Assembly: GCA_977020255.1 (NCBI GenBank)
Contig: CDROCS010004540.1
Coordinates: 62,001 to 126,000 of the forward strand
DNA length: 64,000 nt
Source: Obrimoposthia wandeli
Lineage: Eukaryota
Direction of reading: 5' to 3'
The notes under the pieces were generated by a model. It did not search any database, had not been told where the DNA came from, and worked only from the letters and a program-made list of their open reading frames with translations. Below, one piece after another: positions 1 to 64,000 of the stretch. Numbering within the stretch: position 1 is the stretch's first letter; each line of letters starts with the position of its first letter. The translations under genes were made by a program, and so were the position numbers.

Positions 1-1
1 A

Positions 2-2878
2 ATTGATATTCCTCTGGCCTTTCGTAATCGCCGCAGCCCCATAAAGGCCAGTAGCCCAAATACCACGACGAGTTCGGCCGTCGAAAATGAAGTACAGCAG
101 GAACAAGAACCACAAATTCTACCGGCCTCCCCTGATGATCCACAACACCAAGGGCAGCAAGAACAAAGCTCTGCGAGTGCTTCTCCAAAACCGGGTTATA
201 CCTATTCTGCACCAGCACATTCAGGCTCAATGCAAGCCTTTCGCCAGCATCAATCAGAAGCGCAGCAGGCGTATAGTAATATCCAAAGCCTACTCGCATT
301 GCGCTATCAACGCATTGAAAGTGGTGCTAGTAGCGCCGGTGTTGCCGCCGAACTCTCGCAACCGAGTATGCCAGTCGCCAACCATAGCCAAGTACAATCA
401 GCACTGCAGCAACTTTGGCAGAAATCAAATACTCAACCAGGGCACGTCCGCCAAGATTTAGAACGAGCCTTGGCCGCAGAAGATATTGGCCTGCCAGCGG
501 AAAACCGTGAAGCGATCGATACCCTTGAGCATGTCACACAAAACCTAGTCGCCAGCGAACAAATTTCTGACTTTGTTAAGCCTTTTATTGCTCAGTTAGA
601 ACAGCCATTATCGATGATGATGCTGAGCGACCCAAGCATGATGTTCAATCCACAGCATCCAGGTCGAGTCGCCTTAAACTCTATCTCCAAACTCGGCCGC
701 ATGACCACAACAGGCCAAGATAGGATCAGTGAAAAATTAAATGCGATGCTGCAAGATATTGATCCTAATAGCAGCGCAGATCAGCTCGAAGCCCAGTTGC
801 AGTCTTTGCAACTAGGTGTTGATACCATGCTTGTCGAAGCAGAACGACGAGTGAAAATGAATGCCGACCGTGTCGCACAGGCTGCCGAAGGTGAGCATAG
901 AGTTGATCAAGCACGTGCGAAAATTGCCCGTTTAATCACCAAAGATACCTCTGGTAGAACACTGCCGACGATTGTTATGGAATGGTTAGAGCAAGGCTGG
1001 AAACCACTATTAACGCTCATTTATTTACGTGAAACCATTGAAAGCAAACGCTTCCGAGGCGCAGTAAAGCTTTACCGCCAAGTATTATCGTTATTTAGTC
1101 CTAAGAATGCCGCCCATAAGGAGCTATTAGAACGCTTTTATCCCTTAATAAAACTCATGCACCGTGAGCTGGACCAACTCAACGGCCAACGACCAGAGCA
1201 TAGCCGCTGGCATAACGAAATCAATTTAGCCGCTGAGCAACACTTAGAAAGTGGCCAGATTGAAGAAGTCGTTGAAGTTCCTGCGGAAGTCGTTGAAGAA
1301 AAACCCGCTCTGGAAGGCAAAGGGGTGCGTCGAGCACTCAACTTACAGGTTGGCGATTGGCTATTAATGGTCGAGTCTGACAAAAATGTGTCCGTCGTTT
1401 GGATCGCTGAAGATGGCTCTAAGTTTGCCTGTGTTAATCATAGCGGCATGAAGGTAGTCGATTTCTCATTAGAGCAATTGGCCGAGGCTCTTGATGATGG
1501 TTCAGTGAAGCGCCTATACGAGCAAGAAGAGTCTGCGGTAGATCAAAGTTTGGATGCTTTAGTACAGCAAATTTATAATGATTTATCCGCCCAAGCGAAT
1601 ACAGATGCGTTAACCCAAATCAATACTCGCCAACACTTCATGCGTCATCTGAAAGAAGAAGCGGCAAGATCTCATCGTTCAAACCTAACGCATACGTTAT
1701 GCATGATTGATATTGATCAGTTTAAGCTAATCAATAGTGAGTACGGCGTAGAAGGAGGTGATGAGTGTTTAAAAGCGATTGCCAACGTATTACTGGAAAC
1801 CAGCACGAATAAAAGTGACTGTGCTCGCATGGGCAGCAATGAATTTGCCATTTTATTTCAACATGCAGACCTTAGCCACGGCGAAGAACAAGCACGTGCA
1901 TTGAAAAAAGCACTAGAGCAACTGGATATTATCAGCGGTCAGCATACATTCAGAATTCACCTCAGCATGGGGGTCTCAGAGTTAAATTATCAAGTCAGCG
2001 ATGAAATAGACCTAGTAGCATTTGCCGAGTCTGCTTGTTTATCAGCAAAAGATAAAGGTGGCAGCCGCGTCTACCGCTACATTGAGGATGATCATGCCCG
2101 CATTAAACGCGATGAATTTATGTCGTGGGCGAATAAACTAAATCAAGCGCTAGAAACAGATAAGCTACACCTTTTATGTCTACCCGTTACCGCCATTCAA
2201 GACGCTGAAAAACAACTGCGCCAATATGAAGTAATTATCAGTATTGAAGATGAGAACGGCACACAAGTTCCCCCACTAGAATACTTACAAGCAGCAGAAC
2301 ATTACAGTCGCATGTATTTAATCGATCGCTGGACACTGGAACAGCTGATTAAATGGATGAGCGCCCATCAAGATGAAGTAGCTAAAATTGATCGTTTCAT
2401 GATCAAGTTATCAGGCTACTCTATGAACGATGACTCGTTATTAGCCTTTATTTTTGATCAAGCCCGCGAGCATGATATTCCTGTTAATAAGTTCTGCTTT
2501 GAACTCAACGAAACGTCTGCAATTCAAAACATTGAAGACGCGGCGGATTTCATGCACGAAATGCGTAGCTTAGGCTGCGAATTCACCCTCTCTGATTTTG
2601 GCACAGGGCAATCATCCTTTGAATACCTCAAACGACTGCCGGTAAATTACGTCAAAATTGACCATACTTTTATTAAAGAGCTGGTCACAAGTTCTGCAGA
2701 TTACGCGATGGTGAAATCAATCCATGAGATTGCTCATTTCATGGCCAAGAAAACCATTGCAGAGCAGGTTAATGACGAAGATACGCTGAATATTCTCCGC
2801 AGTATTGGCATCGATCTAGCAATGGGAGGAGAGCTGTTAAAAGCAATCCCCTTAGATCAACTTGCTAAAAGTAATTAA
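2..2878 (+). CDS. DUF1631-type N-terminal region plus degenerate GGDEF and EAL domains (5'-truncated by window edge)
   Basis: The frame of ORF 230..2878 stays open back to position 2. GGDEF-like block IDIDQFKLIN...RMGSNEF; EAL-like block YEVII...FELNET...SDFGTG...VKID...AEQV. Confidence 0.85.
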   Translation: MDIPLAFRNRRSPIKASSPNTTTSSAVENEVQQEQEPQILPASPDDPQHQGQQEQSSASASPKPGYTYSAPAHSGSMQAFRQHQSEAQQAYSNIQSLLALRYQRIESGASSAGVAAELSQPSMPVANHSQVQSALQQLWQKSNTQPGHVRQDLERALAAEDIGLPAENREAIDTLEHVTQNLVASEQISDFVKPFIAQLEQPLSMMMLSDPSMMFNPQHPGRVALNSISKLGRMTTTGQDRISEKLNAMLQDIDPNSSADQLEAQLQSLQLGVDTMLVEAERRVKMNADRVAQAAEGEHRVDQARAKIARLITKDTSGRTLPTIVMEWLEQGWKPLLTLIYLRETIESKRFRGAVKLYRQVLSLFSPKNAAHKELLERFYPLIKLMHRELDQLNGQRPEHSRWHNEINLAAEQHLESGQIEEVVEVPAEVVEEKPALEGKGVRRALNLQVGDWLLMVESDKNVSVVWIAEDGSKFACVNHSGMKVVDFSLEQLAEALDDGSVKRLYEQEESAVDQSLDALVQQIYNDLSAQANTDALTQINTRQHFMRHLKEEAARSHRSNLTHTLCMIDIDQFKLINSEYGVEGGDECLKAIANVLLETSTNKSDCARMGSNEFAILFQHADLSHGEEQARALKKALEQLDIISGQHTFRIHLSMGVSELNYQVSDEIDLVAFAESACLSAKDKGGSRVYRYIEDDHARIKRDEFMSWANKLNQALETDKLHLLCLPVTAIQDAEKQLRQYEVIISIEDENGTQVPPLEYLQAAEHYSRMYLIDRWTLEQLIKWMSAHQDEVAKIDRFMIKLSGYSMNDDSLLAFIFDQAREHDIPVNKFCFELNETSAIQNIEDAADFMHEMRSLGCEFTLSDFGTGQSSFEYLKRLPVNYVKIDHTFIKELVTSSADYAMVKSIHEIAHFMAKKTIAEQVNDEDTLNILRSIGIDLAMGGELLKAIPLDQLAKSN

Positions 2879-2896
2879 CATTAACACTATTAATAT

Positions 2897-3118
2897 TTAA
2901 GGGTATGCAGCATCGAGGTGAAAGCCAGATGCTGCCAACCAGTTCTCTGCTTCAACTTGATTCGTAAAGCTATTCCCCTGAAAAGGACATGCCTGCTGCA
3001 TAAATTGCTTTGAAAATTCTTTCGCTGTTTGACTATTCCACGACCCCGAAATCGTCGCACAAAGTACATTTCCACTGACTTTAATATCAAAATCACCATG
3101 ATGAAATAATGTGGACAT
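2897..3118 (-). pseudogene. Small conserved hypothetical protein, apparently with an internal in-frame deletion
   Basis: 73-aa ORF from ATG 3118 (AAGGA upstream). The start (HGDFDIKV..SGSWN..TAKEF) and end (FTNQVEAENWLAASGF) resemble, from my recall, the two ends of ~130-aa STAS/SEC14-like marine proteins with the middle missing. Confidence 0.4.
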
Positions 3119-3251
3119 ATTCTTCCTTAATAAAACAGACATCTATCTCAATTATAGGAAAAATGGAAAAGTCTGTAGCAAAATAGTTTAGTTAAAATGT
3201 AACGCTAATCAGGGTATAATTCGCCCCTCATTTTTTCAGCTTAGATGCCTC

Positions 3252-4082
3252 ATGTTCAGATTATTGATAATTATTGCTTGTTTCAGTATACAAGCCTGCT
3301 CAATCAGCAATTTACCGACCAATCTTTCTCGTTCTATGATGAATCAGGAAGACCCAGAATTAGTTCGTGCCGCCGCTCCTGCTTACATGCTGATGCTAGA
3401 TGCTCTAATCGAAACTTACCCAGACGATGAAACATTTCTCATTCCCGCCGCTAAACTCTATGGTGCCTACGCGGGTGTTTTCTCAACGGACAAAGTGCAA
3501 AAACAGCGTATGGCGAATCGCGCTAAAGACTATGCTCAGCGCGCCCTATGTGAAAACGAAGAAGACCTATGCGAAGCATTGGGTAATAAGCTCGAAGACA
3601 TTCAATTAGAACTTGCTGACCTTGATGAAGATGAATTGCCTCTTATCTACACTTTTGCCGCCTCTTGGGCAAGCTGGATACAAGTCAATAGCAGTAATTG
3701 GGACGCTGTCGCCCAACTGCCTAAGGTAAAGACATTGTTCAACTGGGTACTGAGCTACGATCCTGATTACGATAACGGCACCGCACAAGTTTATATGGGC
3801 GTATTAGAGTCGCAACTTCCACCATCTTTAGGTGGTCGCCCAGACCTTGCCAAGATGCACTTCGAAAATGCGATTCGTGCCTCTAACGGTCGTCATCTAA
3901 TGGCCAAGGTGCTCTACGCTCAACAATATGCACGCTTATTGTTTGAGCAAGAGCTACACGATCGTTTATTAACCGAAGTTCTTCAGTCTGACTCTAAAGC
4001 TGAAGGTTTAACCCTAATTAATCAACTTGCCAAGCAACAAGCTGAAGTATTATTAGCAGAATCTGCTGAATATTTTGAATAA
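3252..4082 (+). CDS. TRAP transporter TatT-component (TPR-like lipoprotein)
   Basis: Lipobox-like SIQAC, helical protein with ESQLPPSLGGRPDLAKMHFE motif, first gene of a dctPQM operon. Confidence 0.85.
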   Translation: MFRLLIIIACFSIQACSISNLPTNLSRSMMNQEDPELVRAAAPAYMLMLDALIETYPDDETFLIPAAKLYGAYAGVFSTDKVQKQRMANRAKDYAQRALCENEEDLCEALGNKLEDIQLELADLDEDELPLIYTFAASWASWIQVNSSNWDAVAQLPKVKTLFNWVLSYDPDYDNGTAQVYMGVLESQLPPSLGGRPDLAKMHFENAIRASNGRHLMAKVLYAQQYARLLFEQELHDRLLTEVLQSDSKAEGLTLINQLAKQQAEVLLAESAEYFE

Positions 4083-4109
4083 GACTGATTTCACCTTGAG
4101 ACCGACCCT

Positions 4110-5102
4110 ATGCATTTTTTAAAAACACTCCTTGTAACAAGCTTAATTGCTTTCGCTAGCAGCCAAGCGATGGCTGCGACGTTAAAGATCGCCACAGTTG
4201 TGCCTAATGGCAGCAGCTGGATGAATGAAATGAAAGCCGCCGCCAAAGAAGTGAAGCAAAAAACAGCTGGCCGGGTCAAAATCAAGTATTACCCGGGTGG
4301 CGTTATGGGAAGCGATAAAACGGTTCTGCGTAAAATGCGTTCAGGCCAGCTTCATGGCGGCGCGATTTCGGCTGGGGCACTCGCTCACATATATAATGGC
4401 GTACAACTTTACAGCCTGCCGTTCACTTTTAATAACTTAGCCGAAGTACGCCATGTACGTAAAACTTTCGACCCTATTATTGCAACAGGTTTGGCTGACC
4501 ACGGCTTCCAACTACTAGGTCTTACAGAAGGTGGCTTTGCCTATTTAATGTCTAATAAGGCATTAACCAAAGCAGCCGACATACAAGGACAAAAAGTATG
4601 GGTTCCTGAAGGTGATTTAATTGGTAATGAAATATTCACAGTGGCGGGTATCAAGCCAATCGCCTCACCGATTTCAAACGTTTATACCGGCCTGCAAACG
4701 GGTTTATTAGACACAGTAACCATTAATCCATCGGGTGCGATTGCGCTGCAATGGCATACAAAAATTCAACACCTTGCCGATGAACCACTGCTATTAATTA
4801 TGGGCATGTTGGTTGTCGATCAAAAAGTATTTAACAAAATTAAAGCCGATGACCAAGTCATTGTTAAGCAAGCCGTCGCGGCGGCTTTTAAGCGTTTAGA
4901 TTCTATTAATGAAAAAGGCGATATCGGCGCTCGTGCGGCATTGCAAAAAAATGGTGTTCAATTCGATAAACCTTCCGGTTCAGAATGGCGTGAGATCGCA
5001 AAGCAAGCACTGACAAACTTAGAGAAAGTAGACGCATATCCAGCTGATACTTATCGACAGATGCAAACCGAATTAAAAGAATATCGTAAAGGCCATAAAT
5101 AA
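4110..5102 (+). CDS. dctP: TRAP substrate-binding protein (DctP/TatP)
   Basis: Signal peptide, LKIATVVPNGSSW, YYPGGVMGSD, VYTGLQTGLLD. Confidence 0.9.
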   Translation: MHFLKTLLVTSLIAFASSQAMAATLKIATVVPNGSSWMNEMKAAAKEVKQKTAGRVKIKYYPGGVMGSDKTVLRKMRSGQLHGGAISAGALAHIYNGVQLYSLPFTFNNLAEVRHVRKTFDPIIATGLADHGFQLLGLTEGGFAYLMSNKALTKAADIQGQKVWVPEGDLIGNEIFTVAGIKPIASPISNVYTGLQTGLLDTVTINPSGAIALQWHTKIQHLADEPLLLIMGMLVVDQKVFNKIKADDQVIVKQAVAAAFKRLDSINEKGDIGARAALQKNGVQFDKPSGSEWREIAKQALTNLEKVDAYPADTYRQMQTELKEYRKGHK

Positions 5103-5184
5103 GTCATAGATAGCTCAGGAAAGACCTTTTCCCAACAAGTTAATCTATCGCTCTCTACTTTCAACTGATAAACGCGAATACTAC

Positions 5185-5706
5185 ATGCCTAAAATCCAGA
5201 TCCAGCGCATTCAGCGCTGGTTACACTATGCCGAAGATTTTTTATTAGCCGCGGTATTATTTCTTATGCTGTCGCTAGCCATCACCGATATCGCGATGCG
5301 TTTGATCACTGGCGGTAGCCTGATTTGGATTCCTCCGGTATTACAAGTTCTGGTTCTATGGCTAGGCTTGCTCGGTGCATTACTTGCCAGCCGTAGCCAA
5401 GAGCATATCGCTATTGATGTTATCAGCCGCTTTGTTGGCCCTCTTGGGAAAAAAGTTTGCGGTATTAGTGGTAGTTTATTTGCCGCCATCGTTTGCAGTA
5501 TTGTCGCTTTTTACAGTGTTGAGTTTATTCAGCAATCGATTGAATATAACGACATTGCATTTGCACAAGTTCCCGCTTGGCCACTGCAGTTGATTATTCC
5601 CTTTACCTTTTCATTAATGGCAATTCGCTTCTTTTTACATGCTCTCGGATTTTTGCGTATTAAAAACTATCAGCCCAATCCCGCACTAAAAGGAGAGAAC
5701 GCATAA
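5185..5706 (+). CDS. dctQ: TRAP small permease subunit
   Basis: 4 hydrophobic segments, EHIAIDV motif, lies between dctP and dctM. Confidence 0.9.
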   Translation: MPKIQIQRIQRWLHYAEDFLLAAVLFLMLSLAITDIAMRLITGGSLIWIPPVLQVLVLWLGLLGALLASRSQEHIAIDVISRFVGPLGKKVCGISGSLFAAIVCSIVAFYSVEFIQQSIEYNDIAFAQVPAWPLQLIIPFTFSLMAIRFFLHALGFLRIKNYQPNPALKGENA

Positions 5707-6992
5707 TGGCCATGATGCTTTCTGCCCTGTTTATATTATTAGCCTTAATGGGTGCGCCATTATTCGCCGTTATCGCCGCCAGTGCGTTATGGGGATTTTT
5801 TCAGCTAGACGTTAATCTCTCGGTAGTCGCCATTGAAATTTATCGCTTAACCGAAATGCCCGTATTAACCGCGATTCCATTATTCACTTTTGCCGGTTAT
5901 TTACTCGGAGAAAGTAAAGCGCCGCAACGCCTAGTGCGTATTACCGATGCACTATTAGGCTGGATGCCAGGTGGTCTCGCCATCGTCGCATTAATCGCCT
6001 GCGCATTGTTTACCGCCTTTACAGGTGCCTCTGGCGTTACCATTGTTGCCTTAGGAGCGTTGCTCTACCCTGCACTAAAAAAAGCAGGCTATAGCACCAA
6101 TTTTAACTTGGGCTTAATTACGACTTCAGGCAGCTTGGGCTTGTTATTCGCCCCGTCATTGCCATTGATTCTTTATGGTGTTGTCGCCCAACAACTGGCG
6201 TTAGATATTCCTGTTAGCATTGACGATTTATTTTTAGCCGGCATTATTCCAGGCACTTTAATGCTCGTTGCCCTTTCTATTTACAGCGCCATTCAGCCAA
6301 GAGATCCCGCAGCAATAGCGAACAAAACAAAGTTTGATGCAAAGGAAGCCATTGCCGCGCTTAAAGATACTGCTTGGGAAGCCCCTCTGCCCTTTATTGT
6401 ATTAGGGGGCATTTATGGTGGTTTTATTGCCGTTTCTGAAGCCGCAGCAATCACGGCATTTTATGTTTTGCTCGTCACCGTGGTTATTCGTGGAGAAATC
6501 AGCCTGCGCAAACTGCCTATTGTTATGCGTGATTCGATGAAGTTAGTCGGCGCGATCATGGTTATTTTGGCGGTATCCTTAGCCTCTACCAACTATATGA
6601 TTGATGCTGGTATTCCTACCGCCATTTTCGATTTTATAAGTGAGCATATTGATAGCCAGCTAACCTTCTTATTTCTGCTGTTCTTATTTTTACTGGTACT
6701 GGGAATGATGCTCGATATCTTTTCAGCCATTGTGATCATGGTGCCGATCATATTACCGATTGCGATTCAATTTGGTATTCACCCGGTGCACCTTGGTATT
6801 TTATTCTTAGCGAATATGCAGCTGGGCTACTTCACACCCCCTGTCGGTATGAACTTATTCATTGCTAGCTTTCGCTTTCAGCGCCCAGTAACCGAACTGT
6901 ACCGAGCAACGATTCCTTTCTTCTTTATCTTGCTCACAACCGTTTTATTGATTACCTATGTACCTTGGTTGAGCTTAGTGTTTATTGACTAA
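5706..6992 (+). CDS. dctM: TRAP large permease subunit
   Basis: Highly hydrophobic, AIPLFTFAG, FTPPVGMNLF; stop/start overlap with dctQ. Confidence 0.92.
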   Translation: MAMMLSALFILLALMGAPLFAVIAASALWGFFQLDVNLSVVAIEIYRLTEMPVLTAIPLFTFAGYLLGESKAPQRLVRITDALLGWMPGGLAIVALIACALFTAFTGASGVTIVALGALLYPALKKAGYSTNFNLGLITTSGSLGLLFAPSLPLILYGVVAQQLALDIPVSIDDLFLAGIIPGTLMLVALSIYSAIQPRDPAAIANKTKFDAKEAIAALKDTAWEAPLPFIVLGGIYGGFIAVSEAAAITAFYVLLVTVVIRGEISLRKLPIVMRDSMKLVGAIMVILAVSLASTNYMIDAGIPTAIFDFISEHIDSQLTFLFLLFLFLLVLGMMLDIFSAIVIMVPIILPIAIQFGIHPVHLGILFLANMQLGYFTPPVGMNLFIASFRFQRPVTELYRATIPFFFILLTTVLLITYVPWLSLVFID

Positions 6993-7027
6993 CATCATCA
7001 AGTAACTGCAGAGCACAGCTGATTACC

Positions 7028-7672
7028 ATGTCGAAACGAACACTTTGTCCTCACTGCGAGAGACCCAAGAAAACGTGTTTATGTGATGACATCGTCAAAC
7101 TCAGCTGTGCGTATCAGCTAGTCATTCTGCAGGACCCGAAAGAAGCAAGACACGCACTTTCTTCTGCGCCGATCTTAGCAAAATCGATAATAAATGCTCG
7201 GCTCATTAGCGGTGAAATTTTTGACCCATTTGAATTGCTGGGTGAAAACTGGCAACAAGAAAGCTTATTAGTTTTCCCCCGTGATAATAGCCTTAACGGG
7301 GCGCAAGCAGCGCAGATGAAGTTCAAATATGTGATTCTATTAGACGGCACTTGGCGTAAAGTTTCGCGCCTGTTACATCTCAATCCATGGCTTATGCAAA
7401 TCCCCAGCATTGCAATACAAGCAACAAATGCCAGTGAATATCAAATTCGAAAATCTCCTCGTGCAGATGGTTTATCAACCATTGAAGCCGCAGTAAAAGT
7501 GCTCAATGACTTGGAACCCGATAAAGATTTCAGCCCGATATTAAATGCGTTTCATAAAATGATCGATTTCCAAATCCAAGCAATGGGTTTAGAAACCTTC
7601 CAGCAGAACTATCCCAACAGTTATCCAAATAACTCGCAAAATAGTTCTCAAGAAAGCCCTCAAAAAAGTTAA
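7028..7672 (+). CDS. DTW-domain protein (tRNA-uridine aminocarboxypropyltransferase family)
   Basis: N-terminal CxxC..CxC, LDGTWRK motif, LSTIEA; low-complexity N/S/Q tail. Confidence 0.88.
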   Translation: MSKRTLCPHCERPKKTCLCDDIVKLSCAYQLVILQDPKEARHALSSAPILAKSIINARLISGEIFDPFELLGENWQQESLLVFPRDNSLNGAQAAQMKFKYVILLDGTWRKVSRLLHLNPWLMQIPSIAIQATNASEYQIRKSPRADGLSTIEAAVKVLNDLEPDKDFSPILNAFHKMIDFQIQAMGLETFQQNYPNSYPNNSQNSSQESPQKS

Positions 7673-7681
7673 CCTGTATCT

Positions 7682-8422
7682 ATGAGACAATCTGTCAACG
7701 AAATACACCGAAGTTATGATGAGCTTGGTCCGATTCAAGTTTTAGATGACGGCCATAAACGTTACCTAGCCTTTGGCACAGACGATGAACAAAGCTGCCA
7801 GCTCATAAACCAACCTCACATATTGCAGCACGAGTATACTCGGGCGATGTTATTGGCCTTACTAATGGTGGAGCCGAAACACATCACCGTGATCGGCACA
7901 GGCGGAGGCTGCTTATTAACAACACTGAATCACCTGCTACCCGACTGCCAATTACAAGGTGTCGAACTTAGACGCGAGGTTGCTCGCTTAGCCTATAAAT
8001 ATTTTCAACTGCCAAAGCATGATGGCATTAACTTACACATTGGCGATGGTTTTGAATACTTAAAAAATACCGATCTTAAAAGCGACATCATCATTGCAGA
8101 TATGTACCTAGCAGACGGTATCGACCAACAACAACTGTCTCAAAAGTTTCTCGCCATTAGTTATGAGCGCTTGAATCAAGGAGGCTGGCTCGTACTCAAT
8201 TATTGGCTTGAACATAGATTAGAAGAACATCTTGCAGATGCTTTGCATGATTATTTTGATCAGATATACATGTGCGATACAGGGGGAGGTAACTGGGTTA
8301 TTTTTGCAGGGAAGGTAGATATACATCGCCAACTTATAAACGAAGACAAGCTTAAATATTTTTCTAATGCAGCAGGATTTTCTTTGAATAAGTTCCTTAA
8401 ACGCTTAGTCATACTGGCTTAA
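7682..8422 (+). CDS. Spermidine-synthase-like SAM-dependent methyltransferase
   Basis: IGTGGG SAM motif, VELR, DGFEYL, DIIIADMY. Confidence 0.8.
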   Translation: MRQSVNEIHRSYDELGPIQVLDDGHKRYLAFGTDDEQSCQLINQPHILQHEYTRAMLLALLMVEPKHITVIGTGGGCLLTTLNHLLPDCQLQGVELRREVARLAYKYFQLPKHDGINLHIGDGFEYLKNTDLKSDIIIADMYLADGIDQQQLSQKFLAISYERLNQGGWLVLNYWLEHRLEEHLADALHDYFDQIYMCDTGGGNWVIFAGKVDIHRQLINEDKLKYFSNAAGFSLNKFLKRLVILA

Positions 8423-8705
8423 TTTTAACTTTCAGACTTGTGTTTATTGCATATCATTTTTCAAAAGAAACAGTGCAACTTCACCCCACCTTTCGGCACT
8501 ACCGTTCTAATATCTATCAGCTTTTTAGTTCTTTAATTTATCAACAATCATCATGGCCAAATAACCAAGCCATATCAGCATAAATCTAGGTTTTTAGTCA
8601 TACTTTCTATTCAATAAAACAGTACTTTATTCGGTATAGTTAATTATTAATAAACTGTTAGCATAGCGGGCTATTTCATCAACCAAAAATAAAGGAATAT
8701 TAAAA

Positions 8706-9491
8706 ATGAAATTTAAACATTTTCTCTCAACAGTCGCTCTCGTTATTGTCAGTTCATTTTCTCAAGCTGAAATAAAAATACTTGAAAGCAGCAACATTAA
8801 TTTGTACAGCAATAATATTTATCCAAACCTAGATTTAAACAATCTCAATAAAATAAAAATTAGAGTTGATCAAAAAATTAATTCCAATAGAGGTTTAGTA
8901 GTCGACGATATAGAAAGAGTTGAATTCCAATTCTCTAATGCTAATAACTTAATCGCAAAAAATCTTACCAAGATCCCGAACATCCCGAACACCTATCGCG
9001 CGGTTGTTACTAGCCCTTGGGTTTTTAAGAAAGTTCTCGTAGAGCTATCCGGTAATGAGGACTTTGATGGCATTCATTTTAACTACCGCGTTATTGTCAT
9101 GGACAGTACGTCGAACATTAACAATATTGAGCAAACACAAGGTATTGAATTATTCAGTGGCAATGCGGAACTCGTCAATGTTTCGGCTAGAAAGGTTGTT
9201 GATGTTGTACGAACAAAATATTTAAATAAGCCACTAATATTACGTTTATTACATAATACCAATCCTACTGGCATTGAGATTGAAGCAACTTGGTTCGGAC
9301 ATGGTACAAAGATACTAACGCTACCATCACCTTTTCAACCTGGTTCATACCCTGTAGCATTAATCCTTGACTCATCCACAGGTGATCAGCGTATTAAAGC
9401 TCGTTTTGATGATGCCTACAACGGCACAGAAACCCCAGATGAAAGCCTGCATACTCTACTTGAGCAAGCATTCGGTTCTCTACCTCAATAA
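8706..9491 (+). CDS. Hypothetical secreted protein
   Basis: 261-aa ORF, signal peptide (MKFK...SQA), AAGGA RBS, visibly AT-rich. Confidence 0.7.
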   Translation: MKFKHFLSTVALVIVSSFSQAEIKILESSNINLYSNNIYPNLDLNNLNKIKIRVDQKINSNRGLVVDDIERVEFQFSNANNLIAKNLTKIPNIPNTYRAVVTSPWVFKKVLVELSGNEDFDGIHFNYRVIVMDSTSNINNIEQTQGIELFSGNAELVNVSARKVVDVVRTKYLNKPLILRLLHNTNPTGIEIEATWFGHGTKILTLPSPFQPGSYPVALILDSSTGDQRIKARFDDAYNGTETPDESLHTLLEQAFGSLPQ

Positions 9492-9504
9492 TAAAACGGC
9501 GGAT

Positions 9505-10164
9505 TTAAACAATCCGCGCGCACCATACGATTTTACCGGCGATAGGATTAGCTTCTCTAGCAGACGCTTCTATCGTCCGGCTTTCGTACTCTGGATTATC
9601 ACTTACTACTCGTAATACACCTTTACTTTCACTTAAACGTTTCGCCATTAAGCCATTCTCACTTTGCAATAAATACAAACCTTCATGAGCAACCGTTTTC
9701 TGCGACATATCCACCAACACACGATCACCATCGTGCAAGGTCGGTAGCATACTGTCACCACTGATAGTAACGAACACCAATTCTTCACTAGAAACCTTTA
9801 ATTGACGCGATAAAAAAGACTTATTAAAAGCAAAATAATCTTCAATATCTTCAGCCACAACATCACTGCCCATACCTGCAGAAGCCTGCACATCAAACAT
9901 CGGAGCAAATACCAGATCACTATCTTTGGGTGTTCCCGCAACTTGAGCACCTTCACTATGCTCACCGGTTAATAGCCAGGTCAAATCGACTTTATATTCA
10001 CCATACAGTTCTTGTAAGTACGCCATAGAAGGACGACTCATACCGCGGCAGATTTTATAAATATGGGAAGCAGACTTGCCAGTGAGTTCAGCAAAGTGTT
10101 TTTTATTACCTTTCGCGAGTTGATCAACAACCAGCTGAAAGCGACGAGCAAAAGCAGTAGACAT
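9505..10164 (-). CDS. XRE-HTH / S24 peptidase (LexA/CI-like) transcriptional repressor
   Basis: N-terminal HTH ending WLLTG, Ala-Gly cleavage site (QASAG), catalytic Ser (GDSM) and Lys (LMAKRL). ATG 10164 preferred to 10185. Confidence 0.9.
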   Translation of the reverse strand: MSTAFARRFQLVVDQLAKGNKKHFAELTGKSASHIYKICRGMSRPSMAYLQELYGEYKVDLTWLLTGEHSEGAQVAGTPKDSDLVFAPMFDVQASAGMGSDVVAEDIEDYFAFNKSFLSRQLKVSSEELVFVTISGDSMLPTLHDGDRVLVDMSQKTVAHEGLYLLQSENGLMAKRLSESKGVLRVVSDNPEYESRTIEASAREANPIAGKIVWCARIV

Positions 10165-10267
10165 TAAATACCAAATATAAAGCAAAAAAGAAATAAGCCG
10201 CGCAGTATACGCAGCTATGGTGAGTGATCAATAAAAACCATCAATAATAAATTCATCAGAAAAATGA

Positions 10268-11569
10268 TCAACTGCGGTTATTACGACCACCTGAGCGATT
10301 ATTGGCACCTTTATTAGCACTCGAACGATTGCCGGTTTTAGTACCATAAGCACGATCTTTTTGACGACTTTTTTGCGCACTGCGAGAATTCTTTTTATTC
10401 TTCGGCACGGGCTTGGTTAAGTCAGGCTCGTAACCTGGATACCAAGACTGTGGTACTCGTTCATCGAGTACTGCTTCAATTTCTTCTAATAAATATTCTT
10501 CACCCATACTCATCAAAGAAACCGCTAAGCCTTCTAAGCCAGCACGACCGGTACGACCAATACGGTGAATATAATCTTCAGCGATATAAGGCAATTCATA
10601 GTTAATCACATACTGTAATTGCTGAATATCCAAACCCCGCGCGGCAACATCCGTTGCGACCAAGGCACGCACTTTACCTTCCTTGAATTCTTCTAACGCA
10701 CGTTCACGAGCACCCTGTGACTTATCACCATGAATCGACTGGGTTTTAATACCGTCTTTGCACATCTCTTTCGCTAGGGCATCAGCGCCTTCTCTGGTAC
10801 GTACAAAGATTAAAACCTGTTTCCAGTTTTTCGAGCCAATCATGAACGAGGTCAGTTCACGCTTTTTATCTTCATCAACCACATAGACCATCTGCTCAAC
10901 TTTCGAGGCCGTTGTATTACGTGCATCAACTTCAATCAGCTCAGGATCTTTAAGAATATTTTTACTTAAAGTAAAAATCTCTTCATTAAACGTAGCCGAA
11001 AATAGCATGGTCTGACGATCTCTCGGCACATGTTTTAGAATGCGCTGAATATCGATAATAAAGCCCATATCCAACATACGGTCAGCTTCATCAAAAACTA
11101 AGAACTGTAGTTTCGATAAACTGACGGCCTCTTTATGCATTAAATCCAATAAGCGCCCTGGTGTTGCTACCAGAATATCAACACCGTCTGCTAACGCATT
11201 AATTTGTGAATTAATACTTACGCCACCATAAGCGATTGCGCTGGTTAAACCAGTATCATCACCGTATTTAACAAAGCTCTTATACACTTGCTGAGCCAGT
11301 TCACGAGTCGGCACCAGTACCAAAGCGCGCAACGGCTGAACTTCATCAGAGGCTAATGGATTTTGTTCACGAATGGCTAATAGCTGATGCAAAATAGGCA
11401 AAGCAAACGCAGCGGTTTTACCCGTTCCCGTTTGCGCCCCAGCCATAACATCCTTGCCCGCCAATAGCGTAGGAATCGCCGCCATTTGAATCGGCGTTGC
11501 GGTTTCATAACCTGCGGCGGTAAGACCTGACAATAAACGATCATCTAGATTTAACGAAGAAAAAGACAT
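10268..11569 (-). CDS. DEAD-box RNA helicase (RhlE-like)
   Basis: AQTGTGKT, PTRELA, DEADRMLDMGF, SAT, HRIGRTGRAG; basic tail. Confidence 0.95.
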   Translation of the reverse strand: MSFSSLNLDDRLLSGLTAAGYETATPIQMAAIPTLLAGKDVMAGAQTGTGKTAAFALPILHQLLAIREQNPLASDEVQPLRALVLVPTRELAQQVYKSFVKYGDDTGLTSAIAYGGVSINSQINALADGVDILVATPGRLLDLMHKEAVSLSKLQFLVFDEADRMLDMGFIIDIQRILKHVPRDRQTMLFSATFNEEIFTLSKNILKDPELIEVDARNTTASKVEQMVYVVDEDKKRELTSFMIGSKNWKQVLIFVRTREGADALAKEMCKDGIKTQSIHGDKSQGARERALEEFKEGKVRALVATDVAARGLDIQQLQYVINYELPYIAEDYIHRIGRTGRAGLEGLAVSLMSMGEEYLLEEIEAVLDERVPQSWYPGYEPDLTKPVPKNKKNSRSAQKSRQKDRAYGTKTGNRSSANKGANNRSGGRNNRS

Positions 11570-11600
11570 AATTGGTTACCTTAGCGTCCGCAGACACTAC

Positions 11601-11630
11601 AAACAAAACCAGCGCCTAAAAAGCGCTGGT
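11601..11630 (-). terminator. Intrinsic terminator after the acyltransferase gene
   Basis: ACCAGCGC-7nt-GCGCTGGT (11608-11630) followed on the minus strand by TTTGTTT. Confidence 0.6.
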
Positions 11631-11680
11631 ATAAATAATATAAATTGAGTCATGACATCAAGTAATAAGCACTTGGCTAA

Positions 11681-12604
11681 CTACTTTTTGTAGAAATTTG
11701 AACGCCCTTCGGGCTGACGGCGAAAGCGTTTATAGTTCCACTGGTATTGCTCAGGGCAATCATTAATGCAGTCTTCAATACTGCTATTTAACGCAGTCGC
11801 CGCCGCTAGTTCATCGGTATTACGAATGTCGGTATGCGCTGGTTTTAACACCACGCCATAATTTCCATCTTCCAAACGTTTGGCATAACAACACAATAAA
11901 AAGGCCGAAGTATTATTGGCTAACTCACCAATTAACTTGCCGGTTAATGCTGTTTGGCCAAAGAAAGGCGCAAATACACCACTCTTTAATCCTGGCTCTT
12001 GATCAGGCAGAACAGCGACAACGCCTTTATCATCAAGCAGCTTATACAAAGATTCCACACCACCACGATCCGCTGGCACCAAACCGACATCAACACGTTT
12101 ACGGGTACTAAAAATAAAATTATCCAACGCCGGAATTTTGGCCGGTTTGTACATCACCGTCATAAATAGATACTGACGGAAAAAATGATTCAAAACTTCC
12201 CAATTACCTAAATGAGGCGCAATAAGAATAATGCCCTGTTTATCTTCTAAAGCCTTCTCAAGATGCTCTAGCCCTTCAACCTGAGTAATCAATTTTTGTA
12301 CTTTAGGAATAGGCCACATCCACGACATGCCCATTTCAGCATAGGTTTTACCCAACGCGATTAAACTTTTACGAGCCAACTGCTCTATCTCAGATTCACT
12401 GAGATCAGGATAGCAAAGACGTAAATTGATCTTCGCAACTCGAGCATTACCAGTAAACCACAGCAGCCTACCGATGGCAGAGCCAAGAGCATGGGCCCCC
12501 GATAACGGCAAAAATGAGACTAAGCGAATAAGACCAATACCAAGATAAACAGCAAGATTCTTCACAGCTATTCCTATATTTGTTTTTTTAGAAGGATAAA
12601 TCAT
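11681..12604 (-). CDS. Lipid A biosynthesis (LpxL/HtrB-family) acyltransferase
   Basis: PHLGNWE (HX4D/E) motif, LPDQEP, PFFG, CPEQYQWNYKRFR. Confidence 0.9.
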   Translation of the reverse strand: MIYPSKKTNIGIAVKNLAVYLGIGLIRLVSFLPLSGAHALGSAIGRLLWFTGNARVAKINLRLCYPDLSESEIEQLARKSLIALGKTYAEMGMSWMWPIPKVQKLITQVEGLEHLEKALEDKQGIILIAPHLGNWEVLNHFFRQYLFMTVMYKPAKIPALDNFIFSTRKRVDVGLVPADRGGVESLYKLLDDKGVVAVLPDQEPGLKSGVFAPFFGQTALTGKLIGELANNTSAFLLCCYAKRLEDGNYGVVLKPAHTDIRNTDELAAATALNSSIEDCINDCPEQYQWNYKRFRRQPEGRSNFYKK

Positions 12605-12688
12605 TAGAATATAACGCGCTAGAATAGCATTTTGCTGAACCGATCTCGATACTTTCGTTGTTTGAATAAGACCTTTTAGGGTTAGGAA

Positions 12689-13915
12689 TTAATCAATATC
12701 ATCCAGAGAGACGCGTACAGGAAGGGTTATGGTAAACATTGTGCCGACACCCAGTTCACTAGAACAGCTTATTTGCCCCTGCAAGGTTTCTGTCACTAAC
12801 TTATAAATAATACTGGTACCAAGTCCACTGCCCCCCTGCCCATCACGCGTTGTATAGTAGGCTTCAAATACCTTAGCAAGACTTTCACTGGTCATTCCCC
12901 GACCATCATCACTGCAATTTAAATGTACGTTTGAGCCATCATGCACCACTCGGATAAGTATTTTACCTTTAGCCTCATCGTCAAAAGCATGGATAATAGA
13001 ATTCATCACAATATTAGTAATAACCTGAGACAAAGCCCCAGGGTAGCTATCAACCACTAGGTCATCGCCAATAATACTGACTTCATGCTGACTCTTTCTC
13101 AACGCGGGTGTTAAGCTGCTAATCACCCGCCTGAGATAATCATGAAGAACAAAAGAACGCGCTTTCTCACTCGATACATCCACCGCGACCAGTTTAAAAT
13201 TCTCCACCATCTCGATAGAACGATTCAAGTTGGATAACATAATATCCAACGTTTCATCTACCGTATCAATATAAGATCTGACAGCCCCAGCAGATATGGA
13301 CTTGTCATTGAGTGCTTGCGAAGTCTGTTTACTAACATCGACTAAATAAGAGGCTGCGGTGATACACAGGCCCATCGGGGTATTTAACTCGTGACTAAAA
13401 CCCGCAACTGAGCGACCCAGTGCCGCTGTTTTTTCACTGGCAATCAATTGCGCATGTAAATCCATCCGCTGCTGCTTATAATTTTTTAATTCAGAGGTTT
13501 TAGTTTCTTTTTGCTTGGGTAATGCAGGTATCGACAAGAGATTAGACATTCTCATTAATAATTCAGCATTGCGTATCGGCAGTAGTAGGACATCGAGATC
13601 AGAACCCAAAAGAGACGCAGGTATGCCATCCAGAGTATCAAGCTCACACAGTAGCAGAAATTGAGTATTGTTAAGGATTGGGGTTTCTTTTAGGGAATAA
13701 CAGAGGTCGAAGCTATTCGATTGATCGATAATAATTAGTTGATAGGGTAATTCATTTTCAAGAACTAATTCATCAACAACCAAGCCATCAACAATAAGAT
13801 CACTCATCAGTACAGAGGTGACATGATATCCAGCCATCTGTAAGACCTGAGTTAAATCTTCTAAATGATTAGTTTCATTTTCAATTACCAAAATCTTAAC
13901 AGAGCTTAAAGTCAT
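12689..13915 (-). CDS. Receiver-like domain plus histidine kinase
   Basis: SHELNTP H-box, QVITNIVMNS N-box, DDGRG, GSGLG; divergent N-terminal REC domain. Confidence 0.85.
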   Translation of the reverse strand: MTLSSVKILVIENETNHLEDLTQVLQMAGYHVTSVLMSDLIVDGLVVDELVLENELPYQLIIIDQSNSFDLCYSLKETPILNNTQFLLLCELDTLDGIPASLLGSDLDVLLLPIRNAELLMRMSNLLSIPALPKQKETKTSELKNYKQQRMDLHAQLIASEKTAALGRSVAGFSHELNTPMGLCITAASYLVDVSKQTSQALNDKSISAGAVRSYIDTVDETLDIMLSNLNRSIEMVENFKLVAVDVSSEKARSFVLHDYLRRVISSLTPALRKSQHEVSIIGDDLVVDSYPGALSQVITNIVMNSIIHAFDDEAKGKILIRVVHDGSNVHLNCSDDGRGMTSESLAKVFEAYYTTRDGQGGSGLGTSIIYKLVTETLQGQISCSSELGVGTMFTITLPVRVSLDDID

Positions 13916-14010
13916 ACTATCCAGAATTAATCGCCACCAATAGCCCTAGTATAGGAAACTTGGCTCTGCTGTCATGTGAAAAGCACATTTAAATGTCATA
14001 AAGAACACAT

Positions 14011-14367
14011 TTAAGGGCCTAGCTTTTCAGGCCTTTCATCCTCAGGCAACTCAGCAACCATCGCGCGCGCCAAAGCCATCCAATCTTCTACCAATGCCTG
14101 TGCAACAATAGCCAAGCCTTGAGTTGTTGCATCATGCTGACCACGGCTTGCCAAACCTTCAACTACCGTGCGTACCTGTAAAGCATCTAAATGTATTGTA
14201 AAACAATCAGTTAAAGGGTTATCGATATCACCCTCTAACTTAGGCAATGGCACGGTTGAGGTAATATTGCGAATCGTTAACGCCAGCGCAGGACTGCCCT
14301 TGCGTAATAAATCATAGGTCAGCTTCAAACTGCCCCGACTGAATATATAAGGATCACTATGATTCAT
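14011..14367 (-). CDS. Hypothetical protein
   Basis: 118-aa ORF filling the gap, normal composition, no recognised motif. Confidence 0.65.
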   Translation of the reverse strand: MNHSDPYIFSRGSLKLTYDLLRKGSPALALTIRNITSTVPLPKLEGDIDNPLTDCFTIHLDALQVRTVVEGLASRGQHDATTQGLAIVAQALVEDWMALARAMVAELPEDERPEKLGP

Positions 14368-14490
14368 AAAAGTCCGCCATCGCCTACTTAATCACATAAG
14401 CTTTAAACGGTTGTTTTAAGCCACTGCAATAAAGTGTAGGTAATGACGGCGCACAATGACAATGGCCAAACCGCCTGAGACAATGACGGC

Positions 14491-15117
14491 CTATCGATTA
14501 TCAACCAATACCTCATCATTCCATTCATGATATTGACTGGGTAACCAACTCACCCTATACGCATCCTGATGCCATTCAATATCGGCTAATACATCACAAC
14601 TTAAACACATCCCCCACATGACAATACCTTGCTGAAAATACAAAGCAGAAAAACCAGGAGTCGAGCTATCAATCAGTAAAAGCTGCACTACTTCACCACT
14701 ACGATCATTTTGCACCAACAAGACCTTAGCATACTCACCATTACGCAGTTTACCGACCGCAATGCTCCAATGCTCAAACTCACCATCTTGATTGCCATCT
14801 ACCAGCATATCCAACTGCCCACCCGAATCAGCAACTTGCTGACACTGCTGCTGAGTCAAAGAGCCATTCTGGCAATTAATGATCGTGATATGAGTCAGTT
14901 CATCATGCAAGTCTGACACTGCTTGGCCTGAGATAGAGGTCTCTTTAGGCTCAATCGAAAAATCTAATGACCAGCTTGGATCAAATGTTTCGGCATTCAC
15001 CGATAGGCTGGCTAACACACCCATCAGAGCCAACACTATTACTCTTAGTGGATAAAGCACATTTAATGGACCAAGCACACTTAATGGATTACATAGAATG
15101 TTCATAGAGCACCTCAA
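14491..15117 (-). CDS. Hypothetical secreted protein
   Basis: Signal-like segment ending SVNA, acidic mature region, two Cys pairs (true start may be internal). Confidence 0.65.
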   Translation of the reverse strand: MRCSMNILCNPLSVLGPLNVLYPLRVIVLALMGVLASLSVNAETFDPSWSLDFSIEPKETSISGQAVSDLHDELTHITIINCQNGSLTQQQCQQVADSGGQLDMLVDGNQDGEFEHWSIAVGKLRNGEYAKVLLVQNDRSGEVVQLLLIDSSTPGFSALYFQQGIVMWGMCLSCDVLADIEWHQDAYRVSWLPSQYHEWNDEVLVDNR

Positions 15118-15299
15118 TAAAGACGTTATTTAATCAATAAAACCATTATCTAGACGCCCTGTGAGTTTTTTGTGAGAATTTAAATATAGGGTGCATTAAT
15201 CTACTATTATCAATGCAGGGGATTAATTTTAGTCGACACCGCGATAAGCCCAGCGGTATAAATGGGTATACTCATATCGATAAACCGAGTGAATGGTAA

Positions 15300-16877
15300 A
15301 TGGATGTAAAAAAAAGGAATGCGCTAGAAAACCGCCTGCTTTCTAAGCTCTGGCAAAAATCACTAGATAACATGTTCATTTTAAAAGTTATTGGTAATGA
15401 TTATTATGTTGTCAGTACAAATGATGCCCAGCAAGAGTCTGTTCACATTGAAGAATTAGACCATCTCGACAAACCCCTACGGGAAGTCCTTCCTGCCGAG
15501 CTCTATAATTTTGTTGCCCCAAATTATCACCGCTGCATTCAAAGTCACACCCCAATTCAATATGAAGAAAGTGAAACCTTTACCAGTGGCGATGGCAGCA
15601 TACGCCACTGGAGCACGATGCTATCACCCATCAGCGACGATAACGGCAGAGTTGATTATATTTTTGGCATCTCTCGAAATATCACTGAATTAAAAAATGC
15701 CAAGCAAGCCGCAGAGAAATCGACCCTACTGGCAGAAAAAGCAAACAAAGTGAAAACTCACTTCTTGGCCAACATGAGCCATGAAATGCGTACGCCGTTA
15801 AATGGCATTCAATGTGCTGTAGAGTTATTAAAAGAAGCACAGAGTGAACAAGAAAGAGCTGAACTCATAAGTATTATTGAAAGCTCAACAGAAGCATTGT
15901 CGAGGCAAACCAATGATATTTTACATTATGCCAAAATAGGGAAAGGTAAAATATCGCTGCAAGAAACAGACTACTCTCCGCTTGAGTTAATTCAATCGGT
16001 GGTGAAAATAATTACTTATAAAGCTGAGTTTAAGTCTTTAATTATTAATGTTTCGATCAACGAACAAGTACCCGATTTAGTGAGCGGTGACCCCGACAGA
16101 GTCAAACAGATACTATTGAACATCGTCAACAATGCGGTTAAATTCACCCACCAAGGCAGCGTATCCATTTCCTTAGAGCTTGAAAAATCAAAACAATTAC
16201 TTCATTTTTGTATTATCGATACCGGCATTGGCATTCGGGAATCTGATCAAGAAAAACTGTTTAAAGCCTTTAGCCAAGTCGATGACTCCACTACCCGACA
16301 ATTCGAAGGTAATGGCCTTGGCTTAGTCATCAGTAAGAGCTTAGTTGAACTCATGCAAGGAGAAATAAATCTCTCTAGTCGCTTAGGTAAAGGAACAAAA
16401 TGTGAATTTTCTATTCCCTATAAAATGGCAACAAGAAACCCCGAAATAAAAGCTGAGAAAAACAACCATAATTTAAAAAATATAAGTATTCTAATTGTGG
16501 AAGATAATCCAACCAATCAATTTGTTCTGAAAAAAATATTCAAAAAAACAACGGCTTCAATTACCTTAGCCAATCATGGTAAACAAGCAATTGAGCTATG
16601 CGAGAATAAGTCTTTTGATCTAATTCTAATGGATTGGCACATGCCGATACTCGATGGCTTAGAAACCACTAAACTGCTAAGAACAAATCCAGTATTTGCT
16701 AGTACACCAATACTGGGCTTAACCGCAAGCGTGATGAAAGAAGATATTAAAGCGTGCCTTGATGCTGGCATGAACGAAGTAATAACCAAACCCATCAACC
16801 GTGAAGAGTTATTGAGTATTGTCACCAAGTACAGCAATCAACTCTCTTCACAGGCTAATGATGCTAGCGCTTCATGA
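15300..16877 (+). CDS. PAS-domain hybrid sensor histidine kinase / response regulator
   Basis: PAS-like N-terminus, FLANMSHEMRTPLNGI, NAVKFT, DTGIGI, GLGL, C-terminal REC (LMDWHMP..KP). Confidence 0.93.
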   Translation: MDVKKRNALENRLLSKLWQKSLDNMFILKVIGNDYYVVSTNDAQQESVHIEELDHLDKPLREVLPAELYNFVAPNYHRCIQSHTPIQYEESETFTSGDGSIRHWSTMLSPISDDNGRVDYIFGISRNITELKNAKQAAEKSTLLAEKANKVKTHFLANMSHEMRTPLNGIQCAVELLKEAQSEQERAELISIIESSTEALSRQTNDILHYAKIGKGKISLQETDYSPLELIQSVVKIITYKAEFKSLIINVSINEQVPDLVSGDPDRVKQILLNIVNNAVKFTHQGSVSISLELEKSKQLLHFCIIDTGIGIRESDQEKLFKAFSQVDDSTTRQFEGNGLGLVISKSLVELMQGEINLSSRLGKGTKCEFSIPYKMATRNPEIKAEKNNHNLKNISILIVEDNPTNQFVLKKIFKKTTASITLANHGKQAIELCENKSFDLILMDWHMPILDGLETTKLLRTNPVFASTPILGLTASVMKEDIKACLDAGMNEVITKPINREELLSIVTKYSNQLSSQANDASAS

Positions 16878-16882
16878 AACCT

Positions 16883-17986
16883 CTAACGTCCTAATAGCTG
16901 GTGAATTTCGGTTAACAATTCTTCGGTTTGCTTCCAACTAATGCAAGAATCTGTAATTGATAAACCGTATTCCAAGCCGCTGCCATCTGGCCCATTCATT
17001 CCCTGCTTACCCGCTTGCAGGAAGCTTTCTAGCATCAAACCACTGATCGCAGAATTCCCAGCTCGGTATTGCATCACGACTTGCTTAGCAATATCCAACT
17101 GACGATCATGCTGCTTTTGCGCATTATCATGACTGCAATCAACAATCACCTTCGCGTGCAGCTGATTACCCGCTTTTGCTTTATCAAGCTGAGCCACTGC
17201 GTTTTGAATACTGACATCATCGTAGTTCGTTAGATTGCGTCCACCACGCAATACCACATGCGTATCTGGATTTCCCGGGGTATCTAGCATAGCGATATTG
17301 CCATCAACATCGGTGCCTAAGCAGTGATGACTACGACTTGCAGAAATCATCGCATTAACCGCAGTATCGACCGAGCCATCAGTGCCATTTTTGATCCCCA
17401 CTGGCATCGATAAATGACTAATCATTTCACGATGAATTTGCGATTCTGCGGTGCGCGCACCAATCGCCGTCCAGCTGATTAAATCTTCTAAGTAGCTCAT
17501 CGTCATTGGATTTAGCGCTTCTGTCGCGAGCGGCAAACCCATTTCCACCAACTGCAATAGCAAGGTTCGAGAAACTTCTAAGCCTTTTTTGATATCGCCA
17601 GCACCATTACGATCAGGATCGTAAGCGAGGCCCTTCCAACCCGTAGTCGTTCTTGGTTTCTCTACGTACGCTCGCATTACAATTAATAAACGGTCAGAAA
17701 GCTGCTCGTTCAAAGCAACCAAACGCTGGCCATACTCTAATACCGCTACGGGATCGTGCAGCGAACAAGGGCCAGTAATAATCAATAAACGATCATCCTC
17801 ACCTTGTAACAACTGGCGTATTTGCTGACGCTGCTGATCGACTTGGCGCTGTAAAACGTCACTCAATGGCAAAGCTTGTTTCAACTGCCGTGGCGTCGGT
17901 AAAGGCCGTACTGCCGCTAGTTGATTGTCAGTAGTAATGGTCGTGGCCTGAGGCTCTGTTACTAATGCTTGTACGTTGCTATTCAT
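16883..17986 (-). CDS. 3-deoxy-7-phosphoheptulonate (DAHP) synthase, class I (AroF/G/H family)
   Basis: GPCSLHD, RAYVEKPRT, WTAIGART, KNGTDG, LRGG, DCSHDN, ESFL, SITDSC. Confidence 0.95.
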   Translation of the reverse strand: MNSNVQALVTEPQATTITTDNQLAAVRPLPTPRQLKQALPLSDVLQRQVDQQRQQIRQLLQGEDDRLLIITGPCSLHDPVAVLEYGQRLVALNEQLSDRLLIVMRAYVEKPRTTTGWKGLAYDPDRNGAGDIKKGLEVSRTLLLQLVEMGLPLATEALNPMTMSYLEDLISWTAIGARTAESQIHREMISHLSMPVGIKNGTDGSVDTAVNAMISASRSHHCLGTDVDGNIAMLDTPGNPDTHVVLRGGRNLTNYDDVSIQNAVAQLDKAKAGNQLHAKVIVDCSHDNAQKQHDRQLDIAKQVVMQYRAGNSAISGLMLESFLQAGKQGMNGPDGSGLEYGLSITDSCISWKQTEELLTEIHQLLGR

Positions 17987-18052
17987 GGTGTACTCCTAGA
18001 TTTAATCTTCCCCCTTTTTTATTACGGCTTTAGAACAATGTTAAAACCGAGC

Positions 18053-18090
18053 AAAAAAAAACCCCGACCAGCTAACTGCTAATCGGGGTT
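18053..18090 (-). terminator. Attenuator (intrinsic terminator) in the DAHP synthase 5' leader
   Basis: mRNA AACCCCGAUUAGC-AGUUA-GCUGGUCGGGGUU (13-bp stem, 2 G-U) running into a 9-U tract, ~65 nt before the start codon. Confidence 0.85.
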
Positions 18091-18145
18091 CTGTAAGCAG
18101 TCGGCTGATTAGCCGGGCTGCTTATTGAATTCTATAAATCGAATA

Positions 18146-18307
18146 TCAAGTGCGACCCAGCTTGAAGCTAAAATAGCCCCAGAAAAACTCGGTAAAGCAC
18201 CAATACTGTTTTGATAAGCACTGTTTTGACAAGCACACAGAATCACCACGGCAAGAAGCAGAGCGGATAAGGTGTGTCATTTGAGTAACAGCATTTAATG
18301 TATTCAT
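18146..18307 (-). CDS. Aromatic-amino-acid leader peptide (not in ORF track)
   Basis: Hand translation: MNTLNAVTQMTHLIRSASCRGDSVCLSKQCLSKQYWCFTEFFWGYFSFKLGRT*. Alternative start ATG 18280. Confidence 0.8.
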   Translation of the reverse strand: MNTLNAVTQMTHLIRSASCRGDSVCLSKQCLSKQYWCFTEFFWGYFSFKLGRT

Positions 18308-18459
18308 ACATTCATCATAACCAAGTAATTTCAGATTGCAAAGGTTGATGTGTAACTAACATACCTGCCCATGCAGTCAGCTTCTAACCCTCTAACATTT
18401 CATCTATACTTCAATCATTATCGTTATACCTCATTTTTAAAGCATTTCAGAGAACCCTT

Positions 18460-19383
18460 ATGACTTACCCACGCGACATGCTGGGCTACGGCCAACACAG
18501 CCTAAACCCTCAATGGCCGAACAAAGCCAAAGTAGCCCTACAGTTTGTAATCAACTACGAAGAAGGTGGTGAAAACTGTATTTTGCATGGCGACAAGGCC
18601 TCGGAAGCGTTTTTATCTGAGATCGTTGGCGCGCCTGCCCTTGAGGGTGTGCGTAACATGAACATGGAGTCTATTTACGAATACGGTGCTCGCGCTGGCT
18701 TCTGGCGCTTACACCGCATGTTCACCGAGCGTGATATGCCAGTAACGGTTTATGGTGTAGCAACTGCATTACAGCGTAACCCTGAAATCGTTGCTGCTAT
18801 GAATTCTGCTGATTGGGAAATCGCCTCTCACGGTTTAAAGTGGATCGACTATCAATATATTGATAAAGAAGTCGAGCGTGAACACATGGCCGAAGCCATT
18901 CGTATTCATACCGAAGTCACGGGCAAACGACCACAAGGTTGGTATACCGGCCGCATGAGCCCGAATACTCGTGACCTAGTCGCTGAAGCAGGTGGTTTTG
19001 CTTATGATGCTGACTCTTACGCTGATGATCTTCCCTACTGGAACTACGACTACGAACAGCCGCATCTCGTGATTCCCTATACGTTAGATAGCAACGACAT
19101 GCGCTTTGCGACGAACCAAGGTTTCAACTGTGGCGATCAATTCTTTAGCTACCTAAAAGATTCATTTGATGTGTTATACGCAGAAGGCACCGCTACCGAG
19201 AAGAATCCAGCCGCGCCTAAGATGCTGAGTATCGGTTTACACTGTCGTTTAGTCGGCCGCCCTGGCCGTGCTGCTGCACTGGCACGTTTTCTAGATTATG
19301 TGCAAAGTCACGAAGATGTTTGGGTAACCCGACGTATCGATATCGCCGATCACTGGCGCGCAACTCATCCGCCGAAAGCGTAA
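18460..19383 (+). CDS. puuE: Allantoinase PuuE (polysaccharide deacetylase family)
   Basis: YPRDMLGYG, INYEEGGEN, ESIYEYGARAGFWR, IGLHCRLVGRPGR. Confidence 0.92.
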   Translation: MTYPRDMLGYGQHSLNPQWPNKAKVALQFVINYEEGGENCILHGDKASEAFLSEIVGAPALEGVRNMNMESIYEYGARAGFWRLHRMFTERDMPVTVYGVATALQRNPEIVAAMNSADWEIASHGLKWIDYQYIDKEVEREHMAEAIRIHTEVTGKRPQGWYTGRMSPNTRDLVAEAGGFAYDADSYADDLPYWNYDYEQPHLVIPYTLDSNDMRFATNQGFNCGDQFFSYLKDSFDVLYAEGTATEKNPAAPKMLSIGLHCRLVGRPGRAAALARFLDYVQSHEDVWVTRRIDIADHWRATHPPKA

Positions 19384-19454
19384 TATTATAAAGAGAGCAC
19401 TTCTATCTTAAACTGGGAGTGTTCAAGCAGTTTCAACTATTAATTTTCACAAAA

Positions 19455-20372
19455 TCAAATAACAGAGTCTGCTTGCCACTGCTTAAGAGTTTGCTTTACG
19501 TATGTTTTATAGGTACGGGGTGGGCGACCTAATAGCTCTTCGGTTATCGCGAGATGCTTAGAAAAGGTCGGCAATTTATATTTCCGAATCAGTCGATAAG
19601 TTTTCAATAAGTCGATTCGTTTTTTACCTGATAAATTTTTCTTTAATAAAGATTCCCAAAGGCTGTCATCTTCATAATAATTCACTGAGTAACCCATTGC
19701 ATTACTCCATACTGCCGCACATTGTGGCCCTGATAGTGACTCTGGCCCTACTATGGGATAAGCCCCAGACAAAATAGTTTGATCGGTTAATGCACTTACC
19801 GCTGCTTCACCAATATCTTCGGCATCTACTCTGTTAATGCCTTTTAAACCAAGAGGCTGCGGAAAAAGGTGGTCCTTCATAAGACTAGTGCGTATCAACT
19901 CGTCATTCTGATAAAAATTGGTTGGCATTAATATAACGACATCATTCGCCAGCTGACGCACTTTTTCAGAAAGCCGAAGTTTAGATTTATAGTGACTCAT
20001 CACAGCTTCGAAAGCGCTTCGCTTAATCCAGCGCAACACTCTATTTCCACCATCAACATGCACACCCACGAAGACGATTCGGATTGATCTGACATTACAG
20101 AAAACAGTAAATTGTTCTGCTATCATTTCTTCCTCTTCTAAATGCGGTGATACATAAAAGGCCGCACTAATACCCTCCAATGAACGCTGCACCGCAGCGG
20201 GATCAGAAAGATCTCCTTCCACAATCTCTACGTCCGCAGGCAATCCCAATGCCCGATGTTTAGATCGCACAAGAACACGAATGCGCAAGCCTTTTTTAAT
20301 CGCCGCTTTTAATACTTCACGACCGACTGTTCCCGTTACTCCCAAGATTAGGATGCAATTTTTATTGCTCAC
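19455..20372 (-). CDS. NmrA-like NAD(P)-binding protein
   Basis: GVTGTVG Rossmann motif, VEGDL, VDAEDIG. Confidence 0.8.
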   Translation of the reverse strand: MSNKNCILILGVTGTVGREVLKAAIKKGLRIRVLVRSKHRALGLPADVEIVEGDLSDPAAVQRSLEGISAAFYVSPHLEEEEMIAEQFTVFCNVRSIRIVFVGVHVDGGNRVLRWIKRSAFEAVMSHYKSKLRLSEKVRQLANDVVILMPTNFYQNDELIRTSLMKDHLFPQPLGLKGINRVDAEDIGEAAVSALTDQTILSGAYPIVGPESLSGPQCAAVWSNAMGYSVNYYEDDSLWESLLKKNLSGKKRIDLLKTYRLIRKYKLPTFSKHLAITEELLGRPPRTYKTYVKQTLKQWQADSVI

Positions 20373-20481
20373 ATTCGCTCTCTTTTTATATTTTTATCGG
20401 AGTGTATCTTATGCCAAATTCATTATGCTGTAAAAATAGATTAAGCTCGCTGAGCTACTAACATTTTTTTCAATGCAAACA

Positions 20482-20511
20482 AAAAAGCCCTAAATTTCTT
20501 TAGGGCTTTTT
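20482..20511. terminator. Intrinsic terminator downstream of fadH
   Basis: AAAAAGCCCTAAA-TTTC-TTTAGGGCTTTTT with A/T tracts on both sides. Confidence 0.75.
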
Positions 20512-20555
20512 ATTTTTTACGCTAGATCATTAACCCAGACAATTCATTAACTATC

Positions 20556-22604
<2,049 letters not shown>

Positions 22605-22787
22605 CTACTCACGGTTATGGGGTTTACTAAGACTTATTAACTACTGTCGTCTTTTTATGCCAATTACTTTAAAATAAGTTTTAGTAAGAAACAACGCAAT
22701 ATAGTTACCAATACTGACAATATAATGATCGCCAATTACATTTTTATTAATAATGTACGAATAATGAACTTTATCATTCATCGCCTT

Positions 22788-23340
22788 CTACTCATGAGGC
22801 CTTGTTAAGCCAAAATCCGATAAAATCACATACATGCACGGAATCATAAACAGCACCAACGTCGTCGAAGCAAAAATACCAAACACAATCGAAATAACCA
22901 AAGGCTGAATAATCTGCGCCTGCAAACTGGTTTCTAATAACAAGGGTAATAAATACTGCTCTAAAACGCTCACGACTGGCCAGCACTACCGCATGATTAA
23001 TTTCATCGCCTCGTCGATATGATGGCGAATATATTGCACCAGTAATATCGAATCGTTCACCACAATTCCCACTAGCGAAACAAAGCCCATCATACTCGGC
23101 ACACTCAATGCGTGACCCAATAAAAAGTGCCCCCACACTACACCAATAAACGCTAACGGAATTTGACTGCTGTTAGCGGTAATAATTGGGAAATTCGCCA
23201 ACTGGCCAAGATCGCCCGCTTGCACTTTATTCAACCGCACTTCAACATTAATATTTTCCACACCGACTTGAATTTGATCGGCGCGGTGACCAGAAAAGGC
23301 TGCTCGTAATGACTGACGTTCATCTGAGCATTAATACCAT
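22788..23340 (-). pseudogene. Remnant of an AcrB-family RND efflux permease
   Basis: Fragments in shifting frames: GINAQM / AAFSGHRADQIQVG..EVRL..QIPLA|FIGVVWGH..GIVVNDSILLV / SRERFRAVFIT / LPLLLETSLQAQIIQPLVISIVFG. About 180 codons remain of a ~1000-aa protein. Confidence 0.85.
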
Positions 23341-23634
23341 GACTTTCAACAGGGCTTTCTCTAGTACTGAAAATTGTGGAGACACTCGGCCTTTTAAACT
23401 GGCTTGAATGAACATGCTATTTAATAGTGGCTGACTGGGCAGTCGCTGCAATTGTGCAAGCTAGAAATTAAGGCATGTATATCGTGAATCGCAATTTGCG
23501 CTTCAACCTCCATCACCTCTAAGGCATGATCCATCACCATCACATGATTAAGATTAACTACCTGATTTTGTTCAACATCAACTTTATGCGTTGGCTCAAC
23601 TTCGATTTTAACCGTAACATTAATTGCGGCAACC

Positions 23635-25014
23635 TCAGTTTCGATATAAACAAACTCGATTGCGGCCTCCATTTTTAGCTTGATACATCATCTGATCTGC
23701 ATTTTTAAGAACCTCTTCAAAGTTATCTTGTAATAACTCAGGAGGAACCAAACCAAGGCTTGCCGTTACCGAAATAGCCTGGCCTTCAAATTCAATCAGC
23801 AGTTTTTCTATTTCAGTTCGAAGACGTTCAGCCAAAATCACAGCATCGGCTTCACCAATACCCACAAAAATCACACAAAACTCCTCTCCTCCTAAGCGCC
23901 CAATGATATCTTCACAGCGAGTATGCTGACGTAGAGAAGCTGCAACCAATCTTAAAACTAGGTCTCCAGCCAGATGGCCATAGACATCATTAATTTTCTT
24001 GAATTTATCCAAGTCCATCATCAATAAGGCATAGGGACGCTTATGGCGTAACCACTCAGCATGTCTTTTTTCAGCTTGCTCCATAAAACTGCGACGATTA
24101 GGAATACCTGTCAGCACATCTGTTGTCGCCAAATGCTCAGCATGCGCTAAAGCAATATTTAACTCTTTAGTGCGTGCCTGTACGCGGTCTTCTAGATCAT
24201 GATTTAGGGTATTCAAAGCACTTCGGGTTTGCTGCAACTCCATAAAATAGGCACGTGCTTGTACAAATCGTTGAAAAACAGAATCGGCTAGCGCAGTCAA
24301 TTCATCGCGCTGCAAACGTTTTGGTGGGGCCTGCTGCCAACCTTCTGGGTCAGCAGGATTAATTCGCGCAACCCAATGAGCATAGCGACGGACAGGCCAC
24401 GCTAACGTTATATAAAATAGCACCAATAAGGCGGCCGCTAAAATAAGAGCCTTCACCAACTCACCCAATAGGATAATCAGCGCGCGATATAAAAATTCTT
24501 GCCGTATAAGTAAGGGATCTATTTTCAAACTTAATTGGCCAATTCTCTCAGTCTGATGAAAGAGAGGAATAATCTCCATCCTCACCGCGCCAAAAATATA
24601 TGAAAAATCATCTAACCAAGCAGGAGCTTCATTTACCCGGCTGCGTCGACTTAACACCGTGCCAGTGAACGTTTCAATAGAGGCTTCAACAATCAGAGGC
24701 TGACTGACTAAGCCTTCGGCTACCCCATTTGCCAAGTCGGTACTCAAAATCCACAATGACTCAGCGGCAGCGGCAGAGGTCGACTCAATCATCCTCTCTA
24801 GCCGACGCTCAATTCTATGTTGCTCACTGGTGTATTCGACAATTAATAGCAGCAGTGCAATAAGAAAGCCCATTAGCAAGGCGATAGCCACCGTTAGATA
24901 AGCCTGCCGTAATGCTAGACCTTGGCCATACTTGCTCGCTGATTTTTTATTCTTCTTAACACTATTTTTAGTACTCTTTTTAGTGTTTTTTTTAATACCC
25001 ATTTTAATACTCAT
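23635..25014 (-). CDS. Membrane-bound diguanylate cyclase (periplasmic loop, HAMP-like linker, GGDEF)
   Basis: Two TM segments, TDVLTG, DLDKFKKIND.YGHLAGD, RCED I-site five residues before an intact GGEEF. Confidence 0.92.
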   Translation of the reverse strand: MSIKMGIKKNTKKSTKNSVKKNKKSASKYGQGLALRQAYLTVAIALLMGFLIALLLLIVEYTSEQHRIERRLERMIESTSAAAAESLWILSTDLANGVAEGLVSQPLIVEASIETFTGTVLSRRSRVNEAPAWLDDFSYIFGAVRMEIIPLFHQTERIGQLSLKIDPLLIRQEFLYRALIILLGELVKALILAAALLVLFYITLAWPVRRYAHWVARINPADPEGWQQAPPKRLQRDELTALADSVFQRFVQARAYFMELQQTRSALNTLNHDLEDRVQARTKELNIALAHAEHLATTDVLTGIPNRRSFMEQAEKRHAEWLRHKRPYALLMMDLDKFKKINDVYGHLAGDLVLRLVAASLRQHTRCEDIIGRLGGEEFCVIFVGIGEADAVILAERLRTEIEKLLIEFEGQAISVTASLGLVPPELLQDNFEEVLKNADQMMYQAKNGGRNRVCLYRN

Positions 25015-26240
25015 GGTCGTAGCGGCTGCCGTAGAGATTCAATGAGTTTATCTAATGTGAATTGATAACCTGTGGGGTTCTTTGTATGGGTTAAAGAAAA
25101 GTTTTTGAAAGGAATACGTGACCACTGCTGATCGCCCAAATACTTTATATAGTCCGTTGCATTGGCGCGATTAATCGCTGTCATAGGGAAGTGAACGTCT
25201 TTAGTCAGGATACTAAAACCGGTACCAGCTTCAGCATTAACGTTATATCCCTGCACAATATCGTAAAGTATCACCATAGCCCAAGCACCCGCCAGAAAGT
25301 GCCCGCCATGGGTTAACGTCATATCTCCCGTTATAACTTGTGAAATGGCATCTTGCGACCAATTTAATCCTGCGACTTTTACATCAACTCCTGGAATCAA
25401 TCCGGCTTCACGAATAGCCCTAATTGCTCCTAATGCAATGGCATCATTTGCCGCCCAAACCGCGCCTAATTCTTGTCCACTTTTAAGCCATAATCGTGTG
25501 CGTTTATAAGCCGCTTTACCTGACCAATTAACCGAGATACGACGCTGTTCTTTTAGTTGTGGAAATTCTGCGAGGGCACGATCCAACCCTTTAAGTCGCA
25601 CCTGTGAAGCCGGCGTATTATTGTCACCCGACAATGTCAGTAGCGCTATCGGAGGAAGCTCACTCACCTTCGATGCATGTGTATTTGTCACTAAAGACCG
25701 CGCCATTTCGTAACCGGCAATTTCATTATCAGGGGTTAAACTAGTAATCCAGTTTTTCAACGACTCACCGGGCGCGCCATAAGTACTGCGCTGCTCTGGC
25801 GTTAAACTGTTCAATAGCATTAAAGTTGGTATACCGACTTTATCCGCCATCGCCAACAAACGAGCACCTTCTTGATATTCATTCACCAAAATCAAGAAAT
25901 CAGGCTTATCAGCACCGTTAATAATAGCCTCGGCATTACGCACCATCTTCAGCCATTGCCGATCACTGTAATAAACTTCCAGATCAAAGCCCAACTGATC
26001 GGCAGCAGCACTCATCGTAGCGGTTACGTTATGCCAAAATCCTGTATCGGCATGTCCTGGATTAATAAAGACAACCTTATAAGACCTGTCGCTCTGTAAA
26101 TTTTCGCCCTGCAGTGGGGTATTCCCTCGCGCAGCATTAACGGTAAAAACTGACATCAGCAACAGAAGAACAAGCGATAGTCTAAGTAGACTCTGCCATA
26201 ATTTTACAATTTGAAAGATCAGCGATGCCTCCGTTAACAA
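25011..26240 (-). CDS. Periplasmic sugar-type substrate-binding protein
   Basis: Signal peptide, VFINPG, PDNEIAGY, RLKGL, ANDAIALGA, GGHFLAG; 4-nt stop/start overlap with the cyclase gene. Confidence 0.85.
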   Translation of the reverse strand: MLTEASLIFQIVKLWQSLLRLSLVLLLLMSVFTVNAARGNTPLQGENLQSDRSYKVVFINPGHADTGFWHNVTATMSAAADQLGFDLEVYYSDRQWLKMVRNAEAIINGADKPDFLILVNEYQEGARLLAMADKVGIPTLMLLNSLTPEQRSTYGAPGESLKNWITSLTPDNEIAGYEMARSLVTNTHASKVSELPPIALLTLSGDNNTPASQVRLKGLDRALAEFPQLKEQRRISVNWSGKAAYKRTRLWLKSGQELGAVWAANDAIALGAIRAIREAGLIPGVDVKVAGLNWSQDAISQVITGDMTLTHGGHFLAGAWAMVILYDIVQGYNVNAEAGTGFSILTKDVHFPMTAINRANATDYIKYLGDQQWSRIPFKNFSLTHTKNPTGYQFTLDKLIESLRQPLRP

Positions 26241-26376
26241 ACTTTTTCGATTTATTCTTTATCAATGTCTGTGTGTACTCAGAAATTTACCGAGTATTAG
26301 AGAAGGTTAGCAGTGTTCATGAGGTTTGGCATACTTTTGGTATGTGATTTTGACGTATATTTTGGCGGTCTATACG

Positions 26377-28092
26377 TTAGTGAATTTTCTTCGCAACCTC
26401 CTTCAACCAATAACAATCATCTTCAGAAGCACCATCGATCAGCGCGATAAATTTTAACGTTTTGGCAATCGTGCTATAACGTGGATTTTTGGGCAACAGA
26501 GACAACCTTAAATATTTATCTAAGGTGCGCGTTTTTAACGTGCCACCGTCATTGGTAATACGCCATAATTTCGATTCTTCCGCCAAGGTCAGTTTATCTT
26601 TTCCGGTCACTTGTTCCCATAGTGTTAAAGCATAATTCAGCGCCTCAACACTGATATTCTTCTTATAACTTTCAGTATCAGCGCCTTGTTGCCGTAAAAC
26701 AATGGCTAATCGATGGCTGGAATTTTCATCATCATGAGAGATATCATCATGGCTAAACAGCGCCTCCGACGTATCAATGGCCCTGCGCGCCAAGGAAGCA
26801 AAAACAACAAAGACTAGCGCCCCGACATGAGCCAAATTGGTGGTATTAATGATGTTATTGGTGAATAAAATGTCATTGATATTAGCGGTTATAAATAAAA
26901 ATCCACCGCAGAAGAGTAATGCAGACCCCTTCTCTTTTTTCTGTATCTTTTCACTCATTGCGCCTAACCATAAAAAGATATAAAGCAAAACTACGCCATG
27001 AAAAATAGGAGCAGAATAACTAAAAACTTTTGCAGGTGTTAATACCACTAACAACATCAACGAACCACAAATAGTCGTGGTGAGCCAATGCATTATTGGC
27101 GGAAAGTAACGCGGAAAACGATGGCCCAAGTACAGAGCAAAAAATGGCACACTGGCATAAATTGTTAAGTATTCAATTACCTGCTGAGTTTGCCACTCTT
27201 GAATTGCAAAGAAAGTAAAAAATAAACGCTCATTAACAGTGACTCCACGAACCGCCATCAAAGCGGCAAACAGCGCTAAATACAATAAACTAATCTGTTG
27301 GCTGCGCGCGGCACTTACAAACAAAAATAATGAAATAAAAGTTAATAAAACACTGATCCCTAACTCTAACATCATCGACGTTTCGTAAAGTGCTACTTGA
27401 TGCTTCTGAGCAGTCATTGAAAGTGTTTCCCACATACCACCATCTCGATGACGGTTATTGATTAGGTGAAACATCAAAATAATAGGTTGTTGAGGATTCG
27501 CCTCATTCGCCGAGAATGTAACGTACTGAATGCGCTCACTATCAGAAAGTGGCGCAAAAGAGCTACCGAAGTCATGGGTTTTAACTTTCAGTTCACCATC
27601 AATCCAAAGCTGAAATTGATTAGTTAAAACCGGTACTTTTAATACAAAACTTTTAGAATCCTTAGGAGGTATCAGTGCCAATAATAAGGTCGCTTTCCCC
27701 TGCCCCGGAAGCTGATAGCCCTCATAATGCATCTGATTCCAAGTGCTGGGTAAATCAAGAAAATAAGCGCTGCGTTTAATTGTTTGCAAACTGGCCTGAT
27801 CCGCTGGTAGCAGTTCATCCCAGATAAAAGCCCACTCACCGTTTAAGTTAATTTTAATTTGATCATTGGCATCCCATTCAGACAAATCCAACGTACCTTG
27901 ATGCGATTTAGTGATGGGTTGTTCAAAAAATAATGATACCGCCATAATCATTGCCACCGAAAACAACATAATAACAATGGGCAAACACAGGCGGTAAAAA
28001 AATGATCGACTATTAATCTGAAGTTGAATCTGCATCTTAAACTCAGTGGCACGCTGGAAATTTACTATAGAGGGCGACTCTAACGACCGCAA
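26377..28092 (-). CDS. 7TM-DISM-type membrane sensor with unnamed C-terminal domain
   Basis: GTLDLSEWD..LNGEWAFIW..LPSTWN..G.ATLLL extracellular domain, ~7 hydrophobic helices, no kinase or cyclase domain. Start may be ATG 28035. Confidence 0.82.
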   Translation of the reverse strand: MRSLESPSIVNFQRATEFKMQIQLQINSRSFFYRLCLPIVIMLFSVAMIMAVSLFFEQPITKSHQGTLDLSEWDANDQIKINLNGEWAFIWDELLPADQASLQTIKRSAYFLDLPSTWNQMHYEGYQLPGQGKATLLLALIPPKDSKSFVLKVPVLTNQFQLWIDGELKVKTHDFGSSFAPLSDSERIQYVTFSANEANPQQPIILMFHLINNRHRDGGMWETLSMTAQKHQVALYETSMMLELGISVLLTFISLFLFVSAARSQQISLLYLALFAALMAVRGVTVNERLFFTFFAIQEWQTQQVIEYLTIYASVPFFALYLGHRFPRYFPPIMHWLTTTICGSLMLLVVLTPAKVFSYSAPIFHGVVLLYIFLWLGAMSEKIQKKEKGSALLFCGGFLFITANINDILFTNNIINTTNLAHVGALVFVVFASLARRAIDTSEALFSHDDISHDDENSSHRLAIVLRQQGADTESYKKNISVEALNYALTLWEQVTGKDKLTLAEESKLWRITNDGGTLKTRTLDKYLRLSLLPKNPRYSTIAKTLKFIALIDGASEDDCYWLKEVAKKIH

Positions 28093-28292
28093 CCGACAAT
28101 ACCAGCACCATAGTATTATTTTTTCAAATCATTATTAACAATATCTAACAAATCGAAACTCTGAATGTTAAAGGGCTACAAGCCATTTCTTCCTGTTTTT
28201 TCCTACTTTTTCATGGTGATTCAGCCTCGAATACCTAATCTGATAATCGCGATCACTCTGAACGCACAATAAAAACAAAACTGGAGTTAATA

Positions 28293-29453
28293 ATGCAATC
28301 AAGAAACAGCATGATAAAAAGAACACTCTATCTTCTGCTCGTCAGCTTCTCGATGTTTCACACGGGCTTTACTCAAGCCGCAGGTGAAGAATATCTAGAC
28401 TATGGACTGCACTGGGTAAAGATGTCATCAGGAGTAGAACAACAGGCCAAAGCGGTTGAGCATGACGGAACCGTCATCGCAAGAAATACCAACTATTATA
28501 GTGATAGTAAACCTACCGTTATCTATTTTCACGGCTGGCAAAATGGCTCATCAGAAGAAGGTTATCGTCGAGAAAACTTTGAATTCTCAGACGTTGACGA
28601 AAACACAATACAAGCTTGGAAGGATCAAGGTTGGAACGTCGCTATATTTCACTGGAACCAGTTTGCCGATGAAAGTGAACTGAAAGATGCAGAAGCTAAA
28701 ATCTGGAGCACTAGTGGTCCAAAAGGCATGCGCTATCGCTTAGATGACGGCCGCTACAGCACGACACAATCGCCAACTGCATCCGTCGGCGAAATTGCAT
28801 TCCAACAGATCACAGCCGTGCTAGCAAACAATACCTCAAACAACATTCGCTTCGCCGGCCACTCGCTAGGTAACCAGCTAGCGGTATTTGTTGCCCAACA
28901 AATTAACGTTGGTATCAATGATGGATCAGTGAGTGATAACGTCATGCCTAACCGAATCGAACTGCTCGATCCATTCTGGTCAAAAGAAGGCAAAGACTAC
29001 CTCGGTGATGTAAATGACGATGGTCAAAATGATTGGGTTGGCGAAACCGTTCGCTGGGCGATTGAAGATATGATAGCAGACCAAGATATTGCCGTTACCT
29101 GGTATAAAACCTCAGGAATACTTGATCTATGGATTGGTGATGCAAATACAGACCTAGAGAGTGAAGTCGCTCTGATGCGTAACCGTTTTTGGTATCTAGA
29201 TTCTTGGGAGATAGCATCAAAGCACGTTCATGCACCTAAATGGTATTTCATGTCAAAGGCATCCGATGCGCCTGAAGAGGTCACGATAAACTGGTGGGGA
29301 AAACGCAGTAAAACAGGCTACGATGCCGCAAGCGCATCCACCTCAGATAACCGTATCAAATTCATGATGGGTAATGCATACGAATGGGATCAAGTTGAAG
29401 GTCGCTATACAGCCGATCCATCAGATGATCAATTTGAAGTGAAAAATTATTAA
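28293..29453 (+). CDS. Secreted alpha/beta-hydrolase-fold protein (lipase/esterase-like)
   Basis: Signal peptide, YFHGW oxyanion-type strand, AGHSLG nucleophile elbow, LLDP, GGAG RBS. Confidence 0.75.
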   Translation: MQSRNSMIKRTLYLLLVSFSMFHTGFTQAAGEEYLDYGLHWVKMSSGVEQQAKAVEHDGTVIARNTNYYSDSKPTVIYFHGWQNGSSEEGYRRENFEFSDVDENTIQAWKDQGWNVAIFHWNQFADESELKDAEAKIWSTSGPKGMRYRLDDGRYSTTQSPTASVGEIAFQQITAVLANNTSNNIRFAGHSLGNQLAVFVAQQINVGINDGSVSDNVMPNRIELLDPFWSKEGKDYLGDVNDDGQNDWVGETVRWAIEDMIADQDIAVTWYKTSGILDLWIGDANTDLESEVALMRNRFWYLDSWEIASKHVHAPKWYFMSKASDAPEEVTINWWGKRSKTGYDAASASTSDNRIKFMMGNAYEWDQVEGRYTADPSDDQFEVKNY

Positions 29454-29473
29454 TTAATAAAAGAGAGTCGTCA

Positions 29474-29520
29474 TCGTAAATATTGAGCGTTCAGTTTAAC
29501 TAATCGCTTAATATTTACGA
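29474..29520. other. 16-bp inverted repeat / stem-loop
   Basis: TCGTAAATATTGAGCG-15nt-CGCTTAATATTTACGA with one G-U pair. Confidence 0.7.
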
Positions 29521-29553
29521 CCTAGCTTGGTTAAAAAACACTGCTTTTATATC

Positions 29554-29619
29554 TTTACAGCACTAAAGTTTTTCATATTTACAGCACTAAAGTTTTCTAT
29601 ATTTACAGCACTAAAGTTT
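29554..29619. repeat. Three tandem copies of a 24-bp unit
   Basis: Identical 18-bp core TTTACAGCACTAAAGTTT at 29554, 29578 and 29602. Confidence 0.9.
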
Positions 29620-29767
29620 CTACGATACCCTTGAGTACCTAAGCTCTCAGCACATTCTTACTTATAGAGTTTCTTCAAATAATAACGAATAATTATCAAT
29701 AATATCCCTTCCAAGTTTTACTTTTCTACGCTATTTTAGTAATCCCATAGGTTGAAAGGTTGCAATA

Positions 29768-30559
29768 ATGCTGCTGCGCACCAGCTGTTATTTAGAGTTC
29801 GATATCGCGGTTCATACCCCCTTTATATTCATGCTAAAGCCTTGCAGTGGTTCCCAGCAATGGATCATCAGTGAAGAATACAGACACACCCCCATGCTAC
29901 CTGTTTTTGAATTCAGCGATCCTTACGGCAACCTTTGCCAGCGATTAATTGCGCCGCCTGGAAGACTTATTATTAAAACCGTTGCTGAAGTAATGACTTC
30001 AGATACTTATGATCGTTTACCCGGCGCTCCTTTTGTCGATATTGAAAACCTTCCCGACTCAGTACTCAGTTATTTACTGCCCAGTCGCTTTTGCGAATCG
30101 GATAGGTTTGCAAACTTAGCGACTGAAATAACGCAGGAGTGCTTGCCAGGATACGATCAGGTGTCGGCGATTGAACACTGGGTTCGATCCAACATCGCGT
30201 ATGAAATGGAAGGCAGTGATATTCAATTGTCGGCCACCGAAATAAACCATCGAGGCGCGGGGGTTTGCCGTGACTTTTCGCACCTTGGTATTGCTCTCTG
30301 CCGAAGCCTAAGTATTCCTGCGAGACTCGTCGTCGGTTACTTACACGGCTTAGTACCGATGGATTTGCACGCTTGGTTTGAAGCGTACGTCGGTGGACGC
30401 TGGTATACCTTTGATGCCACTCAAGCTGAATTAAGAGGGGGTTATGTCGCGATTGGTTATGGCCGAGATGCAGCAGATGTGGCCATTTTTAACCAATTTG
30501 GTCCACCCAGTAATTTAACGGTTAAGCACATCGCGGTTGAACAAATTCACCACGATTAA
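29768..30559 (+). CDS. Transglutaminase-family protein
   Basis: Catalytic triad GVCRDF / DLHAW / FDAT. Confidence 0.9.
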   Translation: MLLRTSCYLEFDIAVHTPFIFMLKPCSGSQQWIISEEYRHTPMLPVFEFSDPYGNLCQRLIAPPGRLIIKTVAEVMTSDTYDRLPGAPFVDIENLPDSVLSYLLPSRFCESDRFANLATEITQECLPGYDQVSAIEHWVRSNIAYEMEGSDIQLSATEINHRGAGVCRDFSHLGIALCRSLSIPARLVVGYLHGLVPMDLHAWFEAYVGGRWYTFDATQAELRGGYVAIGYGRDAADVAIFNQFGPPSNLTVKHIAVEQIHHD

Positions 30560-30596
30560 GTGCTTGGTTAAAAAAAACAAGGTACGAATTGTTTTG

Positions 30597-30612
30597 TGGT
30601 CTATATATTGCT
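30597..30612 (+). promoter_or_regulatory. Candidate sigma-54 (-24/-12) promoter
   Basis: TGGTCTATATATTGCT has GG-N10-GC spacing with TTGCT, ~175 nt upstream of the ATP-grasp start codon. Confidence 0.45.
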
Positions 30613-30786
30613 AACAATATATGAACAATAAACCATTAGCTTGTACGTACTTAATTGAACATAACCGCTCTTAACGCATTTTTAGATCTCAATGATCTAC
30701 GAGTAATACTGCGTTTAGAGTAAAAATAGATATATAGTTTACTTAATTTTTTAGCGTCATAAATTTACAAAGGACTTTGAAAAGAA

Positions 30787-32229
30787 ATGACAGATATATG
30801 GAATGACTACGTTTGCGAAGACTTCTATGATGAAGTCATGAGCAGCCCAGGCAATGCGCGAAAAGCAGCCAAGAAAATGGTGTCTTATTTTAAAACGCTC
30901 TCAGAAGACACCGTAGAGCTACACCGTAAAGCCGCTGACTCAACCATCAAAGAAATGGGTGTGAGCTTCACCGTTTATTCGGATGAAGGCAACATTGACC
31001 GTGCATGGCCTTTTGATATTGTGCCAAGAACCATTAGCAAAGCGCATTGGGATGTCACCGCCGAAGGCCTTAAGCAACGCTTAAAAGCTCTTAACATGTT
31101 TATTAATGATATTTATAACGACCAAAATATTATTAAAGACGGGGTTGTTCCTGCTTATGTACTCGAACAATCAGAAAACTTTCGCAAAGAGTGCGTCGGT
31201 TTCTCGCCTCCTTTGGGAATATGGGCACACATATGCGGCACAGATTTGGTGCGTGATAGCGACGGTGAGTTTTATGTTTTAGAAGACAACTTGCGTGTGC
31301 CTTCTGGCGTTTCTTACATGTTAGAAAATCGCTCGATTACTAAGCGTATTCTTCCTGAACTGTTTGAAGAAATAAAAATTGCACCGATCGATGATTATTG
31401 TACGCAGTTATTCGAAACGTTAATCGTATTGTCACCGCGTGAAATCCCAAATCCCGTGGTTGTGGTATTAACCCCTGGCATTTATAACTCGGCCTATTTT
31501 GAACATGCGTTTTTAGCTCAAAATATGGGTTGTGAGTTGGTAGAAGGTGCTGACCTAGTCGTTAAAGATGACGATTGCGTTTACATGAAAACCATTGCGG
31601 GGCTTGAGCGAGTTGATGTTATTTATCGCCGCATCGATGACCTATTTATTGACCCAGAAGTCTTTAATAAAGACTCCCAGCTTGGCGTTAAGGGATTAAT
31701 GCGCGCTTGGAAAGCCGGTAATGTAGGTTTAGCCAATGCACCTGGTGCAGGTGTTGCCGATGATAAGGTTATTTATGCTTTTGTACCTGACATCATTCGC
31801 TACTACCTAAAAGAAGAGCCGATTTTAAAAAATGTTAAGACCTATCTTTGTTACGACAAAGAGCAGCGTGAATACGTTATTGATAACATCGAAAAGCTAG
31901 TGATCAAACCCGCTAATGAATCTGGCGGCTACGGCATGCTTGTAGGACCGCACTCGACTAAAAAAGAGCGCGACAAGTTCGTTAAATTGATCAATGAGAA
32001 TCCTAGAAACTATATAGGACAACCGACCTTAGCATTATCAACCGCGCCTGCCTTTGTAGGAAAAAATCAACTAGAGGCACGCCATCTCGACTTACGACCT
32101 TTTGTTCTTCAAGGAAAAAACTCCTACGTTACCATGGGTGGTTTAACCCGAGTGGCAATGAAAAAAGGATCCTTGGTAGTTAACTCGTCACAAGGTGGCG
32201 GCAGTAAAGACACCTGGATCGTTGAATAA
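30787..32229 (+). CDS. Circularly permuted type 2 ATP-grasp protein
   Basis: WPFDIVPR, GTDLVRD, VLEDNLRVPSGVSY, VIYRRIDD, KPANESGGYG, DLRP, GGLTRVA, NSSQGGGSKDTW. Confidence 0.93.
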   Translation: MTDIWNDYVCEDFYDEVMSSPGNARKAAKKMVSYFKTLSEDTVELHRKAADSTIKEMGVSFTVYSDEGNIDRAWPFDIVPRTISKAHWDVTAEGLKQRLKALNMFINDIYNDQNIIKDGVVPAYVLEQSENFRKECVGFSPPLGIWAHICGTDLVRDSDGEFYVLEDNLRVPSGVSYMLENRSITKRILPELFEEIKIAPIDDYCTQLFETLIVLSPREIPNPVVVVLTPGIYNSAYFEHAFLAQNMGCELVEGADLVVKDDDCVYMKTIAGLERVDVIYRRIDDLFIDPEVFNKDSQLGVKGLMRAWKAGNVGLANAPGAGVADDKVIYAFVPDIIRYYLKEEPILKNVKTYLCYDKEQREYVIDNIEKLVIKPANESGGYGMLVGPHSTKKERDKFVKLINENPRNYIGQPTLALSTAPAFVGKNQLEARHLDLRPFVLQGKNSYVTMGGLTRVAMKKGSLVVNSSQGGGSKDTWIVE

Positions 32230-32259
32230 CAAATAGTTGAATAGGCATAGGAGAAATAC

Positions 32260-33198
32260 ATGTTATCTCGCGTAGCAGAAAGAACATATTGGGCAGCCCG
32301 CTATTTGGAACGTATTGAAAATACCGTTCGACTTATTAGCGTTTATGACAAACTGATGTCTGACCTACCTAGTAGTGTCGGTATTGGTTGGTACAATTTA
32401 ATTACCATAAACAGCGCTGAAGAAGCATTTGATGAACGCTATAAAGTTCAAGATGAGCGCAATGTAATTAAATTTTTATTGAGCGAAGCAAACAACCCTT
32501 GCTCGGTGGTTTCTAACTTAAAGTTTGCCAGAGAAAACTTAAGAACAACTCGTGATGTAGTCCCTGCTCAAATTTGGGTAATGATCAACGAATTGAACAT
32601 GTTTGTGATAGAAAACTTACAGCAAGGTATTAATCGCAGCCAGCGTTTTCACTTTTTGAACGGCGTGATTAAAAGCTGCCAGCAAATCCAAGGTCTTTTA
32701 ATGGGCACCATGCCGCGCGATGCAGTTTGGAGCTTTATGGGTCTTGGACGCAATATTGAACGTGCCGATATGACGACACGTTTATTGGATGCTGGGGTAC
32801 GAGCACAGCTGCAAGTAATGGACGATGCCGAAGCCATTAACAGCCAACAAATAATTTGGGGCCAGGTTTTACGCTCTCTGGACGCCGATCAAAGCTATCG
32901 TCGCACCGTGCGCTCGTCCGTTAAAAGTCAGCTCGTTGCGCGCTATATTATTGAAGACAAGGCATTCCCAAGATCGATCACTTACTGCTTGGCAGCGGTG
33001 AAAGGTTCATTGGAAAGTTTACCGCATCACAAACCGGTTGTGAGTACGGTGAAAAAGATCCAAGAAGAACGCCTCAGTCCAATGGAATACCGCGATCTTG
33101 GCATACCGATGAAAGATTTTCTAAACGACATGCAGTTAGATATAGCTGAGATTCACTCCAGTATTTCCGAGAATTGGTTTACCAACCAACAAGGCTGA
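32260..33198 (+). CDS. Alpha-E domain protein
   Basis: MLSRVAE..YWAARYLERIEN, ARENLR, LGRNIERAD, FPRSI. Confidence 0.92.
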   Translation: MLSRVAERTYWAARYLERIENTVRLISVYDKLMSDLPSSVGIGWYNLITINSAEEAFDERYKVQDERNVIKFLLSEANNPCSVVSNLKFARENLRTTRDVVPAQIWVMINELNMFVIENLQQGINRSQRFHFLNGVIKSCQQIQGLLMGTMPRDAVWSFMGLGRNIERADMTTRLLDAGVRAQLQVMDDAEAINSQQIIWGQVLRSLDADQSYRRTVRSSVKSQLVARYIIEDKAFPRSITYCLAAVKGSLESLPHHKPVVSTVKKIQEERLSPMEYRDLGIPMKDFLNDMQLDIAEIHSSISENWFTNQQG

Positions 33199-33204
33199 AC
33201 ATAA

Positions 33205-36200
33205 ATGACTATCCGTGTTTCTATAAATCATAGAACCAGTTATAAATTTGATCGCCCTGTGAGCCTATCGCCTCACACGGTGAGGCTTCGTCCTGCCCCT
33301 CATAGCAGAACGCCAATTCATAGCTATAGCTTAAAGATTAAACCCGCAGAGCATTTCATTAACTGGCAGCAAGATTCGTTCGGTAACTACTTAGCGCGCT
33401 TGGTTTTCCCAGAAAAATGCACTGAATTTGAAGTCGATGTCGAAGTTATTGCCGACATGACAGTAATCAACCCGTTTGATTTCTTTGTTGAAGAATACGC
33501 TGAATACTTCCCCTTCACGTATCCAAAACAGCTGAAAAAAGAACTACTACCTTACCTAGAAAAAGAGTCTTCAAAAGGTAAGAACTGTGGCTCTTTATTT
33601 AGAAAGCGCTTAAAAGAAGTTAATACAAATAAGCAACGTATTAACGATTTTCTCGTTGAAATCAATCAGCAAGTACAGCAAGAAATTGAATATTTAGTAC
33701 GTCTTGAGCCTGGTGTACAATCACCGGAAGAAACCCTCGAAAGTGCAAAAGGCTCTTGTCGTGATTCTGCTTGGCTACTCGTTCAATTACTTCGTCATTT
33801 AGGTTTGGCAGCGCGCTTTGCATCCGGTTATTTGGTGCAACTAAAAGCCGATGAACAATCCTTAGATGGCCCATCGGGTACAGAAGAGGACTTCACCGAT
33901 CTTCATGCTTGGTGTGAAGTTTTTTTACCGGGCGCCGGCTGGGTGGGTCTTGATCCTACTTCGGGTTTGTTTGCCAGCGAAGGTCACATTCCATTAGCGT
34001 GTACTCCACATCCCGTATCGGCTGCGCCTATCGCAGGTTTCACCGATGAGTGTGAAGTTGAATTTGATTTCAGCAATACCGTAACCCGAGTTTTAGAAGA
34101 TCCTCGTGTCACCAAGCCTTATAGCGAAGACCAATGGCAAGATATATTGGCACTCGGGGCTAGTGTTGATAAAGAATTTGAAAAGAATGATGTTCGCCTC
34201 ACCATGGGTGGTGAACCGACGTTCGTTTCGATCGATGATATGGAATCGGGACAATGGAATACCGATGCTCTAGGTGACGATAAACTGTCTCTAGCAAAAA
34301 CGTTATTACTACGAATTCGAGATCGCTTTGCACCTAATGGTTTGGTCCATTATGGACAAGGCAAGTGGTATCCTGGCGAAGAAATTCCGCGCTGGGCGTT
34401 GGGCGTTTTTTGGCGTAAAGATGGCGAGCCTCTTTGGACTCAAGCCAGCAGCCTTGCACGTATTGATAAAGACTATGGGCATACGATTAAAGATGCCTGC
34501 CGTCTAAGTCACGCGCTTTGCACCTTGCTAGAAATTCCTGGCGCACACTGTCAGCCAGCCTATGAAGATGCTTTGCACTATCTGCAAAAAGAACAATCGC
34601 TGCCTAAGAACATCGATTTATTGGCGCAAAACGTCAAATCAGATTTAGATCGCCGACGCCTAGCTGCGCTTATCGATCGTGGCATCAGCGTGCCGAGTGG
34701 TTTGGTTATTCCTATTGGTCGCGGTGACGGTGACAAACAGTGGAAGAGCAGTGTTTGGCCAATGAAGCGCGAAAGAATTGTATTAATTCCAGGCGACTCC
34801 CCTATGGGTCTGCGCTTGCCGTTAAACGATTTACCTTCGCTGGCTAAAGCAGACCAAGAACTGCCGATTCAACGTGATCCTTTTGCACCGCGAGATCCAC
34901 TGGTAAAACGTACCGACATTCGTTTTGCTAGCCCGATTCCAACGCAAAGCGAATTAAGCGCAGCGGAACAAGCTTTATTAGCCAACAAGCAGATTGATCA
35001 AGAGCTTAAAAAAGATCCTGAGTGGAAAGAAGTCGTTCGCACAGCCATGTGTATTGAAGCGCGCGAAGGCCGTCTTCATATATTCATGCCACCACTAGAA
35101 TACTTAGAAGACTACATTGTTCTGGTTGCTGCGATTGAAGAAGCCGCTACGAAGTTATCGTTACCTGTCATTATTGAAGGTTATGAGCCACCTCGTGATC
35201 CGCGCTTATTAAAATTGCTAGTCACTCCAGATCCAGGCGTTATTGAAGTGAATGTTCACCCGTCTGATAACTGGGAACAGCTCGTCGAGACCACCACGAA
35301 ACTGTATGAAGAAGCTCGTTTATCGCGCTTATCTACAGAGAAGTTCATGCTCGATGGTCGTCATACCGGCACCGGCGGTGGCAACCACATCACGCTCGGT
35401 GGCGCATCACCAGAAGATAGCCCGCTATTACGTCGTCCTGATTTATTGCGCAGCTTTATTACCTTCTGGCAGCACCACCCTAGCTTGTCTTACATGTTCT
35501 CTGGCATGTTCTTGGGCCCCACCAGCCAAGCGCCACGGGTTGATGAAGGCCGTGATGAGATGTTGTACGAGCTGGAAATCGCCTTCTCGCAAATGACCGA
35601 AGAAGAAGCAACTCAGCCTTGGTTAGTTGACCGCTTATTGCGTAATTTATTAATCGACATTACCGGTAATACCCACCGCTCTGAGTTCTGTATTGATAAA
35701 CTTTACTCACCAAGCAGTGCCAGTGGTCGCTTAGGAATTTTAGAATTCCGTGGCTTTGAAATGCCGCCGCACAGCCGCATGGCATTGGTGCAGTCGTTAT
35801 TGATCAGAACGCTACTGGCACGTTTCTGGAAAGAACCGTACAAAAAACCGTTAGTCCGCTGGGGCACGGCGCTGCATGATCGCTTCATGATGCCGCACCA
35901 TATCTGGCAAGACATGAAAGACGTTATTGCCGACTTACAAGACCACGGCTACCCATTCGAACTTGATTGGTTAGCACCGTTTGAAGAATTCCGTTTTCCT
36001 CATTATGGTCGCGTTAAGCTGGATAATATTGAGCTTGAATTGCGCTGGGCGATTGAACCTTGGCATGTACTTGGTGAAGAAAGCAGCAGCTTTGGCACGG
36101 CGCGTTATGTCGACTCATCAGTTGAACGTTTGCAGATTAAAGCAACGGGCCTCACCGATGGCCGCTACGTATTAACCTGTAATGGCCGTCGTGTGCCGTT

Positions 36201-36552
36201 GATTAATACTGAGCGCCATGGCGAGTATGTCGGTGCTGTTCGCTACCGTGCATGGCAGCCACCTTCGGCGCTTCATCCACGTATTAGCCCTCATGTACCC
36301 TTGATCTTTGATGTCATCGATACGTGGAACGGCAAGTCGATGGGCGGGTGTAGCTATCACGTATCGCATCCTGGTGGACGTAGTTACGAGGCTTTCCCAG
36401 TTAACTCGTTTGAAGCAGAATCACGACGCATCAATCGCTTTGAGAAGCTGAGCCATACGCAAAGCCATAATAAAAAGCTTGAGCCTCTGCGCGAAGAACC
36501 CACTAACGAGTATCCTCACACGTTAGACTTGCGCAGACCGATAGATTGCTAG
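33205..36552 (+). CDS. Transglutaminase fused to DUF2126 (putative amidoligase)
   Basis: GSCRDSAW / DLHAW / LDPT triad, LTMGGEPTFV, PDPGVIEVN, TGGGNH, NTHRSEFCIDK, EFRGFEMPP. Confidence 0.93.
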   Translation: MTIRVSINHRTSYKFDRPVSLSPHTVRLRPAPHSRTPIHSYSLKIKPAEHFINWQQDSFGNYLARLVFPEKCTEFEVDVEVIADMTVINPFDFFVEEYAEYFPFTYPKQLKKELLPYLEKESSKGKNCGSLFRKRLKEVNTNKQRINDFLVEINQQVQQEIEYLVRLEPGVQSPEETLESAKGSCRDSAWLLVQLLRHLGLAARFASGYLVQLKADEQSLDGPSGTEEDFTDLHAWCEVFLPGAGWVGLDPTSGLFASEGHIPLACTPHPVSAAPIAGFTDECEVEFDFSNTVTRVLEDPRVTKPYSEDQWQDILALGASVDKEFEKNDVRLTMGGEPTFVSIDDMESGQWNTDALGDDKLSLAKTLLLRIRDRFAPNGLVHYGQGKWYPGEEIPRWALGVFWRKDGEPLWTQASSLARIDKDYGHTIKDACRLSHALCTLLEIPGAHCQPAYEDALHYLQKEQSLPKNIDLLAQNVKSDLDRRRLAALIDRGISVPSGLVIPIGRGDGDKQWKSSVWPMKRERIVLIPGDSPMGLRLPLNDLPSLAKADQELPIQRDPFAPRDPLVKRTDIRFASPIPTQSELSAAEQALLANKQIDQELKKDPEWKEVVRTAMCIEAREGRLHIFMPPLEYLEDYIVLVAAIEEAATKLSLPVIIEGYEPPRDPRLLKLLVTPDPGVIEVNVHPSDNWEQLVETTTKLYEEARLSRLSTEKFMLDGRHTGTGGGNHITLGGASPEDSPLLRRPDLLRSFITFWQHHPSLSYMFSGMFLGPTSQAPRVDEGRDEMLYELEIAFSQMTEEEATQPWLVDRLLRNLLIDITGNTHRSEFCIDKLYSPSSASGRLGILEFRGFEMPPHSRMALVQSLLIRTLLARFWKEPYKKPLVRWGTALHDRFMMPHHIWQDMKDVIADLQDHGYPFELDWLAPFEEFRFPHYGRVKLDNIELELRWAIEPWHVLGEESSSFGTARYVDSSVERLQIKATGLTDGRYVLTCNGRRVPLINTERHGEYVGAVRYRAWQPPSALHPRISPHVPLIFDVIDTWNGKSMGGCSYHVSHPGGRSYEAFPVNSFEAESRRINRFEKLSHTQSHNKKLEPLREEPTNEYPHTLDLRRPIDC

Positions 36553-36589
36553 TCACTTTATCGCGAGTTCGATAAGTCACATGAATTCA

Positions 36590-36617
36590 GGAACCTTCTT
36601 ATGAAGGTTCCGTTTTC
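36590..36617 (+). terminator. Possible intrinsic terminator
   Basis: GGAACCTTC-TTAT-GAAGGTTCC followed by GTTTTC. Confidence 0.5.
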
Positions 36618-36723
36618 TACGTGATACTCAATTTAAAAATAGGTATATAATGCCGCCTCGCTTAACAAAGCACTCAATCCCCCTTGGTTGAGCCAATATA
36701 TCATCGTCATCAGGTAGGCATTT

Positions 36724-39348
36724 GTGTCCGAACCCATCTATCCCCAGAACCAGCCTTTACCTCAGCCTCAATTACAGATGCAGGCTCAAACACAGTCGCA
36801 AACCCAAGGACAAACACAAAGCAGTACTGAAAACCTGAATTATAATCGCCCAGCTGCCGGCATACCCGATCAGGTTTACACTCCCGACGGCGCCATCAAG
36901 CCAGAATGGGATTATTTACTCAGTAGCCTAAACAACCTAGGGGCCACCGCCCTTAACGAACGCCAAGATAAAGCACGTCGCATTTTACGTGATGATGGTG
37001 TTACCTATAATATTTATGATGAAAGTGCCACGTCCAATAGCCAATGGGAACTGGATCTTGTACCTGCCATTATTGGCAGCGAAGCGTGGTCAGTCATTGA
37101 ATCAGGGTTACTTGAGCGCGCCGAACTGTTTAATTTAATGCTACGAGATTTTTACGGCTCAAGAACATTACTCAAACAGCACGCGCTTCCTCCAGAAGCC
37201 TTATTTGCTCATGGCGGTTTTTTACGCGCCTGCCAAGGCATACAAATTCCGGGCGAGCACGAACTGATTCTTCACTCCGCCGATATGGTGCAGCGACCCG
37301 ACGGCAGCATGTGTGTATTGTCCGACCGTACTCAAGCACCGAGTGGTGCTGGCTATGTGCTAGAAAACCGCACCGTGATGTCACGGGTATTTCCTAGTCT
37401 ATTCCGCGACAGCCACGTTCATAGACTGGCCAGCTTCTTTCAGCGCTTACGCCATAAACTGATTTCGCTATCGCCTTCGAATGGCCAAGCACGCGTCGTC
37501 GTTTTAACCCCTGGTGCGCACAATGAAACCTACTTTGATCACTCTTACATCTCTAATTATTTAGGTTTTCCACTGGTTCAAAGTGGTGACCTTGTAGTCA
37601 GAAATGGTTTTGTTTGGATGAAGTCTTTAGATGGGCTTGATCGCGTCGACGTTATTTTAAGACGGGTTGATGATGTTTCTTGTGACCCTGTTGAGCTGCG
37701 CAGCAATTCTCAATTAGGTGTGCCGGGCTTACTCGATGTCGTTCGAGCTGGCCGTGTGATTATGGCGAACCCTCTAGGCTCAGGCGTACTCGAAAATCCA
37801 ATCCTGCTAAAATATCTGCCAGCGATTAGTAAGACACTACTAGGAAGAGAGCCGCGTTTAGACTCGGTTAAAACCTATTGGTGCGGCGACCCTGAGGATT
37901 TAAAATTTGTCAGTGCCAACTTCAAACAGCTAATTATTAAACCTATTTATCGTGGCCACGGTTTAAAGAGCGTTTTTGGCGGTGATCTTAGCGAAGCCGA
38001 TGCGGCTGATTTATTGCTAAAAATCAATCATCAGCCCAATCAATTCGTCGCCCAAGAGCGCATTGATAAACCTCATGTACCGTCATTAATCAACGGCACA
38101 CTGCAACCGAGACCCGCCATTCTTCGTACCTTCTCTGTTGCCGCCGATAATTCCTATATTGTCATGCCTGGTGGTTTAACTCGCGTTGGTAATGAAGTTA
38201 GTAGCCCAATCATTAGCATGCAAGCGGGCTGTCCGAGTAAAGATACTTGGATCACTGCGACTGAACCCGAACGCATTAGCGATCACGACCCTCTTGAAGC
38301 AGGACAAGCCGAGCTTGAAGCGTCCTTGGTGAGCTTGCCGAGTCGAGTCGTGGAAAACCTATTTTGGATGGGACGTTACGCCGAACGAGCTGAAGCTTCA
38401 CTGCGCATACTCAGAACCGTCTTTCTGATGATTAATGATGAGCAGGCCATCAGCAAAGCATCACAACGCATATTACTGCGTTCAATTACGGAAGTAACCG
38501 GCACTCACCCCGGCTTTTTGAATGCGACCGATGAAGAACTCGATAACCCTGAAGAAGAACTGCTATTAATTATCAAAGATGGCAATCGTGCAGGCAGCAT
38601 CAAATCGACAATCAACTCATTATTATATTGCGCTGACGAATCGAAAGAACTGCTCTCTTCAGACACCATTCGAGTGATCAACGATATTCGAGACGAACTG
38701 GATAACTTAGAGTCATCGCTGGCCAATGGCTTATCTTCCGCTCCAGAAGAAGCGTTAGATCCACTGGTAATTCCACTGATTGCTCTGTCAGGTTTAATGC
38801 AGGAAAGTATGGTTCGCGGAGTAGGCTGGCACTTCATGGACATGGGCCGCCGTGTTGAACGTGCGGTGCAAATAATGAAAACGGTAACCACGTTGGTTAC
38901 CCCCGAGACGGAGAATGCTGATAACGTAACGCTACTAAACGCCATGTTGCGCTCGATGGAAGTATTCATTACTTACCGTCGTCAAAGCAGAACACGCACC
39001 GGCATAGAATTAGGACTGGAACTCGTCATATTAGACGATACCAACCCAAGATCGTTAATTTTCCAATTCGAAAGACTGCAAAATCACTTTACCGCAATAC
39101 GCACAATAGACTCTAACCTCAAAGGGCTAGAAGAAGAGGAGCGTGTTTTATTGGAGGCTGTCACCAGTATCAAACTGTCACGCATCGCGGCCTTAGCCGC
39201 AAGCGAAGAGGGATCAAGAAAAGAACTTTCTACCTTACTGACACGCCTAAATACATTACTGTCAGACTTTAGCAATATTCTAAGCGATAAGTACTTCGAT
39301 CACCGCATCGATCCTCAACAACTTGTTACTACTTTCTGGGAGGACTAA
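36724..39348 (+). CDS. Circularly permuted ATP-grasp fused to alpha-E domain
   Basis: GTG start, Gln/Thr-rich N-terminus, WELDLVP, DRTQAPSGAGY, ILRRVDD, MPGGLTR, SKDTW, LPSRVVENLFWMGRYAERAE. Confidence 0.92.
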   Translation: MSEPIYPQNQPLPQPQLQMQAQTQSQTQGQTQSSTENLNYNRPAAGIPDQVYTPDGAIKPEWDYLLSSLNNLGATALNERQDKARRILRDDGVTYNIYDESATSNSQWELDLVPAIIGSEAWSVIESGLLERAELFNLMLRDFYGSRTLLKQHALPPEALFAHGGFLRACQGIQIPGEHELILHSADMVQRPDGSMCVLSDRTQAPSGAGYVLENRTVMSRVFPSLFRDSHVHRLASFFQRLRHKLISLSPSNGQARVVVLTPGAHNETYFDHSYISNYLGFPLVQSGDLVVRNGFVWMKSLDGLDRVDVILRRVDDVSCDPVELRSNSQLGVPGLLDVVRAGRVIMANPLGSGVLENPILLKYLPAISKTLLGREPRLDSVKTYWCGDPEDLKFVSANFKQLIIKPIYRGHGLKSVFGGDLSEADAADLLLKINHQPNQFVAQERIDKPHVPSLINGTLQPRPAILRTFSVAADNSYIVMPGGLTRVGNEVSSPIISMQAGCPSKDTWITATEPERISDHDPLEAGQAELEASLVSLPSRVVENLFWMGRYAERAEASLRILRTVFLMINDEQAISKASQRILLRSITEVTGTHPGFLNATDEELDNPEEELLLIIKDGNRAGSIKSTINSLLYCADESKELLSSDTIRVINDIRDELDNLESSLANGLSSAPEEALDPLVIPLIALSGLMQESMVRGVGWHFMDMGRRVERAVQIMKTVTTLVTPETENADNVTLLNAMLRSMEVFITYRRQSRTRTGIELGLELVILDDTNPRSLIFQFERLQNHFTAIRTIDSNLKGLEEEERVLLEAVTSIKLSRIAALAASEEGSRKELSTLLTRLNTLLSDFSNILSDKYFDHRIDPQQLVTTFWED

Positions 39349-39425
39349 TAGCATGATCTTTTTTAAAATATTTTTTATACACCCGTGCTGTTCGTCTACC
39401 CCATTAATAGTAAAGGAGTCTTAAG

Positions 39426-40328
39426 ATGCGTTACCAAGTTAGGCATATAACGAAATACAAATACGCGGGCAAGGTTTCTCATTGTTATAACTTGGCGAAT
39501 CTTTTGCCGAGAAATACTGCGCGGCAAACCTGTTTAGAAAGCCGAATTATAATTTCACCTCAAGAAACCCACGCGAATAAACGTACCGATTATTTTGGCA
39601 ATAACAGCTATCATTTCGAAATTCAAACGCCCCACAGCGAGTTATCCATTACCGCCGAAAGCATCATCGACGTTGCAGAAACACGAACCGAGTTAAATCA
39701 CGAGTTTGGAATAAGCTATGCGAATGCACTGAATTTTCTAAAAGAAACGCCTTCCATCGACGTTATTAAAGCGCGTGAATTCTGTTTAGACTCACCCATG
39801 GTTAAAGCCAGTAAAGAGCTGGCAGACTATGCTAGCCCGTCGTTTTCATTATCACGTCCGCTGTATACCTGTGTGGAAGAATTAACCAGCCGAATCTTTC
39901 AAGACTTCACCTATACTCCAGGTTTTACCAATATCGCCACCCCGTTAACAGAAGTATTAGCTCATAAAAAAGGAGTCTGCCAAGACTTTGCTCACCTACA
40001 AGTAGGGTGCTTACGGGCCATGGGGATTCCCGCAAAATATGTGTCGGGCTATATGGAAACCTTACCACCACCAGGCCAAGAAAAACTGGTCGGCGCCGAT
40101 GCAACGCATGCTTGGATTGCGTATTATTCACCGCAAGAAGGCTGGATTGAATTTGATCCTACTAATGATGTGCGCGCAGGAACTCAGCATATCGTAACCG
40201 CAGAAGGTCGCGACTACTATGATGTTACACCGCTAAAAGGCGTGATTTTTGGAGGTGGAAAAAGTCCGATTTTAGAAGTATCGGTTGATGTGTCGCGTAA
40301 ACCTGATGGCTTTAATGGTAAAAAGTAG
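39426..40328 (+). CDS. Transglutaminase-family protein
   Basis: GVCQDFAH / ATHAW / FDPTN triad, GRDYYDVTPLKG. Confidence 0.93.
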   Translation: MRYQVRHITKYKYAGKVSHCYNLANLLPRNTARQTCLESRIIISPQETHANKRTDYFGNNSYHFEIQTPHSELSITAESIIDVAETRTELNHEFGISYANALNFLKETPSIDVIKAREFCLDSPMVKASKELADYASPSFSLSRPLYTCVEELTSRIFQDFTYTPGFTNIATPLTEVLAHKKGVCQDFAHLQVGCLRAMGIPAKYVSGYMETLPPPGQEKLVGADATHAWIAYYSPQEGWIEFDPTNDVRAGTQHIVTAEGRDYYDVTPLKGVIFGGGKSPILEVSVDVSRKPDGFNGKK

Positions 40329-40415
40329 CGGCCGCTAAAAGCGACGCGCTACTTAAAGGATCTGCGCGCAGTCTTTTAGGCAGCGCGAAGACTTTATGAG
40401 TAAGGGTTGTAAACG

Positions 40416-41612
40416 TTAACTCTCTTCCGTTTCTACCACTAACTCAGGCATACGATTCAATCTGTCATGAATAGCATGATGAATAAACGACAGTTTGGTG
40501 CGTACTGGCTGAGTTAATACAAACGGATAAGCATCACTCATTCCCATGCTGCGATTCAATGAATTAAGAATAATGGCAAAGTCTGTCCAGGTATCCAAAA
40601 TATTAGTAATCGACGTTTGCGCGGAAAAGAAATAAGCATCTTGCGGCAGTGTTAAGTCTTCAACTTCTTCCGTTTCTTCAGCATTGCCAATGGTCGAACC
40701 TGTAATGGAAAAATTCTTCGCGGTCTCTAAAGTATCCATAATGTGCATATAATGCGACCAAGTCTCGGCCCAGTCTTCATAAGCGTGCATGGTGGCATAT
40801 TCGCTAATGTACGAATCGCGCCAGCTCTCAGGAGCACCATCTTTATAATGTTTGTCCATCGCGTCTTTGTAAGACAGCTCATCATCACCAAAGTATTGCT
40901 TACATAACGCATGTTTTTGCGGTGAACCCGCAATTAATTTATCGAAATAATAATGGCCTAATTCATGGCGAAAATGCCCCAACAAAGTACGGTACTTTTC
41001 ACCCATCGCCAGCTTTGTATGAGAACGAGCAACATCATCGGCTTCCGCTAGGTTAATGGTGATATGCCCACAATCATGGCCAGTAAATACTGCATCTTGG
41101 TTTTTTAATGTGCTGGCGAAGTGATCGTTTACATCGCGGTCAGTAGTAAAATCAAAACTGAGTCCACTGTCTGGATTCTGAGCAATCGTTTCCAATGGCA
41201 GCTTCATTGATTTCAGAGTATACAAAGCACGGCGCTTAGCGACTTCCATTTTTTTCCACAATGGAATGTGTTCAACAATACTTAAATCTGGAATGGTTTC
41301 ATTAAAACGGCAGGCGAAACACAATACCTCATCTTCACCTTCAACAGGCACAAAGGTATTCAAATTAACCATGCCCGTACAGGTTTTGTAATCGGCATGG
41401 TTATCACATTTCTGGTAACGAACTTCTGGATCTGCGGCCTTGAAATATTGACCACTGGTTTCGTCTAAATCATAAGGTTCTACATTATCGAACTTGTCAT
41501 CTAAACCAACGACACGCTCACAGGCAATACAGCTACTACTTTCAAAAAATAAGATCTGATGATCTTTGCAATCACATTTAAAGGTTTTCATACAAATACT
41601 CAACGCACACAA
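40416..41612 (-). CDS. Zinc-ribbon plus putative zinc metallopeptidase
   Basis: FKCDC..FFESSSCIAC ribbon, YRTLLGHFRHELGHYY (HExxH), YATMHAYEDWAETW. Likely start MKTF at 41591. Confidence 0.88.
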   Translation of the reverse strand: MCALSICMKTFKCDCKDHQILFFESSSCIACERVVGLDDKFDNVEPYDLDETSGQYFKAADPEVRYQKCDNHADYKTCTGMVNLNTFVPVEGEDEVLCFACRFNETIPDLSIVEHIPLWKKMEVAKRRALYTLKSMKLPLETIAQNPDSGLSFDFTTDRDVNDHFASTLKNQDAVFTGHDCGHITINLAEADDVARSHTKLAMGEKYRTLLGHFRHELGHYYFDKLIAGSPQKHALCKQYFGDDELSYKDAMDKHYKDGAPESWRDSYISEYATMHAYEDWAETWSHYMHIMDTLETAKNFSITGSTIGNAEETEEVEDLTLPQDAYFFSAQTSITNILDTWTDFAIILNSLNRSMGMSDAYPFVLTQPVRTKLSFIHHAIHDRLNRMPELVVETEES

Positions 41613-41722
41613 AAAGGTATAAGAATAATCAGACTTAGAAGGAAATTTTTATTTAATGCTCTATAAAATTCCACCCTATAAATTTCCGCTCCATTAAAGC
41701 GCTATAACGCCCCGAAACCTAA

Positions 41723-43000
41723 TTAAATCTTCCCACAATCCAGCTTATTCTGTCCAGGAACCACCCCTGTCATCACGGTAGCTTGATAGCCCGTGCCATT
41801 ATAAGCCTGCTCAAAAACCGCCTGTTGATAACTGCACAAACCATCATCACGCTTCATGGTAATAACACCCTGTATGCGGCGTCCTGTTTGAATGCCCGTA
41901 ACCTTGTGCCTTAAAATACTCCAATCACGACTGGTGATGTACGCGTATTGCAACTGCTCTTTCCAGCTATAACTGTTCGCCCAGTCTTGCGCGGCGATTA
42001 ATGCACTCTCGTTTAAATCAGTATCGTCCATGCCCTTCGCGGGTAAAACATTATTCGCCGTACGCTGCAGCGCTTCTTTTGCGTAACGCGCATCAACCGC
42101 TGCTTTCGCTGTGGCAGCATAAGCCTGCAACGTACTATCGACCTTATCTTGCGCCACTTTGTCTTGGCTGATTTGACGCATGGCTGTTTTATCCTGACCC
42201 AGCACATTGTAGCTACTGTGCTCTTGCCAAAGCTGCTTACCCAACGGACCACTGGCCACCCAGATAACGCCTTTCTCTTGCTCGATCAGAAAGCGCCCCA
42301 TGTGCCCCATTTCATACACGGGTTTACCAATCGCCTGACTTAGCTCAGCTTCATACAAGTAAATGCTTGAAGTACAGCTACGACAATTCATGCCCTCTAA
42401 CGTAATTTGCTTGTTATCATCCAGCGTCACATCAATTTGATCGTACTGTTTACTGCCCACCGTTTGCCGAACTGCGGCGTAATAGGTGCCACTGCCACCT
42501 GCCACCTCAAATTTGGTAATGCCCTCACCTGTCATCAAACGCTCAGACTCCGCCAGCGCAAACGCCTTACCTGCGTCTAAAGTGATCGTCGGAGTGCCCT
42601 GCTTGCTATAGACGTTGGCGTAAGCAATCGTACTCCATACTTTTTTGCCCAATTCACCGTCAGCCATGATCGAGACAAAGGTATTCTCATCGTATGCAAT
42701 AATGTAAATACCCATAGAATTGAAAAATACAGGACGCCCTAATTCTTTCGTCGGCTCTTCTAACAGCTTAAAACCTGCCCCAGGGCATCGAGGACATGCA
42801 CGAGTTGCCAGCATCTTTTGGCCATTCATTTCGCCATACTCAACTTGCAGCTTCTGGGTTTGGCCAGCGGCACTGCGCTCTGGAATCGCTAATTGATAGA
42901 CGCCATTGACTGCCTCAGGGGTAAGTTCAAAAGCATGAGCTGCCAGAATTGTAAAAAGTGAACAGATGAATATTAGTGGTTTGATGACGGCTTTCAGCAT
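41723..43000 (-). CDS. Hypothetical secreted protein with an internal CxxC-bearing duplication
   Basis: Signal peptide ending AHA, GGAG RBS, two related blocks CPRC..GRPVF and CRSC..GKPVY. Confidence 0.8.
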   Translation of the reverse strand: MLKAVIKPLIFICSLFTILAAHAFELTPEAVNGVYQLAIPERSAAGQTQKLQVEYGEMNGQKMLATRACPRCPGAGFKLLEEPTKELGRPVFFNSMGIYIIAYDENTFVSIMADGELGKKVWSTIAYANVYSKQGTPTITLDAGKAFALAESERLMTGEGITKFEVAGGSGTYYAAVRQTVGSKQYDQIDVTLDDNKQITLEGMNCRSCTSSIYLYEAELSQAIGKPVYEMGHMGRFLIEQEKGVIWVASGPLGKQLWQEHSSYNVLGQDKTAMRQISQDKVAQDKVDSTLQAYAATAKAAVDARYAKEALQRTANNVLPAKGMDDTDLNESALIAAQDWANSYSWKEQLQYAYITSRDWSILRHKVTGIQTGRRIQGVITMKRDDGLCSYQQAVFEQAYNGTGYQATVMTGVVPGQNKLDCGKI

Positions 43001-43150
43001 GAAAGACTCCTGCCTTATAAAAGTGGCGGATTAGAAGTATGAATTTTTGCATACATCTAATCATAGCCGCACAGTCAGAATTGCGACAGAAATCAACAAG
43101 ACTTAGCTAAGCGAGAAAGGATTACAAAACGATGGTTTACAGCTTAGGGC

Positions 43151-43366
43151 TTACTTCCAGCCTTGCAGCCAATTGTTAGTATTTTTTAGATCCTCCCATT
43201 CAATCGGCTCAGCACGATGTGATATCACAGCCTCGATTAGGCAATGTATAACCTCACCCTCCTCATCCAGCTTTAGCTCTGTGATTAAAAAGTGTTTTTC
43301 TTTATTAACTGGCTTTACCGCGGTCCATTTACTGTTAAGCAATTTTTTAGGATTGATATTATTCAT
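43151..43366 (-). CDS. TIGR02450-family Trp-rich small protein
   Basis: INPKKLLNSKWTAVKP.NKEKHF..W.DL.N..NWLQGWK. Confidence 0.85.
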   Translation of the reverse strand: MNNINPKKLLNSKWTAVKPVNKEKHFLITELKLDEEGEVIHCLIEAVISHRAEPIEWEDLKNTNNWLQGWK

Positions 43367-43402
43367 GATAATTTTAATACTCCTACAAGGTAATTTTCCA
43401 CT

Positions 43403-43726
43403 CTAATATACAAACTTAGGCACTTTCAACTTAAGAATCTCGACTAGCTTCTCATCCATGTATTCATAATCATCTGGGATGTCTAAACAAATTATTTTTT
43501 GGTCTTTAATCACCCGACCAAATTTACTGCTTAGTTTCTTTTTATGAGCCTTCTCCATAACAAAGATAAAATCAGCCCACTCTATATCCTCAATACTGAC
43601 ATGAACCTCTGCATCGTTACTTACGCCTGCAGAGTAAACTTGCCAGCCATCAACATGACTAAAGACAGCCTCGGCGGTTGGACTTCTGAGCTTATTTTTA
43701 CTGCATAGAAATAATACTTTGTTCAT
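43403..43726 (-). CDS. Low-molecular-weight phosphotyrosine phosphatase family protein
   Basis: CX5R loop CSKNKLRS, SAG, LDIPDDY. Confidence 0.88.
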   Translation of the reverse strand: MNKVLFLCSKNKLRSPTAEAVFSHVDGWQVYSAGVSNDAEVHVSIEDIEWADFIFVMEKAHKKKLSSKFGRVIKDQKIICLDIPDDYEYMDEKLVEILKLKVPKFVY

Positions 43727-43778
43727 GTACTACCTGAAATCAATAATGATGAATATGCCTGTATTTAAAGCAGAAGCA

Positions 43779-44081
43779 TTAAGAAGTAATCTTTAAAAGA
43801 TAACGCGAGATAGTCTTAGCCTTAAAAACTAAAACTAAAACTAAAGAAGTCATCACTTCCAGAGATGTAATGAACATATTGGCTTTATCTTCTCCTCTTA
43901 GAACTATATCTTCGACATCAAAAGAATGTTGATTACTCATATGAAATAGATACATCCACGCCATAGAGTCACCAATAGCATAATACAACGTATACAGGCC
44001 TAAGCTAATTAGCATTACGACTAACCAGCTCCCTTGAGTTAATGGAACAACATCTTTATCCATCTCTGGTCTGATAATCAT
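43779..44081 (-). CDS. Hypothetical membrane protein (possibly decayed)
   Basis: 100-aa ORF with two hydrophobic segments and an (AAAACT)x3 slippage tract. Confidence 0.4.
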   Translation of the reverse strand: MIIRPEMDKDVVPLTQGSWLVVMLISLGLYTLYYAIGDSMAWMYLFHMSNQHSFDVEDIVLRGEDKANMFITSLEVMTSLVLVLVFKAKTISRYLLKITS

Positions 44082-44847
44082 TCACTACAGCTTTGCATCT
44101 TGGAAATTGAGTACAGCCCCAAGAACTGATTACCAGCATTCACACCTTTATTGGCTGTGCGTATAACCATATCACTCCCGCACTTAGGACAAAACTGTTC
44201 AGAGGACTTTCTCTGTTTGATTTTCTTTACATGCTCAACATGAGTCCTGTGAACCTTAATACTAGGGGCTAATCTACCCGCCTCGATTTTAAGGATGATA
44301 TCTTTAATTTCTAAGTATGATAGAACTGGCTCTTTTTTAGATTTAATGTAGCGAACAAGACCACCTGCATTCGTGACATTTTCAGGCATTGCCGTTTTGA
44401 ATGTACTGTCGCCAACAAAAGCGATAACTGAAAACAGTGTGTTTTCATTAATTTCTAGGCATGAAGATAGTACTTTTACGTGCTTGTAATTTTGATGCAA
44501 TGGGTTCTGAAATTTACTAGAGTGTTTAAAAATCCTTTGCGTCCATTGCTTTTGGTGCTCAGAACCAAAAATCCAACCTTTCATGTTCTTAGTTTCAATA
44601 ACGAAAATTCCAAACTCAGAAATAATCACATGATCAATTTGCGTACTACCGTCCTCTGTCGGAAGTGTGACATTCTTCATTAGATGATATTTATTTTTAT
44701 CTAATGAGAGCGTTATAAATATATTAACTATAAGCTCACCTTTTGCTTTAAACCACGCTGTTTCATAACAGCGATGATTATGTTAAAAGGTACGATATAG
44801 ACATACACAGATATAACACTATTAACGCTAACGGTGAAAAAATCCAA
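44078..44847 (-). pseudogene. NERD nuclease-related domain plus topoisomerase C4 zinc finger, frameshifted
   Basis: Starts TTG GAT TTT (GGAG RBS) at 44847. A 1-nt loss near 44765 separates ..IIAVMK from TAWFKAKGE..QIDH..ETKN. A 1-nt gain near 44120 converts QFWGCTQFPRC into QFLGLYSISK. Confidence 0.8.
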
Positions 44848-44921
44848 TTTATACACTCCAATCCTTATGAATGAGAATACTAACTACTTCATATACAAAA
44901 ATACGCTTCAGCTGAAACCTC

Positions 44922-45467
44922 CTATCTTTTACTCATAAGAGACCTTAACCAACAGAGTCTCGTGAATTCTAGTTTTTCAGACTTAAACTCACGCACAAGA
45001 GCAAAAACACTCGTCACTAAAGCCAGGCCATTTGAGATCAGTCCTGGGTAAGATGCCACCAGAATATTATGTCCAATCCAGCCGAAGATACACATCAACA
45101 AAAAGATCCGTAGCCGTTTAATGTTCACCTGCAAATTACCCATACAAAAGAATACCAAAGCCAGTGACGAAAAGACGGAAGCCATGCCTTGCCAAGTAAC
45201 CCAACAGACCAAAGGAGTTAATACGATAGAGGCTAAATACACCGACTTAAATTTTGGATGCGACTCCAGCGGAATGGCTAACGATGCTTGCAAAGCCACT
45301 AGCAACATAATCGCCGCCCCCGTGAACGCATTCAGCAGTGAAAAATGCACACACATGAATATCGCGGCAGTAATCTGCCCTAGCAATAGATACTTTCGAG
45401 TTTTAAGCAAAGGCCAAACGGTGTTTGATACAATACCCAAGATGCCAAATAACGTTGCTAAATCCAT
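44922..45467 (-). CDS. YgjV-family inner membrane protein
   Basis: Hydrophobic, RLRIFLL..GWIGHNILVASYPG. Confidence 0.8.
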   Translation of the reverse strand: MDLATLFGILGIVSNTVWPLLKTRKYLLLGQITAAIFMCVHFSLLNAFTGAAIMLLVALQASLAIPLESHPKFKSVYLASIVLTPLVCWVTWQGMASVFSSLALVFFCMGNLQVNIKRLRIFLLMCIFGWIGHNILVASYPGLISNGLALVTSVFALVREFKSEKLEFTRLCWLRSLMSKR

Positions 45468-45504
45468 GCTAATACAATCCTAGTAACAGCTCTAAACCCC
45501 CACT

Positions 45505-46140
45505 CTAAATACAAGAGTCCCGCCTTACTTCAACCAAGCTGGTTTCCGCATTATCAACAGCTGCATCAAACGATTCAATGCCACTACTTTTTATCAAGTC
45601 ATACTCGCTTGCAAAAATAGGCACAGCCCAACTCAACGTGACATGCTGCATGCCAACATGAAAATAGTTAAGTTCATTAGGCTCACCGCGCGGATCATCA
45701 AACAGCAAGGCCTTAGGCCAGTCAGCTGGCGCGCTCTCAGTTTCTTCCATCAAGTCTTCCGACTTAACATTACGACCCAGGGTATTAACGATGTAGTTTG
45801 ATATTTCAAAGATGTATTGGCTCACAGACTCCAATTCATCGTCAACGACATCAAAAGGCAAAACCATTAACAGTTCATTGTTACAGCTTTTATCATCGTG
45901 GAATTTACAAGAGGACAAACCAATGGTGGCGACACGCGTTACTTGATCCATATCTTCACCGGGGAAAACATAAAGCTCAATGGGCATCTTCTTATGAGAT
46001 AAAGAGCCATTAGCTTCTTTGTTTTCAGGTATAAGGTGGCGCGTTTCAGGCATCCCCCAGCACTTAATGTATTCAGCTAGGATGATTGATCTTTTTATAT
46101 CAAAACTAAATTTTTCATCCACTGTTAAATCCAAACTCAT
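45505..46140 (-). CDS. Suppressor-of-fused (SUFU) domain protein
   Basis: IELYVFP..VATIGLS..ELLM..LLF..WAVPIFASEYDLIKSSGIESF. Confidence 0.75.
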   Translation of the reverse strand: MSLDLTVDEKFSFDIKRSIILAEYIKCWGMPETRHLIPENKEANGSLSHKKMPIELYVFPGEDMDQVTRVATIGLSSCKFHDDKSCNNELLMVLPFDVVDDELESVSQYIFEISNYIVNTLGRNVKSEDLMEETESAPADWPKALLFDDPRGEPNELNYFHVGMQHVTLSWAVPIFASEYDLIKSSGIESFDAAVDNAETSLVEVRRDSCI

Positions 46141-46247
46141 ATTTTAATCCCCATAATTTTACCTTTTTTCATAACAATCTCACCCGCCACTTCTGCAATG
46201 CATCAACGCTGCATTCTTACTATTAATTAGTACACGCACCGACTAAT

Positions 46248-47468
46248 TTAAAGCTTCGAAGTCAACAGCACCTCCATGTCATTGGCAACCTCTGCAAACC
46301 CTTCATGCTTTGCTTTTAACTCACGCAATATGGGCAGAGTATCTTCAGCAGCTTGATAAACTTCCTCTAAAATAACCCCCGCCTTTTTCTTGGTTAAGCC
46401 GCAGTGGCTAATGGCAAATTTCTCCAGCACTTTCCACTTAGGCCAGCGTTTTGAGCCCGTTAAGGTTAATGCCATTGAATCATTCTTAATGTAAGGCACC
46501 GTACTAACCACATCAAAAATGGGCGCCAACTTACGCTCATGCTTAGGTAAGTGGCCCTGCTGATAATCCCTTAAATCTTGATAAATTACGCCGCTATTTT
46601 TTAAGTGAGCATCACCATTTTTTATCAGTACATTAATCACGGTTAATTTAAAAAAATCGCTTCGGGCTTCCGCTAAATATTCAGGAGAAACAAACTGACT
46701 GATGGTATTAATACAGGATTCTAGGCTGGCATCATATTTTTGTTTGGTTGATTTCCCTTGCAGAACACAAAAGTCCTCGAAGCCTAATGGGCCATTAGAA
46801 CTGTCAATATCAAAGCGTTTACTCACAAAAAGCTTCGCATTATCACTCAAATAAAAATCGGCAACCGTTAACCCAGAGTTTTTGCACAGCGTCATACAAA
46901 CATACTCATTACAGGCGAGCTGAGGAAATTCTTCCCCCCAGGTTTTAACCACATACGAATAGATATTAAGAGTTGATTTACTGCCTATGTTCAAATCAAC
47001 CGCATCCAACAGAATCTTGGGTTGTACCCCCGCTACGCCTGAACGTAAGGCAAATTGTGTGAGCAGTTGATTAAATAATGACTGATCCTGACTGTAGAGT
47101 ATGTCTGATAGCGAAGGAGTATCAGCACCATCATCTTCCAGCAATTCACCTGCTATACGATACTGTAAACGCCCAATCTGATTATTCCCTAACAGGGTCA
47201 ATACGGTTAAATCATCACTGCCAAATTTTTTGGCGACTATGCGCTCTAAATAATCACGCAGATAACCTTCGGGTAAGTTCATTTGAAAGATGGGATGCAG
47301 CCCAGAGTATTCATAACTCTCGGTTCTTAATGGCATCACCAGAGATACAGCCTGCTTGGCCCCAGTTTGGTAAGTAAAACTGTGCTTATCGTTATACTCA
47401 CCCGCCCTTGAGGTTTTAGCTAATAAACCTGCATTTTGCGCCTGCACATACACATCAATATTATTCAT
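46248..47468 (-). CDS. hipA: HipA-family kinase toxin
   Basis: N-terminal couple domain (FQMNLPEG), SGVAGVQPK loop, FEDF, NGDAHLKN, LAPIFD. Confidence 0.92.
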   Translation of the reverse strand: MNNIDVYVQAQNAGLLAKTSRAGEYNDKHSFTYQTGAKQAVSLVMPLRTESYEYSGLHPIFQMNLPEGYLRDYLERIVAKKFGSDDLTVLTLLGNNQIGRLQYRIAGELLEDDGADTPSLSDILYSQDQSLFNQLLTQFALRSGVAGVQPKILLDAVDLNIGSKSTLNIYSYVVKTWGEEFPQLACNEYVCMTLCKNSGLTVADFYLSDNAKLFVSKRFDIDSSNGPLGFEDFCVLQGKSTKQKYDASLESCINTISQFVSPEYLAEARSDFFKLTVINVLIKNGDAHLKNSGVIYQDLRDYQQGHLPKHERKLAPIFDVVSTVPYIKNDSMALTLTGSKRWPKWKVLEKFAISHCGLTKKKAGVILEEVYQAAEDTLPILRELKAKHEGFAEVANDMEVLLTSKL

Positions 47469-47722
47469 GGCTTATTAGCCTCATTCAAGCGCTGCAAATC
47501 ATCAAGGGTGGGCAGGCCTGTGGACTGCATTGCCAGAGTGTAATGCATTAATTGCAAGACTCGCTGAACCTTACGAATGCCGATATCACTGAAATCATTG
47601 CGCTCCAGTGCCCCAATCGTTGTACGGTCTAGACCGGCCATATCAGCCAACTGCTGCTGGCTCCAACCAAGGTTCTTGCGCTGCTTGCGAATAGAGCTGC
47701 TGAGTTCTATAAAAAAGTCCAT
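47465..47722 (-). CDS. hipB: XRE-HTH antitoxin
   Basis: RKQRKNLGWSQQQLADMAGLDRTTIGALE; overlaps the hipA start by 4 nt. Confidence 0.85.
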   Translation of the reverse strand: MDFFIELSSSIRKQRKNLGWSQQQLADMAGLDRTTIGALERNDFSDIGIRKVQRVLQLMHYTLAMQSTGLPTLDDLQRLNEANKP

Positions 47723-47745
47723 AACCCTCTGCCTTTAATCATTAT

Positions 47746-47801
47746 GATGAAAATATTCATCTATTTACTAAAATATTAGCATTTTGATGAATATTTACAA
47801 C
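47746..47801. promoter_or_regulatory. Candidate autoregulatory operators of hipBA
   Basis: Three AATATT-centred imperfect palindromes (centres 47752, 47772, 47790); the best is GATGAAAATATTCATC. Confidence 0.45.
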
Positions 47802-47814
47802 ATTTAATACAGGC

Positions 47815-48019
47815 CTGATGGGACAAGCAGCGTGATTCCAGAATTTTATTAAAAGGGCTCGTGCAATGTGTTGAGTTTTAGATGTTAAGAAATACCCGTA
47901 TCAGCGTGATTAACCCAACGGTCTTAACCGAAACTTGGGATGTGTATGGCGAAATGATGCCTGGCTTTGAAAGAGACACTATCGCTGCTAGACAGGTTTC
48001 CACCAGAGTTAGGAATTGA
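47815..48019 (+). pseudogene. Fragment of a short-chain dehydrogenase
   Basis: GLMGQ, then after a stop and frame break RNTRISVINPTVLTETWDVYGEMMPGFE, resembling KLMGQ..RINVVSPTVLTES..PGFEPV of small SDRs (recalled similarity). Confidence 0.55.
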
Positions 48020-48226
48020 TTGAACAATAAGAATATTGGAAATGAAATTTAGGCTCTAGGGTCTAAACGATAATGAATCATCTATTTTGGTTTATCTATT
48101 GATTCTAGGGATAGCTATTCGGAAATAATTTACTCTTCATTTCCGGTTATGGGCATATAATGAATTACTCTACCTCACTGCGTAGAGTAAGCATTTAATA
48201 AAGCCGCCGATAAGAAATACATCAAC

Positions 48227-48661
48227 CTATTCCGCCAAATCATCCACAACCAAATCAAGCAGCTGCATCAGTTGCTGTACTTGCTCACTGTCGATACTAG
48301 TAAACTTACAGGCTATTTGCTTAGGAATATTAGCCGCTTTCTTCTTTAAAGCTTGCCCTTCTGGCGTTAGCTGCACTAAGCGCTTGCGCTTGTCTTGCTC
48401 GTCTTTGATTATCTCAAGCAACCCTTTATCTGCCATTTTTTTCAAAATTTGTGTCATCGCACCGCCATCTATCGCGGTTTCCGCCAACAGCTCTGCGATG
48501 GTAATTTCGTCTTGCTCCCACAATGCCATCATCACGACATATTGCGGATAAGTGATGTTTAGCTCACTCAACGGTTCACGATAAGCACGGGCAATGCTGT
48601 TTGACGCCATGTACAGACGGTGGCACAGCTGATTTTTAAGTTTTAGTTGTTCAAACGACAT
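48227..48661 (-). CDS. ohrR: MarR-family organic hydroperoxide regulator
   Basis: LKNQLCHRLY (redox Cys), ITYPQYVVMMALWE, DKR; divergent from ohr. Confidence 0.88.
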   Translation of the reverse strand: MSFEQLKLKNQLCHRLYMASNSIARAYREPLSELNITYPQYVVMMALWEQDEITIAELLAETAIDGGAMTQILKKMADKGLLEIIKDEQDKRKRLVQLTPEGQALKKKAANIPKQIACKFTSIDSEQVQQLMQLLDLVVDDLAE

Positions 48662-48699
48662 AGGTGCTCCATCGCGCTCATTTTAGAATTGTATTTTAA

Positions 48700-48758
48700 T
48701 TTGCACGCAAAGTATTTGCAATCGGTATTTAACTTGTATATATTATTTTGCATGCAAA
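48700..48758. promoter_or_regulatory. Candidate OhrR operators
   Basis: TTTGCACGCAAA (48700) and TTTGCATGCAAA (48747) palindromes in the divergent intergenic region. Confidence 0.55.
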
Positions 48759-48786
48759 CTAAATAACAACATCTTTGGAGCTTTAC

Positions 48787-49215
48787 ATGAATGTATTACA
48801 GAACGTTGCCTACACAGCAAAAGCAACTGCAACTGGTGGCCGTGAAGGCGTAGCAAAATCCGATGACGGTCGTTTAGACGTTACCTTATCGACACCTAAA
48901 GGCTTAGGCGGCGATGATGGTCAAGGGACTAATCCTGAGCAGTTATTTGCAGCGGGCTATGCCGCTTGTTTTATTGGTGCACTTAAATTTGTGGCAGGCG
49001 AAGAAAAGCGCAGTTTACCAAAAGACATCTACATTAATTCTGAAGTATCTATTGGTGCTATCGAAGGTGGTTTTGGTATTGCGGTTAAACTTGCCGTATC
49101 CTTGGGCGATATGGATAAAACTGAAGCACAAGCCATGGTAGAAAAAGCGCATAAAGTATGCCCATATTCTAATGCAACTCGTGGCAATATTGACGTGGTA
49201 CTTTCGGTAATTTAA
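48787..49215 (+). CDS. ohr: Organic hydroperoxide resistance protein
   Basis: YTAKATATGGREG, GTNPEQLFAAGYAACF, CPYSNATRGN; GGAG RBS before ATG 48787. Confidence 0.95.
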   Translation: MNVLQNVAYTAKATATGGREGVAKSDDGRLDVTLSTPKGLGGDDGQGTNPEQLFAAGYAACFIGALKFVAGEEKRSLPKDIYINSEVSIGAIEGGFGIAVKLAVSLGDMDKTEAQAMVEKAHKVCPYSNATRGNIDVVLSVI

Positions 49216-49234
49216 TACCGCGTTTTTGATTGAT

Positions 49235-49272
49235 AAAAGCACGCTTTCTGAAAAGAACGCGTGCTTTTTTTT
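49235..49272 (+). terminator. Intrinsic terminator after ohr
   Basis: AAAAGCACGC-loop-GCGTGCTTTTTTTT. Confidence 0.75.
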
Positions 49273-49351
49273 GCTTATTCATTCAAGTCTTTTTATCTGT
49301 TCAAAAAATGTTACTTTATGGAATATAAAAATAACATCGAAGGATCGCATA

Positions 49352-50437
49352 ATGAAGAAAGTGATAGCAAAAGTAATCGTCAGCAGCACTCTCGTATTAG
49401 TAGGCTACCTCGTATTTTGGCCAGTAGCGGTTGATCCTGTTGCGTGGCATGCACCTACCAACCCAGGTTATAGCGATGACTTTTCTACGAACCAGCAACT
49501 TAGCCAGATCAATCGCATTGAATTAAAGGGGGATATTGGTCCTGAAGATTTGGCCCTGAGTAAAGACGGCCATGTTTATTTCGCATTGTTAAGCGGTGAT
49601 ATTAAATTTTTGGATTCAGCAGGCCAGATTCAGCCTTGGGTTAATACGGGCGGTCGTCCACTGGGTATTGAGTTTGATCTACACGGTAATTTATTAGTCG
49701 CCGATGCGTTCAAAGGTTTACTGAGCATTTCACCTAAAGGTGACATTACAACGCTGGTTGATAGTGTTGAAGGCGTTGCTATTAATTATGCTGATGATGT
49801 GGATGTCGCTAGCAATGGTAATATTTATTTCTCGGATGCTTCTTCGAAATTTCATGCAAAAAAATACGGTACTTACGGCGCTAGCCTACTCGATATAAAT
49901 GAGCACGGTGCCCATGGACGCATTATTGAATACAATCCAAAGACTAAAACTTCAACAGTATTAGCTAATGACATTAATTTTGCTAACGGCGTCACGCTGA
50001 GTCATGACGAGCACTCTTTATTATTTAATGAAACGGGTAGCTACCGAGTTATGCGATTGGCCCTTAACGGCGAGCAACGTGGTCACTTAGAAGTCGTGAT
50101 TGATAATCTACCCAGCTTTCCTGATAACATCGCCAGAGGCAGCAATGGATTGTATTGGCTTGGATTAGTCAGCCCGCGTAGCAAGCCGCTGGATATGCTG
50201 TCTGACTCTCCACGTATGCGAAAAGTTATTCAGCGTTTACCTGAATTTTTACGCCCTAAAGCTCAACATTATGGTCATGTAATTGCGATCAATGATACCG
50301 GTGAGGTTATCTTTAACTTACAAGACCCTCTCGGCATATATGGGCATACTACCGGTGCTTTAGAAGTGGGTGATAAACTGTATGTCAGCAGTCTGCATGA
50401 AACGGCACTGGGTGTGATGACCAACGTGAATAAGTGA
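49352..50437 (+). CDS. Strictosidine-synthase-like / SMP-30 family beta-propeller protein
   Basis: N-terminal anchor, GPEDL, GRPLG, ADDVDV..YFSDAS, FANGV, FPDNI. ATG 49352 with AAGGA preferred to 49226. Confidence 0.88.
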   Translation: MKKVIAKVIVSSTLVLVGYLVFWPVAVDPVAWHAPTNPGYSDDFSTNQQLSQINRIELKGDIGPEDLALSKDGHVYFALLSGDIKFLDSAGQIQPWVNTGGRPLGIEFDLHGNLLVADAFKGLLSISPKGDITTLVDSVEGVAINYADDVDVASNGNIYFSDASSKFHAKKYGTYGASLLDINEHGAHGRIIEYNPKTKTSTVLANDINFANGVTLSHDEHSLLFNETGSYRVMRLALNGEQRGHLEVVIDNLPSFPDNIARGSNGLYWLGLVSPRSKPLDMLSDSPRMRKVIQRLPEFLRPKAQHYGHVIAINDTGEVIFNLQDPLGIYGHTTGALEVGDKLYVSSLHETALGVMTNVNK

Positions 50438-50509
50438 TTGGCTAAAGGTGCGTGAGTGAAGTAAAGCTTGAAGTTGATAAGCGAATGGAAATCTAATTCA
50501 AACATTTCC

Positions 50510-51238
50510 TTATTCAGAAAATAAGTTAACTTCACTTGCCGTTAAATATCGCCATTGCCCGACGTCTACATCGAGTTGGATTTCTCCAATCTTTTCACGA
50601 TGCAAAGTCAGCACTCTATTCCCCACCGCTGCGAACATGCGCTTAACCTGATGGTATTTACCTTCGGTTATGGTTAACAGTACTTCTTTGTTATCGCCGC
50701 CATTAATTGAAAGCACTTCTAGTGTCGCTGGCAAGGTGAGCTGTTGCTCGCCTTGCAGTTGTATGCCGTGGTTAAAGCGAGCGACAAGCGCTTCGATAGC
50801 ATCATCCGCAATGCCATACGATAAACCCACTCGATAGACTTTATGACAGTGTTTGTCGGGGCGGGTGATGTTATAGGTCCAGCGACCGTCATCGGTAATT
50901 AATACCAATCCTGTAGTATCAACATCTAAACGACCTGCTATGTGCAGCTCCGAAACTTTCTCAATATTTGGATCGATGCCTAATGAGTTAAATAAAGAAG
51001 GGTAATCGCCATCAGTATTAGAGCAGATAGTCCCTGTGGGCTTGTGCATGAGAATGTAGCGGAATGGACGTGGTTTTAAACTTTGGCCATTTAAGGTAAT
51101 TATATTGTTTTCGTGAACCTGGGTTGACTCGGTTGTTATAGCTTCACCATTAACCATCACGTCACCAGCCTGTATGTGCAGAATGGCTTCTGACTTGGTT
51201 AATTCTGTGCTTTTACAGATGAATTTATCTAGGCGCAT
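50510..51238 (-). CDS. RsuA-family pseudouridine synthase
   Basis: MRLDKF S4 domain, GRLDVDTTGLVL, ITEGKYHQVKRMF. Confidence 0.92.
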   Translation of the reverse strand: MRLDKFICKSTELTKSEAILHIQAGDVMVNGEAITTESTQVHENNIITLNGQSLKPRPFRYILMHKPTGTICSNTDGDYPSLFNSLGIDPNIEKVSELHIAGRLDVDTTGLVLITDDGRWTYNITRPDKHCHKVYRVGLSYGIADDAIEALVARFNHGIQLQGEQQLTLPATLEVLSINGGDNKEVLLTITEGKYHQVKRMFAAVGNRVLTLHREKIGEIQLDVDVGQWRYLTASEVNLFSE

Positions 51239-51479
51239 TGTAGGAACGATATTTAAAATAGTGCCCTATCATAAAGCCCAACGATACTAATGAATAGATC
51301 TTGCGCAGATTAGAGTCGAAAAAGGGGCGAGAAGAGTCTTCTCTTAACAGCAAAGCTCTATAATGAGTAATGTGTCATAGACGCTTTAATTTATTTAGCA
51401 TTCAATAGCTATTATTAATAATCCCCCTAAAATAGACTGCCTATACGCCTTCGGCTCGTTAGGACAAATACTTTGTATA

Positions 51480-52961
51480 ATGAAAATATCTACTGCTTCC
51501 TATAACTCATTCACCTTAAGCAATATTCGCTTTCCGTTATTTTGGCAAATGCTTTTGGCCATGACTCTTGTTCTATGCTTATCGATTGGGTTTCTCTGGG
51601 GATATTTGCAATTAAATTTCAACGACTTAATGCAAAAACAAACGGATACCTTCGCTAATACGATCACTCAACAAGCGGCTAATAGTGCAGCCGAGATGTT
51701 GATGGCGGATGATTATTTGGCTCTATCTTCCATGCTAGAAAATCTTGTACGCAGCAGTGATAATATTCTTTCTATTTCTATTCAGGATGATGCCAATACG
51801 ACCGTTGCTTTGGCCTTAGGATCATCAATGAAATTAACACTAGAGCCGCCTTTGGCATTGGAAGCGCCCTTGGCAATAAATAGCCATATTGATAGCGATA
51901 CAGAAATTAAGCATCACAGTATTTACTATCAGGCCGACATTATCTTCCACGAAGTAAAGGCAGGCTCGATTCAACTTAACCTTGATAATAGTGCAATAAG
52001 TGATTCTCTAACCAAGGCATTGCGAGCATTAGGGATGATCTTAATCGGCATCGTCTTTTTGGCTATAATCAGCAGTATATTAATTGCTAAAAAATTAACC
52101 CGTTCTTTAAAGCAACTGCAAGCCACGACTCAGCAAGTCGCAAAAGGTAACCTCTACCCGACTCTGCCGAGTGTTAACAATAATGAAGTCGGTGATTTGG
52201 TTAAAAGTTTTGAACACATGTTACAAGGATTACGCGATAAAGAATCCATTGAAAAAAAATTCAGTTCTTTTATTTCTAAAGACATCGCCAAAGATATTTT
52301 ATCGGATCTTAATCAGCATAAAAAGCCATTAAAAAGCGTTAATGGTTCGGTATTATTCGTTGACATAGTGGGTTTTACTCAGCTAAGCGAAAGCCAAAGT
52401 CCACAAAAAATTGCAGATATACTCAATCAATATTATTCGCTACTGCATCAGGTGAGTAAACTTTATTGGGGCAGTGTCGATAACTATATCGGTGATGGTG
52501 CCATGCTGACATTTGGCGTCCACGTTGACGACCCGAAACATACTATCAATGCGATTTGTGCAGCAAAAATATTCATACGTTTAAGCAAAGCATGGAATCA
52601 ACAACGTGTTAAAAATGAACTTCCAGAATTGCACTTTAGACTAGGTTTACACTGCGGTGATATGCTGGCCGGTGCTATTGGTGACCAAGGGCGCATGCAA
52701 TTTACAATTAGTGGCGATACCGTCAATGTCGCTGCACGATTGTGTGATTTAGCCAGCCCCAATAAACTAATGATCAGTGAAAGCATCTATCAGCACCCTG
52801 CTTGCGATGCATTACTCATAACAGAACCGAGTGAGAGCTTTAAACTGAAAGGAAAAACTCATCCAATTAACTGCTTCAGCGTGATTGCCTTAGCACCTCA
52901 ATTCAATCGTTTACTAATGCAACAAGAAAGCGAGTTAATAGCGATGCAAGAATATGTTTAA
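51480..52961 (+). CDS. Membrane class III adenylate/guanylate cyclase with HAMP domain
   Basis: Two TM segments, HAMP (NNEVGDL..F..M), FVDIVGFT, YIGDG, GLHCG, GDTVNVAARL. Confidence 0.9.
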   Translation: MKISTASYNSFTLSNIRFPLFWQMLLAMTLVLCLSIGFLWGYLQLNFNDLMQKQTDTFANTITQQAANSAAEMLMADDYLALSSMLENLVRSSDNILSISIQDDANTTVALALGSSMKLTLEPPLALEAPLAINSHIDSDTEIKHHSIYYQADIIFHEVKAGSIQLNLDNSAISDSLTKALRALGMILIGIVFLAIISSILIAKKLTRSLKQLQATTQQVAKGNLYPTLPSVNNNEVGDLVKSFEHMLQGLRDKESIEKKFSSFISKDIAKDILSDLNQHKKPLKSVNGSVLFVDIVGFTQLSESQSPQKIADILNQYYSLLHQVSKLYWGSVDNYIGDGAMLTFGVHVDDPKHTINAICAAKIFIRLSKAWNQQRVKNELPELHFRLGLHCGDMLAGAIGDQGRMQFTISGDTVNVAARLCDLASPNKLMISESIYQHPACDALLITEPSESFKLKGKTHPINCFSVIALAPQFNRLLMQQESELIAMQEYV

Positions 52962-54006
52962 CCGCCCTGCGGTCCTCTTATTAATATATTGCTCTGCGCT
53001 GCTAAGCGCTTGCGCCCATACACCTAGCCATTTTTGGTATACCAGCACAGAGCAATTAATTGAACAGCATCACTATCAAAAAGCCATAGAACAAATCAAT
53101 GCAGAAGTACCTTTTGATCCCGCTTTATTGCTAAGGGTAAAGAATCTGGCAGAACAACAACGAAAAAAACAAACCTCAAAAATCGCTCACCTGATCAAAC
53201 AAAAGAAGTGGGGAGAGGCTAGAGAGATACTCGAACACTTGCATACTAACCAGCCTAATCAAGCGTCTTTCGCCTCGCTGGAACTAATGATAAATAAGGC
53301 TCAGCTTGAAGAAGAGCGGTTAATTAATACACAACGGGCATTAGTAGAAGCTCAATTATTAGATATTCAATTTAGTCAACAAGACCTATCTGATCGTATA
53401 CACCTCAACAGAGTTAATTGGTTTTCTAACAGTAATTCGTTAATTACTCAGAAGCAAAAATTAGCCGAAACACTTTTGCACTTATCTACCCAAGCACTGC
53501 TTGTGAAAGATTATAAAAATGCTCAAAGAGCCTACAAAAAAGCCATTGAACTTGACCGTGAGCTAGGAACGGGGGAAATAACACAAGCAATCAATACTGG
53601 CCTTAGCAAACAGAATACCAAAGCGATTAATGAACGCCGCAACTCACTGATTAAACAATTGGACTTTGCTATTTCCACACAGAATTTTGAGTCGCTATTA
53701 AAAGTTCAAGAGATATTATCCCATGAACCTTTCCATGGCCCTGAAGTTGAAAATGCATTGAAGAAGGCGAAAAAAACTCGCCTAGAGCATGCGCGTAGAC
53801 TAGATGAAATTGCATCAAAGGAATATCGAAATGGAAATATTTCTCTTGCGGTCACTCAATGGCAGCAAGCGCTTTTATTAACCCCCTCAGATATCAGGAT
53901 ACAAGAGCGGTTAATAAGAGCACAAAAAGTACAACGTAAACTAAAAAAATTAACCGCAGCCGAAGAGAGCTCAGCTGTTATAAATAACGACCCGCTGACG
54001 CAATGA
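52954..54006 (+). CDS. TPR-like helical lipoprotein
   Basis: Lipobox LLSAC, TPR-like repeats (AQRAYKKAIELD; AVTQWQQALLLTP); overlaps the cyclase stop. Confidence 0.75.
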   Translation: MFNRPAVLLLIYCSALLSACAHTPSHFWYTSTEQLIEQHHYQKAIEQINAEVPFDPALLLRVKNLAEQQRKKQTSKIAHLIKQKKWGEAREILEHLHTNQPNQASFASLELMINKAQLEEERLINTQRALVEAQLLDIQFSQQDLSDRIHLNRVNWFSNSNSLITQKQKLAETLLHLSTQALLVKDYKNAQRAYKKAIELDRELGTGEITQAINTGLSKQNTKAINERRNSLIKQLDFAISTQNFESLLKVQEILSHEPFHGPEVENALKKAKKTRLEHARRLDEIASKEYRNGNISLAVTQWQQALLLTPSDIRIQERLIRAQKVQRKLKKLTAAEESSAVINNDPLTQ

Positions 54007-54430
54007 ATACCGTTAGCACTCCAAGGGCTAAATTCAACAATACCATTTTTCTAATAGTATTCAGATTTCCCCCTGCGTTTGGCCAGTCTTTTACCGTGAC
54101 AGCAGCTTTTAAGCGCTTAAAAGGCGCAAAATAAACATGCATAAATATCCCCATCATGATGTAACCCAATAGCATCATAATATGAACATGCTTACCGACA
54201 TTGGCTAAACCGCCCATTTGTGCCGCCATGTAATGACCACTAATAATCAACAGGATGATAGCAAGCCAGACCCAGTTAAAAAACTTTGAGAAAACCTGCA
54301 CCCATAGGGTTAATCTTAATGGTGGCTCTAAGACACTGGCCGCAACAGGCCTTAAAAATGAATAAGCGAAGAACATTCCGCCGACCCAAATTGTCGCCGC
54401 TAAGATATGGAGGCTAATGGCAATAAACAT
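53978..54430 (-). CDS. CopD/DUF4149-like membrane protein
   Basis: LHILAATIWVGGMFFA, four hydrophobic segments. Confidence 0.8.
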   Translation of the reverse strand: MFIAISLHILAATIWVGGMFFAYSFLRPVAASVLEPPLRLTLWVQVFSKFFNWVWLAIILLIISGHYMAAQMGGLANVGKHVHIMMLLGYIMMGIFMHVYFAPFKRLKAAVTVKDWPNAGGNLNTIRKMVLLNLALGVLTVFIASAGRYL

Positions 54431-54474
54431 AGAATTCCTTAGATATAATCAAAAGTTAAAATGGTTAACAGATA

Positions 54475-55410
54475 CTACCACTTAGCCGCTGCCAGTAATT
54501 GCGTTAATGCCTGCAACCCCTTGCCTTTATTACTAATTTTCCAAGCCATAAAGTATTCATGATGACTTATATTTGCAAGCTTCAGTTCTTTTAAGTCTCC
54601 GTTATCTAAATAGCGCTGAATTCGTTTACGAGGCATGTGGCCAATACCAATGCCGGCTAATATAGCTTCAAGTTTTTGATCTATATTTTGCACATAAAAA
54701 TTTTGCACATGAAAAACTTGGCCTGCACTGCCTAATCCTTGATTCGTTAGGCCTTCACTTCGGGCAACCTCAGACATCGAGGTATCATGGGTAATAATGC
54801 GTCTTAGCTTAGGCAGTATTGCTGCTAGCGCTTCGGTATCTTGCGCGAACGGGGCCTGAAAGTGTGACGCTGAAATAACCGGAATTAAGTCACTGTCTGC
54901 TATCGGTATTGCCCGAAAGCCTTTCTGTAATGGCACCGGTCCAGGTACACCGACTATTAGTTCGACTCGATCTTGATCAAGAGCTTCCCAACCACCATTG
55001 AGCACACTCTCTGATAGATCTATTTCAATACTATTATGCACGTCTAAAAAATCGGCTAATACTTGAAATAATACGGGAGAATTCAAGGTTGATTCCATCG
55101 CGACTCGTATTTTAGGTTCCCAGCCAGTCGCGACTTCTTTGGCGGTATTGGCTAAACGAGAGGTGGCTAGCAGAATCTTGCGCCCTTCTTGCAGTATCAA
55201 TTGCCCTGCTGGGGTTAATACTGAGCGTCGCCCTTGGCGCTGAAACAAGGCGATGTCTAATTGCTCCTCTAACTTCTGTACGGCATAGGAAACCGCTGAG
55301 GTCGCTTTATTCAGCTCTTCAGACGCTTTTGCATAGCTTCCACGCCTATCGATCGCGTCTAAGGTCTCTAAAACCTCAATAGTGATTGGATTTCTGCTGC
55401 TCATAGCCAA
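54475..55410 (-). CDS. LysR-family regulator (YhaJ-like)
   Basis: LDAIDRRGSYAKASEEL..SAVSYAVQKLE, GWEP; divergent from GST/pirin. Confidence 0.92.
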   Translation of the reverse strand: MAMSSRNPITIEVLETLDAIDRRGSYAKASEELNKATSAVSYAVQKLEEQLDIALFQRQGRRSVLTPAGQLILQEGRKILLATSRLANTAKEVATGWEPKIRVAMESTLNSPVLFQVLADFLDVHNSIEIDLSESVLNGGWEALDQDRVELIVGVPGPVPLQKGFRAIPIADSDLIPVISASHFQAPFAQDTEALAAILPKLRRIITHDTSMSEVARSEGLTNQGLGSAGQVFHVQNFYVQNIDQKLEAILAGIGIGHMPRKRIQRYLDNGDLKELKLANISHHEYFMAWKISNKGKGLQALTQLLAAAKW

Positions 55411-55420
55411 CTTCCATTGT

Positions 55421-55433
55421 TCTAATATTTAGA
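55421..55433. promoter_or_regulatory. LysR T-N11-A box
   Basis: TCTA-ATATT-TAGA palindrome immediately upstream of the LysR start codon. Confidence 0.5.
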
Positions 55434-55541
55434 TCATTCTAAACAGATAATGCCTCTTATTGGAAATTTTTAGTGCTCTATAATGATTACATCAGATCAG
55501 AAAGTGGTCGTTTCAATTATAGATATCAGAGGTAGAAGATC

Positions 55542-56531
55542 ATGGGATTAATACAAAACGGCCAATGGGTTGATCAGTGGTACGACACCAAAAACAGCGG
55601 CGGTGAGTTTCGTCGTCAAGACAGTCGCTTCAGAAGCTGGTTAACCGCAGATGGCAGCACTTTGCCTAATAGCGAAACAGGCTCCAATAGCCAAGCTGGA
55701 TTTAAAGCCGAGAAAGGTCGTTATCATTTGTATGTATCCTTGGCCTGCCCATGGGCCCATCGCACATTGATCTTTCGTGAATTGAAAAACTTGCAAGAGT
55801 ATATTGATGTCACCGTAGTCGATGCGATCATGCTGGAAAACGGTTGGGAATTTCCAGAGTCTCAGCCAGAGCCACTATACAATTTCAAATACGCTTATGA
55901 GCTTTATTTAAAAGCGGACAGCAATTATGAAGGTCGCGTTACCGTTCCTATTTTATGGGATAAAAAAACAGAAACGATTGTCAGTAATGAGTCGTCTGAA
56001 ATTATTCGTATGTTTAATTCTGCGTTTAATCATTTAACGGGCAATACCGATGATTATTACCCAGCAGATTTGCATGAGTCGATTCATGCAGTTAATGACC
56101 GTGTGTATGACAGCATTAATAATGGTGTTTATCGCGCAGGTTTTGCGACGACACAAGAAGCTTATGAAAGCGCTTTCCATCAATTATTTGATGCACTGGA
56201 TTGGGTAGAAAATTTACTCTCTAAGCAGCGTTATTTGGTTGGCCAAACATTAACCGAAGCAGACTGGCGTTTATTTACGACGCTTATTCGTTTTGATGCG
56301 GTTTATTTTGGACACTTTAAAACCAACAGACAGATGATTGCCGATTACCCTGCGATTAGTGGTTATGTACGCGAGCTGTATCAAGTACCTGGCGTGGCTG
56401 AAACGGTGAGTTTTGATCATATCAAAACACATTATTACGCTAGCCACCTTACGATTAATCCAACAGGCATAGTTCCTTTAGGGCCTGAGCAGGACTTTAA
56501 TTTACCCCATTGCCGTGAACTCCTGAGCTAG
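55542..56531 (+). CDS. yqjG: Glutathionyl-hydroquinone reductase (YqjG-like GST)
   Basis: GRYHLYVSLACPWAHR, VTVPILWD, NESSEII, NNGVY.AGFA. Confidence 0.9.
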   Translation: MGLIQNGQWVDQWYDTKNSGGEFRRQDSRFRSWLTADGSTLPNSETGSNSQAGFKAEKGRYHLYVSLACPWAHRTLIFRELKNLQEYIDVTVVDAIMLENGWEFPESQPEPLYNFKYAYELYLKADSNYEGRVTVPILWDKKTETIVSNESSEIIRMFNSAFNHLTGNTDDYYPADLHESIHAVNDRVYDSINNGVYRAGFATTQEAYESAFHQLFDALDWVENLLSKQRYLVGQTLTEADWRLFTTLIRFDAVYFGHFKTNRQMIADYPAISGYVRELYQVPGVAETVSFDHIKTHYYASHLTINPTGIVPLGPEQDFNLPHCRELLS

Positions 56532-56571
56532 ATAACAGAGCTAGATAACAGGATTAGAAATAGGAATAATT

Positions 56572-57282
56572 ATGTTTTATTTTCGAGCCGCACAGGCGCG
56601 AGGCAAAGCCAACTTTGGTTGGTTAAACAGCCAGCACACTTTTTCGTTTGGCGATTATTACGATCCCGATCATATGGGCATCTCAGTATTAAGAGTCATC
56701 AATGATGACATCGTCGCGCCGGGTGCTGGCTTTGGTGAACACGGACATCGCGATATGGAAATTATCTCTTATATTTTAGAGGGCTCAATAGAACACAAAG
56801 ACAGCATGGGAAATCAGTTCATTGTGCCTGCGGGCGACGTGCAAAGAATGAGCGCCGGCACAGGGGTTAGGCACTCTGAATTCAATGCGTCTAAAACAGA
56901 ACCGTTGAAGTTTTTACAAATATGGATCAGCCCTAATGTAAAAGGTGTAGAGCCTAGCTATGAGCAGATGCCTGTCGTGCAGTCTTCAACGATGACCCCT
57001 CTGGTGACTCCTGATGGTCGTGACGGCAGCCTTAGCATCAATCAAGATGCCAGCCTCTTCCGTTTGCAGTTACTGGCTGGAGAAAGCTATGATTTAGTCG
57101 CCAAAAAACATGTCGGTTATCTGCAAGTTATTGCTGGTGATGCCATTTGTGAGCAGCCTGTATTAAATGGACAAGGTGCATTAAAGCCCGGCGATGGCCT
57201 AGGTATAATAAAAGATCAACTAGCGATTACTGCAGGGCATGAAGGCTTAATCGCACTTTGGTTTGACTTACCTTCAAAATAA
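56572..57282 (+). CDS. Pirin-family protein
   Basis: HTFSF..YYDP, HGHRDMEIISY, EHKDSMGN, MSAGTGVRHSE. Confidence 0.92.
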   Translation: MFYFRAAQARGKANFGWLNSQHTFSFGDYYDPDHMGISVLRVINDDIVAPGAGFGEHGHRDMEIISYILEGSIEHKDSMGNQFIVPAGDVQRMSAGTGVRHSEFNASKTEPLKFLQIWISPNVKGVEPSYEQMPVVQSSTMTPLVTPDGRDGSLSINQDASLFRLQLLAGESYDLVAKKHVGYLQVIAGDAICEQPVLNGQGALKPGDGLGIIKDQLAITAGHEGLIALWFDLPSK

Positions 57283-57320
57283 TTACGCTTTAAATAACAT
57301 CAACGATAAAATTAAAAACC

Positions 57321-58112
57321 ATGAATACACCTGAAGATCTAACGCTACTCTGGAGCAATTCGATATTGCTGGGCAGCCCGCTATTTTGGGGGTTAGCCAT
57401 TGTTGGTGTGCTTTTAACCGGTATTTCAAAATCGGGGTTTGCCGGTGGCGCTGGTGTTATTGCTGTGCCGCTATTATCACTGGTGATTCCAGTGCCTATG
57501 GCTGCCGCATTAATGTTACCGCTGCTGATTATCATGGATGCTAAATCAATTCACTATTATTGGCGCTCGGTTCGCTGGCAAGAATTAAAAACGATCGCAC
57601 CAGCTGCATTGATCGGTATTGGTGTGGGGGCTTATTTATTAGGGGAATTACCCAGCAATTTATTACAGCTTTTACTCGGTGTATTTTGTATCGTATTTGC
57701 ACTGTGGAAAAAGCTAACGCCGCTATTGGGTCGCCTGCCTTATGCTGGATTAATTTGGGGAGCGGTCTCAGGATTGACCAGTACACTGTTACATTCTGGT
57801 GGTCCGCCGATCAATATTTATTTGGCGACTCGGCAATTACCAAAACGTAATTGGTTGGCAACGGCGGCGGTATTTTTTGCCATAATGAATGTGATTAAAA
57901 TAATACCGTATAGCTTAACGGGTCAGTGGAAGTCGGACTTACCTGTTCCCGATTTGTTGCTGATCGATATTCTTTTATTACCCGTAAGCCTTATCGGTGT
58001 ATGGCTGGGATATCGTTTACATACAAAAATTAGCGAAGAGCATTTTATGCTGGCTTGTAAAAGCTTGTTGTTTCTTTCAGGGGTAGGCTTATTAAGCAGC
58101 GCAATGATATGA
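57321..58112 (+). CDS. TauE/SafE-family membrane transporter
   Basis: GISKSGFAGGAG, HSGGPP, 8 hydrophobic segments. Confidence 0.88.
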   Translation: MNTPEDLTLLWSNSILLGSPLFWGLAIVGVLLTGISKSGFAGGAGVIAVPLLSLVIPVPMAAALMLPLLIIMDAKSIHYYWRSVRWQELKTIAPAALIGIGVGAYLLGELPSNLLQLLLGVFCIVFALWKKLTPLLGRLPYAGLIWGAVSGLTSTLLHSGGPPINIYLATRQLPKRNWLATAAVFFAIMNVIKIIPYSLTGQWKSDLPVPDLLLIDILLLPVSLIGVWLGYRLHTKISEEHFMLACKSLLFLSGVGLLSSAMI

Positions 58113-58168
58113 CAGTCGCCTAGACTGAAGAGAAGAAGGATGTGTAAATCGTAAATAGAGAGCCTAAT

Positions 58169-58381
58169 ATGTTACCCCAGTTTTCCTTACCCGTGTATTT
58201 GTCGGCAGTAAAAGTTGCCCTAGTCGTAGGCACTATTTTATTACTAATCAATCAATATGATGCGTTATTTTTTGATACTGAGATACGTTGGTTTTCTGCA
58301 CTATTAACCTACTGCGTGCCCTTTGTCGTATTTTTACTGGGTCGTAAAAACGCGAACTCGAGCAACTCAGCAGATGAATAA
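58169..58381 (+). CDS. NrtS-family small membrane protein
   Basis: KVALVVGTILLLINQ..LTYCVPF signature. Confidence 0.78.
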   Translation: MLPQFSLPVYLSAVKVALVVGTILLLINQYDALFFDTEIRWFSALLTYCVPFVVFLLGRKNANSSNSADE

Positions 58382-58393
58382 CTTTAGCCCTGA

Positions 58394-59068
58394 CTATCTC
58401 GGTGGATCAATACGATCGAATACCGAGGCATTGATTCGAAACCAGCCCGCAATAGAATAGCGATCTCGGTTTGCCGCTAAGACTTCGTGAGGAAATTCTT
58501 CACTCAAGAAGGTCACTACGGTACCAAATAACGGCACCACTTTTATCCCGTCTTTGTCGTGATCATTTTCATAGATCACTAGTTCGCCGCCATCAGTCGC
58601 TGTCCAGCCTGAATTAAAATAGGCCACAACCGATAATACTCGGTTAGCCTCGCCTTTAAATGCATCGTAGTGGCGCTTGTAATAGTCTCCTGGCCCATAG
58701 TGGGAAAAGTGACTTTCAAATGAGAATAGGCCTAAAAATAAGCGACGATTTAAAAAGGTTTGTAAACTGGCTGACCAATCTAGCCAATCCCTTCCTATTT
58801 CTGTTTCACCATTAATCCAGCAAATTTCATCGGTTCTTACAAACTCATTTTCAAGGTAGGCATCACCTCGACCAATACCTGCTTTTTTAAATTTTTCAGC
58901 CGCAAGTGATTGCTGGTGATTAAACAGCTCACAGGCTAAAGCTTCAGGTAGTGCACCATGACGAATGCTGTAACCTTGATTTTCAATATCTTGAGCGATA
59001 AGACCAAAAAGCGTTTCGTCGTTTGTGCTATTTCCATCGATCGATGAAAGTTGATTGAGGGCTACCAA
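58394..59068 (-). CDS. 2OG-Fe(II) oxygenase (prolyl-hydroxylase-like)
   Basis: HYDAF (HxD), GGEL, HEV, RYSIAGW. Confidence 0.9.
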   Translation of the reverse strand: MVALNQLSSIDGNSTNDETLFGLIAQDIENQGYSIRHGALPEALACELFNHQQSLAAEKFKKAGIGRGDAYLENEFVRTDEICWINGETEIGRDWLDWSASLQTFLNRRLFLGLFSFESHFSHYGPGDYYKRHYDAFKGEANRVLSVVAYFNSGWTATDGGELVIYENDHDKDGIKVVPLFGTVVTFLSEEFPHEVLAANRDRYSIAGWFRINASVFDRIDPPR

Positions 59069-59310
59069 GCTACATACCTTTTAATGTAATTAATTCACGT
59101 AAGACAATTTTAAAAGCGGCGCACAGAAGTATGATTGCTAGATTAGTGGCAATTAATGACTATTTTTTTGGGGGATTGGGAAATAAGAGAAAATAATGTT
59201 CTGCCGAGATATCCAGATAGGATAGAAGTTCGAACAGTCAATAAAACGAATGGGGGCACAAAGCAGTGGACGGCAAGCCGACCAACTGCTTCACGTGCTT
59301 AGGCTGGAGC

Positions 59311-59517
59311 TTAGATAGCTACAACTTTATTTGCACAAGGTCCTTTCTGACCTTCGCCAACTTCAAATTCAACAGCTTGGCCGTCGTTCAAAGTTGCGTA
59401 ACCGCCACCAGCTTGGATTTCTGAATGGTGTACAAAAAGATCCTTGCTGCCATCTTCAGGTGTAATAAAACCGAAACCTTTATCGGCATTAAACCACTTA
59501 ACGATACCTTTACTCAT
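59311..59517 (-). CDS. Cold-shock protein (CspA family)
   Basis: [16 protein letters not shown] (RNP1), LFVHHS (RNP2). Confidence 0.95.
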
Positions 59518-59912
59518 GCTCATTTACTCTTCATTATTGGTGAAATATTTAAGTTACGCTCGAATTCACCAGTTCGGGCATAAAGACGTGATAAAGAGTC
59601 CTAACTAAGCTGCAGAACAACCTAGTCGGATACATTTACCTTAATCTAACTAGACAATCACATATTTATGATCAAGTTACAACTATTTGATGCATTAAAT
59701 ATATGACTAAACTTCATTTTTTGCTTAACAAACCCTAATTATAGGTCCAACATCGAACGAATTTTCACTCTAGTTACCGTATTATAGGCTGGCTGATAAA
59801 CCGAGAATACCGGCTATGTTATTAAAAAATAACGTTTTTAATAACACTATTGACCTGTGTGTAGGTCCTACATCTATAGTCTGTACTACTTATTAAAAGA
59901 GAATATTTATTT

Positions 59913-60923
59913 ATGATGGTATTGATCGATAATTTTATTTTACTGTTCACAGAATCAGCCCCATATTTATTATTGGGATTATTGCTTGCGGGTATTATTC
60001 GTATGCTGGTGCCTGACAGCTGGATCACTAAGTTTTTGGGCAAAAACAGCTCGGTAGTGACCGCCGCTATAATCGGCACACCTTTACCGTTGTGCTCCTG
60101 CTCAGTCATCCCTACCGCTATCGGCATTCGTCGAGCAGGCGCTAGCAAGGCCAGTACCGCAAGTTTTATGGTTGCCACACCAGAAACGGGAGTTGACTCT
60201 ATTGGCGTCACGTTAGCTCTTATGGGGCCTGTGATGGCAATTGCCCGCCCTATCTCTGCCATTATTTCTGCAATTGCGGCCGGAACCCTCGTTCGCCTTT
60301 GGGATACTGAAACGCCACCTATTCAAGAAGAAGCAGTGAAAAGCTGCTGTGGCGGTAAAAAGGAAGCATTAGGTTTCAGCCAGAAAATGAAGAACGCCGT
60401 GGTTTATGGCTATGGTAAATTATTATCTGACTTTATGGGTTGGTTACTGATCGGCATCGGATTTGCCGCTCTGATCCAGACCTATGTCCCACCGACGCTA
60501 TTAAGTGAATATGGCAACGGTATCTTTGCCATGCTTGTGGCCGTGGTCATTTCAATTCCTATGTATATTTGTGCCACCGCATCCACACCGGTGGCGGCCG
60601 GTTTGATGTTATCGGGAATTTCCCCCGGTGCCGCGTTGGTATTTATGCTTACGGGCCCAGCTACGAACATTGCGACCTTGATGGTGGTGAAAAATGAATT
60701 GGGCATTAGGTCGCTAATGGGTTATCTAACGGGTGTTATCGTTACGGCGCTGGTTATGGGCTTAACCCTTGATTGGATGGTTGAGTACTTTCAATTAACG
60801 ATTGAGGTTAGCCAAGGTGAGCATGGGGATATGACATCTATTCTTTATTCAGCTTCGTCCATTATTTTAGCGACCTTGATTGCTTGGCAGTATGGAAAAA
60901 AGTTAAAAACTAAGTTCGCTTAA
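59913..60923 (+). CDS. Predicted metal permease (SO_0444-like Cu/Zn efflux family)
   Basis: PLPLCSCSVIP, ATPETGVDS, MYICATASTP, GPATN. Confidence 0.85.
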   Translation: MMVLIDNFILLFTESAPYLLLGLLLAGIIRMLVPDSWITKFLGKNSSVVTAAIIGTPLPLCSCSVIPTAIGIRRAGASKASTASFMVATPETGVDSIGVTLALMGPVMAIARPISAIISAIAAGTLVRLWDTETPPIQEEAVKSCCGGKKEALGFSQKMKNAVVYGYGKLLSDFMGWLLIGIGFAALIQTYVPPTLLSEYGNGIFAMLVAVVISIPMYICATASTPVAAGLMLSGISPGAALVFMLTGPATNIATLMVVKNELGIRSLMGYLTGVIVTALVMGLTLDWMVEYFQLTIEVSQGEHGDMTSILYSASSIILATLIAWQYGKKLKTKFA

Positions 60924-61012
60924 TGATTTTCAATTTAGATGAAACTAAAAACCCTAATCATGCGTATACAGAGGAATAGTAAACCGCGCTCACTGATTAG
61001 TAGAAAATTATT

Positions 61013-62068
61013 ATGAAGCTAGATATTGAAACCCTACTTGATGGCGAAAAGGCCCTAGCGAATGCACCCAAAACTGTATTAGCTGATGGTCGTTTCTGTA
61101 TTCCACAGCACTATTTAAGCTACCAACACAGCTTACAGTCTGTGGAGCAATTACTACTGGATATTGATTTTGACCCTCGCTATCCGATATTTGCCAGCCA
61201 AGATGAAACGGGGATCTATGTGCAGGTCGGTATTATTGGTGTAGATAATTACAAGTCAGCCAGTAACGCACAAGAAAAAGTGGTGTATGGGCGCAAGTGG
61301 CGCGTAGAACCTCAGCTGCCATCTTCTGAAATCATACAGACGGTTTTTTTAGCATTAAAAAAAGCTCGCGAGCACGAAGTTCGTGAACTGTTTAGGGTCG
61401 TGCTTCAAGATAAGATAACCACGCCTTTTAATAATCATCACGACCTGCCATTGCTTACCAATAGCCGAGAGCGCTTGCAGCCAAAAACAAAAGACTCTTA
61501 TCTGAAATCTCAAGTATTATTTCAACTAGAAATCAAGCAAACACTTGATTCGATTCAGTACGATGGTGTGCAGTTTGAGCTGATAGAGTTGCTGCTTAGG
61601 CCCACGGGGGAGTATCTGGTTGAGCTAAAACTATTGCCTCAAGCAGGTCGTCAGTTAACCGAACTTTCGGGCACTGATTACATCAGTTTTATGCTGGCCA
61701 AACCGACGGTTAATTATTTCACCCACCAACTTATGCAGCATTTTATTCAATTAAGCGATCGCTATATTGATGAACAGTTTCATTACAGAGGGTTTAATCG
61801 CTTTAGTTGGGGAAATGATGTGACCGCCATTGCTCAACTATCAACAGAGGTTCGCCAACTTCATAAATCGACTGATTTAGACGGTTTTAATCAGCACTGG
61901 CAGCAAAGTAATTATGAAACCGATCGCAGTCGTATTCCTGTACTTTCTGCTGGGCCTCTCTGGTACAAGCTTAAGCGCCAGCTAGAATCGTTTTCTCCGA
62001 TTGAAAGCACACTGCCTATTAAAAGCAGCCTGCCTATCCCTTCTCAGCCCATTACTTCTCAGCTATAG
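61013..62068 (+). CDS. Conserved hypothetical protein
   Basis: 351-aa ORF with conserved-looking YGRKWRVEPQLPSSEIIQTVFLALKKAREHEVRELF block. Confidence 0.75.
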   Translation: MKLDIETLLDGEKALANAPKTVLADGRFCIPQHYLSYQHSLQSVEQLLLDIDFDPRYPIFASQDETGIYVQVGIIGVDNYKSASNAQEKVVYGRKWRVEPQLPSSEIIQTVFLALKKAREHEVRELFRVVLQDKITTPFNNHHDLPLLTNSRERLQPKTKDSYLKSQVLFQLEIKQTLDSIQYDGVQFELIELLLRPTGEYLVELKLLPQAGRQLTELSGTDYISFMLAKPTVNYFTHQLMQHFIQLSDRYIDEQFHYRGFNRFSWGNDVTAIAQLSTEVRQLHKSTDLDGFNQHWQQSNYETDRSRIPVLSAGPLWYKLKRQLESFSPIESTLPIKSSLPIPSQPITSQL

Positions 62069-62231
62069 CACGATTCTATAACGAATAAATACTCGCCCAG
62101 TGAATCGCTAACTTGTAGTCTTTATGTTGACATAAAGACTACTTTGAGCGTAACTTTACATCGTATAGTTTGTAGATAATACTGCAAAACCTCAACGAAT
62201 AGACACAATAATAAAAAGCGGATATTGACCC

Positions 62232-64000
62232 ATGAATCAAACCAACCTGATATCAACTGGACAATTCGTAAGACGATTGCCAAACCTTTTATTATCTTTG
62301 CCCAGCTTAGTTAAAGGTATTCGCATGGCAACAAGTACCGACCTAACCAAATCGGTAGGCCTTGCTTTATGCTTTGAAGAAGCCGTGGAAAAATACCCCA
62401 ACGAACCAGCTGTTATTAGTGAAGGTCGATCGATTAGTTATAGCGAGATGGATCGCTGGGCCAACCGCCTTGCACACTTACTCATAAGTCGCGGAGTGAA
62501 AAAAGGTAACAGCGTTGCAATTCTTTTAGATAATCGCCCCGAGCTACTCGTCAGTGTGCTGGCCTGCGCAAAAATTGGGGCGGTAAGCGCCATGCTCAAT
62601 ACCGCACAAAAGGGAAAAATTTTAGCTCATAGTATTAATATCGTTGAACCTAAATGCATCATCGCTGGTGAAGAATGCCACAGCGCTTTTGATAAAATTC
62701 GTGACCAATGCCAACTGCAAGATCATTTATACTTTTATGACGGCGATACCCTTGAAGGTAACCAAGAACATAAGATAACTCCTGAGCACTGGGAAGACCT
62801 TGCCGAATTAGTACAAACACAACCGAGCAATAGCCCAGGCTTAAGCCAAAATATTAAGCCTGAAGATCCCTGCTTTTATATTTACACCTCAGGCACCACC
62901 GGATTACCAAAAGCCGTCATTTTTAATCACGGGCGCTTTATGAAGTTGATTGCCAACTTTGGTTTAGTCGCCGTACGTCTAAAAAGTACTGATCGCTTGT
63001 ATGTACCTCTGCCTTTTTATCACGCTACTGCGCTAGGTGTATGCTGGGCATCGGCGATTCCCAACGGCGCTGCTATTATTATGGCGCGAAAATTCAGCGC
63101 CTCTAATTTCTGGGATGATATTCGTAAATTCTCTGCCACCTCGTTTGGTTATGTCGGTGAAGTATGTCGATATTTATTAGATCAGCCAGAAAAAGCGAAT
63201 GATGGTGATCATAACGTCCGTATCATTGTCGGTAATGGTATTCGCCCTGCTATTTGGAAAACATTTAAACAACGCTTTAATATTCCAAAAGTCATGGAGT
63301 TCTACGCTTCCAGTGAAGGAAATATTGCGTTCAGCAATCTCTTTAATTTTGATGAAACAGTGGGCATAAGCCCACTCCCCTTTGCCATTGTTAAATACGA
63401 TCGTGAAAGTGAACAGCCCGTTCTCGATAAAAAAGGACGCATGATTAAAGTTAAAAAAGGAGAATCTGGTTTATTAATTGGTGAGATCACACCTAAAACT
63501 CCCTTTCATGGTTATACCGATCCAAAGAAAACCAAAGCTGTAATTTTTGAAGGTGTTTTTAAAAAAGAAGATCGCTGGTTTAATACTGGCGACATCATGC
63601 TTAACATGGGATTTCGTCACGCTCAGTTTGTCGATCGCACAGGGGATACTTTTCGTTGGAAAGGTGAGAACGTTTCGACCACAGAAGTTGAGTCGCTGCT
63701 AGAAGACGTGACCAATATAACCGAAGCCATTGTTTATGGTGTTGAGATTCCGAATACGAATGGGCGCGCAGGAATGGCGAGCCTAAAATTAAACGGATCA
63801 ATCGACGACTTTTGCTTTACCAATTTTGTTTCGCAAATTAAAGAAACCACACCGGAATATGCGATCCCCGTTTTCTTACGGATTAACCAAGACGTGACAG
63901 TAACAGGAACGTTTAAGCATATGAAAACGCCATTGAAAAATATGGGATTTGATTTAAATAAAGCCGATAGCCCTATCTATGTACGCCTACCGAAAGCAGA
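62232..64000 (+). CDS. Long-chain acyl-CoA synthetase, FATP/VLACS type (3'-truncated; absent from ORF track)
   Basis: Open frame from ATG 62232 to the window end. YIYTSGTTGLPKA AMP-binding motif, YVGEVCRYLL, EFYASSEG, WFNTGD, DRTGDTFRWKGENVST. Confidence 0.93.
   Translation, partial: MNQTNLISTGQFVRRLPNLLLSLPSLVKGIRMATSTDLTKSVGLALCFEEAVEKYPNEPAVISEGRSISYSEMDRWANRLAHLLISRGVKKGNSVAILLDNRPELLVSVLACAKIGAVSAMLNTAQKGKILAHSINIVEPKCIIAGEECHSAFDKIRDQCQLQDHLYFYDGDTLEGNQEHKITPEHWEDLAELVQTQPSNSPGLSQNIKPEDPCFYIYTSGTTGLPKAVIFNHGRFMKLIANFGLVAVRLKSTDRLYVPLPFYHATALGVCWASAIPNGAAIIMARKFSASNFWDDIRKFSATSFGYVGEVCRYLLDQPEKANDGDHNVRIIVGNGIRPAIWKTFKQRFNIPKVMEFYASSEGNIAFSNLFNFDETVGISPLPFAIVKYDRESEQPVLDKKGRMIKVKKGESGLLIGEITPKTPFHGYTDPKKTKAVIFEGVFKKEDRWFNTGDIMLNMGFRHAQFVDRTGDTFRWKGENVSTTEVESLLEDVTNITEAIVYGVEIPNTNGRAGMASLKLNGSIDDFCFTNFVSQIKETTPEYAIPVFLRINQDVTVTGTFKHMKTPLKNMGFDLNKADSPIYVRLPKA

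Follow-up and report, generated by a model that had tools for sequence, protein, structure and literature searches.

The window, by which we mean the whole 64-kb stretch of DNA analysed here, carries a class-I (AroF/G/H-type) DAHP synthase gene on the minus strand at 16883..17986. Its 367-aa product matches NCBIfam TIGR00034 (aroFGH; E 1.9e-129), with NF009395 as the top-scoring subfamily, and the gene is monocistronic. The upstream neighbour is divergent: puuE, an allantoinase gene (TIGR03212, E 2.4e-162), lies on the plus strand at 18460..19383. Between the two genes, and all on the minus strand, are a sigma-70-type promoter predicted by consensus scan (18314..18341; −35 TTGCAA at 18341..18336, a 16-nt spacer and −10 TATGAT at 18319..18314), a leader ORF of 53 codons plus a TGA stop at 18148..18146 (18146..18307), and an intrinsic terminator whose T tract ends 67 nt before the DAHP synthase ATG. 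A consensus scan of these 67 nt returned no promoter-like site, and since the upstream neighbour is also divergent, the terminator is not attributable to another gene. Across the promoter region 18307-18460, no TyrR-box-like site with three or fewer mismatches was found, and such sites were overall as numerous as chance predicts.

The leader ORF, which is uncalled in the annotation, encodes the peptide MNTLNAVTQMTHLIRSASCRGDSVCLSKQCLSKQYWCFTEFFWGYFSFKLGRT. In agreement with the original prediction, it occupies 18307..18146 on the minus strand, its first 34 codons contain no Phe, Trp or Tyr, and the regulatory run that follows (YWCFTEFFWGYFSF, codons 35-48, minus strand 18164..18205) counts 2 Tyr, 2 Trp and 5 Phe among 14 codons. 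Such a density is rare: the binomial chance of 9/14 aromatic residues is P ~1.4e-6 per stretch, and among ~60,700 stop-free 14-codon stretches in the six frames of the 64 kb, one stretch only reaches it. Searches of the leader peptides against Pfam and NCBIfam returned no match. An alternative leader in another frame (18249..18109, 46 aa, with its stop in the loop of the A:B hairpin described below) was rejected because it contains just two Phe codons, near its end, and is not conserved.

At the RNA level, the region from the aromatic codons to the T tract resolves into six segments, all on the minus strand, in which neighbours can pair in alternative ways. Segment 1 (18174..18201), built from aromatic codons, is the 5′ arm of a leader hairpin in the minimum-free-energy (MFE) fold, and segment 2 (S1; 18150..18162), made of the last leader codons K L G R, has segments 1 and 3 as alternative partners. 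In the 1:2 leader hairpin (−21.1 kcal/mol), aromatic codons (for example UGGUGGUUUGGUUAU) stand against the last leader codons (GAGCCGGGCUGCC), and between them lies the tip GGGGCUAUUUUAGCUUC (18164..18180), which includes the family core GGCUAUUUUAGCC. A small spacer hairpin (18125..18149, MFE fold of the window) stretches from the stop codon to segment 3 (A; 18111..18124). Segment A pairs with S1 (−17.4 kcal/mol) or with segment 4 (B; 18094..18106), and the latter pairing forms an anti-antiterminator hairpin, A:B, at 18124..18094 (−15.0 kcal/mol). Segment B is the antiterminator strand, with A or the inner terminator (C; 18084..18068) as its partner. Segments 5 and 6 make up the intrinsic terminator (18053..18092), with a stem at 18092..18058, a loop of five (AGUUA) and a T9 tract at 18061..18053. 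In the window, pairing energies between neighbouring segments range from −13.6 to −17.4 kcal/mol, and those between non-neighbours from −6 to −12.

The original prediction had described a 13-bp terminator with a nine-U tract. The tract is exactly as described, and the stem counts 15 pairs including G-U and A-U (7 G-C, −23.5 kcal/mol), close enough to the earlier figure. Its proposed antiterminator pairing of 18110..18096 with AGCAGUUAGCUGGUC was reproduced by hand at 13/15 positions, and the conserved core of this pairing is retained among relatives. A search of the window against Rfam found no family match, and in particular no leader family (Trp, Phe, His, Thr, Leu leaders or others); the sole sub-threshold match within the element, to NsiR1 at 22.6 bits against a gathering score of 39, covers the terminator alone.

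We then turned to related genomes, searching one genome per species with the DAHP synthase and fetching 80 loci. At 80/80 loci, the orthologous DAHP synthase gene is preceded on its own strand by the element — an aromatic-tailed small ORF, hairpins and a terminator — with a truncated locus (L002) and a more distant copy (in L014) recovered by sequence profile. These loci span Oleispira, Thalassolituus, Bermanella, Bacterioplanoides, Marinobacter, Methylophaga, Alcanivorax, Salinisphaera and Pseudomonas, and the amino-acid identity of their DAHP synthases to that of the window is 95% in Oleispira and ~50% in Pseudomonas; the 95% value assigns the window to an Oleispira-like genome. Aromatic tails such as FWGYFSFKLGRT and FYFGYWFSHWRA end directly at the stop codon, and WWFGYGYFSQEPGR just ahead of it. 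Within the last 22 codons, each of the 79 readable leaders has 2-5 Phe, 1-4 Tyr and 1-3 Trp. The homologous ORFs vary between 25 and 64 aa, and their N-terminal two thirds are free in length and sequence; the tail is conserved even at synonymous positions (GGCUAUUUUAGCC). This combination of a free N-terminus and synonymous-site conservation in the tail points to selection on the RNA and on codon identity, not on the protein.

The comparison also bears on how the leader is translated. In the window, the −10 hexamer ends 6 nt upstream of the leader ATG and no Shine-Dalgarno sequence precedes the 53-codon ORF. The same arrangement, an in-frame ATG 6-8 nt past a good −10 hexamer and no Shine-Dalgarno sequence, recurs at 26/28 Oleispira-type loci, where a TTGCAA-like −35 hexamer lies 16-18 nt upstream of the −10. 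Because the −10 is so near the ATG and a Shine-Dalgarno sequence is absent, we infer a leaderless start: the transcript is predicted from these sequence signals to begin at or next to the leader ATG (~18307), so that the Oleispira-type leader ORF appears to be leaderless, and translation of the window's leader would rest on that start. Pseudomonas leaders differ in this respect, as their ATG is preceded by a Shine-Dalgarno sequence (GGAG, also found in Alcanivorax leaders). Leaderless translation of leader peptides occurs in actinobacteria; we know of no documented case in Gammaproteobacteria, and the apparent leaderless leader peptide is a small but unusual detail.

The original prediction had proposed aligning the upstream regions of orthologous DAHP synthase genes, and when this is done, the F/W/Y-rich uORF proves conserved and the stems covary. 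Alignment A1, which comprises 25 Oleispira-type elements and in which slid helices served as controls, supports five helices whose neighbours are mutually exclusive. The tip of the leader hairpin is paired in 97% of cells, compared with 19-57% for slid helices, and shows G-C/G-U/A-U exchanges. S1:A (that is, 2:A), which is also the helix chosen by the RNAalifold consensus, is paired in 80% of cells (19-44% slid), with double changes in 8/12 pairs. Corresponding values are 87% (8-54% slid; double changes in 6/11 pairs) for A:B, 84% (6-37% slid; 5/11 pairs) for B:C, the pairing of B with the inner terminator, and 94% (23-50% slid; 4/12 pairs) for the terminator C:D. Equivalents of the 1:2 hairpin in 25 relatives have z scores of −0.4 to −5.5, mostly −2.5 or below.

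Individual substitutions illustrate this covariation. The window's pairing GCCGACUGC/GCAGUUAGC is replaced by GCCAGCUGC/GCAGCUAGC in three loci (L006-L008) and by a perfect 11-bp AGCCAGCUGCC/GGCAGCUGGCU in another (L022), in each case through linked changes. In Methylophaga, a three-way change alters A, B and C, from GGCAG/CUGCC/GGCAG to GGUAG/CUACC/GGUcAG.

Folding with and without a simulated ribosome, likewise suggested with the original prediction, was performed on a transcript cut before the terminator 3′ arm, with 30 nt masked around each A-site codon. In this thermodynamic, in silico setting, stalled and terminating ribosomes pick opposite folds. With the A site anywhere from S31 to Y45, an interval that includes both Tyr, both Trp and three Phe codons, S1:A forms with a probability of 0.87-1.0, A:B with at most 0.11 and B:C with 0.77-0.88. 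With the A site from F46 through the stop codon, segment 2 is masked and S1:A is low, A:B rises to 0.74-0.89 and B:C falls to 0-0.17. The transcript with no ribosome resembles the terminating state (S1:A 0.17, A:B 0.73, B:C 0.16). Most relatives show the same switch in the truncated-transcript simulation; in four loci (L013, L016, L020 and L022), B:C is favoured at every ribosome position, as computed for the truncated transcript at equilibrium. Full-length equilibrium folding with a masked ribosome was dropped as a test of switching, being uninformative: the terminator has P ~0.9 at every stall position. Because the terminator wins at full-length equilibrium, the model relies on kinetics during transcription, a dependence common to all attenuators of this kind.

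Together, the presence of the element at 80/80 loci, the covariation in all alternative helices and the switching logic in simulation support its reading as an attenuator, and the route through segment A, combined with a leader hairpin built from aromatic codons, assigns it to the six-segment class. The element is thus very probably a ribosome-mediated leader-peptide transcription attenuator of DAHP synthase of the his-operon type, and the central claim of the original prediction, that a leader peptide with Phe, Tyr and Trp codons gates this gene, finds strong in silico support. Most likely, the element turns on the first aromatic-biosynthesis gene when Phe, Tyr and Trp run low.

In the mechanism that we propose, transcription would start at ~18307 and the leader ORF would be translated from its leaderless 5′ end, while the RNA chooses between two sets of folds: hairpins 1:2, A:B and the terminator in series, or a shifted set of 2:A and B:C, in which B:C would occupy the terminator 5′ arm and loop. 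When charged Phe-, Tyr- and Trp-tRNAs are ample, the ribosome would reach the UGA at 18148 and cover segment 2, A:B and the terminator would form, and transcription would end at ~18053. When any of the three tRNAs is scarce, the ribosome would stall within Y W C F T E F F W G Y, keeping segment 1 melted and segment 2 free; segment 2 would then capture A, and the B strand released in this way would pair with the nascent terminator 5′ arm, allowing RNA polymerase to enter the DAHP synthase gene. With zero translation, 1:2, A:B and the terminator would all form, giving superattenuation. The start site, the stalling, the amino acids sensed and the effect in vivo are the parts of this model that we infer.

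Which amino acids are sensed is a separate question from which are encoded. A ribosome halted at one of the final two or three aromatic codons (F46, F48) is predicted to mask segment 2 and so favour termination; not all nine aromatic codons can be sensors. A precedent from another phylum bears on the same point. The original prediction knew of no characterised example, and a DAHP synthase attenuator has in fact been characterised: in Corynebacterium glutamicum, the aroR leader, with its Phe-Tyr-Phe motif, attenuates the aroF DAHP synthase operon (Neshat et al. 2014, as summarised in PMC11802643). Functionally, aroR-aroF resembles the element in the window in its aromatic regulatory codons, ribosome stalling and DAHP synthase target, and differs from it in having a three-codon motif and no Trp. 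Phe limitation alone raised aroR-aroF transcription and Tyr availability had no effect (PMC11802643), a warning that a leader may encode an amino acid that it does not sense.

By analogy, the attenuator in the window could be real and yet sense one or two aromatic amino acids, most likely Phe as the commonest codon, with the Trp and Tyr codons kept mainly for the UGG/UAU/UUU hairpin arm. In line with such a restriction, the aromatic codons base-pair with segment 2 and are to that extent constrained by RNA structure, and Trp often occurs once per leader (median 1). We consider this possible but on the whole unlikely, given that Phe, Tyr and Trp are all retained in 79/79 very divergent leaders, though other codons could build the arm, and that, in the window, both Trp and both Tyr codons of the run, together with three of its Phe codons, fall inside the simulated antiterminator stall zone. 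Sensing of all three is plausible, since every readable leader encodes all of them and each has codons inside the effective stall zone, and we put the chances that the window's leader does so at about even.

The wiring of the six-segment attenuator departs from the original prediction at one step. There, the leader 3′ end was held to sequester the antiterminator strand directly; we find that it pairs with segment A (18124..18111), and it is segment A that otherwise traps the antiterminator strand B (18106..18094), in a hairpin that was absent from the earlier scheme. Of the two leader-end pairings put forward in that scheme, AGCUGGG:CCCGGCU is real and covaries, whereas GGCUAUUUUAGC:GCUAAUCAGCC is unconserved, because its partner is a loop of variable sequence in relatives and GGCUAUUUUAGCC makes its own hairpin tip instead. 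A three-part arrangement, in which the leader end (GGCUAUUUUAGC, AGCUGGG) occludes the antiterminator strand until a stalled ribosome frees it, can draw on the covarying pairing, but it is highly improbable, as CCCGGCU belongs to segment A and not to the terminator-pairing strand, the A:B hairpin (18124..18094, −15.0 kcal/mol, 87% of cells) has no place in it, GGCUAUUUUAGC lacks a conserved partner, and masking segment 2 in simulation yields A:B and no antiterminator, the opposite of what it needs.

The six-segment attenuator has an apparent counterpart in Pseudomonas. The sRNA P15 was seen there on Northern blots, in both growth phases, as a band of ~180 nt (Livny et al. 2006, PMC1524904), and is encoded 221 nt upstream of a 1092-nt gene on the same strand (PMC1524904). 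Rfam RF00627 types it as 'Gene; sRNA' rather than as a cis-regulatory leader, and its function has been unassigned since 2006. Like the element in the window, P15 directly precedes, on the same strand, the gene for the orthologous class-I DAHP synthase and ends in a Rho-independent terminator; like it, P15 comprises an ORF with an aromatic tail (FYFGYWFSHWRA followed by the stop), a leader hairpin, a middle hairpin and that intrinsic terminator. Its first hairpin covers the codons F-G-Y-W-F-S-H-W-R-A-stop, and the ~180 nt band has the size expected of a terminated leader. The two types share the core GG(C/G)UAU..UUUAGCC and the tail F-Y-F-G-Y-(W)-F-S, and the Bermanella core (L009/L010), UUUUAUUUUGG(C/G)UAU(UGG)UUUAGCC, is almost the same as the Pseudomonas P15 version bar one inserted Trp codon.

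The RF00627 model scores 92-127 bits on the homologous elements of 7/7 Pseudomonas loci tested (gathering threshold 70 bits); it gives no match to window positions 17000-19500 even at E up to 10, and misses every non-Pseudomonas locus tested (Alcanivorax, Marinobacter, Methylophaga, Salinisphaera and other Oleispira-type). In the reverse direction, an nhmmer profile of the Oleispira-type alignment picks up a single Alcanivoracaceae locus at a weak E of 0.002 and none in Pseudomonas, so homology to P15 at the RNA level rests on the shared core, peptide and synteny. Pseudomonas P15 loci further differ from the element in the window in carrying a second uORF ahead of the DAHP synthase gene, and the ribosome-mask simulation on one of them (L035) gave no clean switch by what is a crude measure. 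In NCBI, the P15 leader ORF is at best a 'hypothetical protein'. In the literature searched, we found no paper that reads P15 or the PA2943 upstream region as an attenuator, or that prints the leader motif, though such a paper may exist; for P. aeruginosa, a 2026 paper on MiaA and attenuation by leader peptides deals with the two trpL leaders only (PMC13434334). DAHP synthase attenuation is the likely function of the P15 family, a claim that we limit to homology of layout. That Oleispira-type elements and P15 constitute one multivalent attenuator family reading all three aromatic tRNAs, leaderless in the Oleispira type, is a proposition that we regard as evenly balanced.

RNA data were available as assembled contigs, not reads, from four metatranscriptome runs, one of which is flagged 'probably DNA'. 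At the leader, contigs from these libraries cover 18044-18279 only, and three stop precisely where the T tract does, at 18053; a 218-nt contig from a close relative is among them. The coding sequence at 17600-17940 is covered in 0/4 runs, and in run X2 a low-depth contig (2.7) at 17962-18014 spans the DAHP synthase start codon. As weak evidence, this pattern fits a leader RNA that is abundant and terminated, and contigs that stem from relatives might match just the most conserved stretch of the leader.

Leader-only coverage, the Rfam filing of the Pseudomonas homologue as 'Gene; sRNA P15' and a discrete ~180 nt band in both growth phases (PMC1524904) would also suit a transcript of ~255 nt that acts primarily as a trans-acting sRNA, with the ORF incidental or encoding a small protein and DAHP synthase having its own promoter. 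There is precedent for activity in trans, since terminated leaders and a leader peptide act in this way elsewhere (peTrpL, PMC7298713). As the primary role, however, we judge this very unlikely: the 67 nt from the terminator to the DAHP synthase ATG contain no promoter-like site, the element invariably precedes one and the same gene in the same orientation, covarying exclusive helices and the logic of ORF position would be purposeless in a plain sRNA, and a functional small protein is at odds with a peptide whose N-terminal two thirds vary freely in length and sequence. The attenuator may nonetheless have an additional role in trans beside attenuation.

As an attenuator, the element shares with the trpL, pheL/pheA, pheST and his leaders the coupled translation of an ORF rich in product codons, hairpins that decide on the terminator, and superattenuation. 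Among the classical enterobacterial attenuators, the six-segment his leader is the closest. Multivalent leaders are also known, namely thr (Thr, Ile) and ilvGMEDA (Ile, Leu, Val), and the proposed window leader resembles them in carrying codons for more than one amino acid. Unlike the classical attenuators, it acts on the first step shared by the branches of a pathway and encodes all three end products, in a leader that is long, at 53 codons, and apparently leaderless. For Vibrio, attenuators have been predicted ahead of aroF(aroA-I-alpha_Y)-tyrA (Merino database, as cited in PMC1173090); by description, this likewise places a terminator/antiterminator before a gammaproteobacterial DAHP synthase, though there it is a database prediction only, in a different lineage and for an aroF-tyrA operon. 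The element in the window is very probably a genuine, well-conserved and divergent attenuator, and the regulatory idea itself is already established.

Collectively, these results offer a concrete, testable function for P15, an Rfam sRNA without an assigned role, and extend its family far outside Pseudomonas, into genomes that the Rfam model does not detect. They also have practical consequences: for annotation, as the leader ORF is uncalled in the window and, where called in Pseudomonas, named only 'hypothetical protein', and for the engineering of aromatic production in Pseudomonas and its relatives, in which DAHP synthase is expected to be de-repressed once the leader is removed.

Entry into the shikimate pathway in E. 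coli is controlled by TyrR/TrpR repression. A large group of Gammaproteobacteria from marine and soil habitats probably sets this entry by attenuation instead. If the multivalent reading is true, the family would set shikimate-pathway flux by monitoring the charging of the three aromatic tRNAs simultaneously and, because nearly all sensor codons are UNN, would also report on MiaA-dependent tRNA modification, which would be relevant to reading tRNA-modification (MiaA) phenotypes in aromatic metabolism.

Among the 28 Oleispira-type loci examined, the ATG of the aromatic-rich leader ORF lies 6-8 nt past the -10 hexamer, without a Shine-Dalgarno sequence, in 26 (window 18308-18341, minus strand; equivalent positions in L001-L028). 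This proximity of ATG and -10, together with the missing Shine-Dalgarno sequence, implies that the leader mRNA of Oleispira-type loci would be leaderless, whereas Pseudomonas and Alcanivorax leaders carry GGAG. Leader codons 1-8, M-(N/K)-(T/I)-L-(N/K)-A-V-(T/S) (window 18283-18307, minus strand), were found to be conserved among Oleispira and Thalassolituus, in contrast to the next ~25 codons, which drift freely. Constraint on the first eight codons may arise because, in a leaderless mRNA, they would be the first stretch to be transcribed and translated.

The runner-up aromatic 14-codon stretch of the whole window (22390-22437, minus strand; 8/14 aromatic) is probably due to chance, because no terminator context accompanies it and it lies out of frame within the gene at 20556..22598, which encodes 680 aa.

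Many other taxa possess a second small ORF, absent from the window, between the intrinsic terminator that follows the leader and the DAHP synthase gene. Preceded by its own Shine-Dalgarno sequence and situated ~40-220 nt before the start codon of DAHP synthase (ATG, position 3001 in the loci), it was identified in L012, L016, L017, L021-L024 and L030, as well as in Pseudomonas loci (e.g. L033, L035, L037, L041, L049 and L075). Its peptide is rich in Tyr and Arg, with a conserved W-R-F-S motif (CGAUUUAGC), as in MTTYRTDRYYRYDWRFSRF..., ...GRFSCGGLVAYWP* and ...WRFYRY*, and no U-tract terminator was found downstream of it in the loci that carry it. This ORF may represent a tandem second control element, possibly translational, or may derive from a duplication of the first leader followed by divergence. 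The flank of related locus L013 (6867-6954, minus strand) contains a glycine riboswitch aptamer (RF00504, 62 bits), which is unrelated to the attenuator.

UNN codons (Tyr, Trp, Cys, Phe) account for 10 of the 14 codons of the regulatory run (window 18164-18205, minus strand), and the tRNAs that read such codons bear the MiaA-dependent i6A37 modification. Responses to tRNA modification status have been shown for the trp leaders of P. aeruginosa (PMC13434334). Given this predominance of codons read by i6A37-modified tRNAs, the attenuator analyzed here should also be responsive to tRNA modification status.
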